DNA of 64,000 nucleotides, taken from an uncultured delta proteobacterium (GTDB taxonomy: Bacteria > Desulfobacterota > Binatia > Binatales > Binataceae). The notes under the pieces are model-generated. The model saw only the letters and a list, made by a program, of their open reading frames with translations. It was not told the origin of the DNA and ran no database searches. The translations under genes and the position numbers were made by a program. The DNA is taken from the NCBI GenBank assembly GCA_963814035.1, contig CAWFBH010000002.1:118691-182690 (forward strand), in the 5' to 3' direction. Numbering within the stretch: the first letter of the stretch is position 1; the number at the start of each line of letters is the position of its first letter. This document shows positions 1 to 64,000 of the stretch, one piece after another.

Positions 1-1283
1 GGGTTAAGCCAAATCACTCTCTTCGCGCGCGTCTTGATTTCCCGCAGACACCAGTCGTGCGGCAGGTTGTAGTTGTTGCGCGCGTCCCCCAGCACGATCA
101 CGGTCGTCCGTTTGTTCACGGACCCGATGTGATCGCTGTAGAAATTTCGGAACGCATGCCCGAAGTTCGAATGGGCATAAACATTGATGATATCACCCTT
201 GAGTGCGATATCGAGCGCTTCTTTCGCATCGTTGCTGCGGAAGTGCTCGGTCACCTCGCCGATGTCCGCTACGAAGATATAGCTGCGCACGCGCGAATAG
301 AGATCCTGCAGCGAGTACACGAACTGCAACATGAAGCGCGAGGCGTTGCGGACCGAATCGGAAACGTCGCACAGGATGACCACCTGCGGACGCTCTTTCT
401 TGCGCTGCTCGAACTTCAACTTGAATGGCACGCCGCCGCAATCGAGGTTCTTGCGCAGCGTGCGCTTGATATCGAAGCGGCCTTTCTTGTCGCGCTTGCG
501 CCGAATCGAGATGACGTTCTTGAGGCGCTGCGCGAGCTTCTGCACCGCCTCGTTCATCTGCTTCAGCTCTTCCTCGGAGAGATAATAAAAGCTCTTCTCG
601 CCGAGCTTGTTAAGATGCTGCTCTTCACGCGCCTTGACGTCGCGCTTCTCGCGCTCCATCCGCACGAAACGCCGGATGATGTCGTCGAGCTGCTTGAGCC
701 TCCGATCGAGGTACTCTTCCATCTGCGCCTTCATCTTGGCGCTGATGTCCATCTTTTCGAGTTCCTCGCGCAGCTGCTTGATCTCCTGCTCGATCTTGTC
801 GAGGCCCAACTCGCGCGCGAGCGCGCGGGCGAAGTAGTTCTCCTCGATGGTGCGTTCGATGTTGTTCAGCTTGACCGCGCGGGCGGCCTCGCGAATCTTC
901 TTCTCCATCTGCCCCGACTGATTCTGGAGCAACTGCTTCGCGAGTTCGGAGAGCTTCTTGCCCTCCTTCTTGAGCATCTCTTCGACTTCCTCGAGGAACT
1001 TCTGGAATTCCTGATCGGACATCGAGAGCGCCTGCTGCACCGCCTGGCTCGCCTGCTTGATGATCTCGCCGAGGCCGGAAAAATATAGCTCGAACAGTTC
1101 CTCGAAGACCGGCAACTCGGTGTAGCGTTTCACCATCGTGGCGCGCAGGGCGGAGCGGAAGGCCTCTTTCTCGGAAAGGCCGGTCACATCCGCAGCGCCG
1201 AACGCATCGAGGGTTTCGGCGAGCGAAACGCGCACGCCGTTTTCCCGCAGCAGGTTTGCAAACTCGACTAGCTTTTCTTGCAT
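1..1283 (-). CDS. VWA domain-containing CoxE-like protein (3' end runs off the window)
   Basis: Manual translation from ATG at 1283: MQEKLVEFANLLRENGVRVSLAE..., MIDAS-like VVILCDVSDSV and C-terminal TTVIVLGDARNNY...RVIWLNP; directly downstream of a MoxR ATPase. Absent from the ORF track because it has no stop in the window. Confidence 0.88.
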   Translation of the reverse strand, partial: MQEKLVEFANLLRENGVRVSLAETLDAFGAADVTGLSEKEAFRSALRATMVKRYTELPVFEELFELYFSGLGEIIKQASQAVQQALSMSDQEFQKFLEEVEEMLKKEGKKLSELAKQLLQNQSGQMEKKIREAARAVKLNNIERTIEENYFARALARELGLDKIEQEIKQLREELEKMDISAKMKAQMEEYLDRRLKQLDDIIRRFVRMEREKRDVKAREEQHLNKLGEKSFYYLSEEELKQMNEAVQKLAQRLKNVISIRRKRDKKGRFDIKRTLRKNLDCGGVPFKLKFEQRKKERPQVVILCDVSDSVRNASRFMLQFVYSLQDLYSRVRSYIFVADIGEVTEHFRSNDAKEALDIALKGDIINVYAHSNFGHAFRNFYSDHIGSVNKRTTVIVLGDARNNYNLPHDWCLREIKTRAKRVIWLN

Positions 1284-1296
1284 CTTGTTTCTCCCT

Positions 1297-1403
1297 CCCC
1301 TTCCCTACGGAATTGTCCTCCTTCCTTTCGTCCCTCTCCGTCTTATGGAGAGGGTGCGGCGTCCGCGCCGGGGTGAGGACGGGAAGGGGTCGGGGGTTAG
1401 GTC
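1297..1403. repeat. Palindromic repeat (CCCCTTCCC..GGGAAGGGG-N-GGGGTTAGGTC family) interrupted by a second 72-bp palindromic element
   Basis: Removing 1311-1382 restores the hairpin CCCCTTCCC-TAC-GGGAAGGGG; ACGG flanks the insert at 1307-1310 and 1379-1382; uninterrupted relatives at 37760 and 60771. Confidence 0.8.
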
Positions 1404-1413
1404 TCTTTGCTGC

Positions 1414-2385
1414 TCAGTTCAACAGATCTTTATCGCTGCTCCCGCTCGCATCCGGCGTCGTGCCGCGACGCGCCCGTGCCCGCCGCACGTAATCCTTCAA
1501 CTCTTCTTGCGCCTTACGCACATCGCCCTCGTACTTGACGATGGTATCCAGCGTCTCGTTGACCAGCTCCTGGTCGAGGCTCTGGACGTTGAGCAGCGTG
1601 AGCGCCTTGATCCAGTCCAGCGTCTCGCTGATGCCGGGGGTTTTCTTGAGGTCGAGCTTACGCAGCGACTGCACCACGCCGACCACTTCTTCCGCCAGCT
1701 TCTTGCTCGCCTCAGGCACCTTGAGCTGCACGATGGCAAGTTCCTGATCCTTGACCGGGAAGTCGATATATAGATGAAGGCAGCGACGCTTGAGGGCGTC
1801 CGACATTTCGCGCGCGTTGTTCGAGGTCAGTATCACCAGCGGCATCTGCTTGGCCTTGATGGTGCCGATTTCGGGAATCGTGACCTGGAAGTCCGACAGC
1901 AGCTCGAGCAGGAACGCCTCGAACTCGGCGTCGGCCTTATCGATTTCGTCGATGAGGAGCACGGTCGGCTTGTCGCTGGAAATCGCCTTGAGCAAGGGGC
2001 GTGGCAACACGAAGCGCTCGGAAAAGAACACCTCATCCTGGGCCGCGATGCGATCGACCGCCTCGGTCAATCCTTTCGCGCCGTGCAGCACCTCGCCGAT
2101 TTTGTCCTTGAGGATCTGGGTGTAGAGGAGCTGTTTGGCGTACTCCCATTCGTAGAGCGCCTTGCCCTCGTCCAGTCCCTCATAGCACTGGAGACGAATC
2201 AGCTCCCATCCGAGCGCGGCCGCAGCGACCTTTGCCAGGTCGGTTTTGCCGACCCCGGCGGGACCCTCGACCAGGATGGGTTTTCCGAGCTCTTTGGCCA
2301 GATAAATAACAGTCGCGATTCGACGGCTCGCGATGTAGTTATTCGTTTTGAATTGGGTGATTACGTCGTCGATGGAAGAAAACAT
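1414..2385 (-). CDS. MoxR/CoxD-family AAA+ ATPase
   Basis: Walker A EGPAGVGKT, RLQCYEGLD, Walker B LLIDEIDKAD, LSDFQVTIPE, ALKRRCL; likely start MFSSID at 2385. Confidence 0.93.
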   Translation of the reverse strand: MFSSIDDVITQFKTNNYIASRRIATVIYLAKELGKPILVEGPAGVGKTDLAKVAAAALGWELIRLQCYEGLDEGKALYEWEYAKQLLYTQILKDKIGEVLHGAKGLTEAVDRIAAQDEVFFSERFVLPRPLLKAISSDKPTVLLIDEIDKADAEFEAFLLELLSDFQVTIPEIGTIKAKQMPLVILTSNNAREMSDALKRRCLHLYIDFPVKDQELAIVQLKVPEASKKLAEEVVGVVQSLRKLDLKKTPGISETLDWIKALTLLNVQSLDQELVNETLDTIVKYEGDVRKAQEELKDYVRRARARRGTTPDASGSSDKDLLN

Positions 2386-2511
2386 TCGGCCTCCTCGCCG
2401 GATGCGGTCGCGGGGCACATACCGCTTTAATCGTACTTCAATATCACGGCTGAGCGCGATGACAAAATGACCGTACCACTTTCAGAGGCGTCGACTTGGG
2501 CTCGCACAACT

Positions 2512-5500
2512 TCAATTCGATACTGTAAGTGCACGCGTCTGCGCGACCCGATTGATCCAGCCTGTCATGCGCAGTGCCTGAAATTGTTCGTCGGCCGCAT
2601 CGAGGAAGGAGTGGGCGAGTTCAGCGTCACCTGCAAGTCCCCGTCGCGTGTACATCAAGCCTTGATCAAAATCAGTGATCGCTCGAAGCGGTCGCGCGCC
2701 TTGCTCGTCGAGAATGGTCCGCGCCGCATCGAACCATTGTGCGGCTTCGTCGTACCTGCCGACCAACCCGCAGAGGCGGGCCAGCGAGAGACGGCCATCG
2801 CGCATCGGAAAGCGGAAGTCCGGTGCGATGACCTTCTCGCGGAGCGCGCGTTCGACGGCCGCGCTGTTATCTGTGCGATTAAGCAACCACAGCGCGCCGG
2901 CCGCATCGCAGGCCATCGGACCGACTCTGGATTCTGCGGCGGCGCCCACCTCCAGCGCGCGCGGAAGCGTGGCTAATCGTTGCATCGATGTCTCGCCTCT
3001 ACCGAGGTGCGCCAGGACGATCGCCGAGACGGCTCTAACCAGCGCAAAGGACCAGTTGTTTTCGGGGGCCGGCTTATTGAGAAGGAGCTTTGACTCGGCC
3101 TCCTTGGCGAGGCCTTCCCATCCCTCGTCAGTCGCAACGATCATCAGATACTTGACGCCGTTCAGAAACATGCTCGGCGCTAGAAAGCTGCGGCCGGTCG
3201 AACGCGCATGAAGCGCCACGGCCCGGTCGAAGGCCGCTTGCACCAGCCCAAACTCGCCCAACGAGATGTGGCATCCCGCGACTCCCGCCCATGCCGTCAT
3301 CGCGGCGGCAATTTGCCCTCGCCGTTCGGCCTCGGCAGCCTCCTTCTGCCATAGCTCGCGACCGCGGCGAAGTTCTCCAGCCATCATGACCATGGCGAAA
3401 GCGCTGGCTTCCGGGTCGTTAAGTATTTCCTGTCGCGATTGAAATGGAGGATCGATTCGGCGTGCCAGGAGTTGCTCTCTGCTAGCAGTCTTAAGAACCG
3501 CTCGCACCTCGCTCCTGCGCGATGAATCGGTGAGGATACCGGGGTTCTCCGGGTCTTCAGCATCTTCACGAACGAGATCGAGTTCGCTAAGGCTGGCCCA
3601 CGTCAAATCCCGCCGATCGCCCGCATACCGCAAACCGTCCCTGGCAAGTTCCCATGAGGCGCGCACGCGTCCCGCCAAATGCATCGCGCGGGCGGCCTGT
3701 TCGAGAAAGTCCGCGGTGGCATTTATGCCCTCAGTAGCTTTGATCAGATCGCCGGCTTCCCTTGCCACTTCAAGTCCATCTCCGTGGTTGAGCGTCCAGG
3801 GCAGGACCAGCGCGAGACGGGCGAGCAGTCGGGCGCGACGCGGATCATTGCGAGGCATCAGATCATTCGCCATGCGCAGGAATCCGACCACTTCGTCATG
3901 AGCGCTGGCCGTTTCGGCGTTGTCGGCGGCCGCGATCGCATATTCCACCCCGCGCTCCGCGCCCGGCAACGCCGCCGCGCGGGAGAAATGATATGCGACT
4001 TCGCCGGCATGCTCGGCGGCGCGTTCGCCCCATCTTTGTTCCATCGCCTCGGCGACATTGCGATGGAGGCGAACCCGGCGCGGCGGGCTTAGCTCAGAGT
4101 AGAGAGTGTTGCGGATCAGGGCGTGCGTGAAGTCGAAGCTTTCGGAGCCGCCCGCAGGCCGCAAGAGCTGCGCGCTCAAGGCCTCGTCGATTGCGCTCAG
4201 AGCTGTCTCTTCGTCCAGCTCGGCGACCGCGGCCGCAATGCCGAAGTCAAAAGCGCCGTTGAAGGTGGCTGCGATCCTGAGCAGGTTGCAGGCCGTATCG
4301 GAGAGTCTTAGTAGCCGCCGTTCGATTACCTCGCGAACCCCCTCGGTGATCGCCAGCTCCTCGACTTTGAGATCGGTAATCCATCGTCCTTCCTGGAAGA
4401 GCTTGCCCTCTTCCATGAGATGCAGCAGCACTTCGCGCACGAAGAAGGGATTGCCGCCGGTTTCCGACTCAATCGCTCGCACGAGAGCCAATGGCGCATC
4501 GTGATCGCCGATTATGTTGAACATTTCGGTTAGCTCGGCGTTAGTGAGGCCCTTGAGCGACAGGCTTTCGAATCTGCCCGAACGTCTAATCTGCGCGATC
4601 GCGGCCGCAAGCGGGTGTTTGGGATCGACTTCGGCATCACGATACGCGCCCAGCACGAGGATCGAACTGGCACCAACGAAGTGACTCAAATGCGCGAGCA
4701 TGCTGACGGTTCCCCGGTCCGCCCAATGCAAATCGTCGAGCACCAACACAATCGGCGCACGCCGCGATGTGGCGATGAAAAACTGCGCCACCGCATCCAG
4801 CAGTCGAAAGCGTTCTTCCTCTTTATCGAGGGCGGGCGGCTCCTCAATTTGGCCCATGCGCTCGCGCAACGCCGGCGCGACCCGCGCGATGATGGCAGCG
4901 CGGTTGCCAAGCTCGCCGGCCAGCCGCCCACTGTCGGTTCGTTCGACGTAGTTGTTGATCGCCTCGGCAAAGGGGCCGTACGGGCGCTGCCATTCGCCGT
5001 CATAGCAAGCACCACGCAGGACCAGAGCGTTGCGCTGAATGGCGAGGTCTGCGAATTCCTCGATGACGCGGGTCTTTCCGATTCCCGGTTCGCCCATCAG
5101 CATGACCACGGAGCCGTGTCCGTTGCACATCTCTTCGAGAATGACGGACAGGCGTTGCAGCTGAAACTGACGCCCGACGAACGGAGTTCGGTTCAGCAAA
5201 GCGACCGGATTGGAGTGCTCGTAAAGTATTTCGCTGACGGGAACCGGCGCCGCTATGCCTTTTAGGTCGTAGGGGCCCAGCGGATGGAAATTAAAGGAAT
5301 GGCGCGCCGACAGCACCTCCGCCACGACGTTGGTGCAGAGGATCTGCCCACTCGATGCTTTGTCACAGACGCGCCGCGCGATGACTACGGAACTGCCGAA
5401 GTACCCGCCGTTGTGGCGCAGCGCTTCGCCGCAATGGATTCCTACCCGAATCTCAAAGCGAATTCCTTCGACCGGGCGTCGCGCGGTCTGCTGCACGCTG

Positions 5501-5721
5501 ATCGCGCAGCGCACCGCGTCGGCAGCCGAGGAAAACACCGCGAGCAACCCATCGCCGAGCCATTGCAGCTCCTGTCCACCGCATGCTGTCACGGCGGCCG
5601 TCATCAGCTTGTGGTGGGCACGGAACAGGCGCGAACCTTCCTCGTCGCCGACCGCCTGCAGATGTCGGGTTGAATTGACCAGATCTGTAAAGAGAAAGCT
5701 TACGGTCCCCGACTGTGCCAT
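2512..5721 (-). CDS. Class III adenylate/guanylate cyclase domain fused to AAA ATPase (STAND-like) and helical C-terminus
   Basis: FLFTDLVNST and WLGDG cyclase motifs; FVGR, GEPGIGKT Walker A, LVLDDLHWAD Walker B, TGGNPFF. Confidence 0.9.
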   Translation of the reverse strand: MAQSGTVSFLFTDLVNSTRHLQAVGDEEGSRLFRAHHKLMTAAVTACGGQELQWLGDGLLAVFSSAADAVRCAISVQQTARRPVEGIRFEIRVGIHCGEALRHNGGYFGSSVVIARRVCDKASSGQILCTNVVAEVLSARHSFNFHPLGPYDLKGIAAPVPVSEILYEHSNPVALLNRTPFVGRQFQLQRLSVILEEMCNGHGSVVMLMGEPGIGKTRVIEEFADLAIQRNALVLRGACYDGEWQRPYGPFAEAINNYVERTDSGRLAGELGNRAAIIARVAPALRERMGQIEEPPALDKEEERFRLLDAVAQFFIATSRRAPIVLVLDDLHWADRGTVSMLAHLSHFVGASSILVLGAYRDAEVDPKHPLAAAIAQIRRSGRFESLSLKGLTNAELTEMFNIIGDHDAPLALVRAIESETGGNPFFVREVLLHLMEEGKLFQEGRWITDLKVEELAITEGVREVIERRLLRLSDTACNLLRIAATFNGAFDFGIAAAVAELDEETALSAIDEALSAQLLRPAGGSESFDFTHALIRNTLYSELSPPRRVRLHRNVAEAMEQRWGERAAEHAGEVAYHFSRAAALPGAERGVEYAIAAADNAETASAHDEVVGFLRMANDLMPRNDPRRARLLARLALVLPWTLNHGDGLEVAREAGDLIKATEGINATADFLEQAARAMHLAGRVRASWELARDGLRYAGDRRDLTWASLSELDLVREDAEDPENPGILTDSSRRSEVRAVLKTASREQLLARRIDPPFQSRQEILNDPEASAFAMVMMAGELRRGRELWQKEAAEAERRGQIAAAMTAWAGVAGCHISLGEFGLVQAAFDRAVALHARSTGRSFLAPSMFLNGVKYLMIVATDEGWEGLAKEAESKLLLNKPAPENNWSFALVRAVSAIVLAHLGRGETSMQRLATLPRALEVGAAAESRVGPMACDAAGALWLLNRTDNSAAVERALREKVIAPDFRFPMRDGRLSLARLCGLVGRYDEAAQWFDAARTILDEQGARPLRAITDFDQGLMYTRRGLAGDAELAHSFLDAADEQFQALRMTGWINRVAQTRALTVSN

Positions 5722-5955
5722 CTCGCCCTCCCGCGAGTTGACCATCCCTTCGCAAATTATCCGGATGTTGACGGGCTACGGAGCGGTTAACCGTTAATTG
5801 CGACCGGCTTAAATCTGAAACTCCCTCATGTTCTGAAGATATCATTTCAAATCGACGAAATGTCAATTAAGAAGCCTTTTTGTAGGCTGCAATGCTGGTC
5901 CACAATGGCATCGGTAGGTATGCGGCCAGCGAATCCGGGATACTTCAGCGCCCGG

Positions 5956-7204
5956 TCACGCGTAGCTCAGCCAGCGGAACATTTCGCGGATGCCGGGGCG
6001 TTTGCCGTACATCAGGATGCCCACCCGATAGATCTGCGTGGCGATTTTCTGCACGACATAGATCGCGGCGATCAGTAGCGCAAAGCACAGCCCGATTTGC
6101 CATGCCGGCGGCCTTTCCACCGCCAGCCGCATATACATCAAGACCGGCGAACAGAACGGCACCAATGAGGTGATCACCGCGAGCGTCGAATTTGGCGCGG
6201 CGGCAACCGGCGTGATCAGCGTACAGGCGAAGATCAGCGGGGAGATGATGACGAAGGTCCAATGCTGCGCTTCGTCGCTGGAATTGAATGCGGCGCCGAC
6301 CGCCGCAAACATCGCGCTATAGAGTAGATATCCGAGCAGATAGAAAATGCCGAAGTAGATCATCAGCGGCAGGGGTACGACGTGCGCGCCCGGAGCATGA
6401 CTGGGGGGCTTGGCCATCGCGATCGCCATCACGCCCCAGACCGTCACCTGGAGCATTCCAACCGCGCCCACTCCCAAAATTTTCCCACTCATCAGTTCGT
6501 CCGGAGTCGCCGAACAGAGCAACACCTCGATAACCCGCGAGGCCTTTTCGTCGAGCACCGAGCGCATGATCATCACCCCATAGGAGAGCAGCGTGATGAA
6601 GAGCATCGTCGCCAGCAGCAGCACGGTGACGATGGCGGCGGCATCCCGGCTCACGCGGTCGCCATTCGCACCGGTGAGCGTCAATTCGACTTCGGCGCCC
6701 TGGAGCATGGTCTTTCGCCTGATCCGGATTAATCCCGTACTCCGCCATTCGCATCCGATTGAATCCGCCCGAGACCGAATTGCGCACTAACTGCTGCCAG
6801 ATGAAGTCGCGCGCGTTGCGTCGCTCGTATATCGCGCGGCCTTGCTTGATTGAATCCGCGTCGATCCAGATGATTCCGTCGAGGCGCCCGGCATTAACCT
6901 CGGTGAGCAGGCGCTGGTGTTCCGCCTCTGATGCATCAGCATCGAGGGTCACCTGGTAGGCACCCTTGGTATTAACCTGCAACCGCTCCCGGATACTCTC
7001 CGCAAGATCCTGGCGCGGGCACACCAGCACGACCTTCTGATTCTCGTGGTTGGCGCGCGCACCCAGAACCGCCGGAATTCCGATGACTGCGGCCAGGAAC
7101 AGCGGCATCAGGAACGTGGTGATCAGGAACGAGCGCGTGCGGATCCGCTTGGAGCACTCGTGCTTGCAGATGATCCAGGTGTTGCGCAAGGCGCTGCTAG
7201 ACAT
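5956..7204 (-). CDS. ABC-2 type transporter permease (NatB/YhaP-like), split by one frameshift near 6715
   Basis: ORFs 6317..7204 and 5956..6708 join as ...INPDQAK|TMLQGAE... if one A is removed from GCGAAAGACC; motifs EKASRVIEVLL, GKILGVG, LVPFCSP. Confidence 0.85.
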
Positions 7205-8100
7205 TGGCCTTCTCCACCCGATCGATGAAGATTTCCTCCAGCGAGGGCTCCATCACTTCGAAGCGCGAGATTTTGGCAGAGCACATCGCCGCTCGAAGCA
7301 GGTCCTGGGAATCGGCGCCGGGTCGCAGCTTCACTTCTGCGTAGTTACCGTAGTTGTTGCTCGATTCGACCAGCGGGCATCGAGTGAGGAATCTAGCGTC
7401 GCCCTCGTACGCGATCTGGACGAAGCGCGCACCGTAGCTGGCCTTGACCTCGCGCAATGATCCTTGCAGGACCGCGCGCCCGTGGTTGACGAGGCAAATC
7501 GCATCGCAGAGCTTTTCAACCTGATCCATTCGATGCGTCGAGAACAGGATTGTCCGGCCCTGCTCTTTCAGTTCGAGGATCACATCTTTGAGGATATTGG
7601 CGTTGATCGGGTCGAGCCCCGAAAACGGCTCGTCCATGATGATCATCTCCGGTTCATGCAACAGCGCGGCGATAAACTGTACTTTCTGCTGCATGCCCTT
7701 GGACATTTCCTCGACCCGCTTGTCGACCCATTCCGCGATTTCGAGGCGCTCGGCCCATTTGCGGCCGCGCGCGATCGGCGTCGCGGGAGGTCAGCCCACT
7801 GAGCTGCCCAAGCAGCGCGAGGTTCTCGCGCACGGTGATTTTTCGATAGAGCCCGCGTTCCTCCGGCAAGTACCCTACTTTATGTAGATGGCGGCGCTCG
7901 AAGGGCTCGCCGAACAACCGCACCGCGCCGGCGTCGGGCCGGATGATCCCGATCATCATGCGAATCGAGCTGGTCTTGCCGGCGCCGTTGGGGCCCAGCA
8001 AGCCGAAAATCTGATGCGGAGAAATCGAAAAGGAAAGCTCGTCGACCGCTACAAAATCGTCGTAGGATTTGCGGACCCGCTCCAGCTCAACCGTCACCAT
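7197..8100 (-). CDS. ABC transporter ATP-binding protein, split by one frameshift near 7770
   Basis: GLLGPNGAGKT, GYLPEERGLY in ORF 7654..8262; signature MSKGMQQK, DEPFSGLDP, STH in ORF 7197..7706. Confidence 0.88.
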
Positions 8101-8167
8101 CGCATCGAGGCTACCGAATCGCACCAAACGAGACGAGGGCCTTTTTTCGACGGAAAGAATCTCTAAA

Positions 8168-8917
8168 TCAGTGCGCCCAGACCATCTGCGGATTTTTCTC
8201 CCACGGATAAACGTGCACCATCCAGCCGAACAGTTGCGGATAGAATACGCCGCCCGCTTCATCGCAGGCCTTCTTGGTCGCGATGCTCCCCATCCCGAAC
8301 TTCATCCAATCGACCTTCGAAGGATCGGTGCCCTTTTTCGGGAAGCACAGATTGATGTGCTTATGCCATCGCGCGACGCTGAGTGGCACGCGCTTGTTGA
8401 GCTGATCCGGGGTGTCGCGTTTCGGCGCCGTGTACATCGCGCCGACCAGCTCGTAGCCTCCGTCAGGCGTCCTCTTATATAGCAGCGAGGTCGGCTCGGC
8501 CGGATTGAAGGTGAAGGCGGCCTTGAGCCCGTACCACATCTTGGTGAAGTGGACGACAGGCTGTTTCATCTCCGGATGCCACGGTTTGTAACCCGCGGCT
8601 TCGGCGACCTTGTAGTCCTTGTATTTCGCCAAGACCTTTTGCAATGTCGCAACCATTTCGTCGGCGCGCTTCTGATCGGCCGCATTCTTTGGCCGCAGAT
8701 CCGTATAGCCCATGTGCGCCGCCATCATCGGATCGTGCTCCATGTGCTCCGACGACATCATCTGATCCATCGAGGCTGCGTTCTCGCCCTCTTCGGGCAT
8801 CATCTGATGCGTCATGCCGCCCATATCCATCGAGCCCATGTCATCGGCTAGCGCGACATTGAACATGAACAAGATGCCGACGACTGCGGCGACCGCGATA
8901 AGACTTGAATGACGCAT
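8168..8917 (-). CDS. Secreted hypothetical protein with Met/His-rich N-terminal segment
   Basis: Signal-peptide-like start (MRHSSLIAVAAVVGILFMFNVALA), then DDMGSMDMGGMTHQMM...MMSSEHMEHDPMMAAHM; C-terminal WHKHINLC...ACDEAGG...WMVHVYP. Confidence 0.8.
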   Translation of the reverse strand: MRHSSLIAVAAVVGILFMFNVALADDMGSMDMGGMTHQMMPEEGENAASMDQMMSSEHMEHDPMMAAHMGYTDLRPKNAADQKRADEMVATLQKVLAKYKDYKVAEAAGYKPWHPEMKQPVVHFTKMWYGLKAAFTFNPAEPTSLLYKRTPDGGYELVGAMYTAPKRDTPDQLNKRVPLSVARWHKHINLCFPKKGTDPSKVDWMKFGMGSIATKKACDEAGGVFYPQLFGWMVHVYPWEKNPQMVWAH

Positions 8918-8982
8918 CTGCTGGCTCTCCCCTGACCACGAGCTTCACACGGGTTTTATCTAAAGAGGCAGGCCAAATGCCA

Positions 8983-9943
8983 TCACTCCGAATCGCGAGG
9001 CGGGCGGAACAGCGCGGGCGCTTCGGTGGCATCGATGAAACGCGGATCGGCGATTTGATTCTTCACGTACGCCGCCACCTTCGGCCATCGTGCCAGGCGT
9101 TTTGCCGGCCACGGAAGACTGAGCCCTTTTATCGCCGGATTTGCGCGGACGAGGTCGAAAACCGCCGTGTACCACTTGAGCGCCTCGGCCTCGGACTTCG
9201 CTTCAGGCGCAGCCGGGCTGATAACCACCGGCTTGCGATGACGCACCGCTGCCGCGACGAATTCCCTGGTCGCCGCGCTGCTAAAATCGGGCGCATCCTG
9301 GATTTCGAGCCCCCACCAATCGACCACGTCATCGCCCGGATACCATTTCAGGTATTGCGAGTTGGAAAGACCGCGCGCTGCCGGAGCCCAGACCATCGCG
9401 CAATTCATGTGGGCCTTGCGCATGATGTCAGTCGCATGCCGAAACGATCCGATATAGGCCGACGGTTCATAGAGCGCGCCGGCCGTGTTGAATTTGCCGC
9501 CCATGACTACCAGCGTCGGGCGCCCGAGGTTGTGCAGACGCGTCCGCGAGCACCATCAGGTCGGGATCGCGCATCCCGGTCGATACATCCTGCTCGAGGC
9601 CGTGGAAATTGATCGCGATCTGCGCGATGAAAAATCCGTGCGCCGCGGCGAACTCGCGAAAATGATTCATGAAGCCCGAGACGATGGTGAAATCCGGACC
9701 CACGTCGAATGCGATCATCGCCGGCGCATGTGGCGCGATCGTCTTCGCATATGCCGCGAGGTCCGCCGCCTCGCCTTTTCCGGCCGCCTGGCCGAGGTCC
9801 CACGCGCCGGAGAACTGCCCCCATCCGCTGATGACGCGCCCGGCCGGAGGTTCGACCGGCGCGCCCAAAAAGCCTTCCTCCGCCGATACCGGCGCGCATA
9901 GCAAAAGGACGGCGAATGCTACCGCCAGTACGATCTCGCGCAT
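8983..9943 (-). CDS. Secreted glycoside hydrolase family 26-like protein with non-canonical catalytic sites; one frameshift near 9540
   Basis: ORFs 9467..9943 and 8983..9504 join as LADA|LHNLGRPTLVVMGGKFN; GH26-type WYPGDDVVDWWG motif; signal peptide. Confidence 0.72.
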
Positions 9944-9950
9944 GCGAGGC

Positions 9951-10430
9951 CTACTGCTCCGCCAGCATCGCGCGCGCCTTCACGATGATCTCGCGATCGC
10001 TCTTGTAACTCGCCAGATGCTCCGCTTCCTCGATATTTACCCACCGCACCTCGTCCATCTCGTGGTCGTGTGCATCGAGGCTGCCGCCGCGCGGCTCCAT
10101 CAGGAAGTAGTGGACGTTCTTGAAGATGCGCACCAGCGGCTTGCCCGGCGCGTCGCGCCATGAAAACACGTAGGAGATTTTTCCTACTTCCGCGCCGGGC
10201 GTGACCTCGAGGCCGGTTTCCTCGCGCGTTTCCCGCGCCGCAGTCTCGATGAGCGTCTCGCCCGGATTGGGCTGTCCCTTCGGCAACACCCACGCGTCCT
10301 TTCGAGCCGGGCGCGCGAGCACGATTTCCAGCCTGTCGTGCGCGCGACGCCACACCACGCCGCCCGCCGACGTTTCATGGCGCCGCTCGATATCGTCCGA
10401 TGTGCTCTTTCTCTTTTCTTTCGCCGCCAT
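9951..10430 (-). CDS. Nudix hydrolase
   Basis: SAGGVV, LPKG and Nudix box GQPNPGETLIETAARETREETGL; likely start MAAKEK at 10430. Confidence 0.92.
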   Translation of the reverse strand: MAAKEKRKSTSDDIERRHETSAGGVVWRRAHDRLEIVLARPARKDAWVLPKGQPNPGETLIETAARETREETGLEVTPGAEVGKISYVFSWRDAPGKPLVRIFKNVHYFLMEPRGGSLDAHDHEMDEVRWVNIEEAEHLASYKSDREIIVKARAMLAEQ

Positions 10431-10441
10431 CAATTCGCCTC

Positions 10442-12606
10442 CTACCCCACATCCGCGAGGCTGAACCCCATCGCCAGCATCTTCTTCAATGCCGCCTTCG
10501 CCCCGCGCGAGGCCGCCGTCGCCAGCTTCGCGTCGGTCTTCAGCCATTCCTCCGCCATCGCGCGCGCCCGCCCTATCATCATGGGATCATTGACGTAACG
10601 AAGAAACCGCAGCGGCAATGCGCCGGTCTGCCGCGCCCCGAGGAGGTCGCCCGGCCCGCGCAGGTCGAGGTCGGCCTGCGCCACCGCATTTCCGGTCGTG
10701 CATTCGATCATCACCTGGAGCCGCGCGCGCGCCACATCATCCGCCTCGCGCGACATGACGAGGCAACATCGCGAGGCCGCCGCTCCGCGCCCTACCCTGC
10801 CCGCGCAGCTGATGCAACTGCGCGAGGCCGTATCGCTCCGCCGCGATAATCGCAATCACCGTCGCCTCCGGCACGTCGATTCCCACCTCCACCACCGTGG
10901 TCGCAATCAGCACCTTGATGATACCGTCGCGAAACTCGCGCATCACGCGGTCTTTCTCGACGCCCTTCATCCGCCCGTGCAGGATGCCGATGCCGGCGGC
11001 GCGCAGCGGGCCCTTTTTCATCCGCGCCGCCATCGCGTTCACCGTCTTCACTTCCGCATCTTCGTCATCGTCATCATTGTCGATGAGCGGCAGCACGTAG
11101 TACGCGCGATGGCCACGCGCGATTTCATCGGCGACAATCGCATCGACCGTATCGAGGCGATCTTCCGGGATAAATCTCGGTCGCGATCGGCGTGCGCCCC
11201 GGTGGCAGCTCGTCGAGCACCGAGACGTCGAGGTTGGCGAACAGCGACATCGCGAGCGAGCGCGGAATCGGCGTCGCCGTCATCATCAGCACGTTGGCCT
11301 TGGGCCCCAGCGCTTTCAGCTTCGCGCGATCGAACACGCCGAAGCGATGCTGCTCGTCAACGATCCCCAGCCCCAGCTTCGCGACGCGGACGTTTTGCTG
11401 GATGAGCGCCTGGGTGCCGAATGCGATCGGCAAATCGCCGCGCGCCAGATCGCGCATCGTCGCGGTTCGCGCGCCGCCCGCGATCCTCGCGGTGAGCAGC
11501 TCGCTGCGGATGCTCAGCCCGCCGCATAGTTTCCGAAAGCTTCGATGGTGCTGCTCGGCGAGCAGCTCGGTGGGCGCCATCATGATGGCCTGCGCGCCCG
11601 ACTCGACCGCGCGCAGCATCGCCCAGAACGCGACCGCGGTTTTGCCGCTGCCGACGTCGCCGATGAGGATGCGATTCATCTGGCGCGGCGCGGCGAGGTC
11701 GGCGCCAATCTCCTCGAGGGTGCGGCGCTGCGCGCCGGTCATCTGAAACGGAATCGCCTCGATAAACCGGTCTGTCAGCGGCACAGGCTTTAGCCTGTGT
11801 TCTTCTCCCCCTCGCAACTCCATCCCCGGACGTTTCTTCGATCTCTCCCGCTCGATACACATCGCCAGCTCGAACCCGTAGAGCTCATCGAAGGCGAGCG
11901 TGCGATGCCCCATCGAGCGCCCCTTCGCCAGCTCCTTCAAATCGGCCTCGGCGGGTGGGCGATGCAGATGCTCCAGCGCCTCGCAATCGTCGGGAACTCG
12001 CCGGCGAGGCGCTGCGGCTCGGGAATCGCCCCCGCGATCTTCGGCGCGGCCTGGTCGAGCGCCGTCGCGACCATCGACGCATAGAGGCGTTGCGGAATGC
12101 CCTCGGGAATCCGATAGACCGGCCGCACCGGACTCCCCTTGTCGTTTGCCTCCGCGACCGCGCAGCTCGGGCTGCACCATTTCCACATGCTCGTCGGCCG
12201 CCTTGGTGACGCGCCCGTACGCGGCGACGCGGAGGCCATCGGGCATCTTGCCGCGCATGTACGACGGCAGGTTGAACCACACCAGCCGAAGCTGCGCGCC
12301 GGCCGCATCGGTGAGCGAGGCGGTGACGAGGCGACGCCAGCGCGCGCCGGGCATCGGGCGCTCGCGAACGCCCGAGAGCGTGCCCTCGACGACCGCGATG
12401 GTGCCGGGTTCGAGTTGCGCGATGGTCCTGCGCTCGCGCCAGTCCTGGTAGCGCGCGGGCAGATGAAACAGGAGGTCCTCGATGGTGATGATGCCCTTGT
12501 TATTGAGGGCCTCGGCGCGTTTGGGCCCAATCCCCGCCATCGCCGCGATGGGGGTTTTTAAGGTGAGCGGTTTTATGGAATCCGCGACCGACGAGCCGGC
12601 AACCAT
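10442..12606 (-). CDS. recG: ATP-dependent DNA helicase RecG (four single-base frameshifts near 12160, 11985, 11160, 10800)
   Basis: GIGPKRA..TIEDLLFHLPARY wedge start, GDVGSGKT, MAPTELLAEQH, DEQHRFGV, MTATPIPRSL, TTVVEVGIDVP, QLRGRVGR after frame correction, DLDLRGPG. Confidence 0.92.
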
Positions 12607-12646
12607 CGCCAATTATTCAGTCCGAAACTCTCTCCGATATCCATAA

Positions 12647-12691
12647 CCCTCTCCCCATAGGGAGAGGTCGGCGCGCAGCGCCGGGTGAGGG
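12647..12691. repeat. REP-like palindromic element
   Basis: CCTCTCCC-CATA-GGGAGAGG hairpin followed by GGCGCGCAGCGCC and GGGTGAGGG. Confidence 0.7.
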
Positions 12692-12789
12692 TCCTTACGA
12701 ATATAATTCCTCTTCCGCTTCTGCTTGCCCTTGTCTGTCGCCCCTGAAACGAAGTGAAGGGATCTACGCGCAGGATGCTGCGTGCGCGC

Positions 12790-12818
12790 TTGGCTCCTCT
12801 ATTGAACGTATATACAAT
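12790..12818 (+). promoter_or_regulatory. Putative sigma70 promoter of brnT-brnA
   Basis: TTGGCT (12790-95), 17 bp spacer, TACAAT (12813-18), 14 bp before the ATG. Confidence 0.5.
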
Positions 12819-12832
12819 ACATCCATACAACG

Positions 12833-13108
12833 ATGGTCTTCGAATGGGACGCCGGCAAGAATGCCGCCAATCTCGCGAAACACGGCATCGATTTCGAGGA
12901 CGCCATCGGCATCTTCGACGGCCCGATTCTGGAAAGACCCGATGAGCGGCGCGACTATGGCGAACATCGCATCATCGCATTCGGGGTCGTCGAAGATCGC
13001 GAACTAGCCGTGGTCTATACCGTCCGCGGCACGCACCGCAGGATCATTTCCGCAAGGAGGGCGCATAGACATGAGCGCAAAGAATACCGTGACGCGTACC
13101 CAAAATAG
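12833..13108 (+). CDS. brnT: BrnT family toxin
   Basis: FEWDAGKNAANLAKHGIDF, RRDYGEHR, RIISARRA. Confidence 0.92.
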   Translation: MVFEWDAGKNAANLAKHGIDFEDAIGIFDGPILERPDERRDYGEHRIIAFGVVEDRELAVVYTVRGTHRRIISARRAHRHERKEYRDAYPK

Positions 13109-13382
13109 CCGCCGTCGAGGCAAAACCGACTGGGCGCGCGTCGATGCTCTTAGCGACCGCAAGATCGAGCAGGCCATCCGCTCCGACCCGGATGCTGCGC
13201 CGCTTCTCGACCGCAAGTGGTTCGCGAAAGCGACCTTGGTGATGCCGGAACCAAAGGTGCCGATCTCCCTGCGAATCGATCGCGACGTGGTGGATTGGTT
13301 CAAGGCGCATGGCAAGCGGTACCAATCGCGCATGAACGCGGTGTTGAAGGCGTACATGCAAGCGCATCGCAAGGCGGGATGA
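13071..13382 (+). CDS. brnA: BrnA family antitoxin
   Basis: TDWARV...DPDAAP; RHH C-terminus ISLRIDRDVVDWFK..G.RYQSRMNAVLK; overlaps brnT. Confidence 0.92.
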   Translation: MSAKNTVTRTQNSRRRGKTDWARVDALSDRKIEQAIRSDPDAAPLLDRKWFAKATLVMPEPKVPISLRIDRDVVDWFKAHGKRYQSRMNAVLKAYMQAHRKAG

Positions 13383-13383
13383 A

Positions 13384-13519
13384 CCTCGACGGTGACGAAG
13401 CCCTTGTTATTGAGGGCCTCGGCGCGTTTGGGCCCGATCCCCGCCATCGCCGCGATGGGAGTTTTAAGGGTGAGCGGTTTTATGGAATCCGCGACCGACG
13501 AGCCGGCAACCATCGCCAA
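13384..13519 (-). repeat. Duplicated 5' end of recG (stub 1, 136 bp)
   Basis: Aligns without gaps to 12477-12612 with a few substitutions; truncated end lies next to the brnA stop codon. Confidence 0.95.
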
Positions 13520-13532
13520 CATCCTAATAGTC

Positions 13533-13614
13533 CCTTCTCTCGCTCGCGAGAGAAGGTGACAGGCGCGGTTCTCGCAATGGCTTCGCAGCGAGAAGCGTGA
13601 CTGGCGGATGAGAG
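13533..13614. repeat. REP-like palindromic element
   Basis: CCTTCTCTCG-CTCG-CGAGAGAAGG hairpin, inner TTCTCGC..GCGAGAA arms, ends CGGATGAGAG. Confidence 0.7.
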
Positions 13615-13625
13615 TGCGCGCCTCG

Positions 13626-13660
13626 CACGACGGTACCGAATGCGGTATCATCTCGTCGTG
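13626..13660 (+). promoter_or_regulatory. Putative HicB operator / promoter palindrome
   Basis: TACCG-AATG-CGGTA nested in CACGACG...CGTCGTG, directly at the hicA start. Confidence 0.5.
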
Positions 13661-13915
13661 AGCCGATGGCAAGACCTTGTCGAGTCGGCACGCGCGAGCC
13701 CCGCGAACGTTCGTTTCCGCGATTTATGCGGCTTGCTCGTCCGAACCGGTTACGCACTCGACCGGAAGCACGGTTCGCACCTGATATACCGCCACCCGTC
13801 CCGGCGAGACCTGCCGATCGTGAATCTTCAGGAAGGCCAGGCCGGCAAAGCCAAGCCATATCAGGTGCGGCAGGTTTTGGGACTGATAGATGCGAACAAA
13901 CTTGAGGTGAAGTGA
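13658..13915 (+). CDS. hicA: HicA family toxin
   Basis: PANVRFRDLCGLL...RKHGSHLIYRHP...KAKPYQVRQV; GSH motif; GTG start. Confidence 0.88.
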   Translation: MSRWQDLVESARASPANVRFRDLCGLLVRTGYALDRKHGSHLIYRHPSRRDLPIVNLQEGQAGKAKPYQVRQVLGLIDANKLEVK

Positions 13916-14313
13916 TGGCCGAACCCTTCAACTATCGCGTGGTCGTGGAATGGAGCGCAGAGGACGATGCATTCGTCGCCCGGGTGCCCGCGCTGCCGGG
14001 TTGCGCGGCCCACGGTCGCACGCCGGAATCTGCTACGCGCGAGGCCGTGAAAGCGGCGCGGGGGATCCTCGAATCGATGCACGCGCACGGCGACACGCTC
14101 CCGATTTCCGACATAGTCGCGGGTCATTCCGGGCAATTGCGCCTTCGCCTTCCTCGCTCGCTGCACGAGCGGCTAAGCCGGATGGCCGCCCTCGATGGCG
14201 TTTCGCTGAATCAGGAACTGGTAGCCCTGCTCGCATCGAGCGCTGGAGCGAAAACGGAACTGGCAACGCGCTCTCGCCGGGCGCGTAAGCGTCAGCCCTC
14301 AGCTCGCATGTAA
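13915..14313 (+). CDS. hicB: HicB family antitoxin
   Basis: WSAEDDAFVARVPALPGCAAHGRT; RHH region GQLRLRLPRSLHERL...GVSLNQ; TGATG coupling to hicA. Confidence 0.9.
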   Translation: MAEPFNYRVVVEWSAEDDAFVARVPALPGCAAHGRTPESATREAVKAARGILESMHAHGDTLPISDIVAGHSGQLRLRLPRSLHERLSRMAALDGVSLNQELVALLASSAGAKTELATRSRRARKRQPSARM

Positions 14314-14490
14314 GCGCTGCGGCAGATGTAACAGGAGGTCCTCGATGGTGATGATGCCCTTGCTATTGAGGGCCTCGGCGCGTTTGGGCCCGATCCCCGC
14401 CATCGCCGCGATGGGGGTTTTTGAGGTGAGCGGTTTTATGGAATCCGCGACGGACGAGCCGGCAACCATCGCTAACTATTCAGTCCGAAA
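14314..14490 (-). repeat. Duplicated 5' end of recG plus leader (stub 2, 177 bp)
   Basis: Aligns without gaps to 12451-12627 including upstream TTTCGGACTGAATA; begins at the base after the hicB stop. Confidence 0.95.
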
Positions 14491-14586
14491 GTCACGATGA
14501 AACAAAGATCCCAACGAGCGACGTGATACAATCAGCGGCAGCCGTATCGAGGGGAACGTATGCCAACATTTTGGCGGTGATGAACT

Positions 14587-16350
14587 ATGACACTAGATCC
14601 TATGATGTCGCTAGCGCTGGCGATGCAATCCAACCGAAACGCGTATTAGATTCTCTCGGCTCAGGAATTTCACGACCAGCCCCAGGATACCTACCGGCTG
14701 GGAGGTCGTGTAGAGGATCTGATAAGAAAAGTAGCAATCCTGCGAGGGGAAAATTGCGATGAAAACCCCGCGGATTGGTATTCGCGGAACTTCGGGGTAC
14801 CAGCGAATTACTCGGAATTGCTGGCTCTCCTAGCCACCGGAACCGCCGAGCGAAGAAGGCTGCTGAGGCAGTATTTCGAGCCAACCAAACAAGAAGCCTC
14901 GCAGGGAATAAAGACTCCTACCAAAGCTCACAAGAAGATCGCGCGCCTTGTCGCCTTGGGCTACGTAAAAGTAGTCATCACCACCAATTTTGATCGCCTG
15001 ATGGAAACGGCGCTCGATTCAGAAGGAGTAGTGCCCACTGTTATCAGCACCAGGCCGACGCGGTCGCCGGGGCGGATCCGATCGCGAACAGCATCTGTTA
15101 CCTCGTCAAAATTAACGGCGACTATATGGACGCCCGAATCCGCAATACGGTTGAAGAGTTAACGACTTATGACCCGAAACTGAATGCCTTGCTCGACCGT
15201 ATTTTTGACGAGTTCGGAATTGTAGTGTGTGGCTGGTCAGCCAACTGGGACATTGCCCTACGTGCCGCGATTGAGCGTTGCCCAACTCGAAGATTTACAA
15301 CATATTGGGCTCTCGCGGTAAGACAACCGAAGAAGCTGAAAAGCTCATCGCGCTTCGACGCGCCCAAGTCATAGCGACTAGTGGGGCCGACAATTCTTTA
15401 GCGAAATCGTCGAGAAAATCGATTCACTGGAGACCCTCAAGGGCCCCACCCACTGTCACCGAAGATGGCATCAGAGAGCGTTAAGCGATATCTAGAGGAT
15501 AGCGCTCGGCGAATTGAGCTCTTCGATCTTGTCAATCGTGAAACCGAGAAGGTTATCCCGCAGTTATCCCTGACTCATTTTCCCGTTCAAACTCCGTTCA
15601 GCCCGACGAGCTTGAGAAACGCTTGAAACGTTACGAATCAATAGTGTCGGTTATTTCAGTCGATCATCACTATTGGCTGTTTCTGGGGAAAACAAGAGCA
15701 GTCGGAGGTCAGGGTCCGAATGATGCAGCGCAGTGAGCAAACCGTATTCCCCGGCAGGAGGAGAGGGAGATTTGGAGAAACCTTCGACTCTATCCGACGC
15801 TATTCCTAATGTACGCGGGGGTGTTGCAGCCGTCGCATCGCGCAACTGAGAGAGAGAGAGAGAGCCTTTTGAGGAGACAGACGGTCCGTAATGGGAGCCG
15901 AAGAACACAAAAAAGATGTAAACCCATCCAACGAGGTGACTGACTGGAACACAATCAGAACGGCCAGGCTCGGAAGACGCATAACGGCCCTGGTCAGCGA
16001 TCACTTGCTTAATGTTTTGCGGGAGCCCTTGAGAGAATTTCTGCCTTCCGATTCAGACTATGAAGCAAGTTTGGAATCAGTTCGAGTATTTCGCAGGTTT
16101 ACTTTATGTTCATATTACCAATAACGCCGATTGGGCCCCCGTCGGGCGTTTAGTTTGGCGTAACTTTCTCTATAACCGGGGCAAGATCCGCATGGCGGAT
16201 GACGTAGAAAAGAAAAATGCGCAGCAGCCGAGAAAGAGTTGGCCGCCGATCGAAGCCGGTCTCTTTAATGGATCCACCGAGAGATTCGGCGAGGTTGGTG
16301 AAGCATACCGAATAAATTTCCGAAATGGTCGCGCCGCAGATGGCTTGGGC
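14587..16350 (+). pseudogene. Decayed SIR2-like domain protein
   Basis: Fragments in shifting frames: MTLDPMMSLALAMQSN, LGSGISR, PTGWEVV, VITTNFDRLME, KINGDY, VVCGWSANWD, FEYFAGL, WAPVGR; many frameshifts; visibly lower GC; 3' end approximate. Confidence 0.75.
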
Positions 16351-16369
16351 GTAACAATCAGTCGTACAA

Positions 16370-16650
16370 AGCTTGAGCTGGAGTTGTTCCTGATGCGCGC
16401 CGAGACGTTGGTTGTCCAGGACGACGATTGCGACGGGTTGTGCGCCCTCGAATGCGCCGAGGAACCATCCGCCGCGATCGAAACATTCGGGCAGGATCGT
16501 GGTGTATTTTTCCGCTTCGCCGGGAGGCCATCCAGGGGTCTCGACGTGATGAGGCCGCAGCACGAGCCAGTGGTCTTCGACGCGATAGGTGTTCTCGATC
16601 GTCTCGCCACGAGGTCGATGCTCCGCTTCGACGATCAGACTCTATAGATC
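16370..16650 (-). pseudogene. Truncated GNAT acetyltransferase-like fragment
   Basis: RGETIENTYRVED..GWPPGEAEKYTTIL..FDRGGWFLGAFEG..VLDN..QLQLK, then homology appears to break; boundaries approximate. Confidence 0.5.
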
Positions 16651-16818
16651 GAACTAATTGGCGTGAACGTTTGATCTGAACGCCCTTAAGAGGTGCGGGC
16701 CAGCCAACAACGCCTTTAGGCTTTTTCTCCTGCTGCGTGGGCGGCGGAATTGGACGATCGGAAGGAGGTTCGCAACCGGCTTGCCATGACGCGTGACGAG
16801 GGTAGGTCGCGTAAGCTG

Positions 16819-17652
16819 CTAGCCGGGGACATCGACGCGGACGGTGTCGATGCGGGCGGTCGATTTGCCGCGCATCAGATCCTCGTGGGTGGTTTCCGCG
16901 CTGATGCAAAAGAGGGTGAGGCCATCATCGCCACCGAGGGCGCATGCGACCGCGCGGCGGCCTTTGACCGAAATCCTGTCGAGCACGTGCCCTTTCGCAT
17001 CGACGCGCACGAACGCATCTTCCTGAAACAGGCTGGTCCACACCGCGCCCTCGCGATCGAGGCAGATGCCGTCGGGCTCGGTGAAACTGCCGAAGCGCCG
17101 CGAAAGATCGAGGGAGCCATCCGCGGCGATGGCGAAAGCCGCGAGGCGGTTGCCGTCGCTCTCCGCCACGACTAACCGTAGCCCCTGCTCCGACACCGCG
17201 ATGCCGTTGGGAAAATGCAGCGCCTTGGCCACCACTCGCGCGTCGCCAGCGGGCGTTACCAGGATGATTTGGCCGTTCTCATGGCTGCCGCCCTTCATCA
17301 GATCGAAGCCGAGATCGCCCACATAGATGCGCCCGAAGCCGTCGATGATCATATCGTCGATGGTGCCGGCGGCGACGTTCGAGAGATCGCGCAGGGTCGA
17401 GACCTGGCCATTGGCGAAAGTCAGCAGCTTGCGATCGAACATCGAGGTGATGACCGGGTCGCCGTTGGGCAGGAATCCGATGCCGCCCGCGATGCCGGGG
17501 ATTTCGCACACCGTCTCGCATTTGCCATCGAGGGACACGCGCAGCAACTTCCGCGCGAGGCTATCGACGAACCATAGTTTGCCGTCGTGCCAACGCGGCC
17601 CCTCGAAATACCTGCCCGCGGTGACCAGCGGCTTCAGCTCGGTGTATTCCAT
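16819..17652 (-). CDS. SMP-30/gluconolactonase/LRE family protein
   Basis: FEGPRWHDGKLWFVD, DDMIID, FPNGIAV, PDGICLDREG. Confidence 0.92.
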   Translation of the reverse strand: MEYTELKPLVTAGRYFEGPRWHDGKLWFVDSLARKLLRVSLDGKCETVCEIPGIAGGIGFLPNGDPVITSMFDRKLLTFANGQVSTLRDLSNVAAGTIDDMIIDGFGRIYVGDLGFDLMKGGSHENGQIILVTPAGDARVVAKALHFPNGIAVSEQGLRLVVAESDGNRLAAFAIAADGSLDLSRRFGSFTEPDGICLDREGAVWTSLFQEDAFVRVDAKGHVLDRISVKGRRAVACALGGDDGLTLFCISAETTHEDLMRGKSTARIDTVRVDVPG

Positions 17653-17662
17653 CGTGGTCTCG

Positions 17663-18037
17663 TTATGCGCCGTGCTTCGCGCGCTTCACTTTGCGGCGGA
17701 CTGGTCTCGCGGAGCGGGAACGCTGACGTGACTCGAAAAACGCGCGCAGGACATTGTTCATCCGGGTCTGATAGCCCTCCCCGGTCTGCTTGAACCAATG
17801 GAGCACGTCACTATCGATGCGAATGTGAATGTCCTTCTTGCGCGGAGGCAGCCCTTTGAAGGCTTTGGTCCAATCGAGTTCCTCGTGGATGTCGTCGGGG
17901 TCGGCAGCGATGGAAGCCTCGAGCTCCTCCTCCGTCATGGCATCCACTTTTTTCCAGTCGGTACGACTTTCGCCGCGCTGTCGCATCGCATTTATCTCGT
18001 CAAGGGTATAGCTCACGGTATCGTCTTTCTTCCGCAT
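17663..18037 (-). CDS. brnA: BrnA family antitoxin (second copy)
   Basis: RTDWKKVDAM..IAADPD; IHIRIDSDVLHWFKQTGEGYQTRMNNVLR. Confidence 0.9.
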   Translation of the reverse strand: MRKKDDTVSYTLDEINAMRQRGESRTDWKKVDAMTEEELEASIAADPDDIHEELDWTKAFKGLPPRKKDIHIRIDSDVLHWFKQTGEGYQTRMNNVLRAFFESRQRSRSARPVRRKVKRAKHGA

Positions 18038-18278
18038 CTCTCGCTCTCCTCATGGTGATGATCCGAATCTTCTCGCCACGCGAGCACCAGACTACGGCCA
18101 CCATTCGGCCGTTCAGTTCCGCGACATTCAACCAGCGTTCTTCATCCGCGCGAGGCGAAGGTTCCGACAACGCCGGTCTTCCGTCGAAAATGTCGACCGC
18201 GTCAAGGAAATCCAAGCCTCTCTCCTTGAAGACCTTGAGTCTTTTGGCTTCAGACCATTCGAAGTCTTCGAACGTCAT
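18000..18278 (-). CDS. brnT: BrnT family toxin (second copy)
   Basis: FEWSEAKR..RGLDF..EERW..VVW..RIITMRRAR. Confidence 0.9.
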   Translation of the reverse strand: MTFEDFEWSEAKRLKVFKERGLDFLDAVDIFDGRPALSEPSPRADEERWLNVAELNGRMVAVVWCSRGEKIRIITMRRARDAEERRYRELYP

Positions 18279-18280
18279 AA

Positions 18281-18310
18281 CTATGTATCCATAAACGTGT
18301 ACATAGTCAA
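18281..18310 (-). promoter_or_regulatory. Putative promoter with inverted-repeat operator for second brnTA
   Basis: CTATGTA-N12-TACATAG inverted repeat overlapping TTGACT (-35-like) just upstream of the ATG. Confidence 0.55.
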
Positions 18311-18328
18311 ACCAAGACGCGCGTGAGA

Positions 18329-19572
18329 CTAGATGATTTTGTCGCGGCGCAGTTGCTCCAGGTCATTCGGCGACACGCCCAGCACGTCGCCATAGATACG
18401 CTGGTTGTCGGCGCCGATGCCGACCGAGCCACGCCAAATCTTTCCGGGCGTGGCGGAGAACTTCGGCGCGATGCCGATGCCTTTGACGCGCCCGACCTGT
18501 TCGTCTTCCCACTCGATGTGCATCCCGCGCGCCTTGTAGTGGGGATTTTGCGCGACGTCCCTGCTCGACATGATGGGCGCGCACGGCACCTTCACCTCGT
18601 TCATCGCGTGGACGACCTCGGCGGCGGTGTGTTCGCTGATCCATCCGCGCAGGAGCGCATCCCATTCGATGCCTTCGATGGTTTCGATCTGGATGCGGGC
18701 GCTTTCCATTTTTCTTCGGCGGGATCGAGGCCGATGACGCGGGTGACGGCGTCGAATTTCTCCTCGCCCAGCGCGCCGAGGACGATCCATCCGTCGCTGG
18801 CCTGGAACGCGTCGAGGGGCTGGAAGCCCTGCGCGCGATTGCCGGAGCGTTCGCGCACGATGTCGTTGCGGAAATATTCGAGCATCGTTCCGCCGAGGGT
18901 TTTGTGGATGGCTTCGTTTTGCGCGACGTCGATGGACTGGCCCTTGCCGGTCGAACGCGCGTAGGTCAGCCCGGCGAGCGAGGACCATAGGGTGAACATC
19001 GCGGTCATGTAGTCGCCGATCCAGGGCGCGGCGCGCATCGGCGGTTCGGGATCGGGCGAGCCGGTTTGAAACATGGTGCCGCTGACGGCCTGCCCCACGA
19101 TGTCGTAGGAGGCGCGGTTGACCCAGTCGGGATCGCCATTTTGCCCGAAACCGGAGACGTGGGTGATGACGAGCTTCGGGTTGACCTTCCACACGCTGGC
19201 ATCGTCGAGGCCCCATCGCGAGTAGGAGCCGGGCTTGGAGCTTTCCATCCAGATGTCGGCGCGGGCGGCCATCTTCAGGAAGAGCGCCTTGCCGCGGGGC
19301 TGGGAAAAATCGAGGGTGACGCAAAAGACGTTGCGGCGCTCCTGGATGAAGTTGGTCGAAACCGGCGCGGCGCCGTCTTTGGCCTCGAAGCGGATGCCGA
19401 TGGTGCGCCATCCGGCGTCGCCGGAGCCGGGGCGCTCGACCTGGATGACCTCGGCGCCCATTTCAGCGGCCAATTCAGCCGCGAAGGGCTGGGCTATCAA
19501 GGTGCCGGTGGAGACAATCTTTACGCCTTGCAGGGGGCCAAAAGCCTCGGGCACCAGGGTCTTTTCGGGCAT
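18329..19572 (-). CDS. CaiB/BaiF class III CoA-transferase, one frameshift near 18705
   Basis: LQGVKIV, EMGAEVIQVERPG, RNVFCVTLD, ITHVSGFGQNG, APWIGDY; C-terminal half in ORF 18329..19411 (KVPCAPI, GIAPKFSATPG). Confidence 0.88.
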
Positions 19573-19713
19573 TCCATCCGCCTCATGCTTAAAATTAGTG
19601 AAGAATCATGCCCCGTTTGCATCGAGGCGGGCAACCGAGGCGCATCGACGCAGCCTCGTGACGGCGTTGGCCGCCTTTCGGGCGCGGGATATTATGACAG
19701 CGGATTTTCCACG

Positions 19714-21030
19714 ATGAATGCATCGATTAATCATCGAGAACTGACCTATAAAGCCGTTGCCGGCCTCGCGGGTGGCGCCATCGGATGGCTGCCGGTCGAG
19801 ATCGCGAGTCACGGCCACAACCTGACTGATGTGATGACGACCGGCGACATCATCGCGTCTTACGTCACGATGGCGATGCTGTCGGGGATGATCGGCGGGC
19901 TGATCCTGGCCTCGGATGAGCAGAAGATCGAGCTTACGCCGACGGTGCGGAATCGATTCATTCTCGGGTTCGTCGTATGTTTCCTCCTCGCGCTGCCGGC
20001 GAACTACTACTCGAATATCGTTTTCTCCGCGATTCTGAATTACGGCGGATGGGGCACCGGCCATCCGGGTTCGATTGGCTACCTGGTCTTCGGGCGCGTG
20101 GTTTCCTGGATGATGATGGGCACGATGCTCGGCGCCGGGGTAGGCATCGCGGGTTTTTTCGGCTCCGCAGTGCCTCCGATCAAGTCGCTCGTTGGATCGA
20201 TTAATTTCCCCGCCATCAACATCATCAAAGGCGCCGCCGGGGGATGGATCGGCGGCGTCGCAGGCGGTCTGACCTTCGACCTTATCAATCAAGTGACCGG
20301 CGGCGGGTTGGCCTCGCGACTGATTGGATTGAGCCTCATCGGGTTGGCGATCGGATTGCTCATCGGACTGGTTCAGGAGCTGACCAAGGCCGCATGGCTC
20401 ACCGTCGATGCGGGTCGCCTGAAAGGTAGGCAATATCGCCTCGAAGGCGGGGTCTCGTCGATCGGCCGCGCCGAGGAAAATCCAGTCGGGCTGTTTGGCG
20501 ATGCCGCAGTGCAGGCGCGGCATGCGGTCATCGAGCGGCGCGGCAATGATTACGTGCTCCGAGGCCTTGCGGTTGCGGATGGAACTTTTGTCAATGGCGA
20601 GCGCATCGAGAGCGCGACGCTGCACGATGGCGATCGCATCCGCATCGGATCGTACGAACTGAGTTTCCATTTGCGCGGAGTGAAACCATCGATGCGGGTG
20701 GAAGCCGGTCCGTCGCAGTCGTACGTCGCGCCGCAGATGGCTGCCTCGAATGGCGGCGCGGTCCTTGTTGATGCGGCGGGCACGAGCTTTCCGATTGCGA
20801 CAGGGAAGGAAACCAAAATCGGACGTGCGACCGACAACGATATCGTGCTGGGAGATTCCTCGGTGTCGCGTCATCATGCGGCGATTGAATCGCGCAACGG
20901 AAGTTTTCAGGTGCGAGATCTGGGCAGCCAGAACGGAACCTTCGTGCGCGGCGAGCGGGTCAGCGAAGCTCCATTGAAGAACGGAGACCCGGTGCGGGTC
21001 GGCGACGCTTCGTTTACCTTCCGTGCCTGA
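19714..21030 (+). CDS. Multi-pass membrane protein with two C-terminal FHA domains
   Basis: About six to seven Gly-rich hydrophobic segments, then IGRAEEN..VQARHA..DGTFVNG and IGRATDND..VSRHHA..SQNGTFV. Confidence 0.88.
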   Translation: MNASINHRELTYKAVAGLAGGAIGWLPVEIASHGHNLTDVMTTGDIIASYVTMAMLSGMIGGLILASDEQKIELTPTVRNRFILGFVVCFLLALPANYYSNIVFSAILNYGGWGTGHPGSIGYLVFGRVVSWMMMGTMLGAGVGIAGFFGSAVPPIKSLVGSINFPAINIIKGAAGGWIGGVAGGLTFDLINQVTGGGLASRLIGLSLIGLAIGLLIGLVQELTKAAWLTVDAGRLKGRQYRLEGGVSSIGRAEENPVGLFGDAAVQARHAVIERRGNDYVLRGLAVADGTFVNGERIESATLHDGDRIRIGSYELSFHLRGVKPSMRVEAGPSQSYVAPQMAASNGGAVLVDAAGTSFPIATGKETKIGRATDNDIVLGDSSVSRHHAAIESRNGSFQVRDLGSQNGTFVRGERVSEAPLKNGDPVRVGDASFTFRA

Positions 21031-21409
21031 CGCGGATTTTTTTGATCGGCCGCGCTTCTGCTCCCGATGCGGTTTACCGGTAATCGTCGAAGGCGCGAGC
21101 TTCTGCAAAAGTTGCGGCGCCGCTCTCGATGGGCGCGCGCCATCCGCCCCGCGCGAAATCGGGATGCGTCCCGTCATCGCATTTGTGTTGAGCATCATCC
21201 CTGGACTCGGTCATGTTTACCAAGGCGCGCCGATGCGCGGGGTGATGTGGTTCTTCGGGGTTGTCATCGCATATGGGGCCGGACCGATCGGCTATCTGCT
21301 ACACTTGATATGCGCGGCGAGCGCGGCCTCGTATGGATCGCGTTCGTACGGGGAACGTCGGCGACGGCGCCGTGGCCGGAGGATCGATCGCGTCTCCGCG
21401 CACCTTTGA
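21023..21409 (+). CDS. Double zinc-ribbon plus TM2-like small membrane protein
   Basis: CSRC..CKSC; FVLSIIPGLGHVYQG; Arg-rich tail; overlaps upstream stop. Confidence 0.8.
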   Translation: MPDADFFDRPRFCSRCGLPVIVEGASFCKSCGAALDGRAPSAPREIGMRPVIAFVLSIIPGLGHVYQGAPMRGVMWFFGVVIAYGAGPIGYLLHLICAASAASYGSRSYGERRRRRRGRRIDRVSAHL

Positions 21410-21428
21410 GCATGAGCGAATCGACTGG

Positions 21429-22997
21429 ATGATCGAGGCCAACTCCATAATCGGCGGACGCTATCGCGTCACCAAACCGCTCGGCGGCGGCGGCATGAAG
21501 ATGGTCTACCTCGCCGAGGACATGCGCCTGGCGTCGCGGCCGTGCGCGCTCGCCGAGATGGTTGACAGCTTCACCGATCCCTCGATGCAGCAACAGGCAG
21601 TCGCCGCCTTTCAGCGCGAGGCCGACATGCTCGCGCAACTCAGCAACGAGCATATCCCGCGCGTATTCGATCGCTTCAGCGACCAGAATCACCATTACCT
21701 GGTGATGGAGTTTATCGATGGCATTACGCTCGAAGACGAACTCAAAAACGAGGGCGGCAAACTCGAAGCGCCGCGCGTCATCGACATCGCACTGCAGATT
21801 CTCGAAACGCTGCAATATCTGCACAATCTCGAACCGCCGGTCGTATATCGCGACCTGAAGCCGTCGAACGTGATGCTCGGGCGCAACGGGCAGGTCAAGC
21901 TGATCGATTTCGGCATCGCACGATTCTTCTTGCCGCAGAGCAACGCGACCATGATCGGCACCCAGGGTTATGCGCCACCGGAGCAGTATCGCGGCCGCGC
22001 CGAGTCGCGCTCGGATTTGTATGCGCTCGGCGCCACGATGCATCACGCGCTGTCGGGCCGCGATCCTGCCGCGGAACCGCCCTTCAGTTTTCCGAAGCTC
22101 AAGACGCTCTGCCCCGATATGAATCCTGCGCTGGCCGAGTTGGTGGACCAGGCGCTGGAATATGACGTCGTGCATCGGATGGCCGATGCGGCGGAGTTCA
22201 AGGAGCGCCTCCTCGCGATTAAGGCCGGGACGGCGACCGCCAGGGTCAACGGTCAAACTGCCTCGCCGCGGCTGTCGGGCAAACCGCAAATGCGGCTGCC
22301 ACTCGGAGGCGCCCCGGTGCAGACGAGATCCGCGCCCGAAGACGCCACCGTCATCTTGAGGACGGACGATTTGCGCTGTCCGTCGTGCCGCCGAACGATT
22401 CCATCCGATTCGCGATTCTGTTCATTTTGCGGCGCGGGCGTGACACCGACACTGGCCACCAATGGTGGCCGCAACGCCGCGGATTCGGCGACCACCGTAT
22501 TGCCGGAGCGAGCTATTCCCGCATCGCAGCCGGACTATTCGCGCAGCGTCGATCAGCATCCGAACTGGCGACCAGCACGCCGCGATCCGCGACCGGTAAG
22601 GTTCGTTGTCGCGCTCTTAGTGGGATTGGTTGTCATGGCGTTCGCGGCTACCGGCATCGTGAACTACCTCCAGCAAGTGGCGCATCAACCAGAGCCGCCC
22701 GCGTCTGAAGCCGCGATTCCCGGGGATGAATCGGTGCCACCTCGGTATGAAAATCCAGGGCCGAACGTGCCCGATCCGCCGCATCGCAGCGCGGAAGAGA
22801 TAATGTTGCGGCAGTTGTTCAACATGGAAGGCCTGCAAACAGTGCACTTCATGATGTCCGGCGGTACAGTCGTTCTATGGGGTACGGTGCCGAGCGAATT
22901 CGCGCGCGAAGAAGTGCGCGGACAAGCGATGGCTTTCGGCAACCAGATGATAGATCACCTGATAATCCAATCTGATATGTCCGGCGGAACCGAATGA
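21429..22997 (+). CDS. Hanks-type Ser/Thr kinase with zinc ribbon, TM helix and BON-like C-terminal domain
   Basis: GGGGMKMVY, FQREA, VYRDLKPSN, LIDFG, GYAPPEQ; CPSC..CSFC; hydrophobic VVALLVGLVVMAFAATGIV; GTVVLWGTVPSE..MIDHLII. Confidence 0.92.
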   Translation: MIEANSIIGGRYRVTKPLGGGGMKMVYLAEDMRLASRPCALAEMVDSFTDPSMQQQAVAAFQREADMLAQLSNEHIPRVFDRFSDQNHHYLVMEFIDGITLEDELKNEGGKLEAPRVIDIALQILETLQYLHNLEPPVVYRDLKPSNVMLGRNGQVKLIDFGIARFFLPQSNATMIGTQGYAPPEQYRGRAESRSDLYALGATMHHALSGRDPAAEPPFSFPKLKTLCPDMNPALAELVDQALEYDVVHRMADAAEFKERLLAIKAGTATARVNGQTASPRLSGKPQMRLPLGGAPVQTRSAPEDATVILRTDDLRCPSCRRTIPSDSRFCSFCGAGVTPTLATNGGRNAADSATTVLPERAIPASQPDYSRSVDQHPNWRPARRDPRPVRFVVALLVGLVVMAFAATGIVNYLQQVAHQPEPPASEAAIPGDESVPPRYENPGPNVPDPPHRSAEEIMLRQLFNMEGLQTVHFMMSGGTVVLWGTVPSEFAREEVRGQAMAFGNQMIDHLIIQSDMSGGTE

Positions 22998-23650
22998 TCG
23001 TCGATATCCACGTCCACACCAATCTTTCCGATGACTCGAAAACCACGCCGGAAAAATATGTCGAGGCGGCGATCAAAAGCGGTGCGGGCCTGGGCGCGAT
23101 CTGCTTCACCGAGCATCGCAAGTTCCCACGCGATCGCGAGATCGATCGCATTTACTCCGAGCTTTCCGATAACCACGGGATTCTCATTATCAAGGGAGTC
23201 GAAGCCGATACCGATCTCGGCCACCTTCTGTTATTCGGGCTCAATGATGAAGTTCTGCGCCGCTTCGATCCGACCCAACGGATGCTCAAGAGCGCGCATC
23301 TCATCGACGTGATTCACAAGGAAGGCGGCATCGCGATCCCGGCGCATCCGTTTCGCGATTCCGGCTATGGCGCCCGCCTCGATGATTTGGTGGCCAAGCA
23401 CGGCAGCGCGCTCTCCGCCGTCGAAGCCATCAATGGGCAGAACTCGCCGGCCGAGAATGAGCGCGCGCTGATGGAGGCGGAAAAACTCGGCCTGACAGCG
23501 CTCGGCGGCAGCGACGCGCACTTTCCGACGCCCCATTGGTTCCTGACTTGCGCGACCGAACTGGAGCGCCCAATCAAGAATGTCGAAGAACTTTGCATAG
23601 AGTTTCGCGCCGGCCGCGCCCGCCCCTATCGTTTTCCTCGCGCCGCGTGA
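22994..23650 (+). CDS. PHP domain phosphoesterase
   Basis: DIHVHT, FTEH, GVE, HLL, AHPFR, GGSDAH; ATGA overlap with the kinase stop. Confidence 0.9.
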   Translation: MIVDIHVHTNLSDDSKTTPEKYVEAAIKSGAGLGAICFTEHRKFPRDREIDRIYSELSDNHGILIIKGVEADTDLGHLLLFGLNDEVLRRFDPTQRMLKSAHLIDVIHKEGGIAIPAHPFRDSGYGARLDDLVAKHGSALSAVEAINGQNSPAENERALMEAEKLGLTALGGSDAHFPTPHWFLTCATELERPIKNVEELCIEFRAGRARPYRFPRAA

Positions 23651-23653
23651 AGC

Positions 23654-25735
23654 CTACGCAGTGGCCGGCGTCCCGTTCGCGGGTTTCGCGGGCAACTCTT
23701 CCAGCGACCGCGCGAAGCGGCGCAGATCCGATGCGCGGCCCGCGATCACCAAAAGATCCCCGGCCTTTAGCGGCCGGTCGGGCGAAACCGGAACGAAACC
23801 CGAGCCGGGATCATCGAAGTCACGCAACGCCAGCACCGTAACGCCAAACCTCGCGCGCGGATCGAGTGTGCGAATCGTCTGTCCCACCGACGCGGCGGGA
23901 ACCGCGACCCGCGTCACCCGATAGCCCGTCGCCCAGTAGATGTTGGAGTCGCCGCGCGCGATCGAAGTCAGCGACAGCGCCACTCGATTGAGTGCCTGTG
24001 CGAGATGGCGCCGCGTCACAAGGCCGAGAAATTGTCCATCGTGCGGGCGATCGGCAACCGGGATTTCCTCCAGACCATCGACGCCCATCAACTCGCTCGC
24101 CGCATCGAGGGTCGCGTCGGGCAGCACCAGCGGCGGGTTGCGTTCGCACAAATCATACGCATTTACCAGCGGTGATAACTCACTGTCGCGCACCAGCAGC
24201 GAGAGCAAATCGCGGGTGACGATGAGACCGACAAAATTGCCGGTGCTGTTCACCACCGGCAGCGTTGATTGCGAGGTCTCACCGGCAATCCGCAGCACCT
24301 CGTCGAACGAGGTATTATCCGCCACCGTCACGACGTCCTTATCCATCACCGCGCTGACCGGAATCTGCCCCAGCGCGAGACGCTCCTGCGCGATGTGCAG
24401 CGTTTTACCTTCGCGCGCGAGGCGAAAGGTATCGATCGATTCGGTCTCGATCATCCGCGCCACCACCAATGCCGCAATCGTTGCGATCATCGCGGGCAGC
24501 GCGACGGTGTAGTTTTGCGTCATCTCGAAGAGCAGAAAAAGCGCGGTCAATGGTGCGTGCGTGGTGCCTGCGAGAAATGCACCGAGGCCTACCAGCGCAT
24601 AGGACCCGCGCGGTCCAGCCAGATTAGGGATGAGATGCGCGATGGCACGCTGGAAGGTTCCGCCCGCCATCGTGCCGATGAAAAAGATCGGTCCGAATAC
24701 TCCGCCGGGAGCACCCGAGCCGAGTGACACGCTGCTGGTGAACATTTTCGCGAAGGTCAGCGCCGCAAGCATCGCGAATTCATACTTGCCCGCCATCGCA
24801 TCGTTGATGGTGGGATAGCCGTCGGACAAATTTTGCGGAAGAAAAATCGCGACTGCGCCAACGATCCCGGCTCCGATGGCGAGCTTCTGCCAATCGGGAA
24901 TGGCGAGCCGGCGAAACCGGTCGGCAGTCGCATGGAAGAAATGGATGTAGCTGGCCGCCAGCACGCCGAAAATCCCGCCCATTGCGCCGTAGGTCAGCAT
25001 TTCCCAGTAGCTTTTCAGTACAAAGGGTGGAACCTGAAAGACCGCATCGTTTCCGGCCACCATGCGCGAGGTTACCACCGCCGTCACCGTCGCCACGATC
25101 AGCAGCGTCAGGTTCGCGAGCTCGGTGTGGCCGAGCAGGACGATCTCCTGCGCAAACATCAGCCCGCCCATCGGAGCGTTGAAGGTGGTCGCGATGCCGG
25201 CGCCCGCCCCTGCCGCGACCAGCACTTTCGCGCGTTCAGGTCCCATTTTTCGGAGCTGCGCGACCGCCGATCCGATCGCTCCGCCGACCTGCGCGATGGG
25301 ACCTTCGCGTCCGACTGACCATCCCGAGCCGAGCGACAGTGCGGCACCCGCGGCTTTGATGAAAATCCATCCGCGCTTGATGCGCGCGTTGCCGAGGTTC
25401 ACTTGCTCGAGGAAGTGAGGGAATCCATATCCCAGCACGTCGCCGCGAAAGACGCGGTCGAGGAGCAGCATGCCGACCGCGCCGGCCGCGAGCACCAAAG
25501 GAACCGAGATGCGAAAGATGCCGCCGCGTGAAATTTGCAGCACCTCAAGCCCGAGGTAAAGAAACGCAGCTTGAGACCAATGGATCAGTTGACGAAAGCC
25601 CAGGTTGCCCAGCGCCGCGAGCATCCCGACGATCGCGGCGAGCAGGATCATCTGGACATAATTGTACTGATCGCTGCGAAGCCCGAGGTTCGCCTTAACA
25701 GGATTAATCTTGGATCCAGGCACTCGGACACCCAA
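23654..25735 (-). CDS. ClC-family chloride channel/transporter with CBS pair and TrkA-C domain
   Basis: GYGFP, GREGP, FNAP, GAPGGVFGP, FEMTQNY; CBS repeats; C-terminal RCK-C (VGQTIRTL..RFGVTVLAL). Start uncertain. Confidence 0.9.
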   Translation of the reverse strand: MGVRVPGSKINPVKANLGLRSDQYNYVQMILLAAIVGMLAALGNLGFRQLIHWSQAAFLYLGLEVLQISRGGIFRISVPLVLAAGAVGMLLLDRVFRGDVLGYGFPHFLEQVNLGNARIKRGWIFIKAAGAALSLGSGWSVGREGPIAQVGGAIGSAVAQLRKMGPERAKVLVAAGAGAGIATTFNAPMGGLMFAQEIVLLGHTELANLTLLIVATVTAVVTSRMVAGNDAVFQVPPFVLKSYWEMLTYGAMGGIFGVLAASYIHFFHATADRFRRLAIPDWQKLAIGAGIVGAVAIFLPQNLSDGYPTINDAMAGKYEFAMLAALTFAKMFTSSVSLGSGAPGGVFGPIFFIGTMAGGTFQRAIAHLIPNLAGPRGSYALVGLGAFLAGTTHAPLTALFLLFEMTQNYTVALPAMIATIAALVVARMIETESIDTFRLAREGKTLHIAQERLALGQIPVSAVMDKDVVTVADNTSFDEVLRIAGETSQSTLPVVNSTGNFVGLIVTRDLLSLLVRDSELSPLVNAYDLCERNPPLVLPDATLDAASELMGVDGLEEIPVADRPHDGQFLGLVTRRHLAQALNRVALSLTSIARGDSNIYWATGYRVTRVAVPAASVGQTIRTLDPRARFGVTVLALRDFDDPGSGFVPVSPDRPLKAGDLLVIAGRASDLRRFARSLEELPAKPANGTPATA

Positions 25736-25744
25736 TCGCGGAGT

Positions 25745-26617
25745 TCAGATTTTCAGGAAGCGCTTGATGGTCTTCAGGGACTCGTCGAGCTGATCATGAT
25801 GGACCCAATGGCCGGCCTTTTCTATGGTGACGATCTCCGCACTTTTGAAAACCTTGGTGCGGCCGTCTTTTTCCCAATCGCCGGTCCACGACTCGCCGCC
25901 ACGAATCAGCAGCGTCGGGCATTCGATGTGCGACCAGATTTCCTCGGCATCCTTGAGGTTGAACTGATACGGCGTGGTCGCGCGAACGTAATTGTCGAAC
26001 TTCCACGAATAAGTGCCGTTCTCGTTGCGCTCGATGCCGTGGATCGTCAAATGGCGCGCCTGCTCGACGCTTAAGTGCGGATTCTCCGAGCGCATCCTCG
26101 ACAGCGCCTCCTCGATGCTTGCGTATTCGCGGACTTTGCGCTGCGCCAGCGACTGCATCTCACGCACCCAATTCTTCATCCGCTCACTGGCGGGTGTGTC
26201 CTTGATCATCGCGGGCGGCGGGCCGAGTCCTTCGATCGACACCACCTTCTTCACCATCCCGGGAAACACCCCGGTGTACTGCAGGACGATACCACCGCCG
26301 AGCGAATGACCGATTAGCGTCAGCGGTTTGTTGCCCAGCGCATTGATGAGCTGCGCGAGGTCCACGACGTAGTCGATCATCGCGTAGGGGCTGCCGATTG
26401 CGTGCGCTGAGTCACCATGACCTCGGAGATCAGGCGCGATGACGTGATAATTCTTGCGCAGCTCGAGCGCCGTCCAATCCCAGTTGCGGCAGTGGTCGCG
26501 GCCACCGTGCACGAGGATCATCAGCGGCGCATCGTGATTGCCCCAGTCGACGTAGTGAAGCTTGAGCCGCTGCGAAAAAAAGTAGTGCGAGGTCGGTCCG
26601 ATGATGCTTTCGGGCAT
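25745..26617 (-). CDS. Alpha/beta fold hydrolase
   Basis: LVHGG, DLRGHG, GHSLGG nucleophile elbow, AGHWVH. Confidence 0.92.
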   Translation of the reverse strand: MPESIIGPTSHYFFSQRLKLHYVDWGNHDAPLMILVHGGRDHCRNWDWTALELRKNYHVIAPDLRGHGDSAHAIGSPYAMIDYVVDLAQLINALGNKPLTLIGHSLGGGIVLQYTGVFPGMVKKVVSIEGLGPPPAMIKDTPASERMKNWVREMQSLAQRKVREYASIEEALSRMRSENPHLSVEQARHLTIHGIERNENGTYSWKFDNYVRATTPYQFNLKDAEEIWSHIECPTLLIRGGESWTGDWEKDGRTKVFKSAEIVTIEKAGHWVHHDQLDESLKTIKRFLKI

Positions 26618-26638
26618 TCCGCTGTTGCTCCGCGATGG

Positions 26639-27964
26639 TTAGGCCAGATTAGGTTTTACATCGTCGAGCGCGGCGCGCGCCGTACTCACGATGAAATCGA
26701 TGTCGTTATCGTTGACGATGAATGGCGGCGTGATCATGATCGCGTCGCCGCCCGCCGGACCCGCCATCCCGGTCGAGGGATAAACGAAGAGCCCGCGCTT
26801 GACCGCCGCGCCAAGCACCTTGTTGGCGGTCTTCAGTTCCGGTGCATAGGGAATACGACGTTCGCGATCGCGGACCAATTCGACGCCCCAGAAGAATCCC
26901 GCGCCGCGAATGTCTCCCACCATCGGATGCCCCGAGAGTTCTTCCTTGAGCTGCGCGCCGAGCCGCGCGCCGACCTTTTCGGCGCGCTCGACGAGCTGCT
27001 CGCGCTCCATGATGGCGAGGACGCCATCGCCCATCGCACATGCGAGCGGATGGCAACTGTAAGTGAAGAACATGAAGTCGCGGCTGGCTTCCTCGCATAC
27101 CGCGACGACGTTTTCATCGACAGCGATCATGCCCATCGGCATGTAGCCGCCGGTCAGTCCCTTGCCGCCGATGAGAATATCGGGCTTCACGTTCCAGTGA
27201 TCGACGGCGAAGCGACGCCCGGTGCGGCCGAAGCCGGTCATCACTTCATCGGCGATCAGAAGAATATCGTTGCGATTGCAGATCTCGCGCAGCTTTGGCC
27301 AGTACTCCTTGACCGGAGGCACCGCGCCGCCGGATGCGCCCATCATCGGCTCGGCCATAAATGCTGCAATGTTGTCGGCGCCCTGCTTCCTGATTTCGTC
27401 CTCGAGCGCGTTGGCGCAATCGATATCGCACGACGGATAGGTCTTGCCCCATGGGCATCGATAGCAAAATGAGGGTGGAATTTTCGGCCAGTCAAACAGC
27501 ACATGCTCATAGTCAGCGCGACGGAGGCTGCTGCCGGCCGACAGCGCGCCCAGCGTGTTGCCATGATAGGAGAACTGGCGCGAAATGATTTTTTTCTTCG
27601 AGGGCTTGCCCTTGACCTTCTGATAGAGCATCGCGAACTTGATCGCCATCTCGACGGCCTCGGACCCGCCGCTGGTGAAGAAGAACCGGTTGACCCCGGG
27701 CGGAGTCCATCCGGCGAGGCGATTGACCAGCTTCTCCCGCTCATCGGAAACCCACACCGGAACGATGTAGTTGAGCTTGCGGATGGTGTCGGCGGCGATC
27801 TGCGCCAGTTCCTCGCGGCCCTGGCCGACGTTGACCACCACCGCGCCGCTGCCCGCATCGAGGATCTTGCGGCCGTCTTTGGTGTACAGATACGCGCCCT
27901 CGGCCCGCTCGATGTGGAGCGGCGTCCACGGGCTTTTCATGAACAGAACTTCTTGTTCCGGCAT
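26639..27964 (-). CDS. Class III PLP-dependent aminotransferase
   Basis: SGGSEA, SYHG, ADEVMTGFGRTG, GKGLTGG (PLP lysine). Confidence 0.93.
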   Translation of the reverse strand: MPEQEVLFMKSPWTPLHIERAEGAYLYTKDGRKILDAGSGAVVVNVGQGREELAQIAADTIRKLNYIVPVWVSDEREKLVNRLAGWTPPGVNRFFFTSGGSEAVEMAIKFAMLYQKVKGKPSKKKIISRQFSYHGNTLGALSAGSSLRRADYEHVLFDWPKIPPSFCYRCPWGKTYPSCDIDCANALEDEIRKQGADNIAAFMAEPMMGASGGAVPPVKEYWPKLREICNRNDILLIADEVMTGFGRTGRRFAVDHWNVKPDILIGGKGLTGGYMPMGMIAVDENVVAVCEEASRDFMFFTYSCHPLACAMGDGVLAIMEREQLVERAEKVGARLGAQLKEELSGHPMVGDIRGAGFFWGVELVRDRERRIPYAPELKTANKVLGAAVKRGLFVYPSTGMAGPAGGDAIMITPPFIVNDNDIDFIVSTARAALDDVKPNLA

Positions 27965-28094
27965 AGGGCAATCTTAGGCGCGAAGAGCCGACGCAGCAAT
28001 TGTCGAGCGCGCGATGTTTGGATGGGTTGAAGTCGCTGCCATCGACCGATAACCTTGTTTTACACGGGGTGCGCGGCCCCACCAGGAGTTCCAC

Positions 28095-28368
28095 ATGTAC
28101 GCGCTTATCATCCTGCGGCATCGCAAGCCGCCCGAACTACTCACCATTTTCAAGGATCGCAACGAATTCATCGCCGCCGTCGGACAGCGGAAAAGCCCCG
28201 AGCCGTGGCGCGCCGCCACCAAGGCTTTTCGCGCAGTGTATGAAGTCCACGACGACGTCGAATTTGCCAATTCGCTGGAAGCGATCCGCGTCGAGCATCC
28301 ACGATCAGTACGATGCCTGCCACGTACTGCTGCGGAAGTTTCAGATCCCTAATGGCCTGGCCATCTAA
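28095..28368 (+). pseudogene. Possible decayed YciI-like gene remnant
   Basis: AGGAG RBS then MYALIILRHRKPPE; later LEAIRVEHP and QYD in another frame; similarity from recall only. Confidence 0.3.
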
Positions 28369-28377
28369 AGCGCCACC

Positions 28378-29418
28378 TCAGTGCGGGATGACCGCGACGC
28401 CTTTGCGCACGCGCACCGAGAGATCCGGATGCTTCGGGGTGTCGATGCGCAAGCTTCGATAGCCGGGCCGCCCGGGATCCGGCGATAGATACGCGATGGT
28501 GTACTGCTGCGTCAGCTCGTTGCTGATGGCTTCGCAATCGCGCGTCAGTTCGGCGCCGTCGCCAGCGGTAGGCAGGTTGAAGGCGCACGCGCCGGTTTCC
28601 TCCGCGAGTGCCTTCAGCGTCGGCATGTCCACTTCGTTGTAGTCAGAACCGAGGAAACCGGGCTTGTCGATGCCGATGCCAATGCAGTAGATCAGCACCT
28701 TCATCGCGCGCGCCGCCTCGATCACCTGCCGGCGGCCAAGGTTACTCACGTTATCCATCCCATCGGTGATGAGGATGAGCGCCCGTTTGTCGCGGCGGGC
28801 ATACCGCATTTCGAACAGCCCCATGTAGATCGCATCGAACAGCGCGGTCTGATGTTGCGGATGTAGAAATCCCAGGCGATCGATAATCTGCGAGTGGACG
28901 GGAGTGAAAGGTTGAATCAACTCCGCTTCGTTGGAGAACGCTTCGAGGAAAATTTCGTCGCGCGAGTCGAGTGCCTCGACCATGCGTTTCAGCGCGTTAC
29001 GCGCCTGCCACATCTTGCTGTCCATCGATTGCGAACAATCCACGATGATGCCGATCGAAACCGGAATGTTCTTATCCACGCGAAAAAATCCGATCGGTCG
29101 CTGCTGGCCATCCTCGGTGACGCGGAAGTCGTCATCTTTTAAACCGGTGACGTATCTGTTCGAGGAATCCGAGACGGTGACGGTGACCTGCTCGTAGCCG
29201 GGTTGGCTGCGGAGCTTGAGTGAGGGCACCTCGAGCGAGGTCTCCGGCTGTTGAGCAGGCGCCTTTATCGAGGGAAGCGCGCTCGGCTGTTGCTGGACCG
29301 GTATCGAGAGGGTGTTCTGCGGCGGTAAGCCCTGGACCGCGAGGGCTGGGAAGCTCGCTATCGAAACCATCAGAGCGACTGCAGCTCCGATAAGAAGTGG
29401 TCGATGCTTTCTTGTCAT
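28378..29418 (-). CDS. Exported VWA-domain protein (Acidobacteria-type VWFA)
   Basis: Signal peptide, FRVTEDG..Q, MIDAS DCSQS, TALFDAI, ITDGMDN, ELTQQYTIAY, VRVRKG. Confidence 0.9.
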   Translation of the reverse strand: MTRKHRPLLIGAAVALMVSIASFPALAVQGLPPQNTLSIPVQQQPSALPSIKAPAQQPETSLEVPSLKLRSQPGYEQVTVTVSDSSNRYVTGLKDDDFRVTEDGQQRPIGFFRVDKNIPVSIGIIVDCSQSMDSKMWQARNALKRMVEALDSRDEIFLEAFSNEAELIQPFTPVHSQIIDRLGFLHPQHQTALFDAIYMGLFEMRYARRDKRALILITDGMDNVSNLGRRQVIEAARAMKVLIYCIGIGIDKPGFLGSDYNEVDMPTLKALAEETGACAFNLPTAGDGAELTRDCEAISNELTQQYTIAYLSPDPGRPGYRSLRIDTPKHPDLSVRVRKGVAVIPH

Positions 29419-29466
29419 TGCCCTGGATCAAGGGAGCGCGAAGTTTCTCGCGCGTCAACATTCGTT

Positions 29467-30844
29467 GGTAGTGTCGCGAAGTTGGTAGAAAAGTGAAAAG
29501 GCGTCAAGATCCGGCGAGTTGAGCCACAACTCGCGCCCGCTTGCAGGCGGGTGCCGGAGGATGACGCCATGGAAAGCGATAGCAGTCGTGGGTGGCAAGG
29601 GAAAGGTGCGCTCGAGGAGTTGATGCGGGAACGGATCCGCACCACCATCGAGAACATCATCGATGAAGAATTGGTGGCCGCGCTGGGTGCGGAACGATCG
29701 CAGCGCACCGGTCCGGTTCGAGTCGGGTATCGGCACGGTAAGCGCTCGCGAACGCTGACCACCAGTCTTGGACCCACCACCATCGCCATGCCGCGGGCAC
29801 GCCTTGAGGGTGAAGATGGTCGGTGCCGCGAGTGGCGCAGTGCCATTATTCCGCGCTATCAGCGGCGCACCGAGCGAGTCGATGAGGCGATCCTCGGAGT
29901 GTACCTCAGCGGCACCAACACGCGTCGACTGCGTGGAGCATTGGCCCCGTTGTTACGTGGTGCGCCATTGTCTAAGGATGCAGTATCGCGTCTGGTCGGG
30001 CGTTTACGCGAGGACTTCGCGGCGTGGGCACAGCGGGATCTCGGTGAACTGAAAATCCGTTATCTGTTTCTCGACGGCTGGTATCCGCGGATGAGGATCG
30101 GGAAAAAGCGCGTGCGCGTGCCGGTGTTGGTCACGCTGGGGGTTTGCGCCGATGGCCGCCGGGAGGTGCTCGACCTGCGCCTGGCAGGGGTCGAGAGCGC
30201 GGAGGCCTGGCTCGATGCGGTGCGCTCGCTGGGCGCGCGCAGTCTCAGTGCGCCGGTGCTGGCGGTAGTTGATGGCAATCCAGGACTGGCCGCGGCGCTT
30301 AAAGTGCAATGGCCGCAGATCGCGATCCAACGTTGTACCAACCATAAGCTGTGGAACCTGCTGGCCAAGGCCCCGGCCCATCTGCGCGAGGAACTCGCAG
30401 AGGACTATCGGCGCATGATCTATGCCGAGAGCCGCGAAGCGGTCGAGCATGCGCGGGTTGGTTTTGCCCGCAAGTGGAAGCTGCGCTGCAAGACCGTCAG
30501 CGCCAGCTTCGAGGAAGCCGGCGACGAACTCTTTACCTTTACCGCTTTTCCGATTTCTCAATGGAAGGCGCTGCGGACCACCAACGCGCTGGAGCGAATC
30601 AACGAGGAATTCCGGCGGCGGACCAAGACCCAGGCTTCGCTGCCCAGCGAGGAGGCGGTGCTACTCTTGCTTTTCGGCCTCCTGCGCAGCGGCCAAGTTA
30701 CTCTGCGCCGCCTGGTTGGCTGGCACGACTTAGCCATCATCAGCGATCAACCGGAGGCCGCATAGTAACACCTTGATAGTTTAACTGCTCAACTCGCTAA
30801 ATTGATCATGCTAAATGCTTTTCCACCATTTGACCGACACCACC
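29467..30844 (+). mobile_element. IS256-family insertion sequence, 1378 bp
   Basis: Imperfect terminal inverted repeats GGTAGTGTCG..TGGTAGAAAAG / GGTGGTGTCG..TGGTGGAAAAG; 9-bp direct repeat ACATTCGTT at 29458-29466 and 30845-30853. Confidence 0.93.
29551..30765 (+). CDS. IS256-family transposase
   Basis: YLFLDG, VVDGNPGL, QRCTNHK, RTTNALERINEEFRRR. Confidence 0.96.
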   Translation: MPEDDAMESDSSRGWQGKGALEELMRERIRTTIENIIDEELVAALGAERSQRTGPVRVGYRHGKRSRTLTTSLGPTTIAMPRARLEGEDGRCREWRSAIIPRYQRRTERVDEAILGVYLSGTNTRRLRGALAPLLRGAPLSKDAVSRLVGRLREDFAAWAQRDLGELKIRYLFLDGWYPRMRIGKKRVRVPVLVTLGVCADGRREVLDLRLAGVESAEAWLDAVRSLGARSLSAPVLAVVDGNPGLAAALKVQWPQIAIQRCTNHKLWNLLAKAPAHLREELAEDYRRMIYAESREAVEHARVGFARKWKLRCKTVSASFEEAGDELFTFTAFPISQWKALRTTNALERINEEFRRRTKTQASLPSEEAVLLLLFGLLRSGQVTLRRLVGWHDLAIISDQPEAA

Positions 30845-30861
30845 ACATTCGTTTACCGGAG

Positions 30862-31417
30862 TCAGTGTAAATGAGGAATTAAATGTTGCGCAGCGAATAG
30901 CATTGCCAGCACAATCAGCATCGAACCTGCCACCCGTTGCGCCTCATGTTCATAGCGCTCGCCGATGCGCTGCCCGAACGCCAATCCTACAAAGGTGAAA
31001 ATGCTGGTGGTGATCGAAACCGTGATCAGCAGCGGCAGCAGCGGAATGCCGATGGCGGGCAGCGCGAAGCCAACTCCAAGCGAATCGAGGCTGATAGATA
31101 AGGACGTGATCAACAACCCGACCCCTCGCGTCAGGTCGAAAGCCGGCTCAGGAGTGATCGAACGACTCATGAATCATGAATGCGCCGACCACCGCCAGCA
31201 GTCCGAAGCCGAACCATTCGGCGATCTCGCCGAAGAGCCTTCCCGCCCCGGTGCCGAGCTCATAGCCGATCACCTGCATCGTGATCTCGGCGGTCGCGAA
31301 GGCGGCTCCGAGGCGGATTCGCGTCGACCATTCGGCCTTGGTGATTCCGACCCCGACTGAAATCGCGAAAACGTCCAGGCCGATCGCAATCGCGACCGCC
31401 AGAATCTTCATCAACAT
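30862..31417 (-). CDS. mntP: Manganese efflux pump MntP-family protein, one frameshift near 31160
   Basis: Duplicated motifs GLDVFAIS and SLDSLGVG in ORFs 31148..31522 and 30862..31170; six hydrophobic segments. Confidence 0.75.
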
Positions 31418-31472
31418 GACCCGCTCGGAAGCCATCAGTCGCGGCAGGTTATCAGACACGAAGGTCCACGCA

Positions 31473-31508
31473 ACGATGGCGTCCGTGGGTAACGACGGAC
31501 GCCATCGT
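31473..31508. promoter_or_regulatory. Perfect 14-bp hairpin in the mntP leader
   Basis: ACGATGGCGTCCGT-N8-ACGGACGCCATCGT, 56 bp upstream of the likely start; no U-tract. Confidence 0.5.
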
Positions 31509-31864
31509 GTGGCACAACTCATTTGCCTGTCGAAGGAGACGGGGACTCCGAACTTTCTCGGCTGTCGCCGACATAAGCAGAAACCAGGCCATCCGCCACG
31601 ACTCGTCTAGACGCAACAGGGCGCGATGAAACCGAAAGCCTACCGGCCGGCCAGTCGCAAACAAGACCGCCTGTCTAGAAGAAGTTGTAGCACGCTGGAA
31701 ACGCGGCTCGACGGCTGCGAATGGCCTCGGGCATCGGATCTGTTGGGCTTCCCGCACCCGGCATTGGTGCTGGAAACTCGTGTAACGGCAATTTGTCTGC
31801 CATCCGCAGCTATGTCGCAGGGCGAGAGCCACAGTTATGCTGAGGATATCCAGCGGAGAGATAG

Positions 31865-32683
31865 GTGAGGCTTTCAAACCGTAGCAAAATGTTCGCGATC
31901 GCTGTCCTCATCGCCATTGCGATTTGGAGCTGGGCCGATCAGGCCGCCTGCGAAAGCGCGTTCGATCTGTCCGCGACCAACGTCACCATCTTCGCTCCCG
32001 ACAGCCAGCAGGTCATCGGCGCGGGGCACTACAACCTGACCCATGTGGACGGATTCGATGTGGTCGAAGGCGAGAACAAATACCTCGACGGCGAATACGA
32101 TCGCGAGAAGCAGCGCCTACGGCCCAGCGTCAGCGGCTTGCCCCCGGTTCTCGTCGAATATCGCCATCGCTATTTTAATGCCGATGGGACGCCGCAATAT
32201 GAAGAATCCCTCGACGCGCGCAGCGGCGATGCCACCTGCAAGTTTTATGATTCCTCGGTTCCCGACATTTACCAATCCTCGGTCAAAGTTCCACCCGACA
32301 CCTATGCCGGCGCGACGCAGTTGATGCTGCTGGTGGGGCGCCTGCGCGAGGCCGCCCCCGCCATCACGTTCCATTCATTCAATTGCATCCCCGAGCCGAA
32401 GATCGTCGCGGTTAAAGCGACGCCGATTAGCGGCCCGACCACCTGGCCGATGTATCCCGGTAATCTGGTGAAAATGGAAATGAAGCCCGACTTCGGATGG
32501 CTCAATGTTGTCCTCGCGCCGTTCATCCCGAAGGTCTTTGCGTGGTTCGATCCGGCCAACAACTTCAACTACGTCGGTGGACAGTTCGATCGCTACTTCA
32601 AAGGACGCCACGTCCTGATGGTTCGCACGCACGATCCTAACCCGGTGGCGCAGAGTTCGCCCTCGGAGCTCCCGCCTCATTGA
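31865..32683 (+). CDS. Secreted hypothetical protein (paralog 1)
   Basis: Signal peptide; strong similarity to the next ORF; no recognised family motif. Confidence 0.82.
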   Translation: MRLSNRSKMFAIAVLIAIAIWSWADQAACESAFDLSATNVTIFAPDSQQVIGAGHYNLTHVDGFDVVEGENKYLDGEYDREKQRLRPSVSGLPPVLVEYRHRYFNADGTPQYEESLDARSGDATCKFYDSSVPDIYQSSVKVPPDTYAGATQLMLLVGRLREAAPAITFHSFNCIPEPKIVAVKATPISGPTTWPMYPGNLVKMEMKPDFGWLNVVLAPFIPKVFAWFDPANNFNYVGGQFDRYFKGRHVLMVRTHDPNPVAQSSPSELPPH

Positions 32684-32775
32684 TTCCGCGCTGTCCGAAG
32701 CGACTTTCTGTCGAGAAAGTTTCCTTCCTGAGAACGCACCATTAAATTCCAGCAGCTCGCGGTCGCCTGCGTTTT

Positions 32776-33621
32776 TTGCCCGCGCCGCGGCGGCTATGCT
32801 CTGCCGCATCGATGTGGAAATTGATGGTCGCGACCACCCTGCTTTTCACCATCAGCGTGCTTTGCATGACTGTGGCCGCTTTCGCGGCGGATGGCGCTGG
32901 TGCGTTCGACCTCAGTAATACCGATGTAACCATCCTCAATCCCGATACCCGCGAAGTCCTCGGGCATGGCCACTACAAGGTTGCTCGCGAAGGTGGTGCC
33001 ATGCGGTTCGACGGGGAAAATCGCTTCCTCGATGGCGAATATGATCACGAGGTGCAACGCGTCAACCTCAGCATCGGAAATTCGCCGCCGATCCTGGTTG
33101 ACTACCAACATTCGTTCTTCAATGCCGATGGCTCACCTGAATCGACCGATGCGATCGACGCGAAGACCGGCGACCTCGTCTGCACCCATTTTCATGGCGC
33201 CGACGCTCCTGAGATCCGGCGTGCGAAGGTCGCTATCCCGCGCGACACTTACGTCGGGTCATCGCAGTTGATGCTGCTGGTAGGACGCCTGCGCGAGGGC
33301 GCGCATACCATCTCGATGCATACCTTCATCTGCCTTCCCGGTCCCCATATCATCGCGATGACAATCACCCCACCGGAAGACAAAGTGAAGTGGGCGATGT
33401 ACCCCGGCGACCTGTTGAAGGTCGAGATGGTGCCAGACTTTGGATGGCTGGGAGCCCTCGCCGGGCCGTTCATTCCCAAATCGTATGGATGGTTCGACCC
33501 CGCCGAGAATTTCAACTATGTCGGCGGGCTGTTCGATCGGTTCTATACCCATCATCATCTGATGATGGTGCGTGCAGGCTCCGGCAAGAGTGTGCTTCAG
33601 CAGTCAGGTGCCTCGCGATAG
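32776..33621 (+). CDS. Secreted hypothetical protein (paralog 2)
   Basis: Shares FDLS, GEN.FLDGEYD, QLMLLVGRLRE, MYPG.L, PDFGWL, WFDPA.NFNYVGG.FDR with paralog 1; true start may be a few codons downstream. Confidence 0.82.
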   Translation: MPAPRRLCSAASMWKLMVATTLLFTISVLCMTVAAFAADGAGAFDLSNTDVTILNPDTREVLGHGHYKVAREGGAMRFDGENRFLDGEYDHEVQRVNLSIGNSPPILVDYQHSFFNADGSPESTDAIDAKTGDLVCTHFHGADAPEIRRAKVAIPRDTYVGSSQLMLLVGRLREGAHTISMHTFICLPGPHIIAMTITPPEDKVKWAMYPGDLLKVEMVPDFGWLGALAGPFIPKSYGWFDPAENFNYVGGLFDRFYTHHHLMMVRAGSGKSVLQQSGASR

Positions 33622-33814
33622 CTATCGAGGAAGAAAAACAAACCCACTTCCAGGCGCGAACTCCTCCTGATGACTCGTTACTTGCGCGCAGTCGGCACAT
33701 GGGGTTCAATTAACCAATCGAATCACCGCCAAATTGCCGCTAATCGCGCTTCGATATCGGCAAGCGTGGCAGATGTCGCTTCTGGGTCAGGTTCGTGGGT
33801 TTGGAGGTTTTCTG

Positions 33815-34813
33815 ATGGCGGGTTTTCAAAACAGGTGCAAATCGATAGCCAAAACGGCTTTTATCGCGCTGAGCCTGGCTGTCGCATTCGCCCTCCCCGC
33901 GCATGCCGCTTACCTCGATAGCTTCGAGCAGGGCGGCACTTTCTTCGACGATGGCGTCGGAGTGGTCCATATCCGGCCCTCAAAGTCGAAGACCGAGACC
34001 GATTACGCACCTGGAATTCCCGCTTCTCAAGGCAACAACTACGCCCGTTTACTGGTGCAGGCCTGGCTTCAGAACGGATGTTTCACCGACACCTCAGGCA
34101 ACTCATTTTGCGGCATTAATGGCTCGCAGGCTCCCAATGCGTGCCGGCCCGGCGGGTTGGAATCGGACAATTCGGTGAATTGCGATGGTCCTCTCACCGA
34201 ATGGGGGCTGCCTTATGGTCACTTCGACAAGGGCGTCGCGATCACCGGCAACGGCGCGACGACCTCGCTCGATATCTACCTCGACACCAATTTCGCGATG
34301 AATTCCACCGCAGCATGGAAGGATTATCGCTTCGATTGGGACTCCGACCTGCTCGATAACCAGGGGAAATTCCTGCAGGACTACGTCTTCAATGTCGCGG
34401 TAGGCGATGGCCACGATTCATGCGCGCCCTCCACCGGTGGCTATTTCGTCATCGAAGCGTCGACCAACTCGCAGCGGTCGGGAGCCAATGCGCATAACAC
34501 CGCCAACACTCAGTCCTGTATCACGCAATCCGGCTGGTACACTTTCACGCATACGTTCACCAAGGATCATGACGGCAATCTCGAAGTCGATATGACCGTC
34601 GCTCCCGCGCAAACCAATCATGCAGTCGGCACCTGGACGATTCATCCCTCGTGTCTGGCGGCGCAGATTGCCGATGGCGCATGCCCCACGGACGCGACTG
34701 CGACCACCCCGCTGCCGTTCTCGGCCGTGGGCGCGAATTTCCTCGGATGGTTCCCTGACCAGGAGATCAACAACCTCGCGATCGACAACGCGCAGCGCAG
34801 CGATCTGCACTAA
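33815..34813 (+). CDS. Secreted Cys-containing hypothetical protein
   Basis: GGAGG RBS, signal peptide ending PAHA, eight Cys in the mature part, Ser/Thr/Gly/Asn-rich. Confidence 0.8.
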   Translation: MAGFQNRCKSIAKTAFIALSLAVAFALPAHAAYLDSFEQGGTFFDDGVGVVHIRPSKSKTETDYAPGIPASQGNNYARLLVQAWLQNGCFTDTSGNSFCGINGSQAPNACRPGGLESDNSVNCDGPLTEWGLPYGHFDKGVAITGNGATTSLDIYLDTNFAMNSTAAWKDYRFDWDSDLLDNQGKFLQDYVFNVAVGDGHDSCAPSTGGYFVIEASTNSQRSGANAHNTANTQSCITQSGWYTFTHTFTKDHDGNLEVDMTVAPAQTNHAVGTWTIHPSCLAAQIADGACPTDATATTPLPFSAVGANFLGWFPDQEINNLAIDNAQRSDLH

Positions 34814-36558
34814 ACACGATCACGCTCCGGGACCAGGCGCAGCATCTCTTTCAGCGGCGCGAGATGCTTCTCGTAATGGCGCCATCTACCCACTGATTGC
34901 TGGTGGATCGGCTGGCGTACCTGCCACTTACTTGCCGTATCCACCGCATTGCGATTGGTGTGAGGCGCGAGGCAGCGTTCGTCCCATTCCAGCCCGAGCG
35001 CATCCAGCGTTGTGCGCGCCGCGAGTTCGGTCTTCATGACCATGTCTTCATAGCTGACCTCGATTGGCGCAATCGGCAGGACCTTGCGCCAATGCTCCAT
35101 GGTTCTGAAGTATTCGCCGTAAAAGTGCCCGATATTGCGCAAATCAAAGGAATAATCGTAGGGAAAGTTGAAGCGCTGGAAGTAGTTGGATAGCCCCATA
35201 TCCAACGGATGGCGCGTGCAGTGAATGATGCGCGCCTGCGGAAACAGCATCGCGATGAATCCGAGATGCCGGAAATTCAGCGGATGCTTATCGATCACAT
35301 GCGGAACCTCTGCCTCGACATCGCGTCTGAGCCGGTTTTCATAACTATCGATCAGGCGCTTTCCAACCACGGGCGTAAGATGCCACGCAGCCTCCGGATA
35401 AAGGATTTTGTTTTCCATCAGCTCCGGCAGCATCGAGATCGATTCCAGCATCGTCGGCAGCTCTCCCGCCGATGCTATCGCGGTATGATTCGACAGTATC
35501 TGCGCCATCAGCGTGGTGCCCGATCGAGGCATACCCACGATGAACAAGGGCGCCGCACTCTCGGATGCGAAGGCAAACCGCCGAGCAATAAATTCTTTGT
35601 TGAAGACTTCGATGATGCTGTCGGTAAATTGCGCGACCCGGCCGGCATCGTAGGAAACGGCGGCGTTGCGCATTTGATTGGCCTGCCGGAAGCATTCGAA
35701 TGCCTCATCGTAAAGGCCGCAGTCGTCGTAAATTTTGCCCAGTGAGAAACCAAGGCAGTCCCGTTCTTGCCACGTGGTACCAGGCCGAGCGAGCAGTTTC
35801 CGGATAGCTTCGGCATCGGCGTGATCAGGGTCTCGATATCGGCGAATGCTGGTCAGGCCGAACCATGGATCGGGAAAATTCGGCCTCACCGCGAGCGCCC
35901 TAAGATACATCGCTTCGGCTTCCCGCATGTCGCCCTTGCTCACGAGGCATAGGCCCCGCGTCTGATACGCCTCGGCCAGCTCGGGCCTCAGCGCGAGGGC
36001 TCGGTCGCAACTTGCTATCGCATCGTCATATCGTTTCAGTTGCAGCAGGACGGCGGCCCGGTTGAGATGAGCTTCCGCGCTGTCAGGTTTGAGCGCGAGG
36101 GCGTTGTCGCAACTCGTCAGCGCCTCCTCGAAGCGCCCCATTTCCAGTAGCGATACGCCGCGGTTGTGATGGGCCTCGGCAAAGTTGGGCCGTAGTTCGA
36201 GGGCACGGTCGCAGCTCGCCAATGCTTCGCCATATCGCATCAGATGCGGCAAGGTGGCGCCGCGATTGTTATGTGCGTTGGCATAGTCCGGCTTCAGTTC
36301 GATGGCTCGATCGCAACTCGCCAGCGCTTCCTGATAGCGACCCATTTCCTGCAAAGTAACGCTGCGGTTGTTATGCAGTTCTGCCAGTTCGGGTTTGAGC
36401 GCGAGGGCTTTATCGTAGCTCGCCAGCGCCTCGTCGTAGCGACGCATTTTGTTGAGGATAAGGCCGCGGTTGTTATGAGCCTCGGCAGATCCGGGCGCCA
36501 GCTCGATCGCCCTGTCGTAGCGCGCCAGCTCTTCATCATGTTGAGGCATCTGAGCCAT
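34810..36558 (-). CDS. TPR-repeat sulfotransferase
   Basis: Several AEAHNNRG..LA.CDRAL TPRs; PAPS motifs FIVGMPRSGTTL and RHPLD..LSNY; TASKWQVRQPI. Confidence 0.94.
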   Translation of the reverse strand: MAQMPQHDEELARYDRAIELAPGSAEAHNNRGLILNKMRRYDEALASYDKALALKPELAELHNNRSVTLQEMGRYQEALASCDRAIELKPDYANAHNNRGATLPHLMRYGEALASCDRALELRPNFAEAHHNRGVSLLEMGRFEEALTSCDNALALKPDSAEAHLNRAAVLLQLKRYDDAIASCDRALALRPELAEAYQTRGLCLVSKGDMREAEAMYLRALAVRPNFPDPWFGLTSIRRYRDPDHADAEAIRKLLARPGTTWQERDCLGFSLGKIYDDCGLYDEAFECFRQANQMRNAAVSYDAGRVAQFTDSIIEVFNKEFIARRFAFASESAAPLFIVGMPRSGTTLMAQILSNHTAIASAGELPTMLESISMLPELMENKILYPEAAWHLTPVVGKRLIDSYENRLRRDVEAEVPHVIDKHPLNFRHLGFIAMLFPQARIIHCTRHPLDMGLSNYFQRFNFPYDYSFDLRNIGHFYGEYFRTMEHWRKVLPIAPIEVSYEDMVMKTELAARTTLDALGLEWDERCLAPHTNRNAVDTASKWQVRQPIHQQSVGRWRHYEKHLAPLKEMLRLVPERDRV

Positions 36559-36917
36559 CTTCCTGAATATTCCGGCGGTTATAGCTGATTCATTTTGATG
36601 AGAGTACCGGCCTGCTGAGAGCCTACAGCTTAACCTTCCATTTTTTCGGTAATTGGCTACACTACGAGGGTAAGCGCGGTGACGAATAGTTGCCGCGTTT
36701 GGCGTTTGGGAGTGAACAGTTTCGAGTTATGAAAATGCAAAAACAAACCCACTCAGTGCTTGTTCTCGCCGACATGAAAATGACGAAACGAAGCCAAATT
36801 CATCAACAAATCCAAGAGATTTCCAAGTTGGCTTTATGAGAAATCCCGCTCTCCGAGGGGCGGACTCGGCAATTTTGGAGCATTTTCTAAGACATTAAAC
36901 CGATCTGCATTCGGCGC

Positions 36918-36943
36918 TTGACGTAGGGCGAATAAAGAGCGAA
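36918..36943 (+). promoter_or_regulatory. Putative imuA promoter with candidate LexA-type operator
   Basis: TTGACG (36918-23) followed by direct repeat CGAA-N7-CGAA (36929-43), 10 bp before the ATG. Confidence 0.45.
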
Positions 36944-36953
36944 AACAGATCGC

Positions 36954-37816
36954 ATGGCCGCCCTACCCGCCCTCGCCATCCAGCTCCCCGAGACCGCCCC
37001 GCTCCTTAACGGCCAGACCGCCTCGACGGCGCAACTTCAACAATTACTTGAATTTCCTGGAGTCTTCAAAGGCCACGAACTGACCCGCAAAGAAGGCCGC
37101 CTGACCTGCGGCATTGCTCCTATCGATGCGCTTATCGGCGGCCTCGCGCGCGGCCGCATCAGTGAAATCACCGGCCCCATCAGCTCGGGTAAGACGACGA
37201 TAGCGGCATCGTTTGCGAGCGCCGCCTCGCGTCGTGGCGAGGCGGTCGGATGGGTCGATGTCCCGGGTGCATTCGATCCGCGCAGCCTCGAAGCCGCGGG
37301 CGCCGACCTCGCGCGCATCATGTGGGTCAGCTTCGCAAAGAAGCCGGCCTCCTCGCGCGGCGGCTTCATCTCCAAGGAGCGCGAACGGCGCAATGAGCTG
37401 AAGGCGGCGGAGATGCTCCTCGAGGCGGGAGGCTTCGGGCTGGTCGTCATCGATTTCGGCGCGATGCGCTTCCCGCTCTCACAGAGCGCGTCCCTCGCCT
37501 GGCGCGCGCGGCGGAACGCAGTGGCGCTGCTGTGCTCGCGCTCGCCGGCAATCGCGTATGCGGCACCTTCGCGGCGCTGACGCTCTCGATGAGCAAGCTG
37601 CGCGCGAGTTTCAGCCGCTTCGGCAAGGACGCGCCGGCGCTCTTCGATGGCCTCCGCCTCGAGGCATCGGTGGAGCGCAACAAGCTGGGTCTCTTCGGCG
37701 ATCGCGCGCAACTCTTCGCCGCGGTCGATCCTCTATCAATTCAAGATTCCCTTCTGATACCCCTTCCACTTCAGGGGAAGGGGCTAGGGGTTAGGTCTCT
37801 TGCCTCGAGTTACTAA
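36954..37816 (+). CDS. imuA: ImuA/RecA-like protein, one frameshift near 37495
   Basis: GIAPIDALIGGLARGRISEITGPISSGKTT, WVD..FDP, GGFGLVVID; continues LRLARAAERSG in ORF 37532..37816; first gene of the cassette. Confidence 0.85.
37760..37797. repeat. Palindromic repeat inside the imuA 3' end
   Basis: CCCCTTCC..GGAAGGGG-CTAGGGGTTAGGTC; translated as PLPLQGKGLGVR. Confidence 0.8.
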
Positions 37817-37828
37817 CTCCAAGTCACT

Positions 37829-39382
37829 ATGCCACGCATCGCATGCATCCTCGTTCCCAATTTTTCGATCGCGGCGATCGTGCGCGCCAATCCCGACCTG
37901 GCGCTTGCGCCGTTCGCGATCAGCAACACCTCGGCGCCGCATGCCGAACTGATCGCGGTCTCCCTCCGCGCGCGCAAATCGGGCGTCTATCCCGCGATGA
38001 CGATTGCGCAGGCGCGCTCGATCATCCCCGAGCTCGCGATCGTCAATCATTCCGAGGCCGCCGAGACTTCCGCGATGGAGGCGCTCGCCGATGCGGCCGA
38101 ATCGATTTCGCCGCTGGTCGAAAAGGGCGATACCGGCCGCGTGTGGCTCGACCTCGCGGGCCTCGAACGCCTGATGGGCTCCGAGGAAGCGATCGCGGCG
38201 GAGCTGGAGCGGCGCGTCGGGCAGGTCGGGATGGAGTGCGCGGTCGGTATCGCCTCGAACAAAGAGATTGCGCATCTGGCGGCGCGATGTGGCGGGTTGC
38301 GCGTCATCGATGCGGGTCAGGAGGGCGACTTCCTCAACTGGTTGCCGCTCGACATGCTCGGTTTGGATGAGCGAACGCCGGCTGATTCGAATGATATAGA
38401 GGACACGCTCGCGCGATGGGGCATCCGGCGTCTCGGCGAGCTGGCGCGTCTCGACCCCGATGCGATCGGCAGCCGGCTTGGACGGCGCGGCGTCGAACTG
38501 ATTCGTATCGCGCGCGGCGAGAACAAAACCCGTCTCATCCCGCGGCGTCCCGCCGAGATTTTCACCGAGGCAATCGAGCTCGACTACGGCATCGAGACAC
38601 TGGAGCCGCTCGGCTTCATCATGCTGCCGATGCTGGAGCGCCTGTGCGAGCGCCTGATACTTCGCGGGCTGGTCGCGGGCGACATGATGCTGTCGTTCGG
38701 GCTCAGCGACCATCGCAAGTTCAGCCGCCGCGTCGCGATCGGCGCCCCATCTAATGATGCGCGCGCGATGCTCGCCATGGTGACGCTCAGTCTCGAAAGC
38801 GTCGCGCCACAGGCCGCCATCGAAACGATTCGCATCGATGTGGAGCCGCGCAAGCCGCGCGCCGCGCAGACCGATATGTTCCTGCCGCCGGCGCCCGCAC
38901 CCGATCGCCTCGAACTGACGGTCGCACGGCTCGCGGCGCTCTGCGGTCCGGAAAATGTCGGCACGCTGCGTCCCGAAGATTCGCATCGGGTCGAGGCGGT
39001 GCGCCTCGAGGAATTTAATCCTCCGCCGCCGCGTCCGCTCGAACTGAATGGCCATGTCGAAGCGAAGACCATCGCGCAGTTGGCGATTCGCGCGGTCCGG
39101 CCTCCACTCGCAGTCGAGGTGCTGCTGAGTCGCGGCGCGCCGGAATTTGTGCGCGGACCCAACCTCGGCGCGCGGGTGGTCTCGATTGCGGGCCCATGGC
39201 GGCGCGACGGCGAATGGTGGCACACGACCGAAGATACCGCCCCATCGCCACAACTGGTGATGAAAACCAACGGCAATTTTCGCCGCGACTATTACGAATT
39301 GGCGCTCGCCGATGGCGGCGTCTATCGGGTCTTTTGCGATCTCAACTCCGCGCAATGGTTCGTCGATGGAATCTACGACTGA
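37829..39382 (+). CDS. imuB: ImuB, inactive Y-family polymerase homolog
   Basis: Y-family fold without catalytic acidic motif (CILVPNF), GMT.AQAR-like YPAMTIAQAR, LDLAG, GIRRLGEL, C-terminal GPWRRDGEWW and RRDYYEL..VYR..WFVDGIYD. Confidence 0.92.
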   Translation: MPRIACILVPNFSIAAIVRANPDLALAPFAISNTSAPHAELIAVSLRARKSGVYPAMTIAQARSIIPELAIVNHSEAAETSAMEALADAAESISPLVEKGDTGRVWLDLAGLERLMGSEEAIAAELERRVGQVGMECAVGIASNKEIAHLAARCGGLRVIDAGQEGDFLNWLPLDMLGLDERTPADSNDIEDTLARWGIRRLGELARLDPDAIGSRLGRRGVELIRIARGENKTRLIPRRPAEIFTEAIELDYGIETLEPLGFIMLPMLERLCERLILRGLVAGDMMLSFGLSDHRKFSRRVAIGAPSNDARAMLAMVTLSLESVAPQAAIETIRIDVEPRKPRAAQTDMFLPPAPAPDRLELTVARLAALCGPENVGTLRPEDSHRVEAVRLEEFNPPPPRPLELNGHVEAKTIAQLAIRAVRPPLAVEVLLSRGAPEFVRGPNLGARVVSIAGPWRRDGEWWHTTEDTAPSPQLVMKTNGNFRRDYYELALADGGVYRVFCDLNSAQWFVDGIYD

Positions 39383-39402
39383 GGAGGCACGATCAGATTC
39401 TT

Positions 39403-39450
39403 TCTCCCCCGTTGTTTGGGGGAGATGGCTCAGCGCGCGCTTCGCGTCGC
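39403..39450. repeat. REP-like palindromic element
   Basis: TCTCCCCC-N7-GGGGGAGA hairpin followed by GCGCGCGCTTCGCGTCGC. Confidence 0.55.
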
Positions 39451-39473
39451 GGCTTTTCTTTGAGGAGGGCACA

Positions 39474-39842
39474 ATGGAAAATTGGAAAGGCGTGGTGATC
39501 GCCGAGAGCCTCGGCAATCCGACTATCATCAATCGCTACCCGGTCGAGCGCGCGCTGATTTCGAAGCCGTTCGAATGGGTTCCCTACAAGGGTGCGAAGC
39601 CGTTCTCCGGCCGCTGGCATCTGTATCGCGTGTGCTGCGCCGAAAACGACCTCGAGGTGTTCCAGCAGCACCTTCAGCCGGGATGGTTCGCGCATTTCTG
39701 GAGCGGCGACGCGCTGATGGTGATTTTTAACGACCAGCGCTTCGCGGCGAAGCTGAACGATCGCGCGACCTGGGCCGCGGCGATCGCGCATGGCCGCAAG
39801 CACAACATCCCCGAGTCGCAACTGGATTTCGAGGATATCTAA
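39474..39842 (+). CDS. Small hypothetical protein inserted between imuB and dnaE2
   Basis: GAGGAGG RBS; MENWKGVVIAESL..WHLYRV..WFAHFW..HNIPESQLDF. Confidence 0.75.
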   Translation: MENWKGVVIAESLGNPTIINRYPVERALISKPFEWVPYKGAKPFSGRWHLYRVCCAENDLEVFQQHLQPGWFAHFWSGDALMVIFNDQRFAAKLNDRATWAAAIAHGRKHNIPESQLDFEDI

Positions 39843-39982
39843 TCCTCTCCCGCGACGACGGCGCAGCCGCTCGTCGCACACTGGGAGAGGTCGCTTGACG
39901 ATCATGCGTAGCATGTCGTCAAGCGGGTGAGAGCCGCGCTCGCTGCGAGCGCGGTAGTGGAACACCACGGCATGCCCGAAAG

Positions 39983-42900
39983 ATGAATCCGCATCCATAT
40001 ATCGAACTCCGCACCCGCACCGCGTTCAGCTTCCTCGAAGGCGCCACCACGCCCGAGGACCTCGCGGATCGCGCGGCGGAACTCGGCTACCCCGCGATCG
40101 CGATGGGCGATCGCGACGGCGTCTATGGCCATCCGCGCTTCTACCAGGCCGCCAAGAAGGCCGGGGTGAAAGCGATCGTCGGCGCCGACCTGACCCTCGA
40201 AGACGACAGCCGTCTTTACGTCCTCGTTCCCGATCGAGAGCGCTACAAAAATCTGTGCCGGATGCTGACCGCATCAAAGTGTCGCATCGTCCACCCCGAG
40301 GGCCCCCTCGGTGTCGATGGCAACCCCACTCCCATCTATCCCGCGAAAGGCGAGAGCCGCATCAGCTTCGATGATCTCGAACGCTACAGCGCGGGCCTCA
40401 TATGCCTCGCCGGTGGCGCGCGCAGTCCCATCTCACGCGCGCTGATTCGCGGCGAGGATCCTCGCGCGCTCGCCGATCGCCTGCGAGGAATTTTCGGCGC
40501 CGGCAATCTGCTCATCGATCTCCAGCGCCATCTCGATGCTGACGAGGAGCGCATGAACCGCAAGCTGCGCGCCTTCGCTGATACATCGAAGATTCCACTG
40601 CTGGTCACCAACGATGTTTGCCATGCCGATGCGGATCGGAAGCTGATGGACGTGCTATCGTGCATCGGGCTGAAGAAGACGCTGGAGGAAGCGGGCCGCG
40701 CGCTATGGGTGAATGCGGAGCGCCGGCTCAAATCGCCCGCCGAGCTCGCCGCGCTGTTCAAGGATTTGCCCGGTGCGCTCGCGATGACGCGTGCGGTTGC
40801 CGATCGATGCGAATTCACGCTCACCGATCTCGGCTATCGCTTTCCCGACTATCCGTTGCCGCCAGGCGAAACTCCCGACTCTTATCTGCGTGCGCTGACC
40901 TACGCGGGGCGCGCGAGACAGATGGGGCCGCGCCATCGATGATCGCACGCGCCGTCAACTCGAGCACGAACTTGCGATCATCGCGAAGCTGCAACTCGCC
41001 GGCTACTTCCTCATCGTATGGGACATCGTGCAGTTCTGCCGCGAGAATCAAATCATGGCGCAGGGGCGCGGCTCGGCGGCCAACAGCGCGGTCTGCTATG
41101 CGCTCGGAATCACCGCCATCGACGCGGTGAAGATGGAGCTGCTGTTCGAGCGCTTCCTTTCGGAGGAACGCGGCGAATGGCCCGATATCGATCTCGACCT
41201 GCCCAGCGGCGACCAGCGCGAAAAGGTCATCCAGTATGTCTATCGCCGCTATGGCGAACGCGGCGCCGCGATGACCGCGAACGTCATCACCTATCGCACC
41301 CGCAGCGCGGTGCGCGAGGTTGGCAAGGTGCTCGGCTTCCCGCCCGAGCAAATCGACAAGCTCGCGCGCCTCAACCAGGCGTATGAGTTTCGCGATGACC
41401 ATGACGATATCGTCGCGCTGCTGCGCAAGGGCGGCGTCGATGTCGCCACGCCGCGCATCGCAATGATGATCGACCTGGTGCGGCGCATCCAGAGCGTGCC
41501 GCGTCATCTCGGACAGCATAGCGGCGGGATGGTGATCGCGGCCGGCCCGCTCGATGAGGTCGTGCCGCTCGAACCCGCCTCGATGCCGGGGCGCGTGGTC
41601 GTACAATGGGACAAGGAGGATTGCGCGGACCTCGGCATCATCAAGATCGATCTGCTCGGGCTGGGGATGCTGGCTGTTCTGGAGCAGGCGATCCCGATGA
41701 TTCGCGCGCATGAGGAGGTCGAAATCGACCTCGCGCATCTGCCCGCCGACGATCCCGAGGTTTACAAAATGTTACGCGCCGCCGACACCATCGGCGTGTT
41801 CCAGGTCGAGAGTCGCGCGCAGATGGCGACCCTGCCACGCATGAAGCCGACCAAGTTTTACGACCTGGTGGTCGAGGTCGCGATCATCCGTCCCGGCCCC
41901 ATCGTCGGCAACATGGTCAATCCGTACCTGGAGCGGCGCAACGGACGGCAGAAGGTGACCTATCCGCATCCGATGCTGGAGCCGATTCTCAAGCGCACGC
42001 TCGGCGTTCCGCTCTTTCAGGAGCAGGTGATTCGTGTCGCGATGACCGCGGCGGGGCTTTCCGGCGGCGAGGCCGAAGAGGTGCGCCGCGCGATGGGTTT
42101 CAAGCGCTCGCAGGCGCGGATGGAAAAAATCGAGCGCCGCCTGCGCGAGGGCATGGCGCAAAAGGGCATCATCGGCGCGCCCGCCGAGGAAATTGTGCGC
42201 AGCATCACCTCCTTCGCGCTGTATGGTTTTCCGGAGTCGCATTCGGCGAGCTTCGCGCTGATCGCATACGCGTCGGCGTATCTGAAGTGCCATCATGCGG
42301 CAGCGTTTTTCGCTTCGATGCTGAACTGCTATCCGATGGGCTTCTATCATCCCGCAACGCTGGTGAAGGATGCGCAACGCCATGGCGTCACTATCCTGCC
42401 CATCGATGTGTCCCAGTCGTAGTGGTTTTGCACACTGGAGAATTCTCTCCTCCGCGTTTTTCCGCGGGGGAGGAAGCGAGGCATCGGTCTCGCTCTTCAC
42501 TTCGCGAGACGGATGCCTCGCAGGAGGGGGTGCAGCCGAGTGCCACCCCCGCCGACCTCTCCCGGCGCAGTAGCGCCACCCTCTCCCTGAAGGGCGAGGG
42601 AACAAGGAAGGAGGACAACTTTAGTAGGGTTAGGTCCCTCCGCCTCGGACTCAAATACGTGATGGGCCTGCGCGAGGAAGTCGGCTGCCGCATCGAGGCG
42701 GAACGGGCGCGTGCTCCATTCGCCTCGCTCGCCGATTTCACCGCCCGCACCGCGCCCAATCGCCGCGAGCTCGATGCCCTCGCATACTCCGGCGCCTTCG
42801 CATGCTTCGGGCTCAGTCGCCGCGAGGCGCTATGGCAGGCCGCCGCCGTCGAGCGCGATCCTAAAAGCTTGCTCGCCGGCATCGAGCCCAAGCGCGGCAC

Positions 42901-43336
42901 GACCTCGCCGTTGCCGGGCATGTCGCCGCTCGATGAAACCCGCGCCGACTATTCGACCATGGGCCTCACGGCGGGACCTCATCTGATGGCGCATTTGCGC
43001 GAACGTCTCACCGCGCGGGGCGTGCTGTCGGCGGATGAAACTACGAAAGTCGAAAATGGCACGTGGGTAAAAACCGCAGGGCTGGTTATTGTGCGGCAGC
43101 GTCCCGGCACCGCGAAGGGATTTTTCTTTCTGACGCTGGAAGATGAAACCGGCATCAGCAATGCGATCGTGATGCCTGATTTGTTTCAGAAGCATCGCGC
43201 GCTGTTGCGCGGCGCGGCGATCCTACAAGTTGAAGGCATCATGCAAAAGCGCGACGGCGTGATGCTGATCAAGGCACAGCGCTTCGAGGAGCTGAAACTC
43301 AGCGGCGCGCTGCCCCCCTCGCACGATTTCCACTAA
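39983..43336 (+). CDS. dnaE2: Error-prone DNA polymerase DnaE2 (ImuC); frameshift near 40908, in-frame TAG at 42420, frameshift near 42440
   Basis: AFSFLEGA, GRGSAANS, PDIDLD, RHLGQHSGG, KIDLLGLG, FQVESRAQ, RPGP, YGFPESH, RQRPGTAKG, PPSHDFH. Confidence 0.93.
42441..42637. repeat. Composite palindromic insertion within dnaE2
   Basis: Stem GCGAGGCATC-G-GTCTCGC / GCGAGAC-G-GATGCCTCGC; 42556-42620 is the reverse complement of the element at 1311-1378; ends GGGTTAGGTC. Confidence 0.8.
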
Positions 43337-43343
43337 TGCTGAT

Positions 43344-44501
43344 TTATATCGCCTGATACACCGCGGTTTCGAAGCCTTCGAAAGCCTTAAATGCCTTCGC
43401 ATCGTAAAAGGGCAGTATCTGCGTCGCATAGACGCCCGCGACATTCCGCACCGGATCGATCCAGTAATACGAATTGGCCAGGCCCGCCCATGCGAGGCTG
43501 CCCGCCGAGCGCCCGGTCGGCATCGACGCCGGGTTGATCATGAAGCTCAAACCCCACTTCATGCCCGCGACGAAATCGACGTCGTTGCTCGACGACGGAG
43601 CAACCGTCTTCATCGCGCTGCACACCAGATTGCCCATGGCGTTGTGCGACATCGTTGCGACCGTCTCCGGCTGCAGCACCTTGACGCCGTTGAGCGCGCC
43701 GCCATGGAGGATCATCTGGGCGAACTTGAGATAGTCGCCGACGGTGGAATACAGGCCTCCGCCGCCGGCGAAGAATTCGGGGTTCTGCGCCATTTCGATT
43801 TCGGTCGGAACGAGGCCCTCGGGTGTACGCACATGAACCGCGGCGCGGCGCTGCCGTTGCGCATCGCTAATCTTGAAGGCGGTGTCGGTCATGCCGAGCG
43901 GCTGGAGAAGGTTCTCGCGCATATACTTGTCGAGGGTCTGGCCGGAAACCGCTTCCACCGCCTTGCCCGCCCAGTCGATCGCGATGCTGTATTCCCATTT
44001 CTCGCCAGGGTCGGCAATTAGCGGCAAATCCAGCGCGGCGTTCTTTCCCGAAATGATACCCGGGGTGCCGGTCACTTCCAGATAGCGCGCGATATTGCCG
44101 TTCCAAATTTCGTATGCGTAGCCGGCCGTATGCGTCAGCAGATGACGCAAGGTGATGGCGCGCTTCGGCGCCCGCAGTCGTGGCTTGCCATCGGCGGCAA
44201 AGCCTTCCAGCACCTGCACCCTTCCGAGCTCCGGCAGAATCGCCGCGATGTCACTATCGAGGGAGAGCCTGCCGCGCTCGACCTGCTGCATCGCGCAGGC
44301 AGCGGTAACGGCCTTCGTCATCGATGCGATCCAGACGACAGTATCCGATGTCATCAGAGCGCCCGACGCCAAGTTTCGCTTACCGAAGGCGCCCGTGAAG
44401 ATGACACCGTCGGCGGTCGCTGCCGCCGCGGCTACGCCGGGAACATCACCTGACTCGACTGCGCGCCGGAGACCATCTGCAATCCTGCTCGTGTTGATCA
44501 T
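43344..44501 (-). CDS. Serine hydrolase, beta-lactamase/esterase family
   Basis: IASMTK (SxxK), LLTHTAG, WEYS, GGGGLYST, WAGLAN. Confidence 0.93.
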   Translation of the reverse strand: MINTSRIADGLRRAVESGDVPGVAAAAATADGVIFTGAFGKRNLASGALMTSDTVVWIASMTKAVTAACAMQQVERGRLSLDSDIAAILPELGRVQVLEGFAADGKPRLRAPKRAITLRHLLTHTAGYAYEIWNGNIARYLEVTGTPGIISGKNAALDLPLIADPGEKWEYSIAIDWAGKAVEAVSGQTLDKYMRENLLQPLGMTDTAFKISDAQRQRRAAVHVRTPEGLVPTEIEMAQNPEFFAGGGGLYSTVGDYLKFAQMILHGGALNGVKVLQPETVATMSHNAMGNLVCSAMKTVAPSSSNDVDFVAGMKWGLSFMINPASMPTGRSAGSLAWAGLANSYYWIDPVRNVAGVYATQILPFYDAKAFKAFEGFETAVYQAI

Positions 44502-44510
44502 GGTTTCCTC

Positions 44511-45278
44511 TCAGCGCGGCGGCATGCGCAGCGCGCCATCGAGGCGGATGGTTTCGCCGTTGAGCATCGCGTTCTCGACGATGTGTCGCGCGAGGGCCGC
44601 ATACTCGGTCGGCCGTCCGAGGCGCGAAGGAAAGGGAATCTGCGACTCGAGCGCCTTACGCGCCGGATCGGGCAATCCCGCCAGCATCGGAGTTTCGAAG
44701 GTTCCCGGAGCGATGGTGCATACGCGGATGCCGACGTTGGCGAGGTCGCGCGCGATCGGCAGCGTCATCCCAACCACGCCGCCCTTGGAGGCCGAGTATG
44801 CCGCTTGGCCGATTTGGCCATCGAAGGCCGCCACCGACGCAGTATTAACGATGACGCCGCGCTCGCCATCGGCGTTGGGCTGGTTCTTCGCCATCGCGGC
44901 CGCAGCGAGGCGGATCGCATTGAAGGTTCCGATCAGATTGACCTGGATAACTTTGCTGAACAGGTCGAGCGAATGCGGTCCGTCCTTGGAGAGCGTGCGG
45001 CTCGCGCGCCCGATGCCGGCGCAGTTCACCAGCACATGCACGCCGCCGAACTTCGCAACGACCTTCGCAACCGCGTCCTTCACGTCAGTCTCGGAAACCA
45101 CATCGGCAGGGACGAAGAGCGCCTTGTCGCCGATCGACTCCGCGACCTTCGCGCCCGGCGATGCCGCCAGGTCGAGAATCGCGACCTTCGCGCCCGCGCC
45201 GGCAAACTCACGAATCGTCGCCTCGCCCAGCCCCGAGCCGCCGCCAGTGACTATCGCGACCGTGTCCTTCAGGTTCAT
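44511..45278 (-). CDS. SDR, 3-hydroxyacyl-CoA dehydrogenase type-2-like
   Basis: [46 protein letters not shown]. Confidence 0.93.
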
Positions 45279-45382
45279 CTGACTACCTCGAATGCAAATT
45301 GTTCGCGGCGATGACGATAGGTCCGCCTCGGCGCATATGCAAGATACCGCGTCTTGGGTTAGAAGATGATGCGATCATTCTT

Positions 45383-46966
45383 ATGTCAACGCCAAAGAAC
45401 CAGACTATCGACCACGACGAGGTGCGCGCCGACCTCGAGGAAGTTCATCAGCGCCACGAGGTCACCCTCGATGCCGCGCGGCCCGAGGCCGTCGCGCGCC
45501 GGCGCAAAACCCGGCAACGCACCGCGCGTGAAAACATCGAAGATATTTGCGACGCCGGAAAGTTTGTCGAATATGGACCGCTGGTGATTGCCGCGCAACG
45601 CCGCCGTCGCACCCTCGATGATCTCATCAAGAACACGCCCGCCGATGGCATGGTGGTCGGCCTCGGCAGCGTCAACGGCGATCTATTCCCCGAGGACAAA
45701 TCGCGCTGCGTCCTGATGGCCTACGACTTCACGGTGCTGGCCGGGACGCAAGGCCATCAGAACCATCGCAAAACCGATCGCATGATCCAAATCGCCAATG
45801 ACTTCCGGCTGCCGCTGGTGCTGTACGCCGAAGGCGGCGGCGGACGCCCCGGCGATACCGACGGCGGCTTCAGTTCGCGGACGTTCTATGACTTCCCACG
45901 GCTCAGCGGGTTGGTGCCGATGATTGGGATCACCTCCGGGCGATGCTACGCGGGCAATGCCTCGCTGCTGGGGATCTGCGATGTAGTCATCGCAACTAAA
46001 GGCTCCAACATCGGCATGGGCGGTCCCGCGATGATCGAGGGCGGCGGGCTCGGTATATATCGTCCCGAGGAAATCGGCCCGCTTGATGTGCAGACGCGCA
46101 GTGGCGTGGTCGATGTCGCGGTCGAGGACGAGGCTGAGGCCACCAAGGTTGCGAAGAAATATCTCTCCTATTTTCAGGGCTCGCTCGATAAATGGAGCTG
46201 CCCCGATCAGCGACTACTACGTGGCATCATTCCAGAGAATCGCCTCCGCGTGTATGACATCCGCTCGGTGATTCACACGATGGCGGACACCGATTCGGCG
46301 CTGGAGCTGCGGCCGCATTTCGGTCATGGCATGATCACCGCATTCATCCGCATCGAGGGCCATCCGTTCGGCCTCATCGCCAACAACCCCAATCACCTCG
46401 CGGGCGCGATCGACAGCGATGGCTCCGACAAAGCCGCCCACTTCGTTCAGCTTTGCGATGCTTTCGACATCCCGCTGATTTTCCTGTGCGATACGCCCGG
46501 CATCATGGTCGGCCCCGAGATCGAGAAGACCGCGCTGGTGCGTCATTCGTCACGACTGTTTGTCACCGCGGCGAATGCAACGGTGCCCTTTTTCACGATC
46601 GTATTGCGCAAGGCCTATGGCCTCGGCGGAATTGCAATGGCGGCCGGCGCGTATGACGCCGCAGTCTTCACGGTCGCATGGCCGACTGGCGAGTTCGGTC
46701 CGATGGGGTTGGAGGGCGCGGTGAAGCTCGGCTATCGCAACGAGCTTGCGGCAATCGCTGATCCGGCGCAGCGCAAATCGCGTTTCGATGAGATGGTCGC
46801 CTCGATGTATCAACGTGGCAAGGCGCTCAACAATGCCTCGCATTTCAGCATCGACAACGTCATCGATCCTGCCGAGACGCGCAAGTACATCGCGGCGGGA
46901 TGGCGCTCATGTCCCAAGCCGCCGCCGCGCACCGGCAAGAAGCACCCGTACATCGATAGCTGGTGA
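45383..46966 (+). CDS. Acyl-CoA carboxylase carboxyltransferase subunit
   Basis: TPADG, DFTVLAGTQG, EGGGGRPGD, GMGGPAMIEG, DTPGIMVG, RKAYGLG. Confidence 0.92.
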   Translation: MSTPKNQTIDHDEVRADLEEVHQRHEVTLDAARPEAVARRRKTRQRTARENIEDICDAGKFVEYGPLVIAAQRRRRTLDDLIKNTPADGMVVGLGSVNGDLFPEDKSRCVLMAYDFTVLAGTQGHQNHRKTDRMIQIANDFRLPLVLYAEGGGGRPGDTDGGFSSRTFYDFPRLSGLVPMIGITSGRCYAGNASLLGICDVVIATKGSNIGMGGPAMIEGGGLGIYRPEEIGPLDVQTRSGVVDVAVEDEAEATKVAKKYLSYFQGSLDKWSCPDQRLLRGIIPENRLRVYDIRSVIHTMADTDSALELRPHFGHGMITAFIRIEGHPFGLIANNPNHLAGAIDSDGSDKAAHFVQLCDAFDIPLIFLCDTPGIMVGPEIEKTALVRHSSRLFVTAANATVPFFTIVLRKAYGLGGIAMAAGAYDAAVFTVAWPTGEFGPMGLEGAVKLGYRNELAAIADPAQRKSRFDEMVASMYQRGKALNNASHFSIDNVIDPAETRKYIAAGWRSCPKPPPRTGKKHPYIDSW

Positions 46967-47071
46967 AGCATCGCTTAACCGATCGGTATGTTGCGGGGCG
47001 TGACTTTTCGTTTGATCATTTGGGGCACATCGTGGGAATAATCTGTGAAGCGACTCTCAGGGGAGAATGAT

Positions 47072-47857
47072 GTGATCAAATCCACCGAGGAAAAACTTAA
47101 CGTCGCGGGCGCGGAACTGGTGATGGTGAAAGCGGGCTCCGGCAAGCCCCTGCTCATCCTTCATGACGAGCTCGGATACCCGGGTTGGATGACCTGGAAC
47201 GAGACTCTCGCACATGAGCGCACGCTGCTGATTCCGCTGCAGCCCGCCTACGGCAAAACTCCGAAAATCGATTGGATCCGGAACTATCGCGATCTGGGCG
47301 GGTTCTACTCGCAGGTGTTGCGCGAGATGAAGCTCGATCCCATCGACGTGATCGGCTTCTCCGCCGGCGGGTACATCGCGGCCGAGATGCTCGCCGCCGA
47401 TCAGCGCATCTTCTCGAAAGCAGTGCTGGTCGCACCGATGGGCATTAGGCCTGAGCAAGGCGAAATCTTCGACATCTTCCCCATCACTATCCGCACCCAT
47501 CTGCGCTCGACGGTCGCGGATCCCTACAAGACGCCCGAATTTGCCAAGCTCTACGGCGGTGAGATGACGGCCGAGCAGTTCGAGGCCTTCGAGGACGCAC
47601 GCGCCGAGGCCGCTCGCATCGGGTGGGAACCGTACATGAACAATCCCAGCCTCCCGCATCTGCTGCGCGGCACTAAAACGCCGACGCTGCTGATATGGGG
47701 TACTGCGGATCACGTGGTCCCGCGCGGCTGCATCGACGCTTATAAGAAGGCGATTCCTGAGGCGCAAATCGCGACTATCAATGACGTCGGTCATCGGCCC
47801 GAGATCGAAAACTCGGCCGAGTTCGAACGCGTCGTAACCAAGTTTCTGGCTGCATAG
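47072..47857 (+). CDS. Alpha/beta fold hydrolase
   Basis: GFSAGG elbow, LIWGTAD, VGHRPEIE; GTG start after GGGAGA. Confidence 0.88.
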   Translation: MIKSTEEKLNVAGAELVMVKAGSGKPLLILHDELGYPGWMTWNETLAHERTLLIPLQPAYGKTPKIDWIRNYRDLGGFYSQVLREMKLDPIDVIGFSAGGYIAAEMLAADQRIFSKAVLVAPMGIRPEQGEIFDIFPITIRTHLRSTVADPYKTPEFAKLYGGEMTAEQFEAFEDARAEAARIGWEPYMNNPSLPHLLRGTKTPTLLIWGTADHVVPRGCIDAYKKAIPEAQIATINDVGHRPEIENSAEFERVVTKFLAA

Positions 47858-47879
47858 CGACACGCAGGAGCGGTCTCAT

Positions 47880-49202
47880 ATGAAATTAGGATATTTCACC
47901 GAACGTCCGGTCCGCTGGGTCCCGGAAGAAGTCATCCTGAAAAATGGCGCGCACTTCGCGGTCTCCAATAGCTACTTCGATCGCGAGAAGGCAGCCGAAG
48001 ATTACAACTACTACATCGACGAAAATCTCTACGCCGAAGAACTCGGCTTCGACATCGTCGCGCTCAACGAGCATCACGGCAATCCGTTCTGCATGGGCAG
48101 CGTGATGAATGTCGAGGCGGCGATTCTTGCGCGCCTGACCAAGAAGGCGCACATCCTGCTTATCGGCAATCCGCTGCCGGTGTTGAAGCATCCACTGCGG
48201 ATGGCGGAAGAGCTGGCCGAGATCGATCTCATCTCGCGTGGACGCCTCATCACCGGATGGGTGCGCGGCGCGGGCAGCGAGCAGTTCTTCAACAACGCCA
48301 ATCCCGCTTACAATCGCGAATACTTCGAAGAGGCGCACGACTTCATTATTCAAGCGTGGACCAGGCCCGGTCCCTGGCGTTACGAGGGCAAACATTTCAA
48401 CTATCGCCACGTGAACCCATGGGCTCTCCCCTATCAGAAGCCGTATCCACAGATGTGGATTCCGGGCACGCTCAGCCCCGAGACCATTAGGTGGTGCGCG
48501 GAGAAGGGTCATCCTTATTTCGGCCTCGGCACCGCGCTCCCCGCGACTTGCGATATGTGGGACCTCTACGCCGACGAGGCGCTTAAGCACGGGTACGAGG
48601 CGGGCTCGGAAAATTTCGGCTATCTCCTCCCGACCTTCGTCGCCGAAACCGATGAGAAGGCGCAGGAGCTCGGCCAGGGATTTCTCTTCGGCGGCGGGCA
48701 GAATACTTTCTCGCGCGTCGAGCACACGCTGCCTCCGGGTTACAACTCGAAGGAAGCAATTCAGAAGCTCGCCAAGCAGCCGCAGGGAAGCTGGCTCGGC
48801 ATCAGCGGCGAGAAGATGCGCGGCCAGGTCGAGGAAGTTGAGATCGATCCCGTGAAGATTCGTCAGAAGCTGATCCCCGGCTATCAACGGGCGCAGAAGA
48901 ATCTGCAATTCATGATCGGCAGCCCCAAGACCGTAATTCCAAAGATGAAGGCGATCCTAACTACGCTGCGTCCAGGCTCACTCATCGTGTTCAATGTGCA
49001 GGGACCGGTCAGCAACAAGGATCGACAGACCAGCATGCGGCTTATCGCGCAGGAAGTTATGCCGGCGCTCAAGGAACATGCGGATTCTATCGGCCTCGTC
49101 GATGCGATCACGAAGATCCCGGGAACGACCAAGGCGCGCGCGGGCGTGAAGCGTAATCCGGTTGCGGATCGCGGACTGCTGAAGGAATACGGGCTGGTCT
49201 AG
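47880..49202 (+). CDS. LLM class flavin-dependent oxidoreductase
   Basis: AEELGFD..LNEHH, RMAEELAEIDLISRGRL, PYQKPYP.MW. Confidence 0.92.
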   Translation: MKLGYFTERPVRWVPEEVILKNGAHFAVSNSYFDREKAAEDYNYYIDENLYAEELGFDIVALNEHHGNPFCMGSVMNVEAAILARLTKKAHILLIGNPLPVLKHPLRMAEELAEIDLISRGRLITGWVRGAGSEQFFNNANPAYNREYFEEAHDFIIQAWTRPGPWRYEGKHFNYRHVNPWALPYQKPYPQMWIPGTLSPETIRWCAEKGHPYFGLGTALPATCDMWDLYADEALKHGYEAGSENFGYLLPTFVAETDEKAQELGQGFLFGGGQNTFSRVEHTLPPGYNSKEAIQKLAKQPQGSWLGISGEKMRGQVEEVEIDPVKIRQKLIPGYQRAQKNLQFMIGSPKTVIPKMKAILTTLRPGSLIVFNVQGPVSNKDRQTSMRLIAQEVMPALKEHADSIGLVDAITKIPGTTKARAGVKRNPVADRGLLKEYGLV

Positions 49203-49212
49203 GAATTTTTCG

Positions 49213-49968
49213 ATGAGACTGAAAGACAAAGTCGCGCTCATTACCGGCGCAGGATCCGGGATGGGCCGCGCAACCGCGACGCTGTTCGCGCGCGAAGGCG
49301 CCAAGGTCGCGGTGGTTGACGTCAATATGGCGGGCGCCGAGGACACCGTGCGTCGAATCAACGACGCGGGTGGCCAGGCAATCGCGATTCGCGCTGACGT
49401 TTCAAATTCCGAAGATGCAAGCTCGATGGTGTCGGGCACCGTCGCGAAGTTCGGCGGGCTCGACATCATCTACAACAACGCAGGTATCGAAGGCGAAGGC
49501 CGCTTTACCGCCGAAGTTACCGAGGAGCAATTCGATCGCGTCATCGCGATCAACCTTCGCGGCGTATGGCTCGGCATGAAGTACGCGCTGCCCGCATTGG
49601 TCAAACGCGGTGGAGGCGCCGTCATCAGCACCGCGTCGATCGCTGGAATCATCGGGTTGCGTGGCTCGGTAGCGTACAGCGCGGCCAAGGCCGCCGTGAT
49701 CTCGATGACGCGGGTGGTGGCGCTCGAATACGGACGCTACAACATCCGCGCGAACTGCATCTGCCCCGGATTCATCCACACCGAGATGGCGGATCGGGCT
49801 TCGGGCGGACAAGGATTGGCGCCGACCTTCGTCAAGCGCGCGTCGGTGTTCGGACGGATGGGTGAGCCTGAGGAGATCGCGCAGACCGCGCTGTTCCTCG
49901 CGAGCGACGATTGCAAGTTCGCCACCGGCCAACCCTTCGTCATCGACGGCGGCTGGAGCGCGAAGTAG
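49213..49968 (+). CDS. SDR family oxidoreductase
   Basis: TGAGSGMG, NNAG, YSAAK, RANCICPG. Confidence 0.94.
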   Translation: MRLKDKVALITGAGSGMGRATATLFAREGAKVAVVDVNMAGAEDTVRRINDAGGQAIAIRADVSNSEDASSMVSGTVAKFGGLDIIYNNAGIEGEGRFTAEVTEEQFDRVIAINLRGVWLGMKYALPALVKRGGGAVISTASIAGIIGLRGSVAYSAAKAAVISMTRVVALEYGRYNIRANCICPGFIHTEMADRASGGQGLAPTFVKRASVFGRMGEPEEIAQTALFLASDDCKFATGQPFVIDGGWSAK

Positions 49969-50027
49969 TTCCGCAGTATCTCGCCTGCCTTTCCTAAGCG
50001 CTCGTTTTCGACGAGACTGACAGTCGG

Positions 50028-53000
50028 ATGCGATGTCCGAAGTGCAGCACTGAAAACGCAGCGACGGCCAAGTTCTGCGCCGAATGCGGCGCGAAACTCG
50101 AGTCGCGCTGTCCCTCCTGCGGTGCGGAAAATCCGCCTGATGCGAAATTCTGCACGCAATGCGGTACGCGTCTCGGCGAGACTCCAAGTCAGCCGGTCGC
50201 GCCACCTCCACCATCGAGGCAGACCCCTCGCTCTGCGCCTGCTCTGATCGAGCGCCCCGCGACTGATGCGACGACGCTGCCCGAAGGCGAGCGCAAAACC
50301 GTTACTTCCTTATTCGCCGACATCAAAGGATCGATGGATCTGATGGAGGATATCGATCCCGAACAGGCGCGCGCGCTGATCGATCCCGCGCTGCGGATCA
50401 TGATCGACGCGGTCCATCGCTACGACGGCTATATAGTGCAGTCGACCGGCGACGGGATCTTCGCACTCTTCGGCGCGCCGGTCGCGCACGAGGATCATCC
50501 GCATCGCGCGCTGCTCGCCGCCCTTAAGATGCAGGACGATTTGCGGCGCTATTCCACAAAGTTACGCGAGTCAGGCAATTCTCCCATCGAGGTGCGCATC
50601 GGCGCCAACACCGGCGAAGCTGTCGTGCGCACCATCAGGACCGGCGAGGCCCACACCGAGTACACGCCGATTGGCCATGCGACCAGCCTCGCGGCACGGA
50701 TGCAGGCGCTCGCGCCGACCGGCGCAATCGCGATCACGGAAAACACTCGCCGCTTCGTCGAGGGTTATTTCACCCTGAAGCCACTCGGGCCCACGCGGGT
50801 CAAAGGGCTCAGCGAACTCATCAATGTTTACGAGGTCGTGGGACTCGGTCCGCTGCGGACGCGGCTTCAGGCTTCCGCGCAGCGGGGACTATCGAAGTTC
50901 GTCGGACGCGATCACGAGATGGCGCAACTTGGCCGCGCGCTCGAACTCGCGCGCACCGGTCATGGCCAAATCATCGCTGCGGTCGGCGAAGCCGGGGTGG
51001 GAAAGTCGCGCCTATTCCACGAGTTCAAGATCATCGCTCAATCCGGATCGCTCATTCTCGAAACGTTTTCAGTCTCGCATGGAAAGGCCTCGGCTTATCT
51101 GCCGCTCATCGATTTGCTCAAGAATTATTTCGAGATCACCTCGGATGATGAGGAGCGTAGACGCCGCGAGAAAATCGGCGGCAAGGTGCTGATGCTCGAC
51201 CGTGCCCTCGAGGACACCCTGCCCTATTTGTTCTCGCTGCTGGGAGTAGCCGAGGGCGGCGATCCGCTCGCCGAAATGGATGCGGCAATTCGGCGCCGCC
51301 GCACACTCGATGCGATCAAGCGCCTGCTGCTGCGCGAAAGCCTCAACCAGCCCCTCATCGCGGTCTTCGAGGATCTGCATTGGGTCGATACCGAGACGCA
51401 GGGATTCCTGAACCTCTTCGCGGATTCGATCGGGACTGCCCGCGTTCTCATGATGGTGAACTATCGACCGGAATATCGTCATGATTGGGGCTCGAAAAGT
51501 TATTATGTGCAGCTTCAGCTCAATCCGCTCGGGCGCGAAAGCGCGGACAGCCTGCTCGCCGCCATGTTAGGAAACGGCGCGGAACTCGACCCGCTCAAGC
51601 GCCTGATCGTCGAGCGTACCGAGGGCAATCCGTTCTTCATGGAAGAAACCGTGCAAGCGATGTTCGAAAGCGGCGCGCTGGTGCGCAACGGCAAGGTCAG
51701 CCTCGCGCAGCCGCTCAGCTCGATCAAGATTCCACCGAGTGTGAAAGGCATCCTGGCCGCGCGCATCGATCGTCTATCGGTGCAGGAAAAAGACCTGCTG
51801 CAAACGCTTTCGATCATCGGCAAGGAATTTCCGCTCGGGCTAGTCAAGCGCGTGGTAGAACGCGGCGAAGATGAACTCACGCCGACGATGGCGGCCCTGC
51901 AGCTCGGCGAGTTCATTTACGAGCAGCCCGCCTTTCCCGATGTCGAATACGTTTTCAAGCACGCACTGACCCAGGAAGTCGCCTACGATTCGGTACTGAC
52001 AGAAAGACGCAAGTCGATTCACGAGAAAACCGCGATCGCCCTTGAATCGATGTATGCGCAACAGCTCGACGATCACTTGCCTGAGCTCGCGTATCATTTC
52101 AGCCGCAGCGGGAACCCTGAGAAGGGCTTCGACTATCTCATGCGCGCGGGTGAGCAGGCCCGCGCGAATTCCGCCTACCACGAAGCGGTGCAGAATTTTA
52201 CCCGGGCGCTGGAGCTGCTGCGTCTGCTGCCGGAAAATGCCGCACGCGACGCGCGAGAGGTTCGACTCATCGCGATCCAGGGCCAGACCCTGGCTTCCCT
52301 GCGCGGCGTGCTGGATCCCGAAATCCATCGCCTGACCCTGAGGCTGGAGGAACTTTCGGAACGCATCACCGATCCGGATGCGCTCTATCTGGCGATTTTT
52401 GCGCGCTGGAACGTCGAATTCTCCCGCGGCAACCCGCGCGGCGCCGAGGAAATGGCGCGCCGCCTCATCGCGATGGTAACCAACCCGAACGACACTCGGA
52501 TGGCCTCGGCGCTGCAGCTTCTCGGAGTCGCGCAGATCTGGCGCGGTCATCCGGTACAGGCGCGGGTCAGCTTCGAGCGTGCCGTGGAGCTGTTCAACAT
52601 CGATTTGGAAAAGTCGCTGTTCAGTATGGTTGATCCGGTGGTTCCCAATCGCGCGCAGCTAGCATGGGCGCAGTGGATGTGCGGCTACCCCGATAAGGCG
52701 CGGCGCTGCGCCGACGAAGCACTCGCGCTGGCGTTGCGGCTGAACCGCCCCTTCAGCATTGCGTTCGCGTTGCAATACAAAGTTTCCGTGGATCATCTAT
52801 GCCGCACCTACACGGACACGATGGCGACCACCCAGAACCTGGTTTCGGTCGCGCGAGAGAATGGCTTTCCGATTTGGCTCGCGTGCGGAACCATATCGAC
52901 GGGTCGGATAATGATGAACGCCGGCGACATCGATCGCGGAGTGCAACTGATGCGGGAAGGGCTTCAGCAGATTCGCGAAGCCGGCGGCGAACTACTCCAT

Positions 53001-53408
53001 CAATTCATGCGCGTGCTGTTCGCCGAATCGTGTCTGGAAGCCAAACTCGCGGACGAGGGAATCAGGGCGCTGGACCAGGCGCTCGAATCCGTCGATCGCT
53101 TCGACACGAGAATCCTGGAATCCGAGATTCACCGCATCCGCGGCGAATTCCATCGCCGCGAACCCAATGACCGCGCTGCCGAACAGCAGTTCCGCGAGGC
53201 GCTGCAGATCGCGCGAGCCCAGGAAGCCAAAGGATGGGAGCTTCGCGCCGCCAATAGCCTGACGCGACTGTTGCTCGAACACGGCAAGCATGATGAGGCG
53301 CGCGCCATCATCGAACCGATCTACGGATGGTTCACGGAAGGCTTAGCAACCGGTGATCTGCGTGAAGCGAAGTCCTTGCTGGACGAGGCGTTAGCTCGGA
53401 GCGCCTGA
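50028..53408 (+). CDS. Double zinc ribbon + class III cyclase + AAA ATPase + TPR protein
   Basis: CPKC..CAEC..CPSC..CTQC; LFADIKGS, TGDG; GEAGVGKS; FEDLHW; EGNPFF; C-terminal WELRAA..WFTEG. Confidence 0.93.
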   Translation: MRCPKCSTENAATAKFCAECGAKLESRCPSCGAENPPDAKFCTQCGTRLGETPSQPVAPPPPSRQTPRSAPALIERPATDATTLPEGERKTVTSLFADIKGSMDLMEDIDPEQARALIDPALRIMIDAVHRYDGYIVQSTGDGIFALFGAPVAHEDHPHRALLAALKMQDDLRRYSTKLRESGNSPIEVRIGANTGEAVVRTIRTGEAHTEYTPIGHATSLAARMQALAPTGAIAITENTRRFVEGYFTLKPLGPTRVKGLSELINVYEVVGLGPLRTRLQASAQRGLSKFVGRDHEMAQLGRALELARTGHGQIIAAVGEAGVGKSRLFHEFKIIAQSGSLILETFSVSHGKASAYLPLIDLLKNYFEITSDDEERRRREKIGGKVLMLDRALEDTLPYLFSLLGVAEGGDPLAEMDAAIRRRRTLDAIKRLLLRESLNQPLIAVFEDLHWVDTETQGFLNLFADSIGTARVLMMVNYRPEYRHDWGSKSYYVQLQLNPLGRESADSLLAAMLGNGAELDPLKRLIVERTEGNPFFMEETVQAMFESGALVRNGKVSLAQPLSSIKIPPSVKGILAARIDRLSVQEKDLLQTLSIIGKEFPLGLVKRVVERGEDELTPTMAALQLGEFIYEQPAFPDVEYVFKHALTQEVAYDSVLTERRKSIHEKTAIALESMYAQQLDDHLPELAYHFSRSGNPEKGFDYLMRAGEQARANSAYHEAVQNFTRALELLRLLPENAARDAREVRLIAIQGQTLASLRGVLDPEIHRLTLRLEELSERITDPDALYLAIFARWNVEFSRGNPRGAEEMARRLIAMVTNPNDTRMASALQLLGVAQIWRGHPVQARVSFERAVELFNIDLEKSLFSMVDPVVPNRAQLAWAQWMCGYPDKARRCADEALALALRLNRPFSIAFALQYKVSVDHLCRTYTDTMATTQNLVSVARENGFPIWLACGTISTGRIMMNAGDIDRGVQLMREGLQQIREAGGELLHQFMRVLFAESCLEAKLADEGIRALDQALESVDRFDTRILESEIHRIRGEFHRREPNDRAAEQQFREALQIARAQEAKGWELRAANSLTRLLLEHGKHDEARAIIEPIYGWFTEGLATGDLREAKSLLDEALARSA

Positions 53409-55421
53409 GGCGACCGGTTCGGCGCGGTGCGGTGGCGTAAGTCTCTCAATCGCCGCGCGGATCGCATGATGCGTTCCTGCCAGCCCCAGCACATCGCCAT
53501 CGCGCAGGACCTCATGGTGCCCAGGGACCACCAACCCGTCGTGCCCGCGGCCGATTGCGACCACCACCGCGCCGGTTGCCGATGGAAGATGCAAATCCGC
53601 GATCGTCCTACCGCTCGCGGGACTGCCGGGCTCGAGCCGCACCGGCACGATGACTCCGAGTCCGGGGATCTCCTCTTCCTGAAGCTTGCCCGGCATCTTC
53701 TGTGTATGTTCCACGGCCAGTGCGCGCGCGATGAGGCGCGCGGCTTCGCGCATCTGGCCCAGCGTCCTTGACACTCCGCGCCAGGTCACGATGCCCATTG
53801 CGGCGACCGCCAGTGCGAGCACTCCGACTCCCTCCAGTGGTTCAAGGAACGGCTGCACGATCGCGAGAACGACGATGGTGACAACGATCATCAGCGCGAC
53901 GTGCATGATCTCGACCAACGATTCCCATCCGGGCGGCCTGACCTCACCGTCAGCCGCTCCTTCCGGAATCGCGCGCGCCGCCAGCGCGAGCGCGAGCCGC
54001 CCGGTCGCGTGAAACAACGCAAGCGACGGAAATCCGCATGCCGCGACGGTTATCGCTCCCAGCGCGGTTTCAGCCGCCACGAACGACAGCGAGAAGGAGC
54101 TTTGGAGCAAAAATGTCAGCGGCTCCATAAATACTTCGGCCCCGATGATGAACCCGGCGATCACCACCGCCGAGCAGATCATCGCGATGAACGACCATCG
54201 AATCGTCACCACCTGTGTGCGCGATGCCGCCCGCCCGCGGATGTGCTCGACTGCGGCCTCATAAAGCGCTTCGAGCACGACGAAACCGCGCGGAACGCGC
54301 CGTTCGAAGCTCTCCGCGATTGGCCCCGACGCCCGGATGAGATACGGCGTGGTGAAAGTGGTGACGACGGAAACCGCGACCGCCAGCGAATAGAGGAAGT
54401 CCCGCGCAGCGTGAGTTTCCAGCGCCAGCGCGGCGATGATGAAAGAAAACTCGCCGATCTGCGCCAGGCTCATGCCGGCCTCGACCGAGAGTCTGGGTCC
54501 GGAACCCGCCAGCATCGCGCCCACCGTAACGCCGAGAATCTTGCCTAGAATGACGGTGGTCACGAGGATGAGCATCGCGATCCAATGGTCGGCGACCAGC
54601 GCCGGATTCAACAGCATGCCGACCGACACGAAGAACACGGCCGCGAACATATCGCGAACCGGCAAAATCAGATGCTCAACCTTGTGACCCTGGCCGGACT
54701 CCGCGACCAGCGATCCCGCGAGGAACGCGCCGAGCGCAACCGAATAGCCGAAATGATCGGCCAAAATGGCGAATGCGAAGCAGATTCCGATGCTTGCGAC
54801 CAGCAGCGTCTCCGCGCGTTCGAAACTCGCGACGAGCCGAATTAGCCGCGGCACCACCAGCATCCCGACGCCGACCAACGCCGCGAGGAATAATGCGAGC
54901 CGCCCCACCGTGACCCCGATCATTCGCGCCGACATACCATTGCCCGATGCCAACGCGGTCAACACCGCGAGTTCGATCACCGCGATGAGATCTTCGGTGA
55001 GCAAAACCCCGAGGACCAACTCGCGCAGGCGTTCCGGCACCTTATTTTCCTCGTATACCTTGGCGACGATGGTGGTGCTCGAAATCGACAGCAGCGCGCC
55101 GGTGAAAACGCTCTCGAGCGAGCTCCATCCCATCGCCTGGCCAACCATGTACCCGAGCCAGATCATCAGACTGACTTGAAGTACGGAAATAAATCCCGAG
55201 GTCGGGCCCACCCGGACCAGCCGGCGCACTGAAAATTCCAGTCCGAGCGCGAACATCAACAGGATAACGCCGAGTTCCGAAATGGTATGGATGCGCTCCG
55301 GGTTCGCATACACGAATGGCGTATACGGTCCGACGATAACGCCGGCAATCAGGTAGCCGACCACCACCGGTTGGCGAATCGCCTGGAAGACCACGGTGGT
55401 GAAGGCCGCCACGCACAGCAC
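53391..55421 (-). CDS. CPA2 cation:proton antiporter with TrkA-C domain
   Basis: VVGYLIAG, ELGVILLMFALGLE, SSTTIV, LGAFLAG, QIGEFSF; C-terminal GAVVVAIGRG. Reading frame extends about 25 codons upstream; true start uncertain. Confidence 0.92.
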   Translation of the reverse strand: MLCVAAFTTVVFQAIRQPVVVGYLIAGVIVGPYTPFVYANPERIHTISELGVILLMFALGLEFSVRRLVRVGPTSGFISVLQVSLMIWLGYMVGQAMGWSSLESVFTGALLSISSTTIVAKVYEENKVPERLRELVLGVLLTEDLIAVIELAVLTALASGNGMSARMIGVTVGRLALFLAALVGVGMLVVPRLIRLVASFERAETLLVASIGICFAFAILADHFGYSVALGAFLAGSLVAESGQGHKVEHLILPVRDMFAAVFFVSVGMLLNPALVADHWIAMLILVTTVILGKILGVTVGAMLAGSGPRLSVEAGMSLAQIGEFSFIIAALALETHAARDFLYSLAVAVSVVTTFTTPYLIRASGPIAESFERRVPRGFVVLEALYEAAVEHIRGRAASRTQVVTIRWSFIAMICSAVVIAGFIIGAEVFMEPLTFLLQSSFSLSFVAAETALGAITVAACGFPSLALFHATGRLALALAARAIPEGAADGEVRPPGWESLVEIMHVALMIVVTIVVLAIVQPFLEPLEGVGVLALAVAAMGIVTWRGVSRTLGQMREAARLIARALAVEHTQKMPGKLQEEEIPGLGVIVPVRLEPGSPASGRTIADLHLPSATGAVVVAIGRGHDGLVVPGHHEVLRDGDVLGLAGTHHAIRAAIERLTPPHRAEPVASGAPS

Positions 55422-55711
55422 CAGCGCGAGGTCTTCGAGAAAATTGTGCGAGATGATTTCCGGGATCAGAACGACTAACCCTCGCCCCCTGTGAAGTTAC
55501 AGGAGAGTAACATTTCTCAAAAGCCGAGTCCGACCCCGTGACACGAGAAGCCGCGTTATCGTAATAGGCGGCAACGCGTAAGTTTCGCGCGGATCTTCCA
55601 AGATCGCGGCATCGCCGGAGGATTCACAGCTTCGACTCAAGACTGCATTTGAGCTGGTGCTGCCCCTATAGTATTGACCACACAGAGCGGGACTGTTAGC
55701 TAAGAGGGATT

Positions 55712-56005
55712 ATGCCGCACATTCCCGTTCATCCGTCAGCAGAGAAGCGCCACCGGCAGAACCTCAAGCGCCGCGAACATAACCGTATGGCGCGGACCCA
55801 GGTCCGCACCGCTGTCAAAGTTGCATCCGAATCGATTGCCGCGACAGATGCCGCCGCAGCGCAGGAGAAACTGCGCACCGCCATCGCCGCGCTCGACAAG
55901 GCCGCCAGCAAAGGCAAGCTGCATCGCAACACGGCGAGCCGCAAGATCGGACGTCTCTCGGCGCAGTTTCATAAAACGCACGGCGCGAAATCTCAGCAAG
56001 CTTAG
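55712..56005 (+). CDS. rpsT: 30S ribosomal protein S20
   Basis: SAEKRHRQ, LDKAASKGKLHRNTASRK. Confidence 0.96.
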   Translation: MPHIPVHPSAEKRHRQNLKRREHNRMARTQVRTAVKVASESIAATDAAAAQEKLRTAIAALDKAASKGKLHRNTASRKIGRLSAQFHKTHGAKSQQA

Positions 56006-56021
56006 CGGGTGGATTTTTATG

Positions 56022-56055
56022 ATGGCGGCGTCCTTCGGGCGCCGCTATCGTTTTT
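56022..56055. terminator. Intrinsic terminator between convergent rpsT and holA
   Basis: GC stem with C(UUCG)G loop followed by TTTTT. Confidence 0.75.
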
Positions 56056-56057
56056 AG

Positions 56058-57119
56058 CTATTGCGTCGTCAGCTCGAGCACCAGCGCCGATAGTGCCTCG
56101 GCGCGATCCTTTATCTCGCCGTTCTTGAAGCCGATGTCGAGTTCGCCCGCGCGACGATACGCGCGCCGAAGCCGCGCAAGCCCGAAACGTTTTGCGCCAT
56201 CGATGGCGCGGGTCGCCAAAGGACTGGTCGGCCCAAATCCGAGAGCTCCCGCAATGTCGTAGGCGCTTTTGCGCGCCGCCAGCATCGAGGCCGCCAGCAT
56301 CATACGCCGCATCACCGGGATGAACTCGACCGCAAGCAGCTCAAATGGATCGCGTCCGCCCGCAAGCGACCGATCCAGTTGCGCGAGCGTCGCCGACATT
56401 CTCCCCGCCGATAGGCTCTCGGCGATTTCGAATGGTTCGGGCAGCTTCGAGGGTCCCTGCTCCGTCAGATCCGCGGCTTCTATCGACGCTCCTTTTTCCA
56501 GATGAATCGCCAGCTTGCCGAGCGCATTCGCGATCGCGGCGAGATCGCCGCCGTGGCGCGCGACCAGCAGCTCGGCGGCGCTCTGTGAAAGTTTCAAATC
56601 GAAGCCACGCGCGAAACTTGCCGCATATTGAGGGAGCTGATTGTCAAAAGGACGCAAGCAGTTCACCAGGATGCCGGCGCTTTCGGCGGCGCGCCGAATC
56701 TTCGCCGGCGCCGCATCCTTGTCGTACACGATGACGAGGTGGTTAGGCGGACGCGCGTCGCTCACCGCGCCAATCAGGCCCGCGTCGCCACCCCGCGTTT
56801 CCTTCTCCGATGAGTCATCGGCGGAGAGACTTTCTTCGCCGCCGCGATCCCGGAAGGAACGCATCACACGGCAGACCAGCATTCGTTTGGGAGCGAAGAG
56901 GTCCGGCGCGCGAAGCTCCTCAACCACGGAAGCAAAGTCCGAGGCATTGGCGATCTGGAAGGTCCGATACTGAAGGCCTTCCCGAACCAGGCGGCGCGCG
57001 ATCGCATCCACTATGTATTCACGAAGGAAGGCTTGCGGCCCCGCGATAAGAATCGCCGCGGGCAGCGTCTTGGCGGTTTCGACGATGCGAAGGAATCCTA
57101 GCCCGTTCTCCGCCGCCAT
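56058..57119 (-). CDS. holA: DNA polymerase III delta subunit
   Basis: Degenerate AAA-like (AGPQAFL), DLFAPKR, GGDLAAIANALGKL; conserved lptE-holA-rpsT context. Confidence 0.85.
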   Translation of the reverse strand: MAAENGLGFLRIVETAKTLPAAILIAGPQAFLREYIVDAIARRLVREGLQYRTFQIANASDFASVVEELRAPDLFAPKRMLVCRVMRSFRDRGGEESLSADDSSEKETRGGDAGLIGAVSDARPPNHLVIVYDKDAAPAKIRRAAESAGILVNCLRPFDNQLPQYAASFARGFDLKLSQSAAELLVARHGGDLAAIANALGKLAIHLEKGASIEAADLTEQGPSKLPEPFEIAESLSAGRMSATLAQLDRSLAGGRDPFELLAVEFIPVMRRMMLAASMLAARKSAYDIAGALGFGPTSPLATRAIDGAKRFGLARLRRAYRRAGELDIGFKNGEIKDRAEALSALVLELTTQ

Positions 57120-57137
57120 GGTTCCCCTCCTCGATCG

Positions 57138-57722
57138 TCAGAACCCCGTCGCCATCGAGTCGTACATATGAGCCGCCAGGTTCGCCATCATCTGAGTGCG
57201 CGACCCGCGCTCCTGGGTCTCGGTCGTCTGGATGTCGCTCAACCGCGCGATATCGGCGGTGCGGAGATTCTGCTGCAGGAATGTCGGCGTGGTGTTCAGG
57301 ACGTTCTGCGATACCGTCGCGTAGTTCTCGCTATCACTCATCTGATTGACGCTCCACAGCAGCTTGCCGCTGTGGTGATCCCGCAGCCATGCGCGCACGA
57401 CTAACGTCTCGCCATACTGGGTAGGTTCGAGCACCGAGTTGAATGCATTCGGGACCGTCAGGACTTGCAGGACGGCGCCGGTCAGTTCCAGGTCGGCATC
57501 CGAGGGGCTATCGACGATAGTGAGCCGTTTGTGACTTGCGATCTCATCCTTCAAGTACACCATGAACTCGTCGTTGATGCCGGTCTGGCGGGTCTGATTG
57601 GTGAAGCGCGCGACGTAAATGGTTTGTGCGCTATCCGGCAGGTTGGTGCCCGCAGCGCCGAAATGATAGCCGCACCCGGATGCGAGCAGCATCAGGGCGA
57701 TTATCGCTACCCGCCTAGTCAT
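57138..57722 (-). CDS. lptE: LPS-assembly lipoprotein LptE
   Basis: Lipobox LASGC then GYHF, IYVARFTNQT, ADLELTG; upstream of holA. Confidence 0.85.
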   Translation of the reverse strand: MTRRVAIIALMLLASGCGYHFGAAGTNLPDSAQTIYVARFTNQTRQTGINDEFMVYLKDEIASHKRLTIVDSPSDADLELTGAVLQVLTVPNAFNSVLEPTQYGETLVVRAWLRDHHSGKLLWSVNQMSDSENYATVSQNVLNTTPTFLQQNLRTADIARLSDIQTTETQERGSRTQMMANLAAHMYDSMATGF

Positions 57723-58161
57723 GCTTCGCAGACGGGCGATCTTCACCTTTCTCTTTAAGTTTGCATACGTCGGCGATGTGGTCGAGGACGCCATTGACGA
57801 AGCGTCCAGAGCCTTCATCGCCATAGGTTTTTGCCAGCTCGATCGCCTCGTCGATGGTGACGCGCGTTGGTACGTCGTCCATGTGCAACATCTCGAAGAC
57901 GGCCATGCGCAGGATGTTGTGATCGATACGCGACAGGCGCTTCACCGACCAATGCTCCAGCGCGTCGGCGATTTGCTTGTCGAGGTCGCGTTCATCCTTG
58001 CGGACACCATCGATGAGCGCATTGGCGAAGACCCGCATCTGACTGTCGGTGGGTGCGGTTTCGAACAACGCCGCGAGGTCATCGCTCGAGGCGCCGCCGC
58101 ATATGTCGATTCGGTAGAGAGCCTTGAGCGCGAGCTCGCGGCCCATGTGTCTGCTTCCCAT
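57715..58161 (-). CDS. nusB: Transcription antitermination factor NusB
   Basis: RELALKALY, LSRIDHNILR, VTIDEAIELAK.YG, FVNGVLD. Confidence 0.95.
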   Translation of the reverse strand: MGSRHMGRELALKALYRIDICGGASSDDLAALFETAPTDSQMRVFANALIDGVRKDERDLDKQIADALEHWSVKRLSRIDHNILRMAVFEMLHMDDVPTRVTIDEAIELAKTYGDEGSGRFVNGVLDHIADVCKLKEKGEDRPSAKHD

Positions 58162-58194
58162 AAAAATCAAGCCGCGCACGCCGCGACCGCGCAG

Positions 58195-59499
58195 CTATGT
58201 TATCAGTTTGAGGTCCGAGAAGAGATGGCCCAGCTTTTCTTTCTTGGTGCGAAGATATCCGATGTTGCCTTTATGCGGTTCGACCTCGAGCGGGACCCGT
58301 GTCACGTTCACGCCGTACCGCCGGAGGCTGTCAATCTTATGAGGATTGTTGGTCAACAGGCGCACCTCGCCGATACCAAGGTCACGGACGATCTGCGCTC
58401 CGATACCGTAATCACGCAAGTCTTCCTCGAAGCCTAATTGCAGGTTGGCCTCGACGGTGTCGAGCCCGGTGTCCTGCAACGCGTAGGCGCGAATTTTGTT
58501 TCCCAACCCGATTCCGCGTCCCTCTTGATGCAAGTAAATAATCACACCAGATTCGGATGCCAGAATCCTTTCGATCGATTCTTCCAGTTGCTCACCGCAG
58601 TCGCATCGCGCCGACTCGAAAACGTCTCCGGTCAAGCACTCGGAATGCAGCCGCACCAGCGCCGGACGCCCTCCACCGACATTGCCCTTAATCAGTGCGA
58701 GATGCTCACGGCCATCGACAATATTTCTGAAGATGACAGCCTGGAAGTCGCCATTCTCGATTTGAAACGGCACGCTCGACACGCGCTGCACCAAAACCTC
58801 GTTGGTCAGGCGATGCGAGATCAGATCGCGAGTGAATACGATCGGCAGATCATGTTTCACGGCGAACTCGCGCAGCGTCGGCAGCGTCGCCATCTCCCCG
58901 TTCTCATCGAGAATCGCGCATAGCGCCGCGGCGGGCCGCAGCCCGGCACACTTCATCAGATCGACCGCGCCCTCGGCGCGCCCGAGCCGCATCATCACCC
59001 CACCGGTAAGCGCCATAAGCGGCAGGATATGACCTGGCATGACGATATCCGCGGTGGTTGACTTAGGATTTCCGATAACCCCGATGGTGCGTGCCCGATC
59101 GGCCGCCGAAATTCCGGTAGTGACGCCCTCGCGCGCCTCGACCAGAGCGCCCGCCTGTTCGGTGACGAGGCCAGTTTCGGTGGTTTGCGACAGCGGGATG
59201 CCGAGTTCACGCATCCTCTTCTCGGGGATGGCGATAGAAACGATGCCGCGCGCCTCTCGCGCCATAAAGTTAACGTGATCGGGAGTGACGAATTCGGCGC
59301 CCATCACGAGGTCGCCTTCGGCGGCATCGGATTCTTCGGGCACCATGACGACCATCTTGCCTTCGCGCAAACGGGCGAAGACCTCGTCGAATGAGGAACC
59401 GGGCATTAGCGCATTCTCCAGTCGGGCGATGATATCACCGCATTTCCAATCTAACCAGTGTTCGGTAATCGGCGCTGGTGGGGTCGCATTTCTTTCCAC
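58195..59499 (-). CDS. ribBA: RibBA-type fusion: DHBP synthase-like domain (degenerate) + GTP cyclohydrolase II
   Basis: [15 protein letters not shown] in the N-domain; [31 protein letters not shown] in the C-domain. True start probably near 59407. Confidence 0.92.
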
Positions 59500-59711
59500 T
59501 CAGTGCGACTCATCGGGTCATGAGTCTCGATTTATTCTGCGCTCTAATGCCGATATTCAGCCGATCCAAGTAATGTTTAGAGAGTATTCCTCAGGTCGTG
59601 GATCGCTCGATTTTTCGCCCACGCTTCGCACCCCTCTCCCTCCGTCCTTCCCGGTTCGGGTTACGGCGGGCGGAATCTCACGATGAGGTTCGAGTCATTT
59701 CGCTGACCACG

Positions 59712-59878
59712 CGATGAATCTGGTTGGCATCATCAGGGGGCGATCCATAGACACGGCCAGTTGGAAGCTGACCTCAATGACATAGGGACATTTAGGTTGC
59801 CCCGTCCGTTGCCTGATGCTCCCGGCGACGGATCAGCGGTCCTCGCTCACTAACAGTGGCGAGGACCGCGTCTTTTTG
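59712..59878 (+). ncRNA. Possible structured small RNA
   Basis: Long-range pairing CATCAGG/CCTGATG and GGGCGA/TTGCCC around an inner hairpin, followed by a plus-strand terminator with no plus-strand ORF. Confidence 0.25.
59836..59878 (+). terminator. Intrinsic terminator
   Basis: GCGGTCCTCGC / GCGAGGACCGC 11-bp stem followed by GTCTTTTT. Confidence 0.75.
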
Positions 59879-59887
59879 CGGCTTGCC

Positions 59888-60742
59888 TTATGAGGGCTTC
59901 TTCATCTGAAAGGAAGGACCGGACCATTCATCCTCGAGGATGCCGCCGCTACCCTGATTGCCACCCGGGATTTGGCCGCCGAAGCCCGAAGTCGCGGCGC
60001 CATCGACGATCATCGCCTGCCCGCTGACAAATTCGGAATCGTCACTGGCGAGGAACAGCGCCATCGCGGCGATATCTTCCGGACGCCCGCTGCGCGGGTA
60101 CGGTTGGAACGCCTTGAACAGTTGCGTCGCGGTCTGCTCGCCGCCCGGGATGCGATTGTAGGTCAACGGCGTCGCAATCAAGCCGGGGCATATGCAGTTG
60201 ACGCGAATCTTGTCCTTCGCCAATTCGATCGCGGCCGATTTCGTCACGCTGATAACGCCCGCCTTCGCTGCGCCATAAGCGGTGATGCCAGGCGTGCCGC
60301 GCAGCCCCGCAATCGAGGCGGTCGAGATGATCGAGCCTCCGCCCGCCTTGCGCATCTCGGGCGCCGCGTACTTGATGCCGAGGAAAACCGCGCGCAGCAA
60401 AATCGAGAAGGTGCGATCCCAATTCTCCGCGGCGGTCTTTTCGATGGGGCCGGTCGCGCCGCCCAGGCCGGCGTTGTTGTAGATGATATCGAGCTTGCCG
60501 AATTCCTTGACCGCGCGATCGACGGCGCCTTTGATGTTCTCCTCGCTCGTCACGTCGGTGAGCTGGAAAACCGCGTTGCCGCCGTTCTCCTTGCAATCGC
60601 GTACCGCAGCGTCGCCGCCTTCCTTGTTAAGATCGGCGATAACGACACTGGCGCCTTCGCCCGCGAACCTGATGGCGGTGGCGCGTCCGATGCCGCTCGC
60701 CGCGCCGGTGATGACCGCAACTTTTTTATCTAGTCTGCCCAT
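59888..60742 (-). CDS. SDR family oxidoreductase
   Basis: TGAASGIG, NNAG, YGAAK, RVNCICPG. Confidence 0.94.
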   Translation of the reverse strand: MGRLDKKVAVITGAASGIGRATAIRFAGEGASVVIADLNKEGGDAAVRDCKENGGNAVFQLTDVTSEENIKGAVDRAVKEFGKLDIIYNNAGLGGATGPIEKTAAENWDRTFSILLRAVFLGIKYAAPEMRKAGGGSIISTASIAGLRGTPGITAYGAAKAGVISVTKSAAIELAKDKIRVNCICPGLIATPLTYNRIPGGEQTATQLFKAFQPYPRSGRPEDIAAMALFLASDDSEFVSGQAMIVDGAATSGFGGQIPGGNQGSGGILEDEWSGPSFQMKKPS

Positions 60743-60770
60743 GATGTTCTCTCCGAATTCTTCTCCGATT

Positions 60771-60808
60771 CCCCTTCCACTTTAGGGGAAGGGGTTGGGG
60801 GTTAGGTC
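60771..60808. repeat. Palindromic repeat abutting the cimA stop
   Basis: CCCCTTCC..GGAAGGGG-TTGGGGGTTAGGTC, same family as 1297 and 37760. Confidence 0.8.
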
Positions 60809-62481
60809 TATGCTTCGGTTTCCTTCGGCATCCCGCGCTTGCTCGATGCCTTGCCCTTCGCATCACCGTTCGCGGAAGCGGGCTTGATGCGCGGCTTTAG
60901 ATTGTCCTTGTGCAATTTGTATTCGACCGAATCGACGAGCGCCTGCCAACTCGCCTCGACGACGTTCGCGGACACTCCCACTGTGCTCCATCGCTTCTTG
61001 CCGTCAGTTGATTCAATTAGGACGCGCACGCGCGCGCCGGTCCCGCGCCCATTGTCGAGCACGCGCACCTTGTAGTCGGCGAGCTTCATGTTTTCCAGCG
61101 CCGGATAATAGGGCACCAGCGCGCTGCGCAACGCCGAATCGAGCGCATTGACGGGCCCGTTGCCGATCGCCGAGGTGCGCGAGCGCAGGCCGTCGGGACC
61201 TTCGATGATCACCACCGCCTCGCTGAACGGCGCCTGGTCCTCATGCCACTTGTCGTCGAAGACGCGGAAGCTCACGAAGTTAAAATGTTCGTGGGTCATG
61301 CCCAGTGTGCGGCGCATCAACAGCTCGAAGGAGGCATCGGCGCCCTCGAAGGTGTAGCCCTCGCTTTCGAGGCGCTTCACTTCCTCGAGCAGGTCGCCGA
61401 TTTTTTCATTATTCGGATCGATGTCGAGGCCGAGCTCCTTACTTTTGTACATGATGTTGGATTTGCCGGAGAGCTCCGACAAAACCACGTGGCGATCGTT
61501 GCCGACCAGCGCGGGATCGATGTGTTCGTAGGTGGTCGTATTGCGCAGGATCGCCGAGACGTGCAGCCCGCCCTTATGCGCGAAGGCATATCTGCCCACG
61601 AACGCCTGCCGACTTGCAGGAGTGATATTCGCCAGCTCGTAGACCAGCATCGAGACCTCGCGCAGCTCCTTCAGCTTCGCCGGCGGAACGCATTGGTAGC
61701 CCAGCTTGAGCTGAAGATCGGGGATGATCGAGATGAGGTTGGCATTACCACATCGTTCGCCGACCCCATTGATGGTGCCCTGCACCTGGGTGGCGCCGGC
61801 GCGCACGGCCGCGATGGTATTGGCGACTGCGACTTCCGAATCATTGTGGCAATGGATCGCGATTCGGCATTTGACCGCACCCAGCGCGGCACTCACCGCC
61901 TCCTCGATCTCTGCCGGGAGCCGGCCGCCGTTGGTATCGCACAGGCAGATGGTGTCGGCGCCGGATTCGTTCACGGTGCGAATGCAGTTCATCGCGTATT
62001 CGCGATTGTTGTAAAAGCCGTCGAAGAAATGTTCGGCGTCGAAGATGACTTCATCGACGTGCTTCTTCAAAAACGAAATCGTGTCGCTCAGAATGTCGAA
62101 ATTTTCCTCGAGCGGAATTCGCAGCGCCTCGCGCACGTGGAGATCCCAGGTCTTGCCGACTACGGTGGCGACCGGCGTGTCGGCTTTCAGCAGCAACTGG
62201 AGGTTGCGATCCTGCGAAGCCCTCACACCCGCGCGACGCGTCGAACCGAAAGCCGCGATCTTCGAATGCTTGAGGTGAGCTTTCTTGACCTCGATGAAAA
62301 AAGCGGCATCGCGATCGTTGGAGCCGGGCCATCCACCTTCGACGTAATCGATCCCGAGATCATCGAGGCGGCGCGCGATCTCAACTTTATCTTCGGTGGT
62401 GAGTGAAACATCTTCGGACTGACAACCATCGCGCAGCGTGGTGTCGTAAACTTCGATTTTTTTGGTCACAGCCATCGTCAT
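60808..62481 (-). CDS. cimA: Citramalate synthase (alpha-IPM synthase family)
   Basis: YDTTLRDGCQ, EGGWPGSN, FDAEHFFDG, HCHND, GERCGNANL, DYKVR, WSTVGVSANVVEASW. Confidence 0.9.
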   Translation of the reverse strand: MTMAVTKKIEVYDTTLRDGCQSEDVSLTTEDKVEIARRLDDLGIDYVEGGWPGSNDRDAAFFIEVKKAHLKHSKIAAFGSTRRAGVRASQDRNLQLLLKADTPVATVVGKTWDLHVREALRIPLEENFDILSDTISFLKKHVDEVIFDAEHFFDGFYNNREYAMNCIRTVNESGADTICLCDTNGGRLPAEIEEAVSAALGAVKCRIAIHCHNDSEVAVANTIAAVRAGATQVQGTINGVGERCGNANLISIIPDLQLKLGYQCVPPAKLKELREVSMLVYELANITPASRQAFVGRYAFAHKGGLHVSAILRNTTTYEHIDPALVGNDRHVVLSELSGKSNIMYKSKELGLDIDPNNEKIGDLLEEVKRLESEGYTFEGADASFELLMRRTLGMTHEHFNFVSFRVFDDKWHEDQAPFSEAVVIIEGPDGLRSRTSAIGNGPVNALDSALRSALVPYYPALENMKLADYKVRVLDNGRGTGARVRVLIESTDGKKRWSTVGVSANVVEASWQALVDSVEYKLHKDNLKPRIKPASANGDAKGKASSKRGMPKETEA

Positions 62482-63713
62482 TGAGACTCCGCAACGCCGT
62501 TGGCGCCGCTCAGGAACGTGTCGTGAAGAGCGCGCATGGCGAGTTCGCCATACTTCGAGTTGACTACTACCGAGACCTTAATCTCGGAGGTTGCAATCAT
62601 CTCGATATTAATTCGCTCCTCGGCGAGCACGCGGAACATGGTGGCTGCGACGCCCGCATGACTACGCATCCCAAGCCCGACGATGGAAACCTTCGCGACC
62701 GGATCCTCATGCCGGACGCCACCGATGCCGATTTCAGTACCGATCCTTTTCACGATGTCGAGCGCGCGCTTCAAATCGTCGCGCGTGACGGTGAAGGTCA
62801 TGTCGGTGCGCCCATCAGCGCTCGCGTTCTGAATAATCATGTCGACGATAATTCCCGCATCGGCGATGGGGCCGAAAATTTTGGCCGCCAGCCCGGGACG
62901 ATCCTCGACGCCCCCGATCGTAACCTTCGCCTGGTTCTGATCGAGCGTGACACCAGAAACGAGCACATCCTCCATGGTCGCATCCTCTTGTCCTACCCAG
63001 GTTCCGACTCCGTCGCCAAAGCTGGAGCGGACCACGAGTGGCACATTGAATCTTCGCGCGAGCTCGACCGAGCGCAGCTGCAGCACTTTGGCGCCGAGCC
63101 CCGCCATTTCGAGCATCTCATCATATGATATTCGATCAAGCTTCCTCGCAGTCGGAACGATATTCGGATCGGCGGTGTAAACACCATCGACATCGGTATA
63201 GATCTCGCAAAGGTCGGCCTTGAGCGCCGCCGCGAGCGCAACCGCGGTGAGGTCCGAGGCGCCGCGACCGAGCGTGGTGATATCGCCGCGCTCATCGATG
63301 CCCTGATAGCCGGCGACTACTGCAATCTTGCCTTCCTTGATCGCGCTGCTGAGGCGATTGGCTTCAACCGATTTAATCTTGGCGCGCCCATGATTGGAAT
63401 CGGTCGCGAGTTTCAGCTGATGAGCCAGGAACGACGCGCACGGGAAACCCAACGAATTCAGCCGGATTGCAAGCAGAGCCGCCGAGACCTGCTCGCCGGT
63501 GGCAACAAGGACATCGGTCTCGCGCGCATTGGGAGCCTCGCTCAGCTCACTCGCAAGCTTGAAAAGGCGATTGGTCTCGCCCGCCATCGCGGACACGACC
63601 ACCACAATACGATCGCCCCTTTTTTGCGAAGCGCACACGCGCTCGGCGACTGCCTTGATACGATCGACGGTACCGACGGAGGTACCGCCATATTTCTGGA
63701 CCACCAAACCCAT
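62478..63713 (-). CDS. lysC: Aspartate kinase
   Basis: VQKYGGTSV, VVSAM, TLGRGASD, YTDVDG, two ACT domains. Confidence 0.95.
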   Translation of the reverse strand: MGLVVQKYGGTSVGTVDRIKAVAERVCASQKRGDRIVVVVSAMAGETNRLFKLASELSEAPNARETDVLVATGEQVSAALLAIRLNSLGFPCASFLAHQLKLATDSNHGRAKIKSVEANRLSSAIKEGKIAVVAGYQGIDERGDITTLGRGASDLTAVALAAALKADLCEIYTDVDGVYTADPNIVPTARKLDRISYDEMLEMAGLGAKVLQLRSVELARRFNVPLVVRSSFGDGVGTWVGQEDATMEDVLVSGVTLDQNQAKVTIGGVEDRPGLAAKIFGPIADAGIIVDMIIQNASADGRTDMTFTVTRDDLKRALDIVKRIGTEIGIGGVRHEDPVAKVSIVGLGMRSHAGVAATMFRVLAEERINIEMIATSEIKVSVVVNSKYGELAMRALHDTFLSGANGVAESQ

Positions 63714-63801
63714 CGATGATGCCCTAAAAGCGAGAAATTACAGGTGATCAAGCATTATGATCGGAAACGGGGATGCAAACCAGAGGGCCCTAAAGACTAC
63801 C

Positions 63802-64000
63802 TCACTCAGTGGCAGGTGCCTTTTGGTTGTGGCGACGCGCCGCCCACCAAGAGAAGTACAAGACTCCATCAAGCGCCAGAAAACAGGTGAGACTCATTCT
63901 GCCCCCGAACCATAATGAGACAAGAAAGGCGATGAGAATGGGGATCTCTACAATGAGAAGCTGGGCCAATACCGGCTTGTGATAAACACCGAAATCTCTC
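63802..64000 (-). CDS. 3' end of a probable membrane protein (5' part outside window)
   Basis: Open frame RDFGVYHKPVLAQLLIVEIPILIAFLVSLWFGG..LALDGVLYFSWWAARRH..TE-stop(63802); two hydrophobic segments. Confidence 0.5.
   Translation of the reverse strand, partial: RDFGVYHKPVLAQLLIVEIPILIAFLVSLWFGGRMSLTCFLALDGVLYFSWWAARRHNQKAPATE

Follow-up and report, generated by a model that had tools for sequence, protein, structure and literature searches.

Many chromosomal toxin-antitoxin (TA) modules are found without any visible mobile element, and the route by which they arrive is poorly understood. The locus described here raises the question anew: how did two different TA pairs come to stand one behind the other at the 5' end of recG, each of them followed by a broken copy of the start of that gene? 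The window, by which we mean the whole stretch of 64,000 nt that was analysed (GCA_963814035.1, CAWFBH010000002.1:118691-182690), comes from an uncultured delta proteobacterium, and the array lies on contig C2 of its genome, called G000 below. We think it probable that the array consists of the scars of at least two insertions of addictive gene pairs that took place at the recG start independently of a recombinase, and that it belongs to the class known as insertion with long target duplication.

The repeated recG start

The target gene is on the minus strand at 10442-12606, with its ATG at 12604-12606, and matches the Pfam families RecG_wedge and DEAD. It had been called live, which comparison with a relative (G002) puts in doubt: the intact 734-aa RecG of that genome, used as a tblastn query, needs three frames to follow the gene through four frameshifting indels (+4, -1, +1 and +1) in the assembly. 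The frameshifted recG is either a pseudogene or bears the errors of a long-read metagenome-assembled genome (MAG), and we use the word live only for the copy that is attached to the recG body.

That the 5' end of recG is present in triplicate, as the original prediction had it (12451-12627, 13384-13519 and 14314-14490), was borne out by three direct copies at 12450-12630, 13384-13519 and 14313-14493, which are 136-181 bp long and 93-96% identical, with BLAST E-values among them of 3e-56 to 1e-89. A BLAST search of the own genome (4.95 Mb) gave no copy beyond these three. The live copy, R1 (12450-12630, minus strand), holds the first ~52 codons and ~24 nt of leader, and is 95% identical to each of the other two, which are 93% identical to one another. 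R2 (13384-13519, minus strand) is a dead stub with codons 1-43 that ends 8 nt 5' of the ATG. R3 (14313-14540, minus strand), also dead, holds codons 1-52 and, like R1, ~24 nt 5' of the ATG, and continues through the native recG leader into the native upstream motif (CCGAAA..GAAA.CAAA) to ~14540; its segment 14313-14512 is 87.5% identical to the single recG start and upstream region of the relative G003. The stubs have dN/dS values of 0.44-0.57, that is, they are without the strong purifying selection seen in the TA genes. Their truncated ends lie within one or two bases of an antitoxin stop codon, as predicted: the inner end of R2 is 1-2 nt past the TGA of BrnA and that of R3 is at or within the TAA of HicB.

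Cargo and spacers

The two TA units are 0.75 and 0.79 kb long and contain TA genes and REP-like spacers only, and their cargo differs, as had been claimed and as the profile searches confirm, all four genes exceeding the Pfam cut-offs. The unit next to recG carries a predicted toxin gene, brnT (12833-13108, plus strand, 91 aa; BrnT_toxin, E 3e-25, 88.8 bits), followed by the antitoxin gene brnA (13071-13382, plus strand, 103 aa; BrnA_antitoxin, E 1.3e-17, 64.4 bits), adjacent domains with the toxin gene first, as in a type II TA system. The unit farther out is likewise predicted to be a type II TA system, from the adjacent HicA_toxin and HicB domains of hicA (13640-13915, plus strand; 31.2 bits, cut-off 27) and hicB (13912-14313, plus strand; HicB and HicB_lk_antitox, 32.8 and 30.0 bits). 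Strong purifying selection acts on the TA genes, with dN/dS of 0.07-0.08 at dS 0.55-0.92 (brnT 0.08 and brnA 0.07 against G009, hicB 0.08 against L082).

A palindrome common to both units had been predicted as part of a shared layout. The layout holds as far as the TA pair and the opposite-facing recG stub are concerned, but the palindromes, pal1 and pal2, are mutually unrelated REP-like elements; they are ordinary dispersed repeats, outside any common cassette design. The spacer of the first unit (12631-12832, plus strand) comprises a sigma-70-like brnT promoter (12790-12818), predicted by promoter scan, and two REP-like elements, one of which is pal1 (12648-12695; fold -35 kcal/mol, z -3.6). 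There is one further copy of pal1 in the genome, on contig C25, and there are copies in relatives, where pal1-type elements adjoin the native recG leader in G004, G005 and L091 and at a distant stub in G003. The spacer of the second unit (13520-13639, plus strand) consists of pal2, which abuts the outer end of R2, and the hicA promoter region. At least 11 further copies of pal2 (82-93% identical; fold -49.6 kcal/mol, z -3.0) are found in the genome, and the same junction between a recG start and pal2 also adjoins the live recG in G002 and L076.

Beyond the array is a SIR2-like gene (~14587-16350, plus strand, G+C 0.49-0.54), which had been regarded as a remnant. Read through its frameshifts, of which there are at least seven, it matches PADLOC PDC-S65 (E 9.5e-135) and Pfam SIR2_2 (9e-10), and is rather a candidate defence gene of the full-length PDC-S65 type that has been broken. 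It is followed by the native, N-terminal half of a GNAT acetyltransferase gene (16372-16619, minus strand), 87% identical to that of G003. This gene directly adjoins recG in G003 and G008, and the full gene of the latter matches Pfam Acetyltransf_1.

The locus in related genomes

The recG pattern was limited to one genus among the 150 genomes of the family that were searched. Within it the site is empty in G003, G004 and G008, which have a single recG start and align on both flanks; in G003 and G008 the order is recG, the one copy, the native leader and the GNAT gene, and in G004 the copy and the native leader are followed by other cargo. The flanks of the array (8993-12651, 14313-14512 and 16372-16619) align with G003. 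Alleles with one unit are of two kinds, with brnTA between two copies in G009 and hicAB between two copies in L085, and L091 and L092 are likewise single-unit alleles, showing the junction of brnA with a recG start. The two-unit order of G000, with brnTA next to recG and hicAB farther out, recurs, decayed, in L082, L093 and L094 as a brnTA pair with hicB and a recG stub behind it, and the reverse order, decayed too, is seen in G002, in which a hicB fragment by recG is fused to a brnA fragment farther out (hicB'::'brnA). Relatives were checked for stub-plus-cargo units at recG and show them (G009, L085, L091, L092, L082 and L093); altogether such units are present in at least eight independent assemblies from other samples, scaffold-type assemblies included (G009, L082, L085 and L091-L094).

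In G000, G009, L085 and L091 the native upstream motif is found on the distal stub and is absent from the live copy, which excludes a simple local tandem duplication. In G009, moreover, the first ~16 codons of the live recG deviate from the genus consensus, which the stub retains; a source of this odd start was not found among the 150 family genomes, nor was any donor, circle or intermediate of transfer seen. In G000 the stubs are no closer to the relatives than the live copy is, and as the live copy is not the more foreign of the three, the case for import rests on G009 and on a second locus of the own genome, mfd. At the 3' end of mfd 90 bp are duplicated, the site being empty in four relatives, and in all four the displaced stub is nearer to the relative's single copy than is the copy on the live gene (97.8 vs 92.2, 93.8 vs 90.0, 95.4 vs 92.3 and 92.6 vs 91.4%), a pattern that we read, from the sequence comparison, as the signature of an imported surrogate gene end.

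The hicAB core (~640 bp) occurs in at least four other contexts with differing flanks, one of them flanked by a ~190-220 bp duplication of a REP array, and so is a cassette without fixed ends. As two other hicAB sites (L087 and L089) are without flanking repeats, this cargo can do without a long duplication.

Recombinases and junctions

The genome-wide search covered tyrosine recombinases (PF00589) in seven genomes of the genus. None was found on contig C2 or, in G002, G003 and G009, at less than 70 kb from recG; G009 has two in its whole genome, and these score like XerC/XerD. The large ORFs scanned within ~10 kb gave no match to a recombinase or transposase, and the prediction that neither an integrase nor a transposase lies nearby was upheld over this range. 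No tRNA or Rfam RNA was found in the examined DNA. Each of the four genus genomes tested for Ku has it, which makes end-joining and circle formation possible.

The junctions, when tested for a constant position, turned out to be variable. The inner ends map to window-equivalents 12440, 12444, 12451, 12477, ~12505 and ~12545-12563, that is, at no fewer than six positions across ~120 bp, some of which can be derived from others via small deletions, and this variation is a case against any site-specific device. All five or six junctions are 0-18 nt from the stop codon of a convergent gene, a proximity that is explained solely by the trimming argument given below, which is made after the fact.

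A proposed route and its rivals

The most reasonable course of events, in our opinion, is that each insertion set a self-promoted TA operon with its REP-like spacer between two copies of the recG start, i.e. the promoter-proximal region with the first 43-59 codons, in such a way that recG would retain a complete start and the other copy would become a dead stub facing the 3' end of the antitoxin gene. A piece of DNA from a related strain, already bearing a cassette beside its recG start, would enter the cell and recombine inside the resident recG start, either as a circularised fragment by a single crossover, or with one homologous end and one illegitimate join. The incoming start would then take over as the working one, and the resident start would be displaced. 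With two or more copies in place, ordinary homologous recombination may add, reorder or delete units, which would account for the opposite cassette orders in sister species. It also means that a new duplication need not accompany every unit, since stacking can proceed once one unit exists; of the iterative accretion that was first proposed, repeated entry at the recG start with a 130-180-bp copy per unit stands, but a fresh duplication each time need not have occurred. Loss of a unit by recombination between repeats should free the stable toxin, so that intact pairs would be retained, whereas units with a dead toxin would decay through deletion. Small deletions could also trim the non-functional stub up to the indispensable part of the antitoxin gene, and stubs hugging stop codons would be the result.

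A different origin of the repeats is capture at a staggered break, in which nicks on opposite strands of the recG start, 130-220 bp apart, leave long overhangs and are followed by Ku/LigD ligation of linear DNA, and fill-in duplicates the overhang. Repeats that vary in length and position among events, cassettes without defined ends and the Ku genes of the genus would all suit it, and so would the fact that the three copies in G000 resemble one another more than any foreign copy. Both copies should however be native, and the foreign-looking live copy and native-looking stub at recG of G009 and at mfd are not predicted; nor are breaks whose overhangs exceed 100 nt known to serve as substrates for end joining in bacteria. 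We regard this origin as unlikely. Another origin would be relic site-specific islands, small elements with an integrase, which would have used an attachment site mimicking the recG start and, after tandem integration, lost everything except the addictive TA genes. Site-specific integrative elements often form tandem arrays at a single attachment site, and the topology agrees, with a surrogate end on the live gene, a displaced native end and direct repeats of 100-180 bp, but the junctions do not fall at one core, there is no tyrosine recombinase near recG in any of the four genomes where this was examined, the only two of G009 being XerC/XerD-like, the antitoxin stop abuts the stub and leaves no space for arm sites, and the same hicAB core is found at unrelated sites with other flanks. 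The deletions would also have had to stop exactly at the stub boundary several independent times, and it seems improbable to us that the array arose in this way.

Tandem duplications are frequent events, and a single one, of the recG start together with an adjoining TA operon, would give the join between the antitoxin end and recG codon about 55, after which one cargo copy would have to be replaced. Such a duplication should leave the same sequence after both copies, whereas what comes after the live copy is cassette-borne, and the native leader motif is on the distal stub only; cargo, spacer and boundaries are not the same in the two units either, and in G009 and at mfd it is the live copy that diverges. 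This makes a local duplication very improbable. The array could finally be thought of as an artefact, in which strain variants with different cargo were chained 5' of recG during assembly, and the genome is indeed a MAG, 75.6% complete and with many indels. That would hardly explain three copies that differ by 4-7% with unequal boundaries, nor the recurrence of stub-plus-cargo units in independent assemblies, three of them (L082, L093 and L094) with the same order, and we give it next to no weight.

Relation to known systems

[quoted passage not shown] Furuta, Abe and Kobayashi recognise it by direct repeats of more than 30 bp, an empty site with one copy in a relative, an insert of less than 20 kb without a mobility gene and a repeat that is not dispersed in many copies, and in their cases the repeats often span a start or stop codon, sparing the target gene (PMC2853133). 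At recG the repeats are longer than 30 bp, there is an empty site, the insert is small and the repeat is confined to the locus, but the cargo is BrnT/BrnA and HicA/HicB instead of restriction-modification genes, which makes the array a variant of the class, outside the published set. Common to both are a small addictive unit, the lack of a mobility gene, and long variable repeats (30-~420 bp there, 90-220 bp here) that occur once in a relative's empty site, while the type II TA cargo, the two units on three repeats, the presence of both orders and the decay series set the recG array apart. A full-text literature search gave no description of this insertion mode with TA cargo.

Similarities to other systems are partial. 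Phage 21 and e14 at icd, and the genomic islands specific for dusA, are integrative elements with a surrogate gene end, and as in our proposal the incoming DNA supplies the live end and displaces the native one as a stub, with repeats of ~100-170 bp. Their crossovers take place at a fixed core and they have an integrase gene of their own, whereas neither an adjacent integrase nor a constant junction was found at recG. The orphan-module arrays of Rhs, CdiA and T6SS effector-immunity genes grow by sequential displacement through homologous recombination; there too modules enter beside the live gene via a common segment and push older, stub-bearing modules outward, but their stub comes from a toxin gene, the tip of which is replaced, and not from an unrelated housekeeping helicase gene with self-contained cargo beside it. 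Integron arrays, including the TA cassettes of superintegrons, share the promoter-proximal stacking, the boundary right after a stop codon and the stabilisation of the array by TA cargo. They differ in that contig C2 has no IntI-type recombinase, the repeat is a gene start with variable ends, and every cassette has its own promoter. The pdif modules of Acinetobacter plasmids (brnTA and higBA among them), flanked by XerC/XerD sites, are likewise very small TA modules that move without a recombinase of their own; they have 28-bp inverted Xer sites, in contrast to the long, direct and gene-derived repeats at recG, where no Xer sites of this type were recognised by eye.

Conclusions

Neither an unknown enzyme nor a novel type of element emerges from the finding, and we infer its mechanism. 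The recG series is nevertheless unusually complete, with an empty site, two kinds of single units, a two-unit stack, the reverse order and stages of decay, and it points to a route for TA modules that has no recombinase gene nearby and in which the target is kept whole by duplicating or importing its start. With it, an insertion mode known only from restriction-modification genes gains a second kind of addictive cargo. The series also suggests why addictive cargo sits between long direct repeats, where recombinational loss is penalised, and offers a scheme that can be tested at the bench.

A wider and much more tentative thought is that duplicated gene ends act as portable homology arms, allowing recombinase-free entry, stacking and exchange of addictive modules (toxin-antitoxin, restriction-modification and small defence genes) at chromosomal hotspots, as an enzyme-less counterpart of the integron. 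If this is true, a cassette carries with it a stub of the last gene that it neighboured and patches that gene on arrival, addiction lets repeat-flanked inserts persist that would otherwise be unstable, and recG and mfd would be two instances of it in one organism.

Results

The recG gene lies on the minus strand (10442-12606), and its first ~52 codons together with a leader of ~24 nt are present as three direct repeats in the window, of which R1 (12450-12630) is attached to the recG body and R2 (13384-13519) and R3 (14313-14493) are stubs. Identity to R1 is 95% for both R2 and R3, and 93% between these two, and the source genome of 4.95 Mb holds no further copy of the recG start. Genes for BrnT (12833-13108) and BrnA (13071-13382) lie between R1 and R2, and for HicA (13640-13915) and HicB (13912-14313) between R2 and R3, all four exceeding their Pfam cut-offs. 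R2 begins 1-2 nt past the BrnA stop codon and R3 at the HicB stop codon, so that the original prediction had described the repeats, the two toxin-antitoxin pairs and the stub ends at the antitoxin stops correctly. Strong purifying selection acts on the toxin-antitoxin genes (dN/dS 0.07-0.08 at dS 0.55-0.92), and the stubs evolve without it (dN/dS 0.44-0.57 at dS about 0.08-0.10). Gene conversion among the copies is not required, since their divergence of 4-7% suits the age of the split between the source genome (G000) and G002, a genome of the same genus. Exact-sequence look-ups with the BrnA and HicB of the window gave no match, and scans for Rfam families and tRNAs found none in the region.

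The repeat also holds a terminator-like hairpin followed by a T-run (CCATCGCCGCGATGG GGGTTTTT; 12537-12561 and 14400-14424, + strand), which has the same orientation as the toxin-antitoxin genes and lies ~90 nt past the HicB stop. It could terminate their transcripts, or have arisen by chance from the codons that specify PIAAMAGIG. A second BrnT/BrnA pair, only distantly related to the first (39-40% identity), is found on the minus strand 3.4 kb past the array (17663-18278), adjoining an SMP-30/gluconolactonase gene.

A palindromic repeat had been proposed as a common part of the units, but the two hairpin repeats in their spacers, pal1 and pal2, are mutually unrelated and both are dispersed REP-like elements. 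The family of pal2 (13530-13614, ~85 bp) has at least 11 other copies in the source genome with 82-93% identity, three of them in a tandem array at C1:248772-249488, and pal1-type elements also adjoin the native recG leader in relatives.

R1 is joined to the gene body, as had been said of the live gene, but the gene carries four indels (+4, -1, +1 and +1) compared with the intact 734-aa recG of G002, all of them frameshifting and none in a long homopolymer. Likewise, the proposed SIR2 remnant has SIR2 homology but is a gene of low G+C content and ~1.8 kb (14587-16350) with at least 7 frameshifts, whose read-through sequence matches PDC-S65, a candidate defence family of PADLOC (E 9.5e-135). 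It was inserted between the native recG leader and the gene for GNAT, replacing the C-terminal half of the latter. Gap openings compared with G002 are unevenly distributed, with 18 in the 8 kb of recG and its left flank and 4 in the 6.5 kb to the right (18331-24877), and both genes may for that reason be either true pseudogenes or assembly errors.

A scan of genome and metagenome collections with a 21-nt pattern found one contig with two hits, that of the same-genus genome G009, and the other informative contigs were found by BLAST with fetched loci. The native state is seen in G008, where recG with a single copy of its start is followed by a leader motif (CCGAAA..GAAAGCAAAAT), GNAT and carB; G003 has the identical order up to GNAT, and in locus L078 vapBC occupies the place of GNAT. 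Units of stub and cargo at recG, which relatives were expected to carry, are indeed found, singly in G009, L085, L091 and L092, and in a decayed double form in L082, L093 and L094. In G009, recG and its start are followed by pal1, brnTA (79% identical to that of G000), a stub, the native leader, vapBC and carB. In L085, which comes from an unrelated wood metagenome, the order is recG and its start, REPs, hicAB (84%), a stub of 127 bp and the native leader, and in L091 and L092 a full-length stub comes directly after brnA.

The two units of G000 have brnTA proximal to recG and hicAB distal, and the decayed loci keep this order, with brnTA followed by whole or fragmentary hicB and finally a stub. 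The order is reversed in G002, where the live recG start joins pal2 at the exact junction of R2 in G000 and is followed by an N-terminal fragment of hicB that is fused to a C-terminal fragment of brnA, with higBA next. L076 begins as G002 does, with recG start, pal2 and the start of hicB, and continues with a RES-Xre pair. Each cassette type has therefore once been proximal to recG in some lineage. The interval from recG to carB is a hotspot in this genus for toxin-antitoxin and defence genes (brnTA, hicAB, higBA, vapBC, RES-Xre, PIN_12 and SIR2). Outside the genus, no extra recG-start copies were found among 150 genomes of the family, and recG is thus not a general target.

Degenerate inverted stubs are also found 160-320 kb from recG in G003 (L028, 4654-4739) and G002 (L029, 4743-4920), each joined to the native leader motif and pal1-type repeats beside a convergent gene end. 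The stub of G003 begins no more than 18 nt from the stop of a convergent gene for a putative PaaK-type ligase of 428 aa, and that of G002 comes after a zf-CDGSH gene, at a spot that is occupied elsewhere by hicB (L087, L088) or brnTA (L093). These stubs indicate larger rearrangements that began from such arrays.

Constancy of the junction positions had been proposed as a test, and the positions prove to be variable. Projected onto the coordinates of R1, the inner ends are at 12440 in L091 and L092, 12444 in G009, 12451 for R3 and 12477 for R2 of G000, about 12505 in L085 and L082, and about 12545-12563 in the distant stub of G003, a scatter that speaks against a fixed crossover site. An imperfect 8-8-8 palindrome in the repeat (GATGCCCT-TGTTATTG-AGGGCCTC) was dropped as a candidate recombinase core because it is unconserved in G004, G005 and G009.

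The ends of the cargo vary as well. A common hicAB core of ~640 bp begins ~35 nt before the -10 box and extends to about codon 115 of hicB; it has differing left spacers and differing HicB tails on the right, and it is present also at other loci, including G009 at 3.38 Mb, L087 and L089. In the G009 locus (L086, 3430-4553, on contig 1 at ~3.38 Mb) the hicAB cassette, 80% identical to that of the window, is flanked on both sides by a REP array of ~190-220 bp, the two copies of which include a stretch identical in 50 of 50 nt, and the HicB frame extends into the flanking repeat and has its stop codon there. No flanking repeats were found around the core in L087 and L089. The toxin-antitoxin cassettes are without fixed ends.

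Two loci bear on which of the copies is foreign. The first ~16 codons of the live recG in G009 differ from the genus consensus, which the stub follows, and no donor for the odd start was found among the 150 genomes. In G000, the live copy of recG is as close to the relatives as the stubs are, or closer. The mfd gene of the source genome has an insertion at its 3' end (C15:230317-231781, outside the window). It comprises 1.29 kb with an ORF of 124 aa and a frameshifted gene with an NYN domain, and is flanked by direct repeats of 90 bp that correspond to the last 27 codons of mfd and are 94% identical; the site is empty in G002, G003, G004 and G009. The displaced stub is nearer to the single copy of all four relatives than the end of the live gene is (97.8 vs 92.2, 93.8 vs 90.0, 95.4 vs 92.3 and 92.6 vs 91.4%, respectively). 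Selection should hold the live copy closer, and the reverse observation indicates that the live mfd end was probably imported together with the cargo. The mfd locus is a second insertion with long target duplication in this genome, and a cleaner test of the foreign copy than recG of G009.

Another gene end is repeated at C16:105252-108534 of the source genome, also outside the window. Three copies of the 3' end of a HIT-family gene (80-88% identical) have a predicted rhodanese-like gene and a putative regulator gene between them, and an IS3-like transposase fragment adjoins.

Discussion

The units at the recG start are best explained as insertions that have no recombinase gene nearby and belong to the type called insertion with long target duplication. 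Of the five features by which Furuta et al. 2010 (PMC2853133) define this type, the array shows four. Its repeats exceed 30 bp and occur nowhere else in the genome, related genomes have an empty site with a single copy, and the insert is small and carries no mobility genes. In their insertions the repeats often cross a start or stop codon, which spares the target gene, and the mechanism was given as unknown. The cargo there is restriction-modification, whereas here it is toxin-antitoxin.

A local tandem duplication would place identical sequence after both copies, but only the distal stub carries the native leader motif, and cassette-borne sequence follows the live copy in G000, G009, L085 and L091, which excludes it. 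It is less likely that the units are relics of integrase-borne islands. The earlier observation that no integrase or transposase lies nearby is supported, as there is no tyrosine recombinase on the contig and the large neighbouring ORFs that were scanned are all ordinary; nor is there one within 70 kb of recG in G002, G003 or G009, the last having only two in its whole genome, and no tRNA lies in the region. Duplication by fill-in at a staggered break is likewise less likely, as it does not predict the foreign look of the live gene end at the mfd locus.

Misassembly is very unlikely, since units recur at recG in independent assemblies of the relatives. The source is a metagenome-assembled genome of 29 contigs that is 75.6% complete. 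The assemblies of its genus-mates, labelled 'uncultured delta proteobacterium' with isolate codes MFD... and contigs of up to 4.3 Mb, are from their naming taken as long-read soil MAGs. The array is real and had been read largely correctly; its mechanism is one that we infer.

The route that we consider most probable for these insertions is recombination inside a fragment of a gene end carried along with the cargo. The fragment could be circularised and enter by a single crossover, which the presence of Ku in the genus would make possible, or it could enter by one homologous end and one illegitimate join. After a first insertion, homologous recombination between the copies would stack, reorder and delete units. 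Deletion of a unit would be penalised by toxin-antitoxin addiction, because post-segregational killing is established for toxin-antitoxin pairs and restriction-modification systems (PMC3874152). The position of the junctions at stop codons is best accounted for by neutral deletions, which would erode stub and spacer until the indispensable part of the antitoxin is reached. Such trimming is suggested by the junctions between brnA and the stub at 12440, 12444 and 12477, which resemble a deletion series with GATGA microhomology at the relevant points, by the HicB tail being different at every junction, and by the HicB stop inside a repeat; it is nevertheless the weakest link of the explanation.

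Similar logic to that of the recG array is found in integrase-borne elements with surrogate gene ends, and in the arrays of orphan modules at Rhs and CdiA loci. In their review, Mruk and Kobayashi describe such insertion for restriction-modification systems only, and in the literature on toxin-antitoxin systems together with homology-facilitated illegitimate recombination or long target duplication we found no account of such an architecture for toxin-antitoxin cargo. The kind of insertion has thus already been named for another cargo. What is new is the toxin-antitoxin cargo, the stack of two units, the reciprocal orders and the decay series within one genus, and also the second locus at mfd in the same genome, which points to the import of a surrogate gene end.

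Follow-up and report, generated by a model that had tools for sequence, protein, structure and literature searches.

The 64,000-nucleotide stretch of Binataceae DNA analyzed here (the window) encodes a putative membrane-bound Ser/Thr kinase in which the β-3 (VAIK) lysine is absent and a lysine is found in the glycine-rich loop. The locus raises the question of whether such a protein is still an enzyme, and whether it is related in origin or in function to the eukaryotic WNK kinases. WNKs are usually presented as the sole active eukaryote-type protein kinases that lack the β-3 lysine (PMC1821047), and in sequence-based surveys any bacterial kinase without this residue is called a pseudokinase. 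A preliminary description of the locus stated that no characterized prokaryotic example was known, and no description of a prokaryotic with-no-lysine kinase was found in the searchable literature. The features of the locus are collected in Table 1.

Table 1. Features of the kinase gene and its neighbors, in positions of the window.
Feature	Position	Strand	Basis
Polytopic membrane protein with two FHA domains (readers of phospho-Thr) at its end; opens the unit	19714..21030	+	
Small zinc-ribbon membrane protein, 128 aa	21023..21409	+	weak Pfam Zn_Ribbon_1, DUF6677
Receptor-type Ser/Thr kinase with relocated lysine, 522 aa	21429..22997	+	ORF and translation
Kinase domain (residues 1-270)	21429..22238	+	Pfam Pkinase 2e-35
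Lys24, codon AAG, at the third Gly of GxGxxG, where strand β-2 begins; proposed ATP-anchoring lysine	21498..21500	+	
Ala42, codon GCC, replaces the invariant β-3 (VAIK) lysine	21552..21554	+	
Glu64 of helix C (FQRE), codon GAG; normally salt-bridged to the catalytic lysine	21618..21620	+	
Catalytic loop YRD142LKPSN147	21846..21869	+	
D160-F161-G162 metal-binding motif; Phe161 at the WNK1 Leu369 position	21906..21914	+	
Cytoplasmic zinc ribbon CPSC...CSFC (residues 314-337)	22368..22439	+	Pfam UPF0547, Zn_Ribbon_1, DZR, all below cut-offs
Single transmembrane helix (residues 392-414)	22602..22670	+	hydropathy scan
Extracytoplasmic BON-like domain (residues ~455-513, alpha-beta-beta-alpha-beta)	22791..22967	+	
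PHP-family phosphoesterase, loosely attached fourth gene	22994..23650	+	Pfam PHP, PHP_C
ClC channel with CBS and TrkA_C domains; neighbor, not a member of the unit	23654..25735	-	Pfam Voltage_CLC 1.4e-81

The kinase open reading frame starts at the same Met as its homologues, and its Pfam Pkinase match (PF00069) scores 122.9 bits, above the gathering score of 31.7. The glycine-rich loop reads LGGGGMK24MVY and the β-3 strand reads CALA42EM, with Ala42 in place of the lysine that makes the Lys-Glu salt bridge. The translation confirms both codons as they were first read, the GCC within CALAE and the AAG of the Gly loop, and it also confirms that the remaining motifs, E64 of helix C, YRD142LKPSN147, D160FG, and GYAPPE (E185), are intact. 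In a HMMER alignment with the solved StkP kinase, K24 falls at the third Gly-loop position and A42 coincides with the VAVK lysine. A BLASTP comparison with the WNK1 kinase domain, using a WNK1 sequence that is 100% identical to PDB 5w7t over 261 residues, aligns K24 with WNK1 K233 and A42 with WNK1 C250, which agrees with the WNK-style position assigned in the preliminary description. A different compensating basic residue was considered and rejected, since R11, R37, and R63 also occur in canonical paralogues.

At codons 24 and 42 the closest canonical paralogue encoded in the same genome carries GGA (Gly) and AAG (Lys), therefore each change in the swapped kinase requires at least two base substitutions. 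The source genome is a draft of 75.6% completeness, and one might suspect an error of sequencing, assembly, or annotation, or gene decay confined to one genome; however, the reading frame is uninterrupted, the motifs recur unchanged in more than 100 independent genomes and metagenomes, and the kinase domain has a dN/dS of 0.05-0.07 at dS of 0.19-0.64 within the genus. The homologue data refute an artefact, to which we give a negligible probability, and the earlier judgment that the two changes are not simple read errors stands.

Studies of the homologues revealed that the two substitutions, whose covariation the preliminary description had proposed to check, co-occur without exception. Lys at position 24 and Ala at position 42 are found together in 120/120 of the closest homologues. 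Among the best 150 representatives after clustering at 50% identity, 52 combine a Gly-loop Lys with a β-3 residue other than Lys (Ala in 50, Ser in 1, and Ile in 1), Lys is never present at both sites, and the ~94 canonical domains include no Gly-loop Lys. Position 24 is Lys in 40/40 orthologues and is Gly, Ser, or Ala in the canonical relatives; position 42 is Ala in 98% of the swapped clade and Lys in 34/34 canonical relatives. No other site out of 270 separates the swapped clade from its canonical relatives. Matches to a neutral DNA pattern revealed, in each of four genomes of the family, exactly one copy of the Lys/Ala type and one of the Gly/Lys type, and the 80 related loci listed from a contig scan contain no swap, all being canonical kinases of at most 53% identity.

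The swapped clade is set apart by a single branch whose SH-aLRT support is 100%, and the tree nests it among canonical kinases from Binataceae paralogues, Chloroflexota, and Acidobacteriota. Because the clade lies among ordinary PknB-like kinases, its likeness to WNK is attributed to convergence and not to shared descent. The preliminary description had supposed as much, and the nearest sequences and folds are those of the bacterial StkP, PknA, and PknB. Most likely, exactly these two residues were exchanged at the base of the Binataceae in a kinase that was in all else an ordinary PknB-like one. The many swapped sequences count as one evolutionary event and not as independent replicates, and a second lineage adds only one more. 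This second lineage, a kinase-cyclase found in the same genome (contig C7) and family, has Lys in the Gly loop and either Ala or Ser in β-3, and forms a separate clade; its joining with the main swapped clade is rejected by an AU test (p = 0.0135) in which the group was chosen after the tree had been seen. Of the 121 sampled Binataceae genomes, ~110 carry an orthologue whose kinase domain is at least 68% identical, and the kinase is a core gene of this soil bacterial family. A spread of the swapped clade over several phyla is not claimed, as nearly all names returned are Binataceae. Single labels of Limnocylindrales, Acidoferrum, and Deltaproteobacteria belong to short contigs or are old labels, and they are treated as binning or labelling noise. 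The cluster members of the clade include FGE-sulfatase and TPR fusions.

The AlphaFold2 model of the kinase domain (pLDDT 87.4, pTM 0.87) is nearest to the structures of Stk1, PknA, and PknB, with TM scores of ~0.8; bacterial kinases score 0.77-0.81, and WNK3 ranks 22nd in Foldseek with a TM score of 0.72. The kinase shares with WNK (WNK1, PDB 5w7t and 6cn9; WNK3, PDB 5o26) the Gly-loop Lys and a small residue other than Lys in β-3, and the helix-C Glu, the catalytic loop, and the metal-binding Asp are intact in both. However, identity to WNK is 31% over 205 residues, against E values of 1e-33 to StkP and PknB, and descent is not shared. The motif is DFG here and DLG in WNK, with Phe at the chloride-pocket Leu369 position. 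The CCT/PF2-like (OSR1_C) domains and the autoinhibitory region that follow the WNK kinase domain are absent, and the Pfam matches are restricted to Pkinase-type and zinc-ribbon families; the C-terminus consists of a transmembrane helix and a BON-like domain, a bacterial receptor-kinase layout with a zinc ribbon. The best sequence matches in the PDB are StkP, Stk1, PknB, and PknA (PF00069). With these kinases the protein has in common the bacterial Gly-loop Met, a Met gatekeeper, the layout in which the kinase is N-terminal and a lone transmembrane helix leads to an extracellular sensor, and a genomic pairing with FHA proteins. It differs from them in the Gly-loop Lys that replaces the β-3 Lys, in a sensor that is BON-like and not PASTA, and in a gene unit that has a PHP gene and no PP2C phosphatase.

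The protein is predicted to be a receptor kinase, in which the kinase domain and a zinc ribbon would lie in the cytoplasm, a single helix would cross the membrane, and the BON-like domain would face outward. The four Cys of the zinc ribbon are conserved in the orthologues. The Pfam BON match of the ectodomain is weak (16.4 bits against a cut-off of 27, E 0.011), and BON (PF04972) is precomputed in two orthologues. The AlphaFold2 core of the ectodomain has a pLDDT >90 and a topology that fits BON, and its best Foldseek matches are OsmY, CdsD, DolP, and Kbp, with weak E values of 0.015-0.12 and probabilities of 0.9-1.0.

The reading that we consider likely is that the protein is a catalytically active membrane kinase of the Hanks type, with Lys24 anchoring ATP in a WNK1-like arrangement that was reached independently. 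Lys24, at the start of β-2, would anchor the α and β phosphates of ATP and pair with E64 of helix C, and the small Ala42 in β-3 would free space for the Lys24 side chain. Such relocations are known from other kinases. In POMK (SGK196) and CAK-chloro the positive charge has moved from position 72 (β-3) to position 55 (Gly loop), and WNK1 and POMK are active with a β-2 lysine (PMC10211241; PMC1821047). POMK differs, however, in that its HRD and DFG equivalents are also relocated and a sugar is phosphorylated, and CAK-chloro, a subfamily within a family of small-molecule kinases, uses Arg and has lost the helix-C Glu, whereas the Binataceae kinase is otherwise canonical. Constraint on the remaining catalytic residues is strong: E64, D142, K144, N147, D160, F161, G162, T174, and E185 are identical in 39/40 orthologues, and an alignment of the clade shows the same set to be invariant down to ~50% identity. 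One decayed member of the clade (P0257), with YGGLAPSK and DMP, gives a picture of what lost catalysis looks like. The retention of these residues in the orthologues, together with the low dN/dS, makes an active kinase the best reading; the activity proposed in the preliminary description is favored by this constraint, and the kinase with its relocated lysine is probably still an enzyme.

An alternative is that the protein is a pseudokinase, which has kept the fold and perhaps nucleotide binding for scaffolding or allostery with the FHA protein and transfers no phosphate, Lys24 being structural or serving only to hold ATP. The standard sequence definition, the missing VAIK Lys, leads to this label, and bacterial pseudokinase families without that lysine are common (bioRxiv 10.1101/2025.01.12.632604; PMC12599244). 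Purifying selection by itself is no proof of catalysis, and pseudokinases that bind ATP without transfer can also retain HRD and DFG under such selection. However, the seven described bacterial families that lack the lysine (ActPs1-3, GLW, CP1, DYD, and DLHK) resemble the Binataceae kinase in the missing VAIK lysine only; in all of them the HRD-Asp, the DFG-Asp, or the helix-C Glu is also lost or varied, or Arg is substituted, and they belong to other phyla with other domain partners. Going by their descriptions, none has a compensating Gly-loop Lys. The VAIK Lys is the only one of these catalytic residues that is missing from the Binataceae kinase, in which D142 (the base), N147 and D160 (metal ligands), E64, and the activation-loop Thr are invariant to ~50% identity. 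The clade has no specific changes beyond the reciprocal exchange between positions 24 and 42, which looks like compensation and not decay, and WNK1 and POMK are active kinases with this arrangement. A pseudokinase is therefore considered unlikely.

A second alternative takes the likeness to WNK further and makes the kinase a chloride or osmotic sensor that is coupled to the ClC gene, with the empty β-3 site as its anion pocket. The lysine arrangement matches that of the chloride-sensitive WNKs, the ClC gene is found 0.66 kb downstream of the kinase and stays there in 31/40 orthologous loci, and the ectodomain is similar to the BON proteins OsmY, which is linked to osmotic stress, and Kbp, which binds K+. 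The ClC gene, described at first as lying immediately downstream, is in fact two genes away, convergent on the opposite strand, and the PHP gene lies between it and the kinase. The ClC gene and the alpha/beta-hydrolase gene that follows it are kept in the same 31/40 loci, always together, and a CoA-transferase on the other flank is kept about as often; since ClC is retained as often as unrelated flanking genes, its presence is ascribed to background synteny within one family. Where this synteny is interrupted, the kinase gene remains joined to its FHA and zinc-ribbon genes and ClC is lost. No ClC lies within ~10 kb of any of the 19 swapped paralogues checked, and it is absent from all 20 paralogue loci. 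The residues also argue against a chloride site. In WNK1 this site depends on Leu369 and Leu371; the L369F change abolishes chloride binding and leaves the enzyme chloride-insensitive (PMC7606576). Phe161, at the Leu369 position, is invariant in the clade, and the pocket residues Leu369, Leu371, Phe283, and Leu299 of WNK1 correspond to F161, I163, V79, and L91, so that the pocket is not matched. The kinase fold is, moreover, no nearer to WNK3 than to Aurora kinases. The hint of a chloride link in the preliminary description is thus not borne out, a tie of the kinase to chloride sensing or to the ClC gene is not supported, and this alternative is judged most unlikely. A broader version holds that the Binataceae reinvented the with-no-lysine kinase at least twice, adaptively, and that the vacated β-3 position is an anion or solute pocket; with the BON-like domain, such kinases would be ion or osmotic sensors and bacterial counterparts of WNK despite the Phe161 pocket chemistry. 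We regard this version as very improbable.

If the kinase is active as proposed, it bears on how other kinases are classified. A lysine at the WNK position, with every other catalytic residue kept family-wide, suggests that the WNK solution is a recurrent and accessible alternative design of the active site, and that automated pseudokinase calls in bacteria miss the relocated-lysine design. Because only two sites distinguish the clade from its canonical relatives, it offers a clean natural system for a swap-back comparison and for the cost and benefit of relocating the lysine, and it is free of the other WNK specializations.

The kinase is the third gene of a unit that begins with the FHA gene. 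The FHA protein has two Pfam FHA matches (E 3e-37) and several hydrophobic segments in its N-terminal half, and the stop of its gene overlaps the start of the next one. The FHA gene precedes the kinase in 40/40 orthologous loci. In 39/40 loci these two genes flank that of the small zinc-ribbon protein, which has one hydrophobic segment, and FHA genes adjoin 5/19 swapped paralogues. The start of the PHP gene overlaps the kinase stop (ATGA), and PHP follows the kinase in 30/40 loci. The FHA and zinc-ribbon membrane proteins would most likely read the phospho-threonines made by the kinase, with the FHA protein as its candidate partner. A promoter and terminator scan gave chance-level matches only; one promoter-like site is seen at 19667-19695, just upstream of the FHA gene.

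The kinase is a protein of 522 residues with a Pfam Pkinase score of 122.9 bits. Its N-terminus reads MIEANSIIGGRYRVTKPLGGGGMK24MVYLAEDMRLASRPCALA42EMVD...FQRE64 and is followed by the motifs YRD142LKPSN147, D160FG and GYAPPE185. When aligned by HMMER with StkP, a kinase of solved structure, the protein has K24 opposite the third position of the Gly loop and A42 opposite the lysine of VAVK. The sequence LGGGGMKMVY...CALAE pairs in BLASTP with IGRGSFKTVY...VAWCE of WNK1, with K24 matching K233 and A42 matching C250; the WNK1 kinase-domain query was checked against PDB 5w7t, with 100% identity over 261 residues. Translation and both alignments confirm the relocated lysine of the preliminary description, with Lys in the Gly loop and Ala at the beta-3 position.

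Features of the kinase locus and related loci (window positions unless a contig is given)
Feature	Location	Strand	Remarks
Ser/Thr kinase, receptor type	21429-22997	+	
Codon 24, AAG (Lys)	21498-21500		
Codon 42, GCC (Ala)	21552-21554		
Kinase zinc ribbon, CPSC...CSFC	residues 314-337	+	after kinase domain; weak Pfam match
Kinase transmembrane helix, single	residues 392-414	+	after zinc ribbon
Kinase C-terminal domain, about 60 residues			alpha-beta-beta-alpha-beta topology; model core pLDDT >90
FHA protein			in 40/40 orthologous loci
Zinc-ribbon protein			in 39/40 orthologous loci
PHP-family phosphoesterase	22994-23650	+	start overlaps kinase stop (ATGA); in 30/40 orthologous loci
ClC channel	23654-25735	-	CBS pair and TrkA_C domains
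Alpha/beta-hydrolase	25745-26617	-	always paired with ClC in the 31 loci keeping either
Zinc-ribbon/kinase/class III cyclase (adenylyl-cyclase) fusion	C7:338313-340727	-	same genome, outside window; 805-codon open frame
Three adjoining kinase-family genes	C23:60205-66387	+	same genome, outside window; canonical kinase with C-terminal FHA domain; truncated/degenerate kinase-like domain with PP2C-like C-terminus (read from sequence); canonical LGGGGMGVVY...CAIKEM kinase, closest relative of the window's kinase without the swap
Second kinase at locus L128	G331:C7, about 7306-8280		adjoins a swapped paralogue; GGGGMKRVY, beta-3 RVVVEP; 41% identity; further divergent Lys-loop variant
Orthologue at locus L117	G311:C15:851730-852524		in-frame stops (1 TGA, 1 TAA); catalytic loop disrupted

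The two substitutions co-occur in homologues, a check that the preliminary description had proposed. All 120 closest homologues (kinase-domain identity 78-99%) feature [LIV]GGGGMKxVY together with [CST]ALAE[MV]. An exhaustive HMMER search covered 1.84 billion cluster representatives, and the best 150 matches were scored by pairwise alignment. A Gly-loop Lys with a non-Lys beta-3 residue is found in 52 of these 150 (Ala 50, Ser 1, Ile 1), about 94 are canonical domains in which the beta-3 Lys is present and the Gly-loop site is occupied by Gly, Ser, Ala, Thr or Cys, and Lys at the two sites together is seen in none. On contig C23, the same genome has a close canonical paralogue, LGGGGMGVVY...CAIKEMVD. 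A codon-neutral DNA pattern for both sites matched 4 family genomes among 301 sampled from the phylum, and in each of the four there is a single Lys/Ala copy and a single Gly/Lys copy. With 50 swapped and 34 canonical sequences, the maximum-likelihood tree puts one branch (SH-aLRT 100%) between the two states, which indicates one change of state. Of 270 sites aligned for 47 swapped and 34 canonical sequences, only positions 24 and 42 have residues that are conserved within the clade and practically missing from its relatives. At the alignment level, the swap is a clean reciprocal exchange of two residues with no other signature.

The arrangement is found across the Binataceae. Of 121 species genomes sampled from the family, about 110 have an orthologue at ≥68% identity, and the genomes without one are mostly incomplete. 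A motif-specific DNA pattern matched 18/18 Binataceae genomes and 0/133 genomes of other families in the class, and the swap is therefore read as a Binataceae-wide innovation. The Lys/Ala pair is kept in all 19 swapped paralogues examined. Paralogues P0129, P0134, P0350, P0172, P0357 and P0356 join the swapped kinase domain to varied C-terminal modules (FGE-sulfatase, Sel1/TPR repeats, a lytic transglycosylase domain and a PQQ beta-propeller), so the clade has radiated as a general signalling module. The kinase-cyclase fusion on contig C7 also features a Gly-loop Lys with Ala at beta-3 (GEGTSKTVF...VAFALIK). Ten family members of its lineage (among loci L141-L156) keep the Gly-loop Lys, have Ala or Ser at beta-3 and carry Lys or Arg three residues after this position. 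In the wider tree they group apart from the window's kinase, surrounded by other canonical kinases, in a clade with 99% support. Uniting them with the clade of the window's kinase is rejected by an AU test (p = 0.0135) for a group defined after the tree was seen, which suggests that the swap recurred in a second lineage.

The best sequence and structure matches of the window's kinase are the bacterial kinases StkP, Stk1, PknB and PknA (E about 1e-33; TM 0.77-0.81), and WNK3 appears only at rank 22 of the structural matches (TM 0.72). The swapped clade, itself supported at 99%, falls in the wider tree inside a 97%-supported group that also contains canonical kinases from Binataceae paralogues, Chloroflexota and Acidobacteriota. 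On both counts the arrangement is convergent with WNK, as proposed in the preliminary description. Full-text searches of the literature turned up no account of a WNK-type lysine in a bacterial Hanks kinase, and the bacterial Ser/Thr kinase atlas of 2025 and the review that accompanies it describe seven pseudokinase families and cite WNK solely as a eukaryotic comparison (bioRxiv 10.1101/2025.01.12.632604; PMC12599244). The with-no-lysine design in Binataceae is a real, conserved bacterial variant and apparently an undescribed one.

Loss of the beta-3 Lys could also mark a pseudokinase. Known bacterial pseudokinase families without the VAIK Lys either use Arg or also vary in one or more of HRD, DFG and the helix-C Glu (bioRxiv 10.1101/2025.01.12.632604; PMC12599244). 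One member of the swapped clade, the 783-residue metagenomic representative P0257, has lost HRD (YGGLAPSK) and DFG (DMP), and its beta-3 residue is Ile; this protein is probably a genuine pseudokinase descended from the Lys-swapped ancestor, and its decay shows that loss of the catalytic motifs is visible where it occurs. Among 40 orthologues from about 25 genera, 39 carry the identical residues K24, A42, E64, D142, K144, N147, D160, F161, G162, T174 and E185; the sole exception is the L117 orthologue, explained by a pseudogene or by an error of assembly. The same set is invariant in an alignment of 21 clade members with 51-66% identity to the window's kinase, and comparison with orthologues of the same genus gives a dN/dS of 0.05-0.07 at dS 0.19-0.64. 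WNK1 and POMK are active kinases with a beta-2 lysine (PMC10211241), and Kannan et al. reported that the charge has moved in a similar way in the CAK-chloro subfamily (PMC1821047). The conserved catalytic set, the low dN/dS, the contrast with pseudokinases and the WNK1/POMK precedent therefore favour an active kinase, and the protein is probably active. The AlphaFold2 model (pLDDT 87.4) places K24 as the first residue of strand beta-2, and Lys24 is favoured as the ATP-anchoring residue, a contact that we infer.

The preliminary description placed the ClC gene immediately downstream of the kinase and hinted at a link to chloride. The PHP gene lies between the two. A ClC homologue is found 3' of the kinase on the opposite strand in 31/40 orthologous loci, the alpha/beta-hydrolase beyond it is kept in the same 31, and a CoA-transferase on the other flank is retained at a similar rate, so the ClC adjacency is family-level synteny. 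Where synteny is broken, ClC is gone and the three-gene core remains, and no ClC was found within about 10 kb at 20 paralogue loci. ClC and the hydrolase may form a conserved pair of their own. The WNK1 chloride site consists of the Gly370 and Leu371 backbone and the side chains of Phe283, Leu299, Leu369 and Leu371, and L369F abolishes chloride sensing (PMC7606576). The four side-chain positions are V79, L91, F161 and I163 in the window's kinase, and Phe161 is invariant. WNK-type chloride sensing thus has no support from the synteny, the paralogue loci or the residue at the Leu369 position.

The genes 5' of the kinase encode a polytopic membrane protein that carries two FHA domains and a small membrane protein that has a zinc ribbon, and the FHA, zinc-ribbon and kinase reading frames overlap or nearly abut. 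The core unit consists of the FHA protein, the zinc-ribbon protein and the kinase. The absence of PHP from 10 of the 40 orthologous loci makes its role as the phosphatase of the unit doubtful, and the unit holds no PP2C gene. FHA genes adjoin 5/19 swapped paralogues. By fold, the kinase C-terminal domain best matches OsmY, DolP and Kbp, which are BON proteins, and CdsD, with weak E-values, and its Pfam BON match is below the cut-off.
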